A stretch of 32,356 nucleotides of DNA from Vicinamibacteria bacterium (GCA_016650185.1 JAENWE010000053.1:1-32356); one strand, 5' to 3'; shown: positions 1-32,356, counted from the stretch's first letter. Notes: generated by a model not told the origin, from the letters alone. Numbers and translations are program-made.

Positions 1-2
1 CC

Positions 3-1823
3 TTCCATCTGCGGTGGGCCCAGCGGTTGATCGAGGACAGGAACGACGGGCGCGAGGAATTCAGATTCGACTCAAAGACGCCAACGCTGCTTCCCGCCGT
101 CGTCCTCCGTAGGGCCCTTCTGGCCCAAGGCGTTCGGTCCGAGCAGGCCCTGCGATTCTCGTCCAGGATTCCCTCGCTCGTCGTTCTCGCCGCCCTTCTT
201 CTTCTGGTCGGCCGGCTTGCGCGAACCGAGGATCCGGCCACCTGGTGGATCGGCCTGCTTCTCGCCGCCCTCGACCCGAACCTCGCCGCCCACGCCTCGA
301 TCGCCACCACAGACCTCCCCTATGCGGCGGTGGTGCTCGCCCTGGCGGGCGCTATTTCCCTTCCCGACCGCTTGCCTGGAAGGCCTTGGCTCATGGGCAC
401 GATCATCGGGGTGGCCTTCGCAGTGAAGTACACCGCCCTCCTGCTTTTGCCCGTCGCAGGCCTCTTCCTACTCGTACGGAGGGGGGCCTCGCTGCGCCTC
501 CGACTGGGCCATCTCGGTGCGGCAATGGTTTCCGCAGGTCTCACCGTCAGCGTTCTCTATTTGGGGGTGGGTGTCTTTCAGCGCCTCGGCGACATTCCCT
601 TCCAGACTCCCATCCTCAGGTCGATCGCCGCCGCTCTGCCCTCCCTGCCTCTACCGATTCCGCGCGCGGTGGTCACCGGCATTGACGTCTCCATGGCGCA
701 CAACGACCCCGCCCACTGGGCCAGCTACATTTTTGGAGAGGAACACCGTGGAGGGGTCTGGTATTACTTCGTCGCGAACTGGTTCATGAAGACGCCGGTG
801 GCGCTCATTCCCGTCATCCTGCTCGGGATCTGGCGTCTGCGTCGGAAGTGGAGTGATTCTCCGGTCCTGGCCATGGGCGCTCTCTTTCTCATTCATCTTG
901 GATATTTTTCACTTTTCTTCTCCACCCAGATCGGCCTGCGATTCGCCCTGCCGTGCGTGGCCCTCGGATGCGCGCTCTCGGCCCGCGGTCTGCGGAACCT
1001 CAAGGTTGGATGGTTCATCGCCGCTGCCGCGCTTTCCCTCGCTGAGCGAGCGCCCTATTGGGGCGACCCCATCGCGTTCACCAATCTCTCAGTTTGGCCC
1101 AAGAGCCGGGCCTACTGGTACACCGCCGACTCAAACCTTGACTACGGACAAAATCGGAGTCGCCTGGCTCGCTACGGAAAGGAAACCGGCCTGGCCTTGG
1201 TAATGGGTCAGGCCACAATCACCCCGGGCCTTTACGTGATCGGGGCCAACGAACTCGTCATCTTCGACTCTCGCCGCTCGCACCGCTGGCTGGTCGACAA
1301 CAACGTTCCCGCCGTCAACGTTGGGTTCACGCATTTCGCTTTCTCCATCACCGGCGAGCGGTTCGACGACTATCTGAACGCCTCCCGGATGGCTCCCGCA
1401 CTCTTGGCTGGCGACGACGCGTGTGCGGGGGCTCTCCCTCATTTTCCCCCGGGGACCCAGATTCCCTTCGAGCAGACGGTCAACCCATTGGACGGACGAC
1501 TTTGGCTGGTCTGCTCAACGTCGCGCAAGGGCGCCGATATCGGCTTCATGGTGACGGCGGGAAGGGTGTGGTTCGGTCGGATCACGGGAGATGGGATCTG
1601 CGAGGCGGACCTGCTTCAGCAAGGGCAGCAGGCCTGGTTTCGGATCCCTCGCGGAGTCGACGCGCGCTTGTGCCTGCAGGAGATCCCCCTGCGGCGCTCG
1701 CACCTGCAGTACCAGACTCTCGGATACCTCACCATTCGCGGGCAGGGCGCAGATGTGGACCTTCGCCCCGTCCCCGCCGACGCATTCCGATTGAATGCCT
1801 CCGATTCCGTCGACCGCAAGTAG
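3..1823 (+). CDS. GT-C fold membrane glycosyltransferase (ArnT/PMT-like, GT39/GT83-type), 5'-truncated by window edge
   Basis: Frame is open from base 3 (FHLRWAQRLIEDRN...). About 10 hydrophobic segments. Motifs DPNLAAHASIATTD, AVKYTA, WYYF...KTP, QIGLRF and ADSNLDYGQ are typical of this family. Soluble Cys-containing C-terminal extension. Confidence 0.75.
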   Translation, partial: FHLRWAQRLIEDRNDGREEFRFDSKTPTLLPAVVLRRALLAQGVRSEQALRFSSRIPSLVVLAALLLLVGRLARTEDPATWWIGLLLAALDPNLAAHASIATTDLPYAAVVLALAGAISLPDRLPGRPWLMGTIIGVAFAVKYTALLLLPVAGLFLLVRRGASLRLRLGHLGAAMVSAGLTVSVLYLGVGVFQRLGDIPFQTPILRSIAAALPSLPLPIPRAVVTGIDVSMAHNDPAHWASYIFGEEHRGGVWYYFVANWFMKTPVALIPVILLGIWRLRRKWSDSPVLAMGALFLIHLGYFSLFFSTQIGLRFALPCVALGCALSARGLRNLKVGWFIAAAALSLAERAPYWGDPIAFTNLSVWPKSRAYWYTADSNLDYGQNRSRLARYGKETGLALVMGQATITPGLYVIGANELVIFDSRRSHRWLVDNNVPAVNVGFTHFAFSITGERFDDYLNASRMAPALLAGDDACAGALPHFPPGTQIPFEQTVNPLDGRLWLVCSTSRKGADIGFMVTAGRVWFGRITGDGICEADLLQQGQQAWFRIPRGVDARLCLQEIPLRRSHLQYQTLGYLTIRGQGADVDLRPVPADAFRLNASDSVDRK

Positions 1824-1834
1824 GCTCCCGTTCC

Positions 1835-2716
1835 ATGAATGCCCCCGCCCTCAGATTCAGGTCTACTCTGGTCGCCCTCGGCGCCTCGTTGAGCGTTTGC
1901 CTCTCCTCTCCCGCGAGCGCTCAGACCGCGACGCCCTCCGAAGCCTGGAAGCGCCATGTCGAGAACACCTTCGCGTTCGTCCTCAACCCCTTGGGGATTC
2001 AGGATGCGTTCGATATCTCCTGGACAAGGTCGCTCAGCGATCGCGACGATCTCCTTCATAAGGACGCGCACCTGGCGGCCGGAGTGTCCAGCAAGCTATC
2101 GCCAGCCTTCGAACGAATCGGCGGCTGGCTCGAATACTCACCCCTGTCGGTGATCGATTTGCGCGTGGGAGTGGAGCCTGTCTACTACTTCGGCACTTAC
2201 AAGGTGTTCCTTCCCTTCGATAGGGCCGCGGCCCGATTCGACGATGACGTGATCGAGTCCAGGGTGGATGAAGCCGCCTCAGGGTTCGCGGGCCGCCTCT
2301 ATCTCTCGCCCACCCTCAAGGCAAAGGCCGGGCCGGTGGCAGCAAGAGTTCGCGCCGAGATAGCCTTCTGGAAGGCGCAGAAGAAAGGTGAACCCTTCTA
2401 CTACGAGCCAGCTCTGGACACCCTTATCAAGGCCTCGGGTTCGAGAGTCCTGACCTTGGAGGCGCTGGCCCTGCGGGAATTTCGGCTCTCCAGCGGCACA
2501 ACTCTGCGGGTCGGCCCCGTCTACGATCTGACCACGGTCAGCGACGCGCGGGTCAATCGAAAGCAGGATGTGGGGCTGCTCGCGGTGTGGTCGAAATCGG
2601 GAGCTTTCCACGCGTTCACGGATCCCACGATCGCCGCCAAGCTGATTTATTTCCTGGAGGACCCGTGGCGCCGCCACGAGGCGGCGGCCCAGATCGCCTT
2701 CATCTTCGGTCTGTGA
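1835..2716 (+). CDS. Secreted hypothetical protein, probable outer-membrane beta-barrel
   Basis: ATG at 1835, 11 nt after the upstream stop. Signal peptide (…VCLSSPASA|QTA), alternating amphipathic strands and a hydrophobic C-terminal strand (AAAQIAFIFGL). The ORF-track extension to 1421 overlaps the upstream gene and is rejected. Confidence 0.6.
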   Translation: MNAPALRFRSTLVALGASLSVCLSSPASAQTATPSEAWKRHVENTFAFVLNPLGIQDAFDISWTRSLSDRDDLLHKDAHLAAGVSSKLSPAFERIGGWLEYSPLSVIDLRVGVEPVYYFGTYKVFLPFDRAAARFDDDVIESRVDEAASGFAGRLYLSPTLKAKAGPVAARVRAEIAFWKAQKKGEPFYYEPALDTLIKASGSRVLTLEALALREFRLSSGTTLRVGPVYDLTTVSDARVNRKQDVGLLAVWSKSGAFHAFTDPTIAAKLIYFLEDPWRRHEAAAQIAFIFGL

Positions 2717-2741
2717 TCGGGGCCGTGTTCCTTGCCGCGGC

Positions 2742-2904
2742 CTAGTGTCCCGTAACAGAAGTACGGCACATAACTCGCCGCCGATGCATCCCGGATCGCT
2801 GCGTTTCGTCATTGCATATGCTGGATATGCGGCCTCCTCGGCGCCTTGCGCTCCGGGCGCCTCGACGCTCAATTGGCATACCTATTTGAGGGCCACCACA
2901 CTAG
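2742..2904. mobile_element. MITE-like palindromic element, 163 bp, CTAG at both ends
   Basis: Terminal inverted repeat CTAGTGT (2742-2748) / ACACTAG (2898-2904). Nested inverted repeats CCCGGATCGC (2790-2799) / GCGCTCCGGG (2848-2857) and GCATAT (2814-2819) / ATATGC (2825-2830). The right CTAG contains the mlaD stop codon. Confidence 0.6.
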
Positions 2905-3839
2905 AAGACGCTGACCTTCAGATACTTCTTGGGGTTCGCCTTGAGGTCGGCGAGCAGGTTCTTCATCTCCAGCGACGTGGCGTTGACGCTCTCAAGGGTC
3001 TTGTTCAGATTCGTGTAGAGCAGGTCGTCCGTCGACATCTTCCCGAGTGTTCCTTCACCACGCTGGATGCGCCCCAGCACGGAGTCCAGCGCCTTCGTGG
3101 AGTTCTCCACTGTAGTGGCGGTCCGCTCGGCGGACGCGCTGAGAGTGTCGAGGCGTTTCATGGCCCGGTCAATCTCCTCCCGCGAGGTTGCCTTGGCCAC
3201 GTTGTCGGAGGCCTCCCTCATTGAGCTGGTCAGTGCCTTCAGCTCCTTCTGCTGCTCGATCGCGATCGACGACAGACGCTTCAGCAGGCTGTCCAATTCC
3301 TCGACACTGCTGTGGGTGCTCTTGATCATGGGATCAGAGAGCAGGTCTTGAACGCGGGTCAGGGTCTTCTTGGCTTCGCCCGCGATGTCGGTCGCCTGAT
3401 CCTGAAGGGTCGGCGGGATCTCGCCCGCCAGCACGGCTCCATTTCGCGCCATTTCGTGACCTGACCCCGGAATAACGCGTGCCACCATGCCGCCCAGGAG
3501 GCCGGCGCTGACCAGCTCAACGTGAGAGTCGCTCGGGATGGTGTTGTATTCGCCCTCGATCTCCAGATAGACGGAGACGCCCGAGCCCGAGATCAGAAAC
3601 TTCTGCACTCGGCCGATTCCCACTCCGCGCATCTGGACGGGATCGCCCTTTCGCACGCCGCTCGCGTCCTTCACCGTGCTCGATACGATGTAGCGCCCGC
3701 GGAACATGGCGGCGTCGGTAAGGGTCAGAAGCAGATAGAGGGTCACCAGGGTGCCCAGGATGACGAACAGGCCCACCCAAAGCTCTTGATGCTTCCCTCG
3801 GGCCGGCGGGGCCAACACCGCAGAGGTCTTGTCAGTCAT
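2901..3839 (-). CDS. mlaD: MCE/MlaD family lipid-transport protein with long helical C-terminus
   Basis: N-terminal TM (VGLFVILG), MCE motif ASGVRKGDPVQMRGVGIGRV, GEGTLGKM, and C-terminal NPKKYLKVSVF. Overlaps the ABC ATPase gene by 4 nt. Confidence 0.9.
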   Translation of the reverse strand: MTDKTSAVLAPPARGKHQELWVGLFVILGTLVTLYLLLTLTDAAMFRGRYIVSSTVKDASGVRKGDPVQMRGVGIGRVQKFLISGSGVSVYLEIEGEYNTIPSDSHVELVSAGLLGGMVARVIPGSGHEMARNGAVLAGEIPPTLQDQATDIAGEAKKTLTRVQDLLSDPMIKSTHSSVEELDSLLKRLSSIAIEQQKELKALTSSMREASDNVAKATSREEIDRAMKRLDTLSASAERTATTVENSTKALDSVLGRIQRGEGTLGKMSTDDLLYTNLNKTLESVNATSLEMKNLLADLKANPKKYLKVSVF

Positions 3840-4678
3840 GCTCGTACTCCAATTGATATCGCGTGCGCGGGTCCAGCGTCGTTGTCATCGTACGCGTCGT
3901 GCTCGATCAGCTTGAGGGCGGCTTCGGCCGCCGCGCGACGGTCGGCGAAAGCCATCACCAGGGGGTCTTCGCTTCGGCGGAACTCGTCAGGGGTCCCGAT
4001 GAAGCGGAGGGTCCCGTTGTCCAGCAGGGCGACACGGTGCGACATCTCGAGAGCGCCTTCGACGTCGTGGGTCACCACGATCGAGGTCACCTTGGTTCGT
4101 TCCGCGATCGACATGATGAGCCGATTGACGGTGGCAGAGTTGACCGGATCGAGTCCGGTCACCGGCTCGTCATATAGGATGATCCTGGGCTCGCCCACGA
4201 TGGCCCGGGCCAGGCCCACCCGCTTGCGCATGCCTCCGGACAGCTCCGCAGGCAGCTTCGACAACACCTTGGCCGGCTCCAGGTTCACGTTGACCAGCGA
4301 GGCGGCGATCCGGTCGAGCATCACCTGTGGGTCAAGGGTCTTGATCTCCGCGGGGTCGAGGCCCATGGCCACGTTCTCGTAAATATTCAGGGAGTCGAAG
4401 AGCGCCGCATACTGAAAGACGTACCGGACGGTCCGGCGCAGGTCGCGCAGACCCAGGCGCGTGGAGTGGTACACGCTTTCGCCGTCGATCCTGACGTCGC
4501 CCCGGTCAGGGGTGATGAGGCCAATGGTGGTCTTCAGTAAGACGCTTTTGCCGGTCCCGGAGGTTCCGAGGATCGAGACCGTCTCCCCGCGCATCACGCT
4601 CAGATTCACGCCCGAGAGGACGGGCGTGTCGAAACGCTTGTGGACGTTCTCGTACTCGATCGTGACTTCGGGATCCAT
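3836..4678 (-). CDS. mlaF: ABC transporter ATP-binding protein, MlaF/Mkl family
   Basis: Walker A GTSGTGKS, FQYAALFDSL, signature LSGGMRKRVGLARA, Walker B ILYDEPVTGLDP and H-loop VTHD. Lies between mlaE and mlaD. Confidence 0.92.
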   Translation of the reverse strand: MDPEVTIEYENVHKRFDTPVLSGVNLSVMRGETVSILGTSGTGKSVLLKTTIGLITPDRGDVRIDGESVYHSTRLGLRDLRRTVRYVFQYAALFDSLNIYENVAMGLDPAEIKTLDPQVMLDRIAASLVNVNLEPAKVLSKLPAELSGGMRKRVGLARAIVGEPRIILYDEPVTGLDPVNSATVNRLIMSIAERTKVTSIVVTHDVEGALEMSHRVALLDNGTLRFIGTPDEFRRSEDPLVMAFADRRAAAEAALKLIEHDAYDDNDAGPAHAISIGVRA

Positions 4679-4700
4679 GAAATCTTGAATCTCCTCTGGT

Positions 4701-5495
4701 CTAGTTCAAGAAGAGCGGCGGGAAGGTCGCGTCAACCACCAGGACGGTGATGATCATGAACACGACCGAGGTGGTCGTGTTTCGGCCCACGCCCTCGGCC
4801 CCACCGTGGGTAATCAGGCCCATGTGCACGGAGATCACCGGGATGGTAAAACCGAACACGAACGCCTTGGCGAGCGAATAGAAGAGGTCCCACGAGTGCC
4901 AGTAGAGGCGCGCACCGTAGAGAAACCCTTCTGGCCCGAGACCCATGGTGGCGCGAGCCGACACCAGGCCGGTTAGAACGCCGACCGCGTTCGCAACGCC
5001 TACCAGAATAGGAGTCACGATCATCCCGGCAATAACCCGGGGTGCGGCCAGGTATGGGACTGGATCGCGTCCCAGAGAGATCAGCGCATCGACCTGCTCC
5101 GAGACCGCCATGGTGCCGATTTCCGCGGTGATGCGGGCGCCGACTCGACCAATGAGAACGAACGCGGTCATGACCGGTCCCAGTTCGAGAACCACGCTCG
5201 AGGCCACGACGCTGCCCAGGACGTAGAGCGGAATCGAGGACGAGAACTGGTACCCCCCCTGCTGAGAGGTCACGATCCCCGACAACACAGCGGTGACCAG
5301 AACCAAGGGGAGGCTGCCGATCCCTTGCTCGTAGGCCTGGGCGAAGACCGACTTGAGCGACACCCCGCCCTGGCCAACGGCCATGACGATCCTCACCGTC
5401 AGGACGGAGATCTGGCCGACGTGGCGGGCGAACCCCATGCAACCACGACCGAAGCCAACCAGCAGGGATTGGGGGAGAGAGAGTAGCGAAGTCAA
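4701..5495 (-). CDS. mlaE: ABC transporter permease MlaE
   Basis: ELGPVMTA…GRVGARITAEIGTM…EQVDAL…PRV and GGAEGVGRNTTTSVV are MlaE motifs. TTG start. Confidence 0.92.
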   Translation of the reverse strand: MTSLLSLPQSLLVGFGRGCMGFARHVGQISVLTVRIVMAVGQGGVSLKSVFAQAYEQGIGSLPLVLVTAVLSGIVTSQQGGYQFSSSIPLYVLGSVVASSVVLELGPVMTAFVLIGRVGARITAEIGTMAVSEQVDALISLGRDPVPYLAAPRVIAGMIVTPILVGVANAVGVLTGLVSARATMGLGPEGFLYGARLYWHSWDLFYSLAKAFVFGFTIPVISVHMGLITHGGAEGVGRNTTTSVVFMIITVLVVDATFPPLFLN

Positions 5496-5551
5496 AGCAG
5501 CCCTGTATTTTGCATTCCCGTCCGCTTCCGACGGAAATCAGTCCTGTTCCC

Positions 5552-6877
5552 CTACTTAATGACCAGAAGACGGGTGGAATGGGGGTGGAGGAATTCGAGG
5601 CCGCGGGTGGTCAGTAGCGCGTCGTCCTCTATCGGCACCCGGAGCTTGGCTCCATCCCACTCTGGAATCGGGGTGTAGGCGAAGAACTCCACCGAGATCA
5701 TGTTCCCTGGCTTCAAATCGTAGGTCAGGCGTTTCGGATTGAAGAAGGCCATGGAAGGACCGGCCCCGTGCCCGGTGTTCCCGACCGAATGCATCCCGAC
5801 CATGACATCCGTGGTCTCGCCTCCATGCGGCTGATTGAACGTCTTCATCACCGAGAAGCCGGCGGCGGCGATCGCATTCTCGACCGTTTTCAACATCGAG
5901 GCCGCGGTGCCCGAGGGACGGGCCGTCCGCTTGATGACCTCCCGTACTTTCATGGCCTGAGCAAAGGCGTTGAGGTGACCGGCAGGAGGAGCCACCTCCC
6001 CGGACTTGAGAACATAGGCTTGGCGCTTCACGTCGGTGCAGAAGTTCATCAGGCACACGCCCCAGTCGATGGTCATGAAGTCGCCGCCCTGAATGATCCG
6101 GTCGCTCGACAGCCCCTCGATGCCGTTTCTGCCTGTGATGTAGACGGAGGGCATATCAAACGACGATCCGAAGCCGCGACGCAGCAACTCTTCCTGCATC
6201 CACCAAGCCACCTCTTCAAGGGTCGTCTTTCCCGGCGCGATGACTTCGTTGGATAAGGCTCGTTCCGCCAGCTCGACCGCGTGTTGGCCGGCCTCGGAGA
6301 ACGCCGCGATCTCGGTGGCCGTGCGCCTCGACCGAAAATCGGAGACGAGCTTCTCCGCGGAGACGAAACGAGAGGCATACGGCTGCCCCAACAACTTCGA
6401 GATCTTCTGAAAGCTCGAATGCGACAGCCCGTCGGCGGCGCCGATCTCGTCTGAATAGTTGAGGGCGATCCGCTTCGGATCCCGCTCCTTCACGAAGGCC
6501 GCCAGATCCCCTCCTCCAACGATGTCGTAGACCTCGCATCGCTCAAGCATGTAGCCATCGATGCCCAGCGCGGCCCGTTCGATCCGCTCGCCGCCGCGGT
6601 CCGTGAACACGTAATAGCCGAGCATCGCAGCCGGATACCCGCGACCCAGGTCCTCGTAGAGCGGATCGTAGGCCTGCTCCTGCAGGGTCACGATCCACAT
6701 GTCGACTCTGTTCTCCCGCATGGCCTCCGGAAGGACGTAATTGAATTTGTCCGATCGGATCTGGCAGCCCATCTGGAACCGCCGAAGGGCCTCCCGTCGC
6801 GACGGCGCCTGCGCCAAACCGGGAAGGGCCGGCAGGGCGAGGAACAGCGAAACGGCGCAAAGCTTCAGCATTTTCAT
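5552..6877 (-). CDS. Exported M24-family (Xaa-Pro aminopeptidase-like) metallopeptidase
   Basis: Signal peptide (…LPGLA|QA). Pita-bread metal ligands in IDWG, TDVKR, MHSVG, SVEF and IEDD. GGAG-like SD region upstream. Confidence 0.8.
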   Translation of the reverse strand: MKMLKLCAVSLFLALPALPGLAQAPSRREALRRFQMGCQIRSDKFNYVLPEAMRENRVDMWIVTLQEQAYDPLYEDLGRGYPAAMLGYYVFTDRGGERIERAALGIDGYMLERCEVYDIVGGGDLAAFVKERDPKRIALNYSDEIGAADGLSHSSFQKISKLLGQPYASRFVSAEKLVSDFRSRRTATEIAAFSEAGQHAVELAERALSNEVIAPGKTTLEEVAWWMQEELLRRGFGSSFDMPSVYITGRNGIEGLSSDRIIQGGDFMTIDWGVCLMNFCTDVKRQAYVLKSGEVAPPAGHLNAFAQAMKVREVIKRTARPSGTAASMLKTVENAIAAAGFSVMKTFNQPHGGETTDVMVGMHSVGNTGHGAGPSMAFFNPKRLTYDLKPGNMISVEFFAYTPIPEWDGAKLRVPIEDDALLTTRGLEFLHPHSTRLLVIK

Positions 6878-6924
6878 GTTGGAGTCCTCATTCGGTGAAG
6901 CCGTCCTTCGGGCGGAGGGCGGGG

Positions 6925-8343
6925 TCAGACCACCCGGACTTCAAGATCGTAGCTGTGGGCCTTGGTGACTTCACAGGTCACGAACTCGCCGCGGCCCGGC
7001 GGCCTTTCCCCCGGATCGGAGATCAAGACCGAGCCGTCGATCTCCGGAGCCTGCGAGGCCAGACGCCCCGACAGAAGCAGGTCCGTCTCGGGATGAGGGC
7101 CCTCCACCAGGACTTCCATTCGGGATCCGACCCGCGTCTTGTTCCGCCGGAGAGAGATCCTCTTCTGGATGCGCATGAGCTCGCGCTGCCTGGCCTTCTT
7201 GACCCTCGTGGGAACGCGACCCTCGAGGGCAAACGCCGCGGTTCCGTCCTCGTCCGAGTAGGTGAACACCCCCAGGTGATCGAATTCCGCCTGCTCCACG
7301 AAGGTCGTGAGTTGACGGAAATCATCTTCAGTCTCTCCTGGGAACCCGACGATGAAGGTCGTCCGAAAGGCCACGCCCGGGACGCGATCGCGGACCCGCT
7401 CCACCATCCCGAGCAGATTCCCCTTCCCGGTCGGTCGTTTCATCCGCTTCAAAACCGCATCACTGGCGTGCTGCAACGGCATGTCGACATACTTGACCAC
7501 GCGCTCTTCGGTCGCGATAGCGTCGAGGATCTCATCGGTAACGGTGGCCGGATACGCGTACATGACCCGGATCCAGCGAACGCCCTCGATTCGGCCGAGA
7601 CGTCTCAGCAGCGGCGCGAGGGCTCCGCGCTCCCCGAGGTCGAGGCCGTATCGGGTTGAGTCCTGGGCCACCAGCACGACCTCCCTGACCCCGGCCGCGG
7701 CCAGACGCCGAACTTCGTTCTCGATGTCCTCAGGGCGCCTCGAGCGATGGAGACCCCGCAAAGTCGGAATGATGCAGAAAGTGCAGGTGTAGTCGCAGCC
7801 CTCGGAGATCTTGACGAAGGCGGTGTGGGAGGCGGTGGACTGCAGCCTCGGTGAGTCCGCGTCGTAGATCCATTCGGGTCGCTTCGTCGTGCGATCAACC
7901 ATCGTGGCTCGCCCCTCGACCGCAGCCACGATCTCGGGAATCTGGCCCGTCCCGAGGGTGGCATCGATCTCCGGGATCTCGCGCCGCAAGTCCGCATCGT
8001 GGCGCTCCGCCAGGCATCCCGTCACGATCAACCGCCGCGGAGATCCATCCCCGGCTTCCGTTTTGAGCTTGGCCATCTCGAGAATCGTATCGATCGACTC
8101 CTTCTTGGCCCGGTCGATGAACGCGCAGGTGTTGACCACAATGACGTCGGCGGAGCCAGGATCGGTGGCGATCTCGTGGCCGCGACGCTTCAAGGATCCG
8201 AGCATGACCTCGGAATCCACCAGGTTCTTCGGGCAGCCAAGGCTGACAAACCCCACCCTCCGCGGTGCGATGATCGGGGCCGCGGGCGTGGCCAGGGAGA
8301 TCGGCTGCCAGTCAGCGCGGGCGGGCGGCGGGATGGGAGACAC
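6925..8343 (-). CDS. rimO: Ribosomal protein S12 methylthiotransferase RimO
   Basis: SLGCPKNLVDSE, NTCAFI…AKKESI and radical-SAM motif KISEGCDYTCTFCIIP. C-terminal TRAM domain with APEIDG. Confidence 0.95.
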   Translation of the reverse strand: MSPIPPPARADWQPISLATPAAPIIAPRRVGFVSLGCPKNLVDSEVMLGSLKRRGHEIATDPGSADVIVVNTCAFIDRAKKESIDTILEMAKLKTEAGDGSPRRLIVTGCLAERHDADLRREIPEIDATLGTGQIPEIVAAVEGRATMVDRTTKRPEWIYDADSPRLQSTASHTAFVKISEGCDYTCTFCIIPTLRGLHRSRRPEDIENEVRRLAAAGVREVVLVAQDSTRYGLDLGERGALAPLLRRLGRIEGVRWIRVMYAYPATVTDEILDAIATEERVVKYVDMPLQHASDAVLKRMKRPTGKGNLLGMVERVRDRVPGVAFRTTFIVGFPGETEDDFRQLTTFVEQAEFDHLGVFTYSDEDGTAAFALEGRVPTRVKKARQRELMRIQKRISLRRNKTRVGSRMEVLVEGPHPETDLLLSGRLASQAPEIDGSVLISDPGERPPGRGEFVTCEVTKAHSYDLEVRVV

Positions 8344-8348
8344 ATCTC

Positions 8349-8357
8349 AGTCTATCA
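8349..8357 (-). promoter_or_regulatory. Putative extended -10 (TGaTAGACT) 5 nt upstream of the rimO GTG; leaderless-type promoter
   Basis: Minus strand reads cttTGATAGACTgagatGTG-like (…gctTGATAGACTgagatGTG), with no convincing SD. Confidence 0.45.
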
Positions 8358-8471
8358 AGCAGGGCCTGAGCTGCTTGGCGGACCGCGCCTTGGGGTCCTT
8401 CTGCACACAGCCAGGCATCCGACGATGTGGCGGACGTGCCGTCGCTTCGTTGTTTCCGGGGCGCCGCGCCC

Positions 8472-8500
8472 CTGTCAACATGGGAGTCCTCATCTATTAT
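8472..8500 (+). promoter_or_regulatory. Putative sigma70 promoter of the che operon
   Basis: CTGTCA (8472-8477), 17-nt spacer, TATTAT (8495-8500), about 100 nt upstream of the REC gene. Confidence 0.55.
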
Positions 8501-8603
8501 GCATGGGCCCATCCCCAAGGGCGATGGAAACGGCCCCTTGCGGAACGAACTCGAAGTCTCTAAGAAGCAACCCCGAACTCTCAACCGCTGGAAACACGCT
8601 CCA

Positions 8604-8975
8604 ATGTCAAAAAAGACTCTTCTGGTCGTCGATGACTCCCCCACCGCCCTGATGATGAACACCATGCTCCTTGGCCGGCAGCCTTACAACATCGTCTCCG
8701 CCAAAGACGGGCAGGAAGCCGTCGAGAAGGCCATCGCCTCACCGCCGGATCTTGTGGTCATGGACGTCATGATGCCCCGGATGAATGGCATCGAAGCGTG
8801 CCGGGCCATGCGCCAGAATGAGAGTACGCGCCTGGTGCCGGTCATCCTCATCACCACCCGCGGTGAGGAGGAGTACGTCGCCCAGGGCTTCGCCGCCGGC
8901 TGCAATGACTACGTGACCAAACCCGTGAACGCGACTGAGCTTGTCGCCAAGGTTCGCGCCCTTCTCGGAGAGTAA
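8604..8975 (+). CDS. Single-domain response regulator (CheY-like receiver)
   Basis: MSKKTLLVVDDS…DLVVMDVMMP…ITT…YVTKP: acidic pocket, phospho-Asp, Thr and Lys all present. Start taken at ATG 8604, not 8427. Confidence 0.9.
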   Translation: MSKKTLLVVDDSPTALMMNTMLLGRQPYNIVSAKDGQEAVEKAIASPPDLVVMDVMMPRMNGIEACRAMRQNESTRLVPVILITTRGEEEYVAQGFAAGCNDYVTKPVNATELVAKVRALLGE

Positions 8976-8980
8976 AAAGA

Positions 8981-9709
8981 ATGACGCCCCCCAACAAGAG
9001 CGCCTTCGTTCAAAAACTGACCGCTTCCGCCCAAAAACACGCCGAAGAACTGTTCGAACAGAATGAGCGGCTCAAGTCTCTGGTGGCGTCTTTGGAAGAG
9101 AAGCAGACCCAGATTTCTGAGGAACTATCGAGCCTTCGCGAGGAACGCGACGCCCTGCGAGCGGAGCGGGTCAAACTCAAACACGTTCTGGACGAGGCAC
9201 TCGCGCAGAACCGCCGGGATATCGAGCGCTCGTCGCTGGTCGAGCAGCAGTGCACGAGCCTCGCCAATCTCTACGTCGCGACCTTCAAGCTTCACGGCTC
9301 GCTCGAGCGTCCTGATGTCCTCGCCGCCATCAGTGAAATCGTGGTGAACCTCGTGGGCTGCGAACATTTTGGCGTCTTCGAGAGGTTCGGCGAAGAGTTG
9401 AAACTCATCGGAGAGTTCCCGGCGCACCCGAGTCCGGTCCAGCTTCTGCCGGCGGAGACAGGGTTCGTAGCGGACATTTTCAGGGCCAGCGGTCCCTGGA
9501 TAGCCGGACGCGACCCCCAGCCGGCTTCCAACGTGCCGGACGGCGTCACCGCGGTGATTCCCCTGCGCCTCGGATCCGATCTCACCGGAGCGGTGGTGCT
9601 CTTCACCCTTCTCCCGCAAAAGGGCGGCAGTTTCGGGGACGTCGACATCGAGCTCATGGACCTTCTCACCGCTCACGCTGCGACCGCTCTTTTCGCGTCA
9701 CGCACCTGA
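8981..9709 (+). CDS. Coiled-coil + GAF-domain protein (paralog A)
   Basis: About 95-aa heptad-rich N-terminus, then LANLYVATFKLHGSL…EIVVNLVG…AVIPL…FGDVDIELMDLLTAHAATAL (GAF pattern). No TM segment. Confidence 0.8.
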   Translation: MTPPNKSAFVQKLTASAQKHAEELFEQNERLKSLVASLEEKQTQISEELSSLREERDALRAERVKLKHVLDEALAQNRRDIERSSLVEQQCTSLANLYVATFKLHGSLERPDVLAAISEIVVNLVGCEHFGVFERFGEELKLIGEFPAHPSPVQLLPAETGFVADIFRASGPWIAGRDPQPASNVPDGVTAVIPLRLGSDLTGAVVLFTLLPQKGGSFGDVDIELMDLLTAHAATALFASRT

Positions 9710-9752
9710 CCCCTGATCATTTTCCAGGCAACCGAACCAACCCTCATCGAGC

Positions 9753-10271
9753 ATGAAGCAGATCTTTCTGCTGCCCGGCCAGTGGGCCGTTCCTCACGAA
9801 CCGTCGGAACTGACGACCATCCTTGGACCTTGCGTGGCCGTCTGTTTGTTCGACCGGACTCGCGGCATGGGCGGGATGAATCACTTCCTGCTCGCCGCCG
9901 GCGGATCCAACGCCCGAGAGAGAAGCCGTTACGGCGACACCTCCTGTGAGGACCTGGTTCAGTGTCTGTTCGCTTCCGGATCGAGGCCTGGAGACATGGA
10001 AGCCCGGATTGTGGGCGGAGCCAACGTTGGCCGATCTCCGACGTCGGTGGGCGAGAGCCTGGGCGAGAAAAACGCCGAGATGGCGAGGAGCGTGCTTCGT
10101 CGCCACGGCATCGAGGTTGGCTTCCAGGACACCGGCGGCGCCAACGCCCGGCGTCTTCGCTTCCGCACCGGGGTAGGCATCCTGGAGGTCAAGACCATCG
10201 AGGGGACGTCATCATCCACCGCGACCATCGCCGCGGGGGCTCCCGAAGAGAAAGCATCGAGCGCCCGGTGA
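9753..10271 (+). CDS. cheD: Chemoreceptor glutamine deamidase CheD
   Basis: TTILGPCVAVCLFD…GGMNHFLL (catalytic Cys and His), RYGD, GGA, GEKN, DTGG…R. Confidence 0.9.
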   Translation: MKQIFLLPGQWAVPHEPSELTTILGPCVAVCLFDRTRGMGGMNHFLLAAGGSNARERSRYGDTSCEDLVQCLFASGSRPGDMEARIVGGANVGRSPTSVGESLGEKNAEMARSVLRRHGIEVGFQDTGGANARRLRFRTGVGILEVKTIEGTSSSTATIAAGAPEEKASSAR

Positions 10272-10299
10272 ACCGGAGCCGCGCTGAGACAAGAGCCGC

Positions 10300-12018
10300 A
10301 TGAACGACGACGTCGACTGGGAACGCCTCCGCCAAGTCCACCTCGCGGAGTCCGAGGAGCGGCTCGCCACCATGGAGTCCGCCATCCTCGACCTCGAGCG
10401 GAATCCCTTGAGCGAGTCCCCCATCGAATCCCTCCAGCGCGACGCCCACACCTTGAAGGGCAATGCCGGAATCTTCGGATTCGATTCGATCGCCCACCTG
10501 GCCCACGCTTTCGAGGATGCCCTCGCCGCGGTCCAGGCCGGAATAAGAAACCGCCAGCCCGCGGACAAGGAAGCCGTCGCGGTCCTACTCAAGGGAGTGG
10601 ACGCGATTCGGGCCGGCTTGCCGCTGGCCGAGCCGGGGGACCAAATGTCGACGGCCCAGGAGGGTCTCGCCGCAGAACTGCGGACCCTCGGCGCCTTTGG
10701 CTCCCCCGTCCCGAAAGAAGCCCCCCAACCGCCCAAACCCCGAGCGCGTTCCCGCGGCCGCCGGGCCGCCGACCAGCCCCGCGCGGCAAGCCAGTCTGGC
10801 GCCGACGCTGATACGCGGGAGGGCGGCGCACGAGAAACGTCCGACGACGGACGGGCGGCCCGGCCGACCTTGCGCATCGAGGTGGCTCGGGTCGACGCCC
10901 TCATCGAGCTCGCGAGCGAGATCTCGGTCTCTCGCGGTCGCCTGGAGAATCTTCTCACCGCACCCGGACTATCCGACGAGGCGCGCGACGTCCTTGAACA
11001 AACGACTCCTCTTCTCGGCCGACTTTCGGATCTCGCCATGGGCATGCGCCTTGTCCCTCTCGGACCCATTCTGGCTTCCCAGCGGCGCACGGCGCGGGAC
11101 GCGGCTCAGAGCACGGGCAAGGAAGTGGCCCTGCGCATTTCGGGCGAAGAGGTAGAAATCGATCTGGCCTTGGTCGATCGTCTCAGCGAGGCGTTGCTGC
11201 ACCTGGTGCGCAACGCGGTCGCCCACGGAATCGAGGACCCGGCCACCCGGCGAGGCAAAGGCAAGCCCCCGATCGGTCAGGTTTCGCTGAGCGCCTCGCC
11301 TGCGGCTGGTCAAGTGGTGATTGAGGTTGGGGACGATGGCGGCGGCCTGGATCTGCAGGCGATCAGGCAGCAGGCCCGCGCGCTGGGGATAAAGGTCACC
11401 GGCGACGACCGCGAAACCGCTCAATTCGTCTTCGCGAAAGGCCTCACCACCGCGGCTGAGCTCTCGGAGGTCTCCGGCCGGGGGGTTGGACTCGACTCGG
11501 TGAAATCCTCCATCGAGAATCTTGCTGGTTCTATCGAGGTCCATTCGGAAACTGGAAAGGGAACGCTCTTCCGCATGCGGCTCCCTCTGACCCTGGCCGT
11601 GCTGCGTGGGCTGCTGGTGAAAGTGGCCTCCCATCGATACGTGATTCCAATCGATATGGTCCGAGAGTGCCTCGCCACGCCCAAGGACCTTGAGTATCAG
11701 GCCAATGGCACGGGCTTGCTTCGCCTCCCGTCCGGGATGGTCCCGGTGCTGCGGCTCGGGGAGCAGATCCTGGGCGCCGCGGGATCGCTGAATCGTCACA
11801 TAGTAGTGGTCGAGCACGCCGGACAGCGCCTTGGACTTATCGTGGACGCCTTGGTCGGAGACGCTCCCGTGGTGGTCAAGTCCATCGGCCGGGCGCTCCG
11901 GAGTGCGACGAGCATATTCGGCGCCGCCATTCTTGGAGACGGCTACGTGGGCTTGATCCTCGATATTCCTGACATCATGAAGCGCACCATGGCGCTGCGC
12001 GCCGCGCAGACTTCCTGA
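10300..12018 (+). CDS. cheA: Chemotaxis histidine kinase CheA (P1-P3-P4-P5, no P2)
   Basis: HPt AHTLKG, N-box HLVRNAVAHGIE, G1 DDGGGLD, G2 SGRGVGL, LPLTLA and a C-terminal CheW-like domain. Confidence 0.95.
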   Translation: MNDDVDWERLRQVHLAESEERLATMESAILDLERNPLSESPIESLQRDAHTLKGNAGIFGFDSIAHLAHAFEDALAAVQAGIRNRQPADKEAVAVLLKGVDAIRAGLPLAEPGDQMSTAQEGLAAELRTLGAFGSPVPKEAPQPPKPRARSRGRRAADQPRAASQSGADADTREGGARETSDDGRAARPTLRIEVARVDALIELASEISVSRGRLENLLTAPGLSDEARDVLEQTTPLLGRLSDLAMGMRLVPLGPILASQRRTARDAAQSTGKEVALRISGEEVEIDLALVDRLSEALLHLVRNAVAHGIEDPATRRGKGKPPIGQVSLSASPAAGQVVIEVGDDGGGLDLQAIRQQARALGIKVTGDDRETAQFVFAKGLTTAAELSEVSGRGVGLDSVKSSIENLAGSIEVHSETGKGTLFRMRLPLTLAVLRGLLVKVASHRYVIPIDMVRECLATPKDLEYQANGTGLLRLPSGMVPVLRLGEQILGAAGSLNRHIVVVEHAGQRLGLIVDALVGDAPVVVKSIGRALRSATSIFGAAILGDGYVGLILDIPDIMKRTMALRAAQTS

Positions 12019-12039
12019 CGAGGTTTCAAAAAACCGTCT

Positions 12040-12563
12040 ATGACCTTCACTCGACCCAACCTCGAAGCCCCGAACGCCGCCGCCCGATCGGTCCAGTCCA
12101 TGTTGCGCTGCCAGATCGGAAGGGACAGTACCTGATGCCCCTCACGCAGGTGCTGGAGATCATCCGTTACGTCACTCCCACTCCGGTTCCTCAGACCGCT
12201 CCCTGGGTCATTGGAGTCATGAATCTGCGTGGTCGGGTGATTCCCGTGATCGATCTGGCGGTCAAGTTTTCCGAGCCGTCGAGCGCTCCCGACGAATGGA
12301 CCTGTATCGTTCTGGTGGAGGTTGAACTCGGTGGCGATCTGACCACCCTCGGCCTGGTGACGACTCTGGTGAGCGAAATCCACGAACTCCGCGCCGCCGA
12401 TCTCGAGCCGCCCCCGAGTGTGGGAACGCAGATCCGAGTGGAGTTCCTCAAAGGCCTGTTCAAACTTGAGGAGGGGTTCGCGCTCGCGCTTGACCTCGAC
12501 AAGGTCCTGTCGGAAAACGAGCAGGTCGCGGTTCGGGACCTTTCCGCCCGAGGCGGATCGTAG
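12040..12563 (+). pseudogene. cheW: cheW with an apparent 1-nt deletion near 12120 (frameshift, or sequencing error)
   Basis: ATG 12040 frame gives MTFTRPNLEAPNAAARSVQSMLRCQIGRDST* (TGA at 12133). The -1 frame gives KGQYLMPLTQVLEII…VIGVMNLRGRVIPVIDL, a clear CheW. One added base joins them into a normal CheW first strand (MLRCQIGxGQYLMPL). Confidence 0.75.
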
Positions 12564-12623
12564 TGTCCCAAATGAACGCTTTGCCTGGGCCTTCGGACTG
12601 AAGCCTGCCGTTCGGGCCAACAC

Positions 12624-13493
12624 ATGCAGCGAGTGATCCCGTTTTCGACCGAAGACCCGAACGCTCCGCCCGAACTTGGCCCGCGGGAGTTCGCCCAGAT
12701 CCGCAAGCTGATGGAAGCTCGCACCGGCGTGCATCTGACCGAGGCAAAAGGAGCCTTGGTCATGGCCCGCCTTGGAAGAAGGCTGCGGGAATTGCGCCTG
12801 CGCTCGTACCGCGACTATATGGCCCACCTGGACGCGCACCCTGCCGAGGAAATCGCCGAACTCGTGGATCGACTTCTCACCAACGAAACCCGTCTCTTCC
12901 GAGAAGGCTGGCAGTTCGACTTTCTGGAACAGACCATTGTCCCGCTCTGGCGGAAGGAGGCGGGCGCCTCTTTGGATCGCAGCTTGAGAATCTGGTCGGC
13001 CGCCTGTTCCACCGGCGAAGAACCGGCGAGCCTGGCTGCGGTCATGGATGCCCGCTTCCCTGTCTCCGAGGGCTACCGCGTCACCATTCTCGCTACCGAT
13101 CTATCCAGTCGAGCTCTGGCCGCGGCGCGCACCCTCACCTTCCCGATTGCGCGAGGGCAGGACATCCCGCCCTCGTATGCCCGCTATTTCGAGGACGTGC
13201 GCCCGGACCGGATGCGGCTCCGCGCCTCCTCCTCCCGCTTGATCCGTTTTGAACCGATGAACCTTCTGGCTCCTTCCGTGCCAGCGGCGAGTTTCGATCT
13301 CATCCTCTGCCGGAATGTGCTCATCTACTTCACCCGCGAGACGAAGCGCCAGGTGATCGATCACATGTGGCGCGCGCTCAAACCTGGCGGATTCCTTTTC
13401 GTTGGTCACGCCGAAAGCCTGGTTGGGGTGATCGAAGGACAACGCCCGGTGAAGCCCGCGATCTACCTCAAGCCCCTGAGCGTTAGATCATGA
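12624..13493 (+). CDS. cheR: Chemotaxis methyltransferase CheR
   Basis: TNETRLFRE, IWSAACSTGEEP, ILATDLS, FDLILCRNVLIYF, GHAESL. Confidence 0.95.
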   Translation: MQRVIPFSTEDPNAPPELGPREFAQIRKLMEARTGVHLTEAKGALVMARLGRRLRELRLRSYRDYMAHLDAHPAEEIAELVDRLLTNETRLFREGWQFDFLEQTIVPLWRKEAGASLDRSLRIWSAACSTGEEPASLAAVMDARFPVSEGYRVTILATDLSSRALAAARTLTFPIARGQDIPPSYARYFEDVRPDRMRLRASSSRLIRFEPMNLLAPSVPAASFDLILCRNVLIYFTRETKRQVIDHMWRALKPGGFLFVGHAESLVGVIEGQRPVKPAIYLKPLSVRS

Positions 13494-14518
13494 TCGATGT
13501 CCTCGTGGTCGACGACTCCGCCCTGGTTCGCCAGACCCTCAAGGAGCTGCTCGAGAGATCGGGCGAGTTCCAGGTCACCCTGGCCGCCGATCCGTTCATC
13601 GCCGCGCGCCGAATCGCCCTGCGGCGGCCGCAGGTGATCGTCCTCGACATCGAGATGCCAGGGATGGACGGTCTCACCTTTCTCACTCGTCTCATGGCCA
13701 CCGACCCCATCCCCGTGGTGATCTGTTCGGCGAGGGCCGGCGAAGACGCCGCGGTGGCGATCGAGGCCCTGGCCAGGGGCGCCATCGATGTCCTGCCCAA
13801 GCCACGGCTGTCGGTGAAGGACTTTCTGAGTGACACCGCCGCGCTGCTCGTCGACACCGTCCGCGCCGCTTCCCAGTCGAAACGCGGTTCGGCCGCAGTT
13901 CGCGGTCCCCGGGCGCCCGTGACCGAAATACCCAAGGGTGTCGCCGCGACGTGGGTGGTCGCCATCGGCGCTTCGACCGGAGGCACAGAGGCCCTGGCCG
14001 TGGTGCTCGGCTCGCTCCCCAGGGACTCACCCGCCGTTCTCGTCGTGCAGCACATGCCCGAGGGATTCACCAAAGCCTTCGCGGGCCGTTTGAACGGCTT
14101 ATCCCCGATGCAGGTGAAGGAGGCCGAGGACAAGGACGTGATCCAGCCGGGACAGGCGTTGCTCGCCCCGGGAAACAAGCACATGTCGGTGGTCAGGGAC
14201 GGCGCGCGATTTGTGGTCAAGCTCGATTCGGAGTCTCAGGTCAACCGGCACCGGCCAAGCGTCGACGTCTTGTTCCGTTCCGTGTCCGAAACCTTCGGAT
14301 CGAGGAGCGTGGGAGTCCTGCTCACGGGCATGGGCCGCGACGGCGCAGCCGGGCTCTTGGAGATGAGGAACCGGGGCGCTCAGACCATCGCGCAGGATGA
14401 GGCCTCATCCGTTGTCTTCGGAATGCCGAAAGAGGCCATCGCGCTCGGAGGAGCCTCCCGAATTCTGGCCCTCGAAGGCATCGCCTCGGGCATCATCGAC
14501 CTGCTGCCCAGACCCTAG
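13490..14518 (+). CDS. cheB: Chemotaxis methylesterase CheB (REC + CheB domain)
   Basis: VVDDS…LDIEMPGMDG receiver; catalytic motifs GASTGG, VQHMP, HRPSVD and LTGMGRDG. ATGA overlap with cheR. Confidence 0.95.
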   Translation: MIDVLVVDDSALVRQTLKELLERSGEFQVTLAADPFIAARRIALRRPQVIVLDIEMPGMDGLTFLTRLMATDPIPVVICSARAGEDAAVAIEALARGAIDVLPKPRLSVKDFLSDTAALLVDTVRAASQSKRGSAAVRGPRAPVTEIPKGVAATWVVAIGASTGGTEALAVVLGSLPRDSPAVLVVQHMPEGFTKAFAGRLNGLSPMQVKEAEDKDVIQPGQALLAPGNKHMSVVRDGARFVVKLDSESQVNRHRPSVDVLFRSVSETFGSRSVGVLLTGMGRDGAAGLLEMRNRGAQTIAQDEASSVVFGMPKEAIALGGASRILALEGIASGIIDLLPRP

Positions 14519-14534
14519 CTTCAGCTGTTACGGA

Positions 14535-15353
14535 CTAGGCGCCCGCCGGACCCTTGAGCATGTCTATGAAGCCCCGCAAAGTGGCCAGTTTCCTTTCCGA
14601 AGTCATATGGAGGCGCGAAGCGTAGACCGCGGTCGCGGCCTGCGCCCCCAGAAGCCGAAAGAGTTCGAAGTCGAGTTCGCTGAAGGCGGTCTTTTGCTGG
14701 AAGAGCTTGTGGATACTCAGCAGGCCTACGACCACACCGCTCAGGTCGAAAGGGATCACGGCCAGCGGAGCTTCAAAAGGAGCCGCCTCCGCCACTCGAG
14801 TGTCGGCGGCGAAGTGCGGCAGTCCCGACTCCAGGCAGGCGCCGATCACTCCCTCTCCCCGGCCCACGCCGCTCACGTCTGTCTTCTGGCCCTCCGACAA
14901 GACCAGTTCGGCTCTGCCGGTTTTCTCATCCACGATGAACACGTGAAAAGCTTCGGCCCCAACCAGATTGGTGGCGATCTCCTGAATGGAACGGAGGACT
15001 TCGGCGTGATCCAGCGAGGCGTGAAGCTGCGAGGCGGCGACATGCAGGTTGGTCAGGAGGTTGACCTGCTCGCTGAGGTCGGCAAAACGCTGAGCAGATT
15101 CGCTGAGCTGGGTCCGCATCTCCACCAATTCGTCCTTGGCTTCCCCGAACTCGCGATCAAGCGCCATGCGCTCTTCTTCCGATAGGCGGAGCCGGGCCTG
15201 GATGTCCGCTTCCTGAGGACTCCCGCCCAGGGACTCGAACGCCCGCAGACAGGCGCGGAGCTGGGCGTTCTCACGCACAATGTCCTCGACGAGGTCCTGC
15301 GTCTTGACGAAGAAGTCCGACAACTCCCGGTAGCGATTCGATTGCTCAGCCAT
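14535..15353 (-). CDS. Coiled-coil + GAF-domain protein (paralog B)
   Basis: Heptad-rich N-terminus, then LTNLHVAASQLHASL…EIATNLVG…AVIPF…FSELDFELFRLLGAQAATAV. Aligns by eye with 8981..9709. Confidence 0.8.
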   Translation of the reverse strand: MAEQSNRYRELSDFFVKTQDLVEDIVRENAQLRACLRAFESLGGSPQEADIQARLRLSEEERMALDREFGEAKDELVEMRTQLSESAQRFADLSEQVNLLTNLHVAASQLHASLDHAEVLRSIQEIATNLVGAEAFHVFIVDEKTGRAELVLSEGQKTDVSGVGRGEGVIGACLESGLPHFAADTRVAEAAPFEAPLAVIPFDLSGVVVGLLSIHKLFQQKTAFSELDFELFRLLGAQAATAVYASRLHMTSERKLATLRGFIDMLKGPAGA

Positions 15354-15356
15354 CGA

Positions 15357-16823
15357 TTACCTCAGGATCCTACCTCTGCTGATCGTGCCCGTCCGCGAGA
15401 GTTCCTGATCCCGCAACTCTTCAAGTCTCCGGCCGGCCTCCTCGACGAAGGCCTCGAGGGGGTCGAGCCGGGTGAGGGCCTCTCCGGAAATCGGATTGTC
15501 CACAAACAGCAGGGCCACGGCATCCCCGTGGGCCCGCAGTGGAATCAGGGCTGCCTCCAGGGAACGGCCGCGAAGGATGGAAAGGGCCGACATTTCCTTC
15601 CAGAAAGAGGCCTCGGTCACGAAACTTTGAGCCGAGCGGCCCTGAAGCGCCTCGGCGAATGGAGAGGCATAAGCAGAAACAGTCAGGTCAAACCCCATCG
15701 GGCCGAGGGGGAAACCGACGCCTGAGGCGGGATAGAGAATGTCCTCGCTGCGGATCAGGAGGATGACTCTCTCCACCATGCCGCTCGCTACCCGCAAGAG
15801 AAGATCGCGGATGCCCACGCTCTCCCCGATGCAGCCAAGCAGATCGAGACCATCGATCAGACCAATGGGCGCGGCGGAGGCCACGGAGCCGTGTGGGCGA
15901 CCATCGATGACCTGCTGAAGCACGTTCAGCAGCTTGGTCGAGAAGGCCTCAAGATGACGTTCGAACAACGCCTGGTTGAGCCGGCCCAAGGTTGGCCGAA
16001 ACACCACGCGCCGGGCCCCGGCTTGACGACCCTTGCGAACGATGGTCGGATCCGGATCCGGGGTCACGAGCACCACTCGCGGGGCGTTGGCGAAGCCGCG
16101 GAGCCGCATGGTCAGCTCGAGGCCGCCCGAAAGATCGCCGCCCGTGGGATCGGGGATGGAAAGATCCACCACGGCCAGAAACATGGACCCCGCGCGGCCC
16201 ACCTGTTGCGCGAGTTGCAGTGCCGACTCCAAGGTGGCAGCGCCCACCACGTCCTCATAGCCGTTTTCAACCAGCCGTTTCATGAGGAATGCACGGACGT
16301 CGGCCTCGTCATCGACCACCAGAACGGAAGGACGCACTTCCGAGGGAATCGAGGGCGCCTTAAGCGGCGCCTCGATGACCGGCGCCGCCTCGGGAGCCGC
16401 CAGGGCGGTGGCCGCGTCGCGGCGACTCTCGTCCAGCTCCCGGGCCAGGTCCATCAGAAGCTCCTGGGCATCCACGCCCACGGAGAGGGTTTCCCGCTCC
16501 AGTGAATAGCCCTCGATCTGCTTGGGAACCTCGTTCGAAAGCACGAAACCGAAATTGCCGTCGCGGAGCCGCGAAAGGGCTCCCAGGTCAGCGGCTATTC
16601 CGGCCGTGAGTCGCTTCTCCCACTCCGCTGGAGCCATGGACGAACGGGGCACGCGCTCGGAAGAGCCAGGCGAAAAACAGGCGACCACCCGACCATTTCG
16701 GAACACGATGGCGCCGACACCGACTTCGGTCTCCACCCGGATGTACCCAGTTCGTTGGGTAAAGGCCACGATCTGGACGATGTCCAGAAGGGGAAGGTCT
16801 TCAATCCGACCGGAGAGGCTCAA
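15357..16823 (-). CDS. DUF4388 (PatA-N-like) + receiver domain + C-terminal GAF-like region
   Basis: MSLSGRIEDLPLLDIVQIV…RTGYI…GAIVFRNGRVV…GNFGF…QELLMDLARELDE is a DUF4388 pattern. Central VLVVDDE…VVDL…VLVT…FRP is a receiver. TTG start after GGAG. Confidence 0.75.
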   Translation of the reverse strand: MSLSGRIEDLPLLDIVQIVAFTQRTGYIRVETEVGVGAIVFRNGRVVACFSPGSSERVPRSSMAPAEWEKRLTAGIAADLGALSRLRDGNFGFVLSNEVPKQIEGYSLERETLSVGVDAQELLMDLARELDESRRDAATALAAPEAAPVIEAPLKAPSIPSEVRPSVLVVDDEADVRAFLMKRLVENGYEDVVGAATLESALQLAQQVGRAGSMFLAVVDLSIPDPTGGDLSGGLELTMRLRGFANAPRVVLVTPDPDPTIVRKGRQAGARRVVFRPTLGRLNQALFERHLEAFSTKLLNVLQQVIDGRPHGSVASAAPIGLIDGLDLLGCIGESVGIRDLLLRVASGMVERVILLIRSEDILYPASGVGFPLGPMGFDLTVSAYASPFAEALQGRSAQSFVTEASFWKEMSALSILRGRSLEAALIPLRAHGDAVALLFVDNPISGEALTRLDPLEAFVEEAGRRLEELRDQELSRTGTISRGRILR

Positions 16824-16875
16824 AGGATCTCGTGCTCCGGAGGGACCGCTTCAATCACCGTCTCGAATTCGGTAC

Positions 16876-17145
16876 TCAGTGCGCCTTGTCTGGAGTATCG
16901 ATCGCGTTGCCCCACTCCCGCAGTCGCTCGCGGTCGGAAGCGGCATAGAGTTCGTCGGACATATCCGCCACTTGATCCGCCACTCCGCCAACCACCTCGA
17001 ATTCCTCGGCCTGCTGGGAGAGCAGGCCGAGGTGGTGGGCCACCGCATCGAGTTTGGGAACGCTCCTATCAATCGCCGTCAGCAAACCTTCGACGAGTTG
17101 CACCAGCGCAGTGCGCGAAAGACCGTCATGCCAGGTCGGTTCCAT
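16876..17145 (-). CDS. Small helical hypothetical protein (89 aa)
   Basis: ATG at 17145 (MEPTWHDGLSR…), preceded by TATACT at 6 nt. Amphipathic acidic helices; fills the gap before the DUF4388 gene. Confidence 0.6.
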   Translation of the reverse strand: MEPTWHDGLSRTALVQLVEGLLTAIDRSVPKLDAVAHHLGLLSQQAEEFEVVGGVADQVADMSDELYAASDRERLREWGNAIDTPDKAH

Positions 17146-17151
17146 GCGCGG

Positions 17152-17157
17152 AGTATA
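17152..17157 (-). promoter_or_regulatory. Putative -10 (TATACT) 6 nt before ATG 17145; leaderless-type promoter
   Basis: Minus strand reads caTATACTccgcgcATG, with no SD. Confidence 0.5.
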
Positions 17158-17230
17158 TGGTGAGAGCACGGGCCGGACCGTTCGCGGTACGATTTGGGCT
17201 GCTCCATTCCTGTGGAGCTGAGGAGCGAAC

Positions 17231-18016
17231 ATGAAGCCTTGGATGAAGATCGCCATCGGGTGTTTGGCGACATCGATTATCGCCCTGTTCCTTTTCGTGG
17301 CCGGGTTGGTCGGCTTGGGGTATTGGGCCAAAGGCAAGGTCGAGGAGGTCGCCGGAGGCGGCGCGGCGGTGGCGGAGGCTCGGAAGACTGCGAACGCCGT
17401 GCCCTTCAACCGCCCACTCGGGAACGTCATCCCGGAAGCTCGCCTCGTCCGATTCATCGAGATCCGGGCCAGCGTCTTCTCGGTCTACGAGAAATACCGC
17501 GGCGAGATCGAATCCCGAATGGCCAAAGTCAAGGAAAGCAAATCGGTCGATTTCGGCGACCTATCAACCGGTCTGACCCTGGTGGGCGAGATCCAAAAGG
17601 CCGAAGCTCTCGCCCTGGCCAGGCACGGGATGTCCGAGCGGGAGTACGCCTTCATCACCGGCGAGGTCTACAAGTCGATGTTCACCGAGGCCGCCGAGAG
17701 TCGTCAAGAGGTCATCGAGAGCGCAGCCGGGGCCGCGAAGACGGCCTCGGACGCCGTGAAGGGGATGACAAGGAACGACCCCTCTAGCCTGCCCCCGGAG
17801 GCGCGGGAGGCCATCGCCCAGGCAGGCGCCGACATCGCAGCGAGTTCTCGCGACGCCTCTGAGCAGGTCGCGGAAATGCGGATCGCCCCGGAGAACACGA
17901 TTCTCTTCAAGAAATACAAAGCGGAGCTGAAAAAATACGCCATGCCCGGCCTCAAGATGTTCTTCGACGAAGACGCCCAAGCGGGTGACAACGATAAGGC
18001 TCAGAAGCAGCCCTAG
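17231..18016 (+). CDS. Membrane-anchored helical hypothetical protein
   Basis: GAGGAG SD, one N-terminal TM helix, Ala/Glu/Lys-rich helical remainder, GC3-rich codons. Confidence 0.7.
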   Translation: MKPWMKIAIGCLATSIIALFLFVAGLVGLGYWAKGKVEEVAGGGAAVAEARKTANAVPFNRPLGNVIPEARLVRFIEIRASVFSVYEKYRGEIESRMAKVKESKSVDFGDLSTGLTLVGEIQKAEALALARHGMSEREYAFITGEVYKSMFTEAAESRQEVIESAAGAAKTASDAVKGMTRNDPSSLPPEAREAIAQAGADIAASSRDASEQVAEMRIAPENTILFKKYKAELKKYAMPGLKMFFDEDAQAGDNDKAQKQP

Positions 18017-18027
18017 CAGCGAATCGC

Positions 18028-18573
18028 CTAGAAGGCCTCCAGCATCGCCGCCACGAGGCCGCGGGCGAAGGCCTGGGCCAGGCGATCGACGCCCTGGTCC
18101 TCGCGATCGAAGAAAGTGGATGGATCCGAGCCAAGGTCGTACTCGTCCCGGAAAACGAAGGCGTTGTTCTCCCAGATCGGCTGAGCCTCCCCGGGCTTGT
18201 AGTACTTGACTCGGGCGGTCAGGGTGATCGAATACCGGCTGGCCGTCGTCGACACGCCCCCCCCCGAGAAGCCCACGGGCTGGACCAGGTACGAGAGGAT
18301 TTCGCCATCGACGATGGCGTCCACGCCTTCAATGGTCGGCAAGACGTCGATCTTGCCCCGCTTCAGGAGTTCCTCCGTCACCTTCTCCGTGATCTTCCGA
18401 TCGAGGCTGGTCCGGCCGGTGCTGTCTTTGAACAGCGGGACACCAATTTTTTTGATGGAGGGATCGATCCCGCCGCCACGGCCGACGAGCCCATAGCCGC
18501 AGCCGACCAGTACGAGAAGGGCCAGAATCAGACCGCCCCGCTTGACCTCGTCTGATAAGGAGGGCGTCGTCAT
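18028..18573 (-). CDS. lptE: LPS-assembly lipoprotein LptE family
   Basis: Lipobox LVG|CGY and an IKKIGVPLF…DAIVDGEI…YSITLTARV pattern. ATGA-coupled directly behind leuS, the canonical position. Confidence 0.8.
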   Translation of the reverse strand: MTTPSLSDEVKRGGLILALLVLVGCGYGLVGRGGGIDPSIKKIGVPLFKDSTGRTSLDRKITEKVTEELLKRGKIDVLPTIEGVDAIVDGEILSYLVQPVGFSGGGVSTTASRYSITLTARVKYYKPGEAQPIWENNAFVFRDEYDLGSDPSTFFDREDQGVDRLAQAFARGLVAAMLEAF

Positions 18574-21044
18574 TTCACCACCAGATTGATCAGTCGTCCG
18601 GGAACGATAATCGCCTTGACCAGCGTCTTCCCGTCGATGTGAGCTTCGACCCCCGGCTCCGCCAGAGCCAGGGCCTCGTGGGCGGCCTCGTCGGCGCCGG
18701 ATGGCACCAGCACGCGGCCGCGTATCTTGCCGTTCACCTGGACCGCCACCTCGGTGACGTCCTCGCGCATGGCCGTCTCGTCCGCGCTCGGCCAGGGCTC
18801 GTCGACCAGACTCTTCGGGTGGCCACGATCCGACCACATCTGTTCACACGCGTGCGGCGCGAACGGGCTCAGCAATAGAACCAGCGCGTCGAGGGCTTCA
18901 CAGAGCGCGGCCGCATCGGAGGCGCCTTCGAGTCGCTCTTCCAGCCGGTAGATGTCGTTCGTCAGCTCCATCAGAGCGGCAACCGCGGTATTGAGGTGGA
19001 TTCTCTCGTCGATGTCAGCGGTCACCCGAGCGATGGTCTGATGGACTCTCCGGCGCAGGGCCAGGCCGTTTCGGGACAACTCGCCAAAGTCCCGATCCGG
19101 GGAGCGCGCGGCCGCGTGTTTCTGGACGAGCCGCCACACCCGCAGAAGGAAACGATGGGGCCCCTCGATCCCGGTTTCGCTCCATTCCATTGAAAGCTCC
19201 GGGGGGGCGGCAAACAGGATGTAGAGCCGTAGGGTGTCGGCGCCGTAGCGTTTGACGACATCGTCGGGGGCAATGGTGTTCCCCTTCGATTTCGACATGA
19301 CCTCGCCGTCTTTGTGCACCATGCCCTGCGGAAAGAGGCGGGCGACCGGCTCCGCCCAATCGATCAGGCCCAGGTCTTTCATGACCTTTGTCCAGAACCG
19401 CGAGTACACGAGATGAAGGATCGCATGTTCGATGCCGCCCACGTACAGGTCGATCGGAAACCAGTACTTCACCGCCGCCCGATCGAAAGGAGCGTCCTCG
19501 GTCTGCGGAGAACAGTAGCGATAGAAGTACCACGACGAGTCCACGAACGTGTCCATGGTGTCCGTCTCGCGCCGCGCCGCGCCACCGCACTTCGGGCAGA
19601 TAGCCTTGACGAAGGCTTCCACCTTCTCGAGCGGATTACCTCCCTCGCCGGTGAACGGAGCATCCTTGGGCAGGACGACGGGTAGATCCGCGTCCCTTAC
19701 GCCCACGATGCCGTCCTTGTCACAATAGACCACCGGAATGGGCGTGCCCCAGTAGCGCTGGCGGGAAATCAGCCAGTCTTTCAGACGATACGCGGTCTTC
19801 ACTCCCCCGAAGCCCTGCGCGCTCGCATGGGCCGCCATCTTCTCAATCGCGGTTTCGGAGGCAAGGCCGTCGAACCCGGCGCTGCCGGTCACGACCCCTG
19901 GCCCGGTGTAGGCCTCGGCCATGGTCGCACCATCGAGCCCCACAGCCTCTGGCTGGATCACGGGATGAACCCGGAGACCGTATTTTCGAGCGAACTCGAA
20001 GTCGCGTTCGTCGTGGGCGGGCACGGCCATGATCGCTCCCGTGCCATACCCCATCAGAACAAAGTTGCCCACCCAGATGGGAATCCTTTCGCTCGAGAAG
20101 GGGTTAGTGGCGTAGCGGCCCGTGAACAACCCTTCCTTCTCGACCTGGCCGGCCAGGCGCGCCCTGCGGTCCTGACCTCGCAGCCGGGCGAGCGTTTCGG
20201 CATCCGCCTTCGAGGCTTCGCTCATGAGCTGATCCACCAACGGATGCTCGGGCGCCAGCACGCAAAACGTGGCGCCATAGATGGTGTCAATACGGGTGGT
20301 GAAGATACGGATCGATCCGCCCTGCTCAAGCGGGAAAGACACCTCTGCCCCCTGCGAGCGTCCCACCCAGTTGCGTTGCTGCTGCAGGACGCGGTCCGGC
20401 CAGGCCGACAGGTCGTCCATGTCATCGAGCAGGGCGTCCTGGTAGTCCGTGATCCGCAAGAACCACTGTTCCATGTCCCGGATCTCGATCACGCTCTTGC
20501 AGCGCCAGCACAAACCGCCCTCCGCCTGCTCATTGGCGAGAACGGTGAGGCAGGAGGGGCACCAGTTCACCGGAGAATTGGCCCGATAGGCGATGCCCTT
20601 CTCGAGCATCCGGAGGAAGAACCACTGATTCCACCGATAGTAGGAGGAGTCGCAGGTCGCGATTTCGCGGCTCCAGGCGTAGGAGAAACCGAGCCTTTGC
20701 AGCTGGGCTTTCATCCCCGCGATATTGCCCCGGGTCCAGGCTTCCGGGTGCGTCTCTCGCTTGATCGCGGCGTTTTCCGCGGGCAGTCCCAGGGCGTCCC
20801 AGCCGATTGGATGCAAGACATTGAAGCCGCGCATGCGTTTGAACCGTGTGATCACGTCGGTGATGCAGTAGTTCCGCACATGCCCGACGTGAATGTCCCC
20901 CGAGGGGTAGGGCAGCATCTCCAGGCAATAGAACTTGGGTCTGGCCGGATCTTCCGACACCTCGAATGTACCCTCGGCGCGCCACCGCTCCTGGTGGCGA
21001 CGCTCGATTTCATCGAATTCGTAGGACTTGACCTCGTTGACCAA
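18570..21044 (-). CDS. leuS: Leucine--tRNA ligase
   Basis: [13 protein letters not shown] (HIGH), [55 protein letters not shown] (KMSKS), VQVNGK. Confidence 0.97.
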
Positions 21045-21150
21045 CTTGGTTCCTCAACAGCGGTTGCGCGCAAGGCGGCAGTGGGAAACGACCCGGAGCG
21101 GCAGAGTTTATAGGCTTCTCCGGGGATGGACATCCGACCGGACGACATTG

Positions 21151-21161
21151 GGTTGTACAAT
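21151..21161 (+). promoter_or_regulatory. Putative -10 (TACAAT) for the rpmE-prfA-prmC-mutY unit
   Basis: ggttgTACAATcg in the leuS/rpmE divergent gap, about 110 nt upstream of rpmE. Confidence 0.4.
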
Positions 21162-21268
21162 CGCGTGTTCCGACCCCGGATTTCGACAGGTTCCTGAGTC
21201 CGCTTTCCCTAAGACCGAGGCAGCGACGAGCGAGACCGAGAGTCATCAAGAGAAAGACATCGCAAGTC

Positions 21269-21487
21269 ATGAAGCCAGACATTCATCCCAAGTACAACGA
21301 CTCCCCCGTTCACTGCGCCTGCGGCGCCAACTGGACCACGAGGTCCACCAAGTCCGAGATCCGCGTCGAAATCTGCTCAACCTGCCATCCGTTCTTTACC
21401 GGCAAGCAGCGCCTGGTCGACTCCGCGGGCCGCATCGAGCGCTTCACGAAGAAGTTCGCGAAGCGCGCGGGCGCCCCGGCCGCCTAG
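21269..21487 (+). CDS. rpmE: 50S ribosomal protein L31 (Zn-binding type)
   Basis: MKPDIHPKY…CACG…[26 protein letters not shown]; four Cys ligands. Confidence 0.97.
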
Positions 21488-21554
21488 AACCGTCACTGGC
21501 AACGGGCCTTTCGCACAGGGCCCTTCGCCGCTTGGGAGCTCGCCCTGACCGACC

Positions 21555-22637
21555 ATGGACGCCATCACATTTGAGAAGTTGAAAGAGATCGAGGGAAAGC
21601 ACCAGGCCCTCGAGGCGGAGATGCTTCGTCTCGCCTCGTCGAGTGGGGCGGTCTCCAGCATCACCAAGACCGCGAAGGAGGCATCCGACATCGCTCCCGT
21701 GGTCCAGATGTTCAGCGAATACAAGAGACTCCTCGCCGAGGTCGCAAGCGTGGAAGAGATGGCGAAGGCCGAGGCCGACGCGGAGCTTCGGGCCATGGCT
21801 CTGGAGGAGTTGAAAGAACTCCAGCGCAAGCGGGACGAGACCGACGCGGCGATCGGGCCCCTGCTCATTCCCAAAGACCCGAACGACGAGAAGAACGTCA
21901 TTTTGGAGATCAGGGCGGGCACCGGCGGTGACGAGGCCGCGCTCTTCGCCCAGGAAGTCTTTCGCATGTACCAGCGATTCGCTGAGCGGAAGCGCTGGAA
22001 GGTCGATATCGTCTCGATGTCCCGGTCCGGTGCGGGTGGGGTCAAGGAAGTGATCGCCATGATCGAGGGCGACAAGGTGTACTCCAAACTGCGTTTCGAG
22101 AGCGGCGTCCATCGGGTTCAACGCGTGCCGGCGACCGAAGCGCAAGGACGCATCCACACGTCCACCATCACCGTCGCGGTCCTTCCGGAGGCCGAGGAGG
22201 TCGACGTCAAGATCGAGGCCAAGGACATCCGCATCGACACCTTCTGCTCCTCCGGCCCCGGCGGCCAGAGCGTCAACACCACGTATTCAGCGGTTCGCAT
22301 CACCCACCTTCCCACCAACACCGTGGTCTCATGCCAGGACGAGAAGAGCCAGATCAAGAATCGCGAGAAGGCGATGAAGGTCCTTCGCTCGCGTCTCTAC
22401 GAAGTGGCCCAGGCCGAACAGAACAAGGAGATTGCGGCCGACCGTCGCTCGCAGGTCGGCACCGGCGATCGCTCCGAGAAAATCCGGACCTACAACTTCC
22501 CTCAATCGCGGCTCACCGATCATCGAATTGGCCTCACCCTGCACACCCTCCAGACCGCGATGGATGGCGATATCGACGCCCTGATCTCGCAGCTGGTGGC
22601 TACGCACCAAGCCGAACGCGTCCAATCCGCGAACTGA
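21555..22637 (+). CDS. prfA: Peptide chain release factor 1
   Basis: [25 protein letters not shown] (PxT specificity motif of RF1), [21 protein letters not shown]. Confidence 0.97.
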
Positions 22638-22655
22638 ACCTCAGGAGCGAGGAGG

Positions 22656-23510
22656 GTGACGCGTCTGTTGATCGCCCCGCTCATCAAGGCGGCGGAAGAC
22701 CGGCTCTCCCACCTCGGTAGCCCCGCCCAGGACGCCGAGATGCTGTTTCGAGGCATCACCGGGATGAGCCGCGCGGCCCTGCTGGCGAACAGCGGCGAGG
22801 TCGCATCAACCGAAGACGCGGAGCGTTTCGAGGAGGCGCTCCGCCGCCGAGAGGGTCACGAGCCCATCCAGTACATTCTGGGAGTCGCTGCCTTCTGGCG
22901 CGATGACTTCGTGGTCAATCGGTCGGTGCTCATTCCACGCCTCGAGACGGAAATCCTCATCGAGGCGGTGGCGAAGCGGACGAGCCACTCACACGCGGCC
23001 GCCCTCCTCGACCTGGGAACCGGATCCGGCTGCATCGTCCTGTCGCTCCTCCGTGAGCTTCCCCTGGCGCGGGCGATGGCCGTGGATCGCTCGGCCTCGG
23101 CCCTCGAGGTGGCGGCTGAGAACGCCCGCCGGCTTGGGCTCACGTCGAGAGTGGCCCTTCGCCTCTCGCGGTGGTTCGATGCGATCGAGCCGGGCTCGAC
23201 TTTCGATGCGATCGTGAGCAATCCTCCGTATGTGGCGCGCGGCGATCAAGCAGAACTGCCACGGGAGGTGCGCGACTTCGAGCCGGAAATGGCGCTGTTC
23301 GCGGATGCCTCCGACGATCTCTCGTCCTATCGCGAGATCACCAGGGACGTCGTCCGTCACCTGAAGCCTGCTGGTCTGCTGGCCTTCGAGGTCGGCCAGG
23401 GTCAGGCCAGCGGCGTGGCCGACCTGGTCGCCGCCGCCGGTCTTGGGTCCATCGAGATTCTCGACGACCTGGCCCGGATCCCGCGAGTCGTCGTCGGTCG
23501 AAGGCCTTGA
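22656..23510 (+). CDS. prmC: Release factor glutamine methyltransferase
   Basis: EPIQYILG, VLIPRLETE, LDLGTGSGCI, SNPPY, EPEMAL; directly follows prfA. Confidence 0.95.
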   Translation: MTRLLIAPLIKAAEDRLSHLGSPAQDAEMLFRGITGMSRAALLANSGEVASTEDAERFEEALRRREGHEPIQYILGVAAFWRDDFVVNRSVLIPRLETEILIEAVAKRTSHSHAAALLDLGTGSGCIVLSLLRELPLARAMAVDRSASALEVAAENARRLGLTSRVALRLSRWFDAIEPGSTFDAIVSNPPYVARGDQAELPREVRDFEPEMALFADASDDLSSYREITRDVVRHLKPAGLLAFEVGQGQASGVADLVAAAGLGSIEILDDLARIPRVVVGRRP

Positions 23511-24532
23511 TGGACGTCCCTCGCCTGAGGCGTGTTCTGCTCCGTTGGTTCGCGCGGTCCAAGCGACCCCTTCCCTGGCGTCAAACTCGAGACCCGTACG
23601 CGATCTGGGTCTCGGAGGTGATGCTGCAGCAGACCACGGTCGCGGCCGTGATCCCCTACTACGCCCGATTCATGGCTCGGTTCCCCACGATCCTCTCGCT
23701 CGCCACCGGGGACGAGGACGCGGTCCTTGAGATGTGGTCGGGGCTTGGCTACTACGCGCGGGCCAGGAATCTGCGACTCGGCGCTCAGGTCCTGGCCCGG
23801 AACCACAACGGTACCTTCCCTCGAGACGTCGAGACCGCCATGACGATCAAAGGCGTTGGCCGGTACACGGCCAGCGCGGTGACCTCGCTGGCATACGGCG
23901 CAAGGGTCGCGGCGGTGGACGGGAACGTTTTCCGTGTCTTGTCCAGGCTGTATGCCGCGCGCGATCTCACGTCACCCCGCGCCCAGCAACTGGCCACGAA
24001 TCTACTTTCTGCACGCGCGCCCGGGGCTTGGAACGAGGCCATGATGGAGTTGGGCGCCACGGTTTGTCTGCCGAAAAGACCGCGGTGCCAGACCTGCCCG
24101 GTCCGGACCGACTGCGAGGGCCGCTCCCGGCCGGAGTCCTGGGGCGGGGGCAGGCCGCGTCGAGCCACCATCAAAACGATGGTGGAAATGGCGCTGGTGA
24201 TACGGAGCGACCGGGTTCTCCTTGTTCGCACCCCGACCGGCGACCTCATGGGCGGATTGTATGAGCTTCCTCATGCCGGCCTGCCCGGCCAGGAAGAAGC
24301 GTGCATGGCTCTCCGCGATCGCTACCGCGGAAGGCTCCGGGTCGCGCCGGAGGCGGTCACTACAATCCGCCACGCGGTCACCCATCACCGGATCGAGGCC
24401 CTCATCTTCAGGGCGCGGCTCTTGAAACTGCCCTCGGGGGACGCGATATTTCAACCGCGCGGGGCGCTCTCGCGACTTCCGCTCGGCGGCCTGACCCGAA
24501 AGGCCCTGCGCGCGGTCGGGATACCAGTCTAG
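23510..24532 (+). CDS. mutY: A/G-specific adenine glycosylase MutY
   Basis: RPLPWR…WVSEVMLQQT, WSGLGYYARARNL, HhH GVGRYTA, VDGNV, 4Fe-4S motif CLPKRPRCQTCPVRTDC, NUDIX-like C-terminus. Start ATG 23510 overlaps the prmC stop (TGATG). Confidence 0.93.
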   Translation: MDVPRLRRVLLRWFARSKRPLPWRQTRDPYAIWVSEVMLQQTTVAAVIPYYARFMARFPTILSLATGDEDAVLEMWSGLGYYARARNLRLGAQVLARNHNGTFPRDVETAMTIKGVGRYTASAVTSLAYGARVAAVDGNVFRVLSRLYAARDLTSPRAQQLATNLLSARAPGAWNEAMMELGATVCLPKRPRCQTCPVRTDCEGRSRPESWGGGRPRRATIKTMVEMALVIRSDRVLLVRTPTGDLMGGLYELPHAGLPGQEEACMALRDRYRGRLRVAPEAVTTIRHAVTHHRIEALIFRARLLKLPSGDAIFQPRGALSRLPLGGLTRKALRAVGIPV

Positions 24533-25068
24533 AAGCGTTCCGGGCGGGCGGCGAGTAGAAAGGCCGCCTTGGAATCGAAGTATTCGGTGACCTTGCGCAC
24601 GTCCGCGGCGTTGAAGTCCGGGCCCGCGTCCCTGAGGGAATCGCCCTTCTTACTCACTTGGGCCACGCCGACGATCTGCCCGTCGGCCACGATGGGCACC
24701 GTGACCATCTTCATGATCGGAAGGACTTTCTCCGTCACCTTCACGCTCTCGAAAAAGGCGACATGTCGGGCCAACGGCACGTTGTTGTTGGCTTCGCCGA
24801 CCTTCTTGGTGAACACGCTCACCGCGATCGAGTCTCGCTTCGTCGTGGGAATCGTGCCCAGATCACACAGCTTCCGAGGAGCGATGAATCGAAGGTGTTT
24901 TCCGTCGGGGCTCGCGATCAGGATGCCGATCTCGTCCACCTGCCGACCCAGATCCTCCGCCGCTCCCCGGGCCACCAGGTCAGCGAGGTCAAGGAAAAAA
25001 TCCTTGGGATCTCGGCCGCCTTCGCGGTTGGCCAGCATGCTAGCCAGACGGTCGTTGATATCGTTCAT
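24529..25068 (-). CDS. Stand-alone GAF-domain protein
   Basis: DEIGILI…LRFIAP…SIAVSV…MVTVPIVADGQIVGVAQVS…FNAAD is a GAF pattern. Start taken at ATG 25068. Shares CTAG stops with mutY. Confidence 0.7.
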   Translation of the reverse strand: MNDINDRLASMLANREGGRDPKDFFLDLADLVARGAAEDLGRQVDEIGILIASPDGKHLRFIAPRKLCDLGTIPTTKRDSIAVSVFTKKVGEANNNVPLARHVAFFESVKVTEKVLPIMKMVTVPIVADGQIVGVAQVSKKGDSLRDAGPDFNAADVRKVTEYFDSKAAFLLAARPERF

Positions 25069-25112
25069 GGAAGGCGCAATGACTCGCGGTCGGCGCGCGA
25101 CCTGAGAGGAAA

Positions 25113-25122
25113 AGCATAGCAT
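25113..25122. promoter_or_regulatory. Overlapping divergent -10 elements (AGCATAGCAT)
   Basis: Plus strand TAGCAT (25117-25122) lies 7 nt before ATG 25130. Minus strand TGcTATGCT (25121-25113) lies upstream of the GAF gene. Confidence 0.45.
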
Positions 25123-25129
25123 CCGGCCC

Positions 25130-26539
25130 ATGTCGACCTCGCCGGCACCGCCCCCACCGCCCCTTCCTGAGCCGTCCTGGATGGTCGTTGCTTTTTCCCT
25201 TGCCCTGGCGGCGCGGGTCGCTCTCGTGGTCGGCTTTCCGACTCTTTACGGCGGTGACGCGGCGGGCCGCCTCGCGCACGCCGATACTCTCGTACTCGGC
25301 TACCAACTCCCGCTCCCGCAACTATTCGTGGTGGCCGGGAAGGCGCTCCACGACGACCCCATTCTCACCCGCCTGATCTTCTGCGTCTGGGGAGGCGTTC
25401 TGGCTGCAGGGCTCACCGGACTCCTCGGGCGATTCGTGAGTTCGCGGTCCTCACTTTTCGGGTCCGTCCTGTTCGCCTGCGACCCTCTGTTGATCCACTA
25501 CTCGATCGTGCCCTATCAGGAACCGGTGGCCTATGGTTTTCTGGCCTGGGCGTTCTACTTCGGAGCCGCGGGTCGCCCCATGACCGGCGCCGGGTTGATG
25601 GGCGCTGCCTGTTTGTCCCGTTACGAGGCTTGGCTTTTCCTTCCGGCGTTCCTTTGGATCACGCGGTCGCGCCTGGCCGCGCTGGTCGCGGCCGCCCCGG
25701 TGGCCGGTTGGATCTCCTGGTGGAGGGGCCTCGCGCCGAGCGGCCTCTACGTCCTCGACCTCGATGGGCAAGCGGAGCGGCTGCCCCGACTGGCCTTTCT
25801 GGGTCGCAAGTTCATCGAGTACGAAACCTTGTCTCTCGTCCTCGTTGTCGCCGCAGGATTCCTTGTCGTTCTGACCAGCCGAAACGCACGCGTGCTCAAG
25901 GGGGCGGCGACGATTGGGGCGGTAATCGTCGTTGTCGTAACCCTGGGACACGAATACCCACCCGGCAGCGGCTTGATGTCGGAACGGTTGATTCATCTCC
26001 CGGTGATCCTCGCACTATCGCTTTCCGCGATCGCGCTGGCGCGAATGAGTCAGGCGTCACGACCGCTCTTTCACGCCGGCCTCGTGGCCGCGTTTTTCTT
26101 CTGCGGGCGAAGCCTGTGGTTCGAGACCGGGCTGCTCCAAGCGGCGGCGAGGGACCCAAACCTTGCCCTGGCCCGAGACGCCGCGCGCGCGATCGAGGCC
26201 GAGCGCGGGCCCCACGAGTGCGTGAGTGTGCTGGCGCCCCTGGTAGAGCCATCCTTATTGGAGGCGTACATAAAGAAGGTGGACTCTTCCTTTGGCGACG
26301 TCAGCCGTGCCCGCGAACAGGCCTCATCCCTGGCTAACGAATCGCCCGATCGAGATCGCATTGCCGCCCAACTCAAGGCCAAGACGGGAACAGTTCAAGG
26401 CCAGATCGGGTGCCCTCTGCTCCTCATCGTCGACCAGGCGGCTGGAGGGAATCAGCATCCCGAGGGCGCGGGGGCAACTCTTCTTGCTCTGATCGTCGCC
26501 GAGCCGAGGCGAGCCCGACTTTTCCGCATCCGGAGCTGA
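25130..26539 (+). CDS. Polytopic membrane protein, GT-C glycosyltransferase-like
   Basis: About 10 TM segments; YGGD early loop, YSIVPYQEP and ACLSRYEAW patterns; soluble C-terminal domain. Confidence 0.6.
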   Translation: MSTSPAPPPPPLPEPSWMVVAFSLALAARVALVVGFPTLYGGDAAGRLAHADTLVLGYQLPLPQLFVVAGKALHDDPILTRLIFCVWGGVLAAGLTGLLGRFVSSRSSLFGSVLFACDPLLIHYSIVPYQEPVAYGFLAWAFYFGAAGRPMTGAGLMGAACLSRYEAWLFLPAFLWITRSRLAALVAAAPVAGWISWWRGLAPSGLYVLDLDGQAERLPRLAFLGRKFIEYETLSLVLVVAAGFLVVLTSRNARVLKGAATIGAVIVVVVTLGHEYPPGSGLMSERLIHLPVILALSLSAIALARMSQASRPLFHAGLVAAFFFCGRSLWFETGLLQAAARDPNLALARDAARAIEAERGPHECVSVLAPLVEPSLLEAYIKKVDSSFGDVSRAREQASSLANESPDRDRIAAQLKAKTGTVQGQIGCPLLLIVDQAAGGNQHPEGAGATLLALIVAEPRRARLFRIRS

Positions 26540-28181
26540 CGGTTGCGATATCCAAGCGATAGAGGGCAGTAGAGCCCAGGCCGCGACCCTGGTCCGATGC
26601 GAAGAAAAGGGAGCATCCGTCGGGCGAGAACGTGGGATCAATCTCATTGGCGTCCGAGAAGGTCAGCCTGGTCGAGGCGCCACCAGCCTCAACGTTGTCA
26701 AGGTACAGGTTCCACGAGCCATGCGTGAATCTGGAGGTCACTCTTTCATCGCCTCGTATCGACGCAGCCGCTGTGCCGCACTCGAATCCCTCACCCCGGC
26801 TCTCCAGCCCATGTCCATCCGCTGATGGAGCCCACCAGCGCAGATGGGCGCCGCAGAAGTGCGGGTTCGCCATGGAGTAACCCCTCGCGCGGGAGACCCT
26901 TTCCCAGGCCTCTTCGCTGCGCCCCCAAGGTAGAGCGAGCACCCCCGCTATCGCTCCCAGCCCCACCGCCCTTCGCAGCATGAGGCGGTCCAGAAATGGC
27001 CAAGCGATAACGAAGGCGACGGCGAGAAGGCCAAACAGCCGAATGAATGCAAGCGGCGCCAGGATTCCGGGCACCGAACGGAACATGTTCACGAGTGGCG
27101 AACCCAGAAGGGCCCAAAAGATCAACCAGATCCCGAGCGATGCTGCGCGCAGGCGGTGCGCCACCGCCAGCACGGGAAGGACCAGAAGCACGAGATGGTA
27201 CGAGGCCACATAAGGCGACGCACACAGGCTGAACGCCACACCGATGGCCACGGCGACGGTGGCCTTTCCGGCGTCGAGGGCCTTCCGGGCTGCGACCAGG
27301 CCGAGGATGAGAAGCGCGGCGGAAATCGCCGCACCAACGAAGCGGGCCGCAATCGGCGCATGCACCCAGGGTTGTGGGTTCAAATCCGGTTCGCACCGAA
27401 GGAATCGGTTCACAAGCGCCAGGAGGCTTCCCCACCCGGGAGAAAACGGATCCTGGATGTCGCCTCGTGCCATCCAGGGCAGCACCTTCGATGCGAACTC
27501 GATGAACGGTTGGGCTCCGGTCAACATCCACAAGGCGCTCGAGGGTCCAAGGGCGCCGCAAGCAAAACCGGCGAGCAGCCGGCGGCGATCCCGGTGCACG
27601 AAGAGAACCCCGATGGCCAGAGCGTAGGGCTTGAACGACGCCCCGAAACCAAGGAGAAAGCCGGCGAGGGCAAGGCTTCCATGTTGAAGAGCCAAGACTC
27701 CGACGAGGAGCAGGGAGGTCAGGATCAGATAGGGCTGGCCGAACGCAAGTCCATTGCGGACGGCCAGGGTCGGCCCCAGGACCAGAACCGTCGCCAGCGA
27801 AGGCCTTACCCCGGGGGCAAGTCGGTTCACCGCCCAAACCGCGCCCAGGATGGAGCAGATGAGGACAATCGTCCACACCGACTTGGCGGCACCTGGAGGG
27901 AGCCCGGCAAGCGGAAGCAGCCAAAGCGCGTTGGCCGGCGGATGCGGAACAAACGAGCCCAGTCCGGTGAGTCCCGCCTCGGTCATGGCTTTCGCGAAGC
28001 CGTCGCGGCCGTACAGCGCCCCTAGATCGCCGCCCCGGGCCAGCACGAATGCCGGCGTGAAATAGTTGGCGAAGTCGCTTTGGGTTGGATCCCCAGCGCT
28101 CTTCACCAGGACCGGTATTTGCACGGCGGCCAGGAGCAGCGCCAAAACCGTCCACCCCCAACGGGCGATCTTCTGGCTCAA
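26424..28181 (-). CDS. GT87-like (alpha-mannosyltransferase-type) membrane protein with C-terminal PD40/TolB-like repeat
   Basis: SDFANYF, FVPHPP, NGLAFGQ and ASFKPY motifs with many TM segments. C-terminus RLTFSDANEIDPTFSPDGCSLFFASD. TTG start after GGAG. Confidence 0.75.
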   Translation of the reverse strand: MSQKIARWGWTVLALLLAAVQIPVLVKSAGDPTQSDFANYFTPAFVLARGGDLGALYGRDGFAKAMTEAGLTGLGSFVPHPPANALWLLPLAGLPPGAAKSVWTIVLICSILGAVWAVNRLAPGVRPSLATVLVLGPTLAVRNGLAFGQPYLILTSLLLVGVLALQHGSLALAGFLLGFGASFKPYALAIGVLFVHRDRRRLLAGFACGALGPSSALWMLTGAQPFIEFASKVLPWMARGDIQDPFSPGWGSLLALVNRFLRCEPDLNPQPWVHAPIAARFVGAAISAALLILGLVAARKALDAGKATVAVAIGVAFSLCASPYVASYHLVLLVLPVLAVAHRLRAASLGIWLIFWALLGSPLVNMFRSVPGILAPLAFIRLFGLLAVAFVIAWPFLDRLMLRRAVGLGAIAGVLALPWGRSEEAWERVSRARGYSMANPHFCGAHLRWWAPSADGHGLESRGEGFECGTAAASIRGDERVTSRFTHGSWNLYLDNVEAGGASTRLTFSDANEIDPTFSPDGCSLFFASDQGRGLGSTALYRLDIATVSSGCGKVGLASARRRSEQEELPPRPRDADSLQPPGRR

Positions 28182-28214
28182 CTCGCCAACTCCGCGAACG
28201 AGGGTTCCGGTGGG

Positions 28215-29399
28215 CTAGAAGGCGGTTTCAACCTGCAGCGAGCTGAACCGTTTCACATTGTTGTTGGAGAAGTTCACTTGTCCCGACAGCTTTACTTTCC
28301 AGATCACGATCTGAACGCCGGGGAGAAATGACGTGAGTGAGGCCCGGTCCGACGCACCCGCCAAGTCAACGCTTCGAGTCTGGACTCGAGCGGTGAGGGC
28401 AACACCGTCGCCGAGGTGATAGTCGCCGGCGAGAAAGCCACCCGCGAACCCGAGCGGTTCGCCCGTTCCACTCGGCTGGGATGCTGAGAGAACAGAATTG
28501 CTGTTGCTCCCGTACAGCGCCACCCCGTAGACGTTGAGCTTCTTCACCCGGACGTTTCCGTCGATCCCCAGGCGAACGATGTTGTCCTTGGCCACGCCCA
28601 GCCGGGTCGCGCTGATCCGGGCCACCAGTTGGTTCCGCCCGACATAGGCGAACGCTCCAAAACGGCTCGATTCCAGTCGCCGCGAGACCCGCAAGAACAC
28701 GTTGCCGTCGAACTTTCCCGGATCACCCACGCCCGTGGATTTGGAGAGGTCCACCACGGCCTGGTTGTTCCGACCTTTCACCAACGAAGCCGAAATCCGG
28801 GTCGTTCCGAACTCTCCGCCCAGCTCCATACCCTCCTGGTAGCGTCCGATTCCATCTGTCTCAAGCCCCGTGTTGGTGCCGTAGATCGGGTAGGGCAGCA
28901 AGTGAGGGGTGCGCGTCTGGGTCACGGGGAGATCGAGCTCGAACCGACCCACCTTGCCGTAGAACCTGCCGAGCGGAGCGAGGTCCACCCGAACCCAGGC
29001 GTTGTCCGGCTTGATGTGAATGGTGTCTCCTCCCGCGCGGAGCCAGGCGTCGTCAACCCAGTAGGAGAGTTTGGTTCCCAGGTTGCCGGCGGAGAGAACC
29101 TTGAAGTAGCCGATATTTCGACCGGGGCCGCCTTCGGGCAAGTTTCGCGTTCCCTCCAGTCGGCCGGAGATCGGCGCGTGCTTGATCCAGGCGCTGCCGT
29201 CGAACTTGTCTTCATTCTGCAGCCGAAAGCCACGCTCTTTGAACCGCTCGCCGATCCGGTTGAGCTTCGGAAAGACCTGATGACAGAACGAACATGCGAC
29301 CTCATAGCGCCGCGCAAATGCGGGAACGGCGAAGACATCCGTCGCGGCGATGCTGAGGGCCAGGGCGAGCCACGCTCCTCGAGATGAAAAAGGCTTCAA
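28215..29399 (-). CDS. Cyc2-like fused monoheme cytochrome c / outer-membrane beta-barrel
   Basis: Signal peptide (…DVFA|VP), then PAFARRYEVACSFCHQVFPKLNRIGERFKERGF. Remainder is amphipathic beta-strands ending in Phe. GGAGG SD 8 nt before TTG. Confidence 0.8.
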   Translation of the reverse strand: MKPFSSRGAWLALALSIAATDVFAVPAFARRYEVACSFCHQVFPKLNRIGERFKERGFRLQNEDKFDGSAWIKHAPISGRLEGTRNLPEGGPGRNIGYFKVLSAGNLGTKLSYWVDDAWLRAGGDTIHIKPDNAWVRVDLAPLGRFYGKVGRFELDLPVTQTRTPHLLPYPIYGTNTGLETDGIGRYQEGMELGGEFGTTRISASLVKGRNNQAVVDLSKSTGVGDPGKFDGNVFLRVSRRLESSRFGAFAYVGRNQLVARISATRLGVAKDNIVRLGIDGNVRVKKLNVYGVALYGSNSNSVLSASQPSGTGEPLGFAGGFLAGDYHLGDGVALTARVQTRSVDLAGASDRASLTSFLPGVQIVIWKVKLSGQVNFSNNNVKRFSSLQVETAF

Positions 29400-29452
29400 T
29401 GCGGTTTCCTCCGAAATGAATGAATAATGAAATGAACGGCGAATAATGCGTC

Positions 29453-29481
29453 ATTGTACGGACAAGTGCCATGGTTCGGAA
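29453..29481 (-). promoter_or_regulatory. Putative sigma70 promoter of the cyc2-like gene
   Basis: Minus strand TTCCGA, 17-nt spacer, TACAAT. The -35 is overlapped by the palindrome GGTTC-G-GAACC (29473-29483). Confidence 0.45.
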
Positions 29482-29536
29482 CCGACGCGTTCAGAAGACC
29501 ACGCGGCTCGGAGGCTAAAGTCCCTCTATCTCCGCC

Positions 29537-30271
29537 ATGCATCCACTCCTTGCCGCTCTGCGGCGCCTTGCCTATCGGATCTGGCATCGCCGCGTCCGGG
29601 CGTCCCTCCAGGGGACGGACTCCTGCTCCCTCATGGACTTTGAACTGCTTGTTTCCCCCGGAGTCCTTCATCCCGCCCATTTCCTGTCGAGTCGGCTGCT
29701 GGCCCTCCATCTGACCACCCTCGATCTGGGCAACCGCACGGTCGCGGATGTCGGGACGGGTTCCGGTCTGCTGGCGCTCGTCGCAGCACGGTTGGGCGCC
29801 TCCGTGTGGGCGACGGATATCAACCCCGCGTCGGTCGACTGCGCTCGGGAGAACGCCGAGCGAAACGGGCTCGCCGACCGCGTGAACGTCGTGAACTCAG
29901 ATGTTCTCGAGGGCCTTCCGCCCGGCCTGCGGCTCGACTTCGTCGTTTCGAACCCTCCCTTCTACCCGCGTGACGCCCTGAACCTGAGGGATAGGGCATT
30001 CGCGGCGGGCGCCGGCTACGGCTTCTTCGAAAGACTTGCTGCCGCCTTGGGCGCACGCCTCGCCCCTGGCGGGTCCTTAATTATGGTTCATTCGTCGGAC
30101 GCCGACTTCGAACCGGTGAGAGAGATTCTCCAAACCCACCGAATCATCGGGCGGGTCGTCTCGACACGGCGTGGACTTTTCGAAACCTTGACCATCCGGG
30201 AATTCCAGCTCGAACTCCAGTCGTACCCGCCGGCGAGCGGCGCCTTCGATCGCTCGGAACGAGCCGGGTAA
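29537..30271 (+). CDS. HemK-like class I SAM-dependent methyltransferase
   Basis: VSPGVLHP, VADVGTGSGLLA, ATDINP, SNPPFY. Lacks the PrmC N-terminal helical domain. Confidence 0.85.
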   Translation: MHPLLAALRRLAYRIWHRRVRASLQGTDSCSLMDFELLVSPGVLHPAHFLSSRLLALHLTTLDLGNRTVADVGTGSGLLALVAARLGASVWATDINPASVDCARENAERNGLADRVNVVNSDVLEGLPPGLRLDFVVSNPPFYPRDALNLRDRAFAAGAGYGFFERLAAALGARLAPGGSLIMVHSSDADFEPVREILQTHRIIGRVVSTRRGLFETLTIREFQLELQSYPPASGAFDRSERAG

Positions 30272-30293
30272 CGGCCGGCCGGAACGACTGGGC

Positions 30294-32318
30294 CTACCGA
30301 ACATATCCGAGCGCTCGAAGCCTCTCTTCGGAGATGCGGTCGGGCGCCGAGGATTGGGATGATCCCGATCCGGAGAGGTCGTGAAGCACGACACTCATCG
30401 CCTTCACCCGCGCAGGCTCGATGAGAACGAGGTTTCGCTGCTCGCCCGGGTCCGCTGAAAGGTCGAACAACGCCGGGGCGACCTCTGGACCCTCGACGTA
30501 CTTGAACGGCCACTCAATGAGCGCCGAGAGGTCTCCCCGAGGGTAACTCGTGGGCAATCGCCCTTGCGGCCCGGGACGATGCTCGATGACCACCTGGCGC
30601 CTCTCGCCGAGGGGCCTGCAGTCCAGAGCGCCCTCAATGTGGAGGCCAGCCGCTCGGGCCAGGTAGCCGAAGACGTCGACAAGCTCAACCGGGGCCTCAA
30701 GACGCGCGCCCGACTCAAGGCCGGGCCCGCGGACGAAGAGGGGAATACGCGTCGCTTCCTCATCGAGCGAATTGCGGTGGCCAAACCTATCGTGCTCGCC
30801 CAGCGACTCCCCGTGGTCTGACGTGACCACCACAATCGCGCCCTCGTTCGATCCACCCGCGGTCACCGCCTCAAGAAGCCGGGTGAGGCTTCGATCGAGT
30901 GAATAGAGCGACTCGTCGTAGCGAGCGCGCAAGATCTCGGTCTCGGCCGGCGTGGGCCGGCCTCCCTGCAGGTATCTCCCAAGCACCGAAATCTGTTCGG
31001 TCTCGATGTCCAGAGCGACCGGAGCAAATCGACCCAGGTCTTGCCGTTCCGGAATCCAGGGCAGATGCGCCTCCATGAAGTTGACGAAGAGGAATCGCGG
31101 CCGGCCTGCCGCCTTCGCCCAGAACTCCAGGCTCCGATCGACGACCCACGGTGCGCGCATGGAAGGTCCGGGAAACCTCTCCCGCTTCGCTTCGAGCCAC
31201 ATGGCTCGCGGGAACCAGGCCAGCAGATCGAACAACCAGGGACGAAAAACAAACGGCCGGAGCGGCTCGACGTCAACGCGGTCGAATCCCGCGAGAAGAG
31301 GATCCTCGCGACCGAAGACACCAAAGTTAGCCGACACTGCGCCGGTGGCATACCCCGCGGCGCGTAGGCGCGAGGCCAGGAAGCGCTCGGAAGAGACGCG
31401 CTCCGAAGGAGCGTAGCCCGAGTCGTACTTGTTTCGGGTGAGGCGCAGACCAGAAAACAGTGAGGCGTGAGCGGGCAGCGTCCACGACGCGTTCGTCCAG
31501 GCTTTCTCGAAGGTGGTGGCGCGGCGCGCGAAGGCCTCAAGGCCGGGCATTGTCGTGCGTCGGCGCCCGTAGGAGGCCAGGGCCTGGGCGCGCACCGTGT
31601 CGAGGACGATGAGAACGACATCTGGCCTCGGCGTAGAAGACACGGCTTGCACGGCTCGTGGCGAGGGGGTCGAAGGGGCGCCTCGGCTCCAAAGGCCAAG
31701 ACCTACCGCCGGCCCCAGAAGGAAAACCAGGGCCGTCTTCGGCCAGATGGATACCAGACCACGCAGCGCGACGAAGACGGCGAGGCCGATCAGGGCTCCT
31801 AGAGCCAGGGCGCGGCTCGCACCGCCCAGCCTGACCCCGAACGCCACCACGGCCACGCGTCCCGCCAGAACGGGCAAAACAATACCCACGGTGGCCCCGA
31901 ACAGAAAGGGCGGTGACCCTCCGGTCCGGTCGGCCGCCCATCGGATGGCAAGGAAGCCCGGCAGCAGGACCCCGAGCAGTACAAGGATCCAAAGGGTCGA
32001 CGCCAGATCCGGGCCGACGCCATCAACAACCCGAAGAGCACCGACGGTGACCGGGAACCACAGGCTGATGCCGCGGCGAGGGACGGCCACGGCCAGGAGG
32101 GCGGCTCCGAGAGCCAAAAAGGGCAAGTAGGTCGTGAACGCCGCGCTGAAGAAGTTCCAGGAGGCGCTCGACGGACGCGGATAAGCCGCGACCGTCTCCG
32201 TCGCGGCCAGGATCAAACTGGCGGTGGCAGCCGCCACCATGCTTCTGGCCATTGTGCCGGGAGGCTCGCTTGGCGCCGACGCCCTGATCAGCATCTCGAG
32301 TCGCTTGAGTGGCCCCAT
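30294..32318 (-). CDS. Membrane-anchored sulfatase-like hydrolase/transferase (alkaline phosphatase superfamily)
   Basis: About 6-7 N-terminal TM segments; LIVLDTVRA, SWTLPAHASLFSG, NFMEAH, TSDHGE, LFDLSADPGE, ERLRALGY. True start may be the downstream ATG near 32252. Confidence 0.85.
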   Translation of the reverse strand: MGPLKRLEMLIRASAPSEPPGTMARSMVAAATASLILAATETVAAYPRPSSASWNFFSAAFTTYLPFLALGAALLAVAVPRRGISLWFPVTVGALRVVDGVGPDLASTLWILVLLGVLLPGFLAIRWAADRTGGSPPFLFGATVGIVLPVLAGRVAVVAFGVRLGGASRALALGALIGLAVFVALRGLVSIWPKTALVFLLGPAVGLGLWSRGAPSTPSPRAVQAVSSTPRPDVVLIVLDTVRAQALASYGRRRTTMPGLEAFARRATTFEKAWTNASWTLPAHASLFSGLRLTRNKYDSGYAPSERVSSERFLASRLRAAGYATGAVSANFGVFGREDPLLAGFDRVDVEPLRPFVFRPWLFDLLAWFPRAMWLEAKRERFPGPSMRAPWVVDRSLEFWAKAAGRPRFLFVNFMEAHLPWIPERQDLGRFAPVALDIETEQISVLGRYLQGGRPTPAETEILRARYDESLYSLDRSLTRLLEAVTAGGSNEGAIVVVTSDHGESLGEHDRFGHRNSLDEEATRIPLFVRGPGLESGARLEAPVELVDVFGYLARAAGLHIEGALDCRPLGERRQVVIEHRPGPQGRLPTSYPRGDLSALIEWPFKYVEGPEVAPALFDLSADPGEQRNLVLIEPARVKAMSVVLHDLSGSGSSQSSAPDRISEERLRALGYVR

Positions 32319-32356
32319 TGCACCCGCGGCTTCAATTGATGACGATGGGCTCCCGC

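Follow-up and report, generated by a model that had tools for sequence, protein, structure and literature searches.

We describe a Che-like gene cluster from a non-flagellated soil member of the Vicinamibacteria (Acidobacteriota), in which the receptor (MCP) gene of the cluster appears to have been lost, orphan MCPs encoded elsewhere in the genome probably feed the kinase core, and paired receiver and coiled-coil/GAF (CC/GAF) proteins would act as an output or modulator arm. We assign this combined reading a probability of about 0.6.

Gene content of the locus

The window, i.e. the whole stretch of DNA that was analyzed (32,356 nucleotides), belongs to a MAG that is 79% complete and comprises 535 contigs; gene counts given for this genome are lower bounds. 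The original prediction described an operon of REC, CC/GAF, cheD, cheA, cheW, cheR and cheB, converging on a second unit of CC/GAF, DUF4388/REC and an 89-aa ORF. All named genes were recovered by Pfam, and the features of the locus are as follows:

8344..8603, no strand: intergenic region between MiaB and REC1, the site of a 565-aa HAMP+MCPsignal gene in congeners, absent here
8604..8975, plus strand: REC1, stand-alone CheY-like receiver, 123 aa (Pfam Response_reg, 101 bits; ORF from 8427, Met at 8604)
8981..9709, plus strand: CC/GAF-A, a helix of ~100 residues followed by a GAF domain, 242 aa (Pfam GAF_3, 37.8 bits)
9753..10271, plus strand: CheD receptor deamidase (Pfam CheD, 66.6 bits)
10300..12018, plus strand: CheA kinase with P1, weak P3, P4 and P5 domains and no P2 detected (Pfam Hpt, HATPase_c, CheW)
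12040..12563, plus strand: cheW, read through a 1-base frameshift (Pfam CheW, three-frame translation, congener N-termini)
12624..13493, plus strand: CheR methyltransferase (Pfam CheR, 170 bits, and CheR_N)
13490..14518, plus strand: CheB methylesterase with receiver domain (Pfam CheB_methylest, 222 bits, and Response_reg)
14535..15353, minus strand: CC/GAF-B, paralog of CC/GAF-A, 272 aa (Pfam GAF_2, 39.5 bits)
15357..16823, minus strand: PATAN (DUF4388), receiver and an extra C-terminal domain, 488 aa (Pfam DUF4388, Response_reg)
16876..17145, minus strand: 89-aa ORF, conserved small protein (no Pfam or NCBIfam family)

The stop codons of cheB and the CC/GAF-B gene are 16 nt apart, and the coordinates place each GAF gene immediately behind a receiver gene (5 nt for REC1/GAF-A, 3 nt for PATAN-REC/GAF-B). 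The description of two REC + CC/GAF modules at one locus holds. The peptide strings quoted for both GAF proteins are present in the translations, and the two proteins are indeed paralogs (BLASTP, 32% identity over 233 aa, E 4e-23). It was also correctly stated that the window contains no MCP gene, as the MCPsignal profile has no match on its contig.

The adaptation enzymes CheR, CheB and CheD all score above their Pfam cut-offs. Within CheA, the Hpt, HATPase_c and CheW domains exceed theirs, whereas H-kinase_dim (P3) reaches 20.4 bits against a cut-off of 23. The catalytic motifs of CheA, CheB, CheD and CheR can be read in the translations. Every match of the NCBIfam CheD models to CheD is below cut-off, and the NCBIfam matches at the locus carry only the generic names CheA, CheB, CheD and CheR. 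The scheme of Wuichet and Zhulin reportedly distinguishes chemosensory classes F1-F17, ACF and Tfp.

Loss of the receptor gene from the cluster

Only a single genus shows the absence of an MCP gene, in 4 of its 12 loci, one of them in the window. As mapped by tblastn, 8 of 11 congener loci possess a 565-aa HAMP-MCP gene between miaB and REC1, directly upstream of REC, and in the other three, as in the window, miaB directly adjoins REC1. The locus of congener G006 shows full synteny in comparison with the window. No MCP remnant was detected by blastn in the miaB-REC1 gap, where only the coding flanks match, and the congener cluster MCP has no tblastn match anywhere on the contig of the window.

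We also compared the best 80 of at least 596 loci matching CC/GAF-A, which come from MAGs, mostly of Acidobacteriota and many of them close kin. Among these best 80 loci, 40 are of the REC-CC/GAF-CheD type, 27 of them complete, and an MCP accompanies 26 of the 27 complete clusters: it lies inside the cluster in 23, upstream of REC in two (both congeners), and in one as an MCP-CheW pair after CheB. The sole complete cluster without any MCP is a congener. The cluster MCP of the congeners shares 58-60% identity with MCPs encoded inside the clusters of another family. The genome under study and a receptor-less species are sisters in the genus tree (SH-aLRT 94); the basal branching of that tree is not settled, and loss is preferred over gain on account of the outgroup clusters.

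We read the cluster in the window as a recent MCP loss within one genus and not as a trait of the cluster type, judging from these sequence comparisons. The standard form elsewhere is REC - CC/GAF - CheD - CheA - MCP - CheW - CheR - CheB; in this genus the MCP gene of the cluster is located upstream of REC, and some of the species, this one among them, appear to have undergone its clean deletion, once or twice in all. The original prediction had treated the lack of a receptor as a property of the system, a view that is not supported: orthologous clusters regularly include an MCP, and orphan MCPs are encoded elsewhere in the genome (see below), the two kinds of observation that it had listed as refuting.

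Orphan receptors and selection on the adaptation enzymes

The whole-genome MCPsignal search that had been proposed returned five matches in four genes, all on other contigs. Two orphan MCPs, on contigs C322 and C114, are 48% (over the full length) and 45% identical to the congener cluster MCP (47.6% and 46.3% by tblastn), and their signalling domains align to it gap-free. The receptor belonging to the second cluster in the genome, on contig C161, is longer by 7 residues in each arm of that domain. Counterparts of the C322 and C114 receptors, 44-50% identical to the cluster MCP, are also present in congeners that retain the cluster MCP. From hairpin tip to end the MCP alignment measures ~118 residues by manual count, which we compared with the 17 heptads per arm of class 34H. 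An xF/YxxF/Y pentapeptide is given for 34H MCPs in passages of Tran et al. (PMC2577667), and the in-cluster MCP of one relative ends in GFVRF, which fits it. In this genome the sole CheR with a strong profile match is that of the cluster. FlhA was found in none of 18 genomes of the genus and in one of 41 in a sample of the order, which bears out the proposed non-flagellar nature of the pathway; T2SSE ATPase profiles give 15 matches in the window genome.

The kinase core would now be fed by the two orphan transmembrane HAMP-MCPs, whose hairpins have the length of those of the lost receptor and which would remain substrates of CheR, CheB and CheD. A relocated cluster MCP could also reside in unassembled DNA of this 79% complete MAG. 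Between the genome under study and its receptor-less sister species, CheR, CheB and CheD remain under purifying selection, with dN/dS of 0.12, 0.08 and 0.17, respectively (CheA, 0.15; MiaB, 0.07). REC1 has a dN/dS of 0.04-0.08, and D10, D11, D54, T84 and K106 are invariant across 31 orthologs, so that all phospho-acceptor residues are retained.

Sustained selection on three receptor-modifying enzymes in a cluster without MCP is also what would be expected if the system were intrinsically receptor-less, with the CC/GAF proteins, perhaps as a heterodimer, replacing MCPs as CheA input and as substrate of CheR, CheB and CheD. The CC/GAF genes on both sides of the Che core, the abundance of Glu/Gln pairs in the aligned helix ahead of the GAF domain, and the precedent of Bacillus cereus RsbM/RsbK, where a CheR-like enzyme reportedly methylates a signalling helix of a non-MCP sensor kinase (PMC4574943), point in the same direction. 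However, an MCP is present alongside CC/GAF in 26 of the 27 complete clusters, so CC/GAF is not a substitute for it, the orphan MCPs have the matching signalling-domain length, the CC/GAF proteins have no MCPsignal match, and the AF2 model of CC/GAF-A has a single helix of ~100 residues rather than an MCP-type hairpin. In addition, 36 of 38 CC/GAF-positive genomes in a set of 150 high-quality genomes of the phylum have a single CC/GAF match, therefore a GAF-A/GAF-B heterodimer, as originally suggested, cannot be the general mode. We consider a receptor-less system highly improbable and retain the loss of the cluster MCP, with orphan MCPs as the input, as the preferred reading.

The cheW frameshift

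The uninterrupted cheW ORF (12135-12563, 142 aa) is without the conserved N-terminal ~33 residues; its Pfam CheW domain scores 100 bits and covers only model positions 14-136. The conserved N-terminus, from an ATG at 12040, is in another frame, and the G-run at 12122-12124 is one base short compared with relatives. In sequencing run X1 one contig has an extra G behind 12121 that restores the frame, whereas one contig of run X3 agrees with the window, both at a depth below 5. The reality of the frameshift as assembled is uncertain, the read evidence being split and shallow; if it is real, coupling to receptors may suffer in this strain.

The frameshift, seen in the assembly and in one independent contig of run X3, together with the absence of the MCP at the locus, would fit a pathway that is being lost from this strain, its remaining genes turning into pseudogenes. 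In two congeners (97% and 92% complete) CC/GAF has no match, and in one of the two there is neither a CheR above cut-off nor any match to the CheA dimerisation domain, so loss of the whole cluster probably happens in the genus. Against ongoing decay here, every other ORF is intact with low dN/dS, the MCP-less cluster is intact in three other species, and the X1 contig has the frame-restoring G; the depth of 2-4x at a homopolymer makes an assembly error as likely as a true frameshift. Decay of the pathway appears improbable to us.

The second module

In the PATAN-REC protein, DUF4388 covers residues 4-133 (56 bits) and Response_reg residues 167-281 (37.8 bits). The receiver keeps its Asp residues, and the conserved Lys is replaced by Arg in both the window and G006 ('VFRP'), whereas 7 PATAN-REC sequences from other families have 'VFKP'; with this replacement the receiver may be a poor phospho-acceptor. 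Within the order, orthologs of CC/GAF-B from other families come after CheR-CheB-PATAN-REC, all on the same strand. The module of 89-aa ORF, PATAN-REC and CC/GAF-B is thus, in those families, part of another Che operon, at its 3' end, and in this genus it adjoins the present cluster. The 89-aa ORF is a real, very conserved small protein: it is 98.9% identical to its G006 counterpart, with dN/dS of 0.018 and 0.009, and in the atlas it matches clusters of hypothetical proteins, most often from Acidobacteriota.

The CC/GAF family

At E<=1e-30 the CC/GAF family numbers 1,248 representative clusters. NCBIfam has no model for it, Pfam matches it with generic GAF models only, and we found no description of it in the literature searched. 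The AF2 model of CC/GAF-A (pLDDT 89.4) consists of a helix (residues 6-104) and a GAF domain (110-239). The best Foldseek matches of this model are GAF domains (E 2e-7), and the best fold and sequence matches are cyclic nucleotide (cNMP)-binding GAF domains (5w10, E 7e-7). The NKFDE motif marks the cyclic-nucleotide-binding GAF subfamily. In alignment, the invariant K214 and D222 of CC/GAF coincide with K and D in the 'NK...DE' segment of PDE10A GAF-B; N, F and E of the motif are not conserved.

The proposed association of CC/GAF with Che clusters was upheld. Among the best 80 of at least 596 loci, 63 contain a che gene and 71 have a receiver gene adjacent to CC/GAF; the exceptions are 17 with no che gene within the stretch examined and 9 with no adjacent receiver. 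CheD follows CC/GAF in 40 of these 80 loci, and in 39 of the 40 REC precedes it. Across the 150 high-quality genomes of the phylum, CC/GAF was found in 38 of 91 CheW-positive genomes vs. none of 59 CheW-negative ones.

These associations suggest a role for CC/GAF as CheY partner, modulator or output. CheA would phosphorylate REC1, and possibly the PATAN-receiver as well, and each receiver would act in concert with the CC/GAF protein whose gene lies 3-5 nt downstream. CC/GAF probably dimerizes through its coiled coil, and a small-molecule input, e.g. a cyclic nucleotide, could enter by way of the GAF pocket. By analogy with cyanobacterial PATAN regulators, the REC + CC/GAF pair could be an output or modulator arm directed toward a non-flagellar target such as type IV pili.

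A narrower role would be that of a modulator of receiver phosphorylation and not an output, for instance a ligand-gated CheY~P phosphatase or sink that replaces CheZ, CheC or CheX. None of these three families has a match in the five genus genomes searched, although CheD is present, and the linkage of CC/GAF to a CheY-like gene is tight. Known CheY phosphatases rely on helical acidic/amide pairs, and E88 and N96, on the helix at its junction with the GAF domain, are invariant or nearly so. On the other hand, CC/GAF has no sequence or fold similarity to known phosphatases, the spacing and identity of the helix residues differ between subfamilies, and many Che pathways manage without a dedicated phosphatase. 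This role seems rather unlikely to us, and we keep the broader one of an output or modulator arm.

The pair might further represent a new output or modulator module that is widespread among the non-flagellar chemosensory pathways of Acidobacteriota, Nitrospirota and Myxococcota. A CheY-type protein phosphorylated by CheA would dock on the dimeric CC/GAF, whose GAF pocket would read a second messenger, so that chemoreceptor and nucleotide signalling converge on one adaptor; the two modules of this genus, one of which would act on the pilus motor through its PATAN receiver, would share a single kinase. Taken as a whole, we put this extended proposal forward tentatively, at less than even odds.

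A receptor gene missing from a Che cluster does not mean a receptor-independent pathway until relatives and orphan receptors have been checked. The CC/GAF family is the more useful result, as it is large and occurs almost only beside CheY-type genes and Che operons. Identification of its partner and ligand would reveal the targets of Che pathways in non-flagellated soil Acidobacteriota.

Comparison with known systems

The MCP-less clusters that the original prediction named for Geobacter (beta group) and Myxococcus (Che8) agree with passages of Tran et al. 2008 (PMC2577667). According to these passages, the Geobacter alpha and beta clusters contain cheA/W/B/R and no mcp, their receptors being presumed to be encoded elsewhere, and M. 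xanthus has the beta group as well. The original prediction had also placed GAF accessory genes in such clusters; the term 'GAF' is absent from the main text of that paper and in its supplement was seen only in rows of the MCP domain table (PMC2577667). Passages of Moine et al. on M. xanthus Che8 (MXAN_4751-4759) list no cluster Mcp and link Mcp7, McpB and McpJ to Che7 and Che8 (PMC3945109). The Geobacter alpha/beta clusters and Che8 resemble the window in having cheA, cheW, cheR and cheB without mcp in the cluster and a function that is non-flagellar or unknown. The difference is that the lack of an mcp in the window appears to stem from a recent loss in one genus, its own cluster type having an MCP in 26 of 27 complete examples.

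M. xanthus Che7 includes the HEAT protein Cpc7, which we take to be MXAN_6961. The locus-tag order of Che7, as given in passages of PMC3945109, matches the order CheW-MCP-HEAT repeat protein-CheR-CheB that precedes the CC/GAF-B module in other families, and these passages describe no PATAN-REC/CC-GAF tail. Compared with Che7, the window has only the tail (PATAN-REC, CC/GAF-B and the 89-aa ORF), inverted and abutting another cluster.

The cNMP-binding GAF domains of Leptospira Lcd1, PDE2/5/10 and CyaB2 give the best fold and sequence matches to CC/GAF, yet at only 12-18% identity, and CC/GAF differs from them in having a long N-terminal helix and no attached effector domain. The cyanobacterial Tax/Pix systems share with the window an N-terminal PATAN/DUF4388 domain joined to a receiver, a Che-like kinase and a non-flagellated host; passages of a study of Synechocystis describe PATAN regulators that bind the type IV pilus motor (bioRxiv 10.1101/2021.06.11.447907). 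The window protein differs from these regulators by an extra C-terminal domain of ~170 residues, an Arg in place of the conserved Lys, and a paired CC/GAF gene.

Gene content of the chemosensory locus

The source genome is a 3.85-Mb assembly in 535 contigs with an estimated completeness of 79%, and the window corresponds to its contig C53. Close homologs of the window's proteins carry the name Vicinamibacteria (phylum Acidobacteriota). Pfam searches bore out the genes listed in the original prediction, and the spacings of 5, 3 and 16 nt between them are correct from the coordinates.

Genes of the locus (window coordinates, strand, product; all assigned by Pfam except the last)
8604-8975, +, REC1, stand-alone CheY-like receiver
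8981-9709, +, CC/GAF-A, long helix followed by a GAF domain
9753-10271, +, CheD
10300-12018, +, CheA; P1, P4 and P5 clear, P3 below the cut-off, no P2
12135-12563, +, CheW
12624-13493, +, CheR
13490-14518, +, CheB
14535-15353, -, CC/GAF-B
15357-16823, -, PATAN-REC, DUF4388 (PATAN) domain and receiver
16876-17145, -, 89-aa ORF

Pfam places housekeeping genes at both ends of the locus: one for a MiaB-like radical-SAM enzyme at one end, and those for LptE and leucyl-tRNA synthetase at the other. CC/GAF-A and CC/GAF-B are indeed paralogous (32% identity, E 4e-23), and the reported absence of an MCP from the window holds, with zero MCPsignal matches on contig C53. Scans of positions 8200-17400 were uninformative for both promoters (1 promoter-like site vs 0.8 expected) and terminators (12 terminator-like sites vs 7.2 +/- 2.2 expected). 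The stretch is present, as contigs only, in four sequencing runs of one study, which are silent on expression.

The 89-aa ORF is the most conserved gene in the locus, being 98.9% identical to its counterpart in the congener G006 with dN/dS of 0.01-0.02, and by this conservation it is a real gene. It has no assigned family; its Atlas clusters consist of hypothetical proteins and are commonest in Acidobacteriota. Divergent from it lies a 261-aa ORF (17231-18016, +) with an N-terminal hydrophobic segment, 68% identity in congeners, dN/dS of 0.25 and likewise no family. NCBIfam contains no model for CC/GAF-A, CC/GAF-B or either of these ORFs.

Loss of the cluster receptor

Among 17 same-genus genomes searched, 11 yielded a locus in which the CC/GAF-A ortholog is full length; gene orders in relatives were taken from tblastn maps. 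A 565-aa HAMP+MCPsignal gene lies between miaB and REC1, directly 5' of REC1, in eight of these 11 loci, and miaB abuts REC1, as in the window, in the other three. On a long contig of G006, all other genes from leuS to mlaE are collinear with the window. No MCP remnant was detected by blastn or tblastn in the 260-nt spacer (8344-8603). A tree built from REC1-to-CheD DNA, which does not resolve the deepest branching of the genus, places the four MCP-less loci in two pairs, the window with G014 (SH-aLRT 94) and G008 with G015 (SH-aLRT 100); a single change behind all four is possible, though weakly supported (61).

The CC/GAF profile was also scanned against one genome per species, giving at least 596 matching stretches, of which the best 80 were analyzed; five of these belong to the window's genus, and many of the rest are closely related to one another. 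In this best-80 set, CC/GAF is followed by CheD in 40 loci, of which 39 have a receiver gene directly upstream and 27 are complete as far as CheB. An MCP is held by 26 of the 27 complete loci: inside the cluster, usually between CheA and CheW, in 23, upstream of REC in two (both congeners), and as an MCP-CheW pair after CheB in one. The only complete locus that lacks an MCP belongs to a congener. Compared with the in-cluster MCPs of another family in the order, the congener MCP shows 58-60% identity. Given this similarity and the presence of an MCP in the complete loci outside the genus, the standard form of the cluster includes its own receptor.

The proposal of a receptor-less system thus finds no support, and both outcomes named beforehand as refuting it were observed: orthologous clusters normally hold the MCP that is missing here, and two orphan MCPs with a matching signalling-hairpin length occur elsewhere in the genome. 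From the comparative gene orders we infer that the absence of an MCP from the window is a local loss. The locus is an ordinary Che pathway whose cluster receptor was recently lost, and which carries two copies of a receiver + CC/GAF module.

Two same-genus genomes, G012 and G013 (97% and 92% complete), have no CC/GAF match, and G012 is also without a CheR match above the cut-off and without a CheA dimerisation-domain match. Thus, the whole cluster is probably dispensable and has been lost in some species.

Orphan receptors and retention of the receptor-modifying enzymes

The whole-genome MCPsignal search proposed with the original prediction found four MCP genes elsewhere in the 79%-complete genome. 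Two of them are orphans with HAMP domains, located on contigs C322 (546 aa) and C114 (556 aa). The C322 protein is 48% identical to the congener cluster MCP over its full length (47.6% by tblastn) and the C114 protein 45% identical (46.3% by tblastn), and both align to it without gaps across the signalling hairpin. The congener cluster MCP and the two orphans have about 17 heptads per arm by manual count. Congeners that retain the cluster MCP also have counterparts of both orphans, with 44-50% identity to that MCP.

For the window versus its MCP-less sister species, dN/dS was 0.12 for CheR, 0.08 for CheB, 0.17 for CheD and 0.15 for CheA, compared to 0.07 for MiaB, at dS values of 0.6-1.2 that are near saturation. 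The low ratios of CheR, CheB and CheD indicate that the receptor-modifying enzymes have been retained since the loss of the MCP, which on sequence grounds is consistent with their continued action on the orphan MCPs.

The N-terminus of CheW (MTFT...SMLRC.IG.GQYL) is conserved in five congener loci, and in the window its 33 residues are encoded from an ATG at 12040 in a different frame from the rest of cheW. The assembled gene thus contains a -1 frameshift, the G-run at 12122-12124 being one base short relative to relatives. A contig from sequencing run X1 (depth 4.4) has the extra G, and one from run X3 (depth 2.2) matches the window; an assembly error and a real variant are indistinguishable at depths below 5. 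Decay of the Che pathway in this strain, for which this frameshift speaks and against which the low dN/dS of the enzymes speaks, appears quite unlikely.

Several other receptor genes were observed in these genomes. The MCP-less congeners G015 (C496:3286-5994) and G008 (C193 and C32) encode a further MCP elsewhere, 61-64% identical to the cluster MCP and, in G015, in tandem with a C322-type orphan; it could be a relocated copy. No comparable match turned up in G014 or in the genome of the window. The in-cluster MCP of a related family (L033:15871-17559, genome G020, contig C11) ends in GFVRF, consistent with xF/YxxF/Y, the pentapeptide reported to tether CheR in 34H receptors (Tran et al. 2008, PMC2577667); such an ending is not present in the congener cluster MCP or in the C322 and C114 orphans. 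Directly after the C114 orphan (L040:4202-7118) lies a gene for a 417-aa protein with a receiver 55% identical to that of the window CheB and a remainder without a Pfam match.

The CC/GAF family

The AF2 model of CC/GAF-A (pLDDT 89.4) consists of one ~100-residue helix (6-104) and a GAF domain (110-239). Its closest solved structures are GAF domains, headed by the cAMP-bound GAF of Lcd1 and those of PDE5, PDE2 and PDE10. The family-invariant K214 and D222 align to a lysine and an aspartate in the PDE10A GAF-B segment, a correspondence that identifies no ligand. Searching 1.84 billion representative proteins with the family profile yielded 1,248 matches at E<=1e-30, mostly of 240-300 aa.

Within the best 80 of the at least 596 loci, an adjacent receiver gene was found in 71 and a che gene within the fetched stretch in 63. 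Two contexts recur in this set, and the best-matching query tracks the context: type A, REC-CC/GAF-CheD-CheA-..., best matched by CC/GAF-A, and type B, CheA-CheW-...-CheR-CheB-CC/GAF-REC, best matched by CC/GAF-B. In Vicinamibacterales, type B takes the form CheW-MCP-HEAT protein-CheR-CheB-PATAN-REC-CC/GAF.

In a phylum sample of 150 high-quality genomes, in which kin are not independent, CC/GAF (E<=1e-30) was found in 38, all of them CheW-positive (38/91 CheW-positive vs 0/59 CheW-negative genomes; 38/89 without G088 and G184, two CheW-positive, CC/GAF-negative genomes that carry an unpublished flag). Together with the locus context, this distribution makes it well supported that CC/GAF proteins are tied to Che pathways; what the link means is an inference. 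The receiver + CC/GAF module is uncharacterised and widespread. None of the papers searched on GAF or PATAN proteins that accompany che clusters describes the CC/GAF family; PMC8396549 refers to GAF in generic terms only.

The second module and the second cluster

In the window's genus, the tail of a type-B operon (PATAN-REC and CC/GAF-B, with the 89-aa ORF ahead of them) sits in opposite orientation at the end of the type-A cluster. Two CC/GAF paralogs per cluster were also found in five loci of other lineages, including Thermoanaerobaculia (L062, L067, L069, L071 and L081), so the twin arrangement around one Che core is not unique to the genus. In the phylum sample, 36 of the 38 genomes with CC/GAF carry a single copy. 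In four searched congeners retaining the cluster, its CheA is the sole CheA dimerisation-domain match, and two of the four have a second CheR domain within an open frame of >1,000 aa.

In the PATAN-REC receiver, arginine replaces the conserved lysine in this genus (VFRP; VFKP in other families). The ~170-residue C-terminal domain of PATAN-REC (15357-16823, -) received no assignment by any tool, and its AF2 model is poor (pLDDT 32-74). A GAF-like fold, suspected from protein alignment A4, was not borne out: Pfam returned nothing at E<=1, and the probability from hhalign with the CC/GAF profile was 1.9%.

Contig C161 (L042:1-7428) carries a second chemosensory cluster, comprising a partial CheW-like domain, a REC-PAS-adenylate/guanylate cyclase, a triple-CheW protein, a 4HB-HAMP MCP and a CheB-like esterase in which no receiver was matched. 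The CheW-like domain lies at the contig end and probably represents P5 of a CheA whose gene runs off the contig. Relative to the congener cluster MCP, the C161 MCP has seven extra residues, one more heptad, in each arm and thus falls into another length class.

Predicted output of the pathway

The proposed non-flagellar character of the pathway agrees with the distribution of FlhA, found in none of 18 genus genomes and in one of 41 genomes of the order sample. In the window's own genome, 15 pilus and secretion ATPase matches were recorded. All phospho-acceptor residues of REC1 are kept across 31 orthologs. CheA would phosphorylate REC1, which may work together with CC/GAF-A on a non-flagellar target, and the GAF domain could supply an additional small-molecule input. 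Complex prediction for two CC/GAF-A chains with REC1, run without controls, gave 0.27 and 0.05 vs a mark of 0.32 and speaks neither for nor against binding. CheC, CheX and CheZ were not detected in any of five genus genomes searched. This absence speaks for a phosphatase-like role of the CC/GAF proteins, acting on receiver phosphorylation, which on the whole seems to us unlikely.

Comparison with known systems

The cyanobacterial PATAN regulators bind the pilus motor (bioRxiv 10.1101/2021.06.11.447907). The alpha and beta che clusters of Geobacter are described without an mcp gene, the beta group being common to M. xanthus and of unknown function (Tran et al. 2008, PMC2577667); among the places listed for the supplement of that paper, the term GAF occurs solely in rows of the MCP domain table. 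The Che8 system of M. xanthus is listed without a cluster Mcp, and Mcp7, McpB and McpJ have been linked to Che7 and Che8 (Moine et al. 2014, PMC3945109). The window resembles the Geobacter alpha and beta clusters and Che8 in having no cluster mcp, but differs from them in not being part of an MCP-less cluster type.
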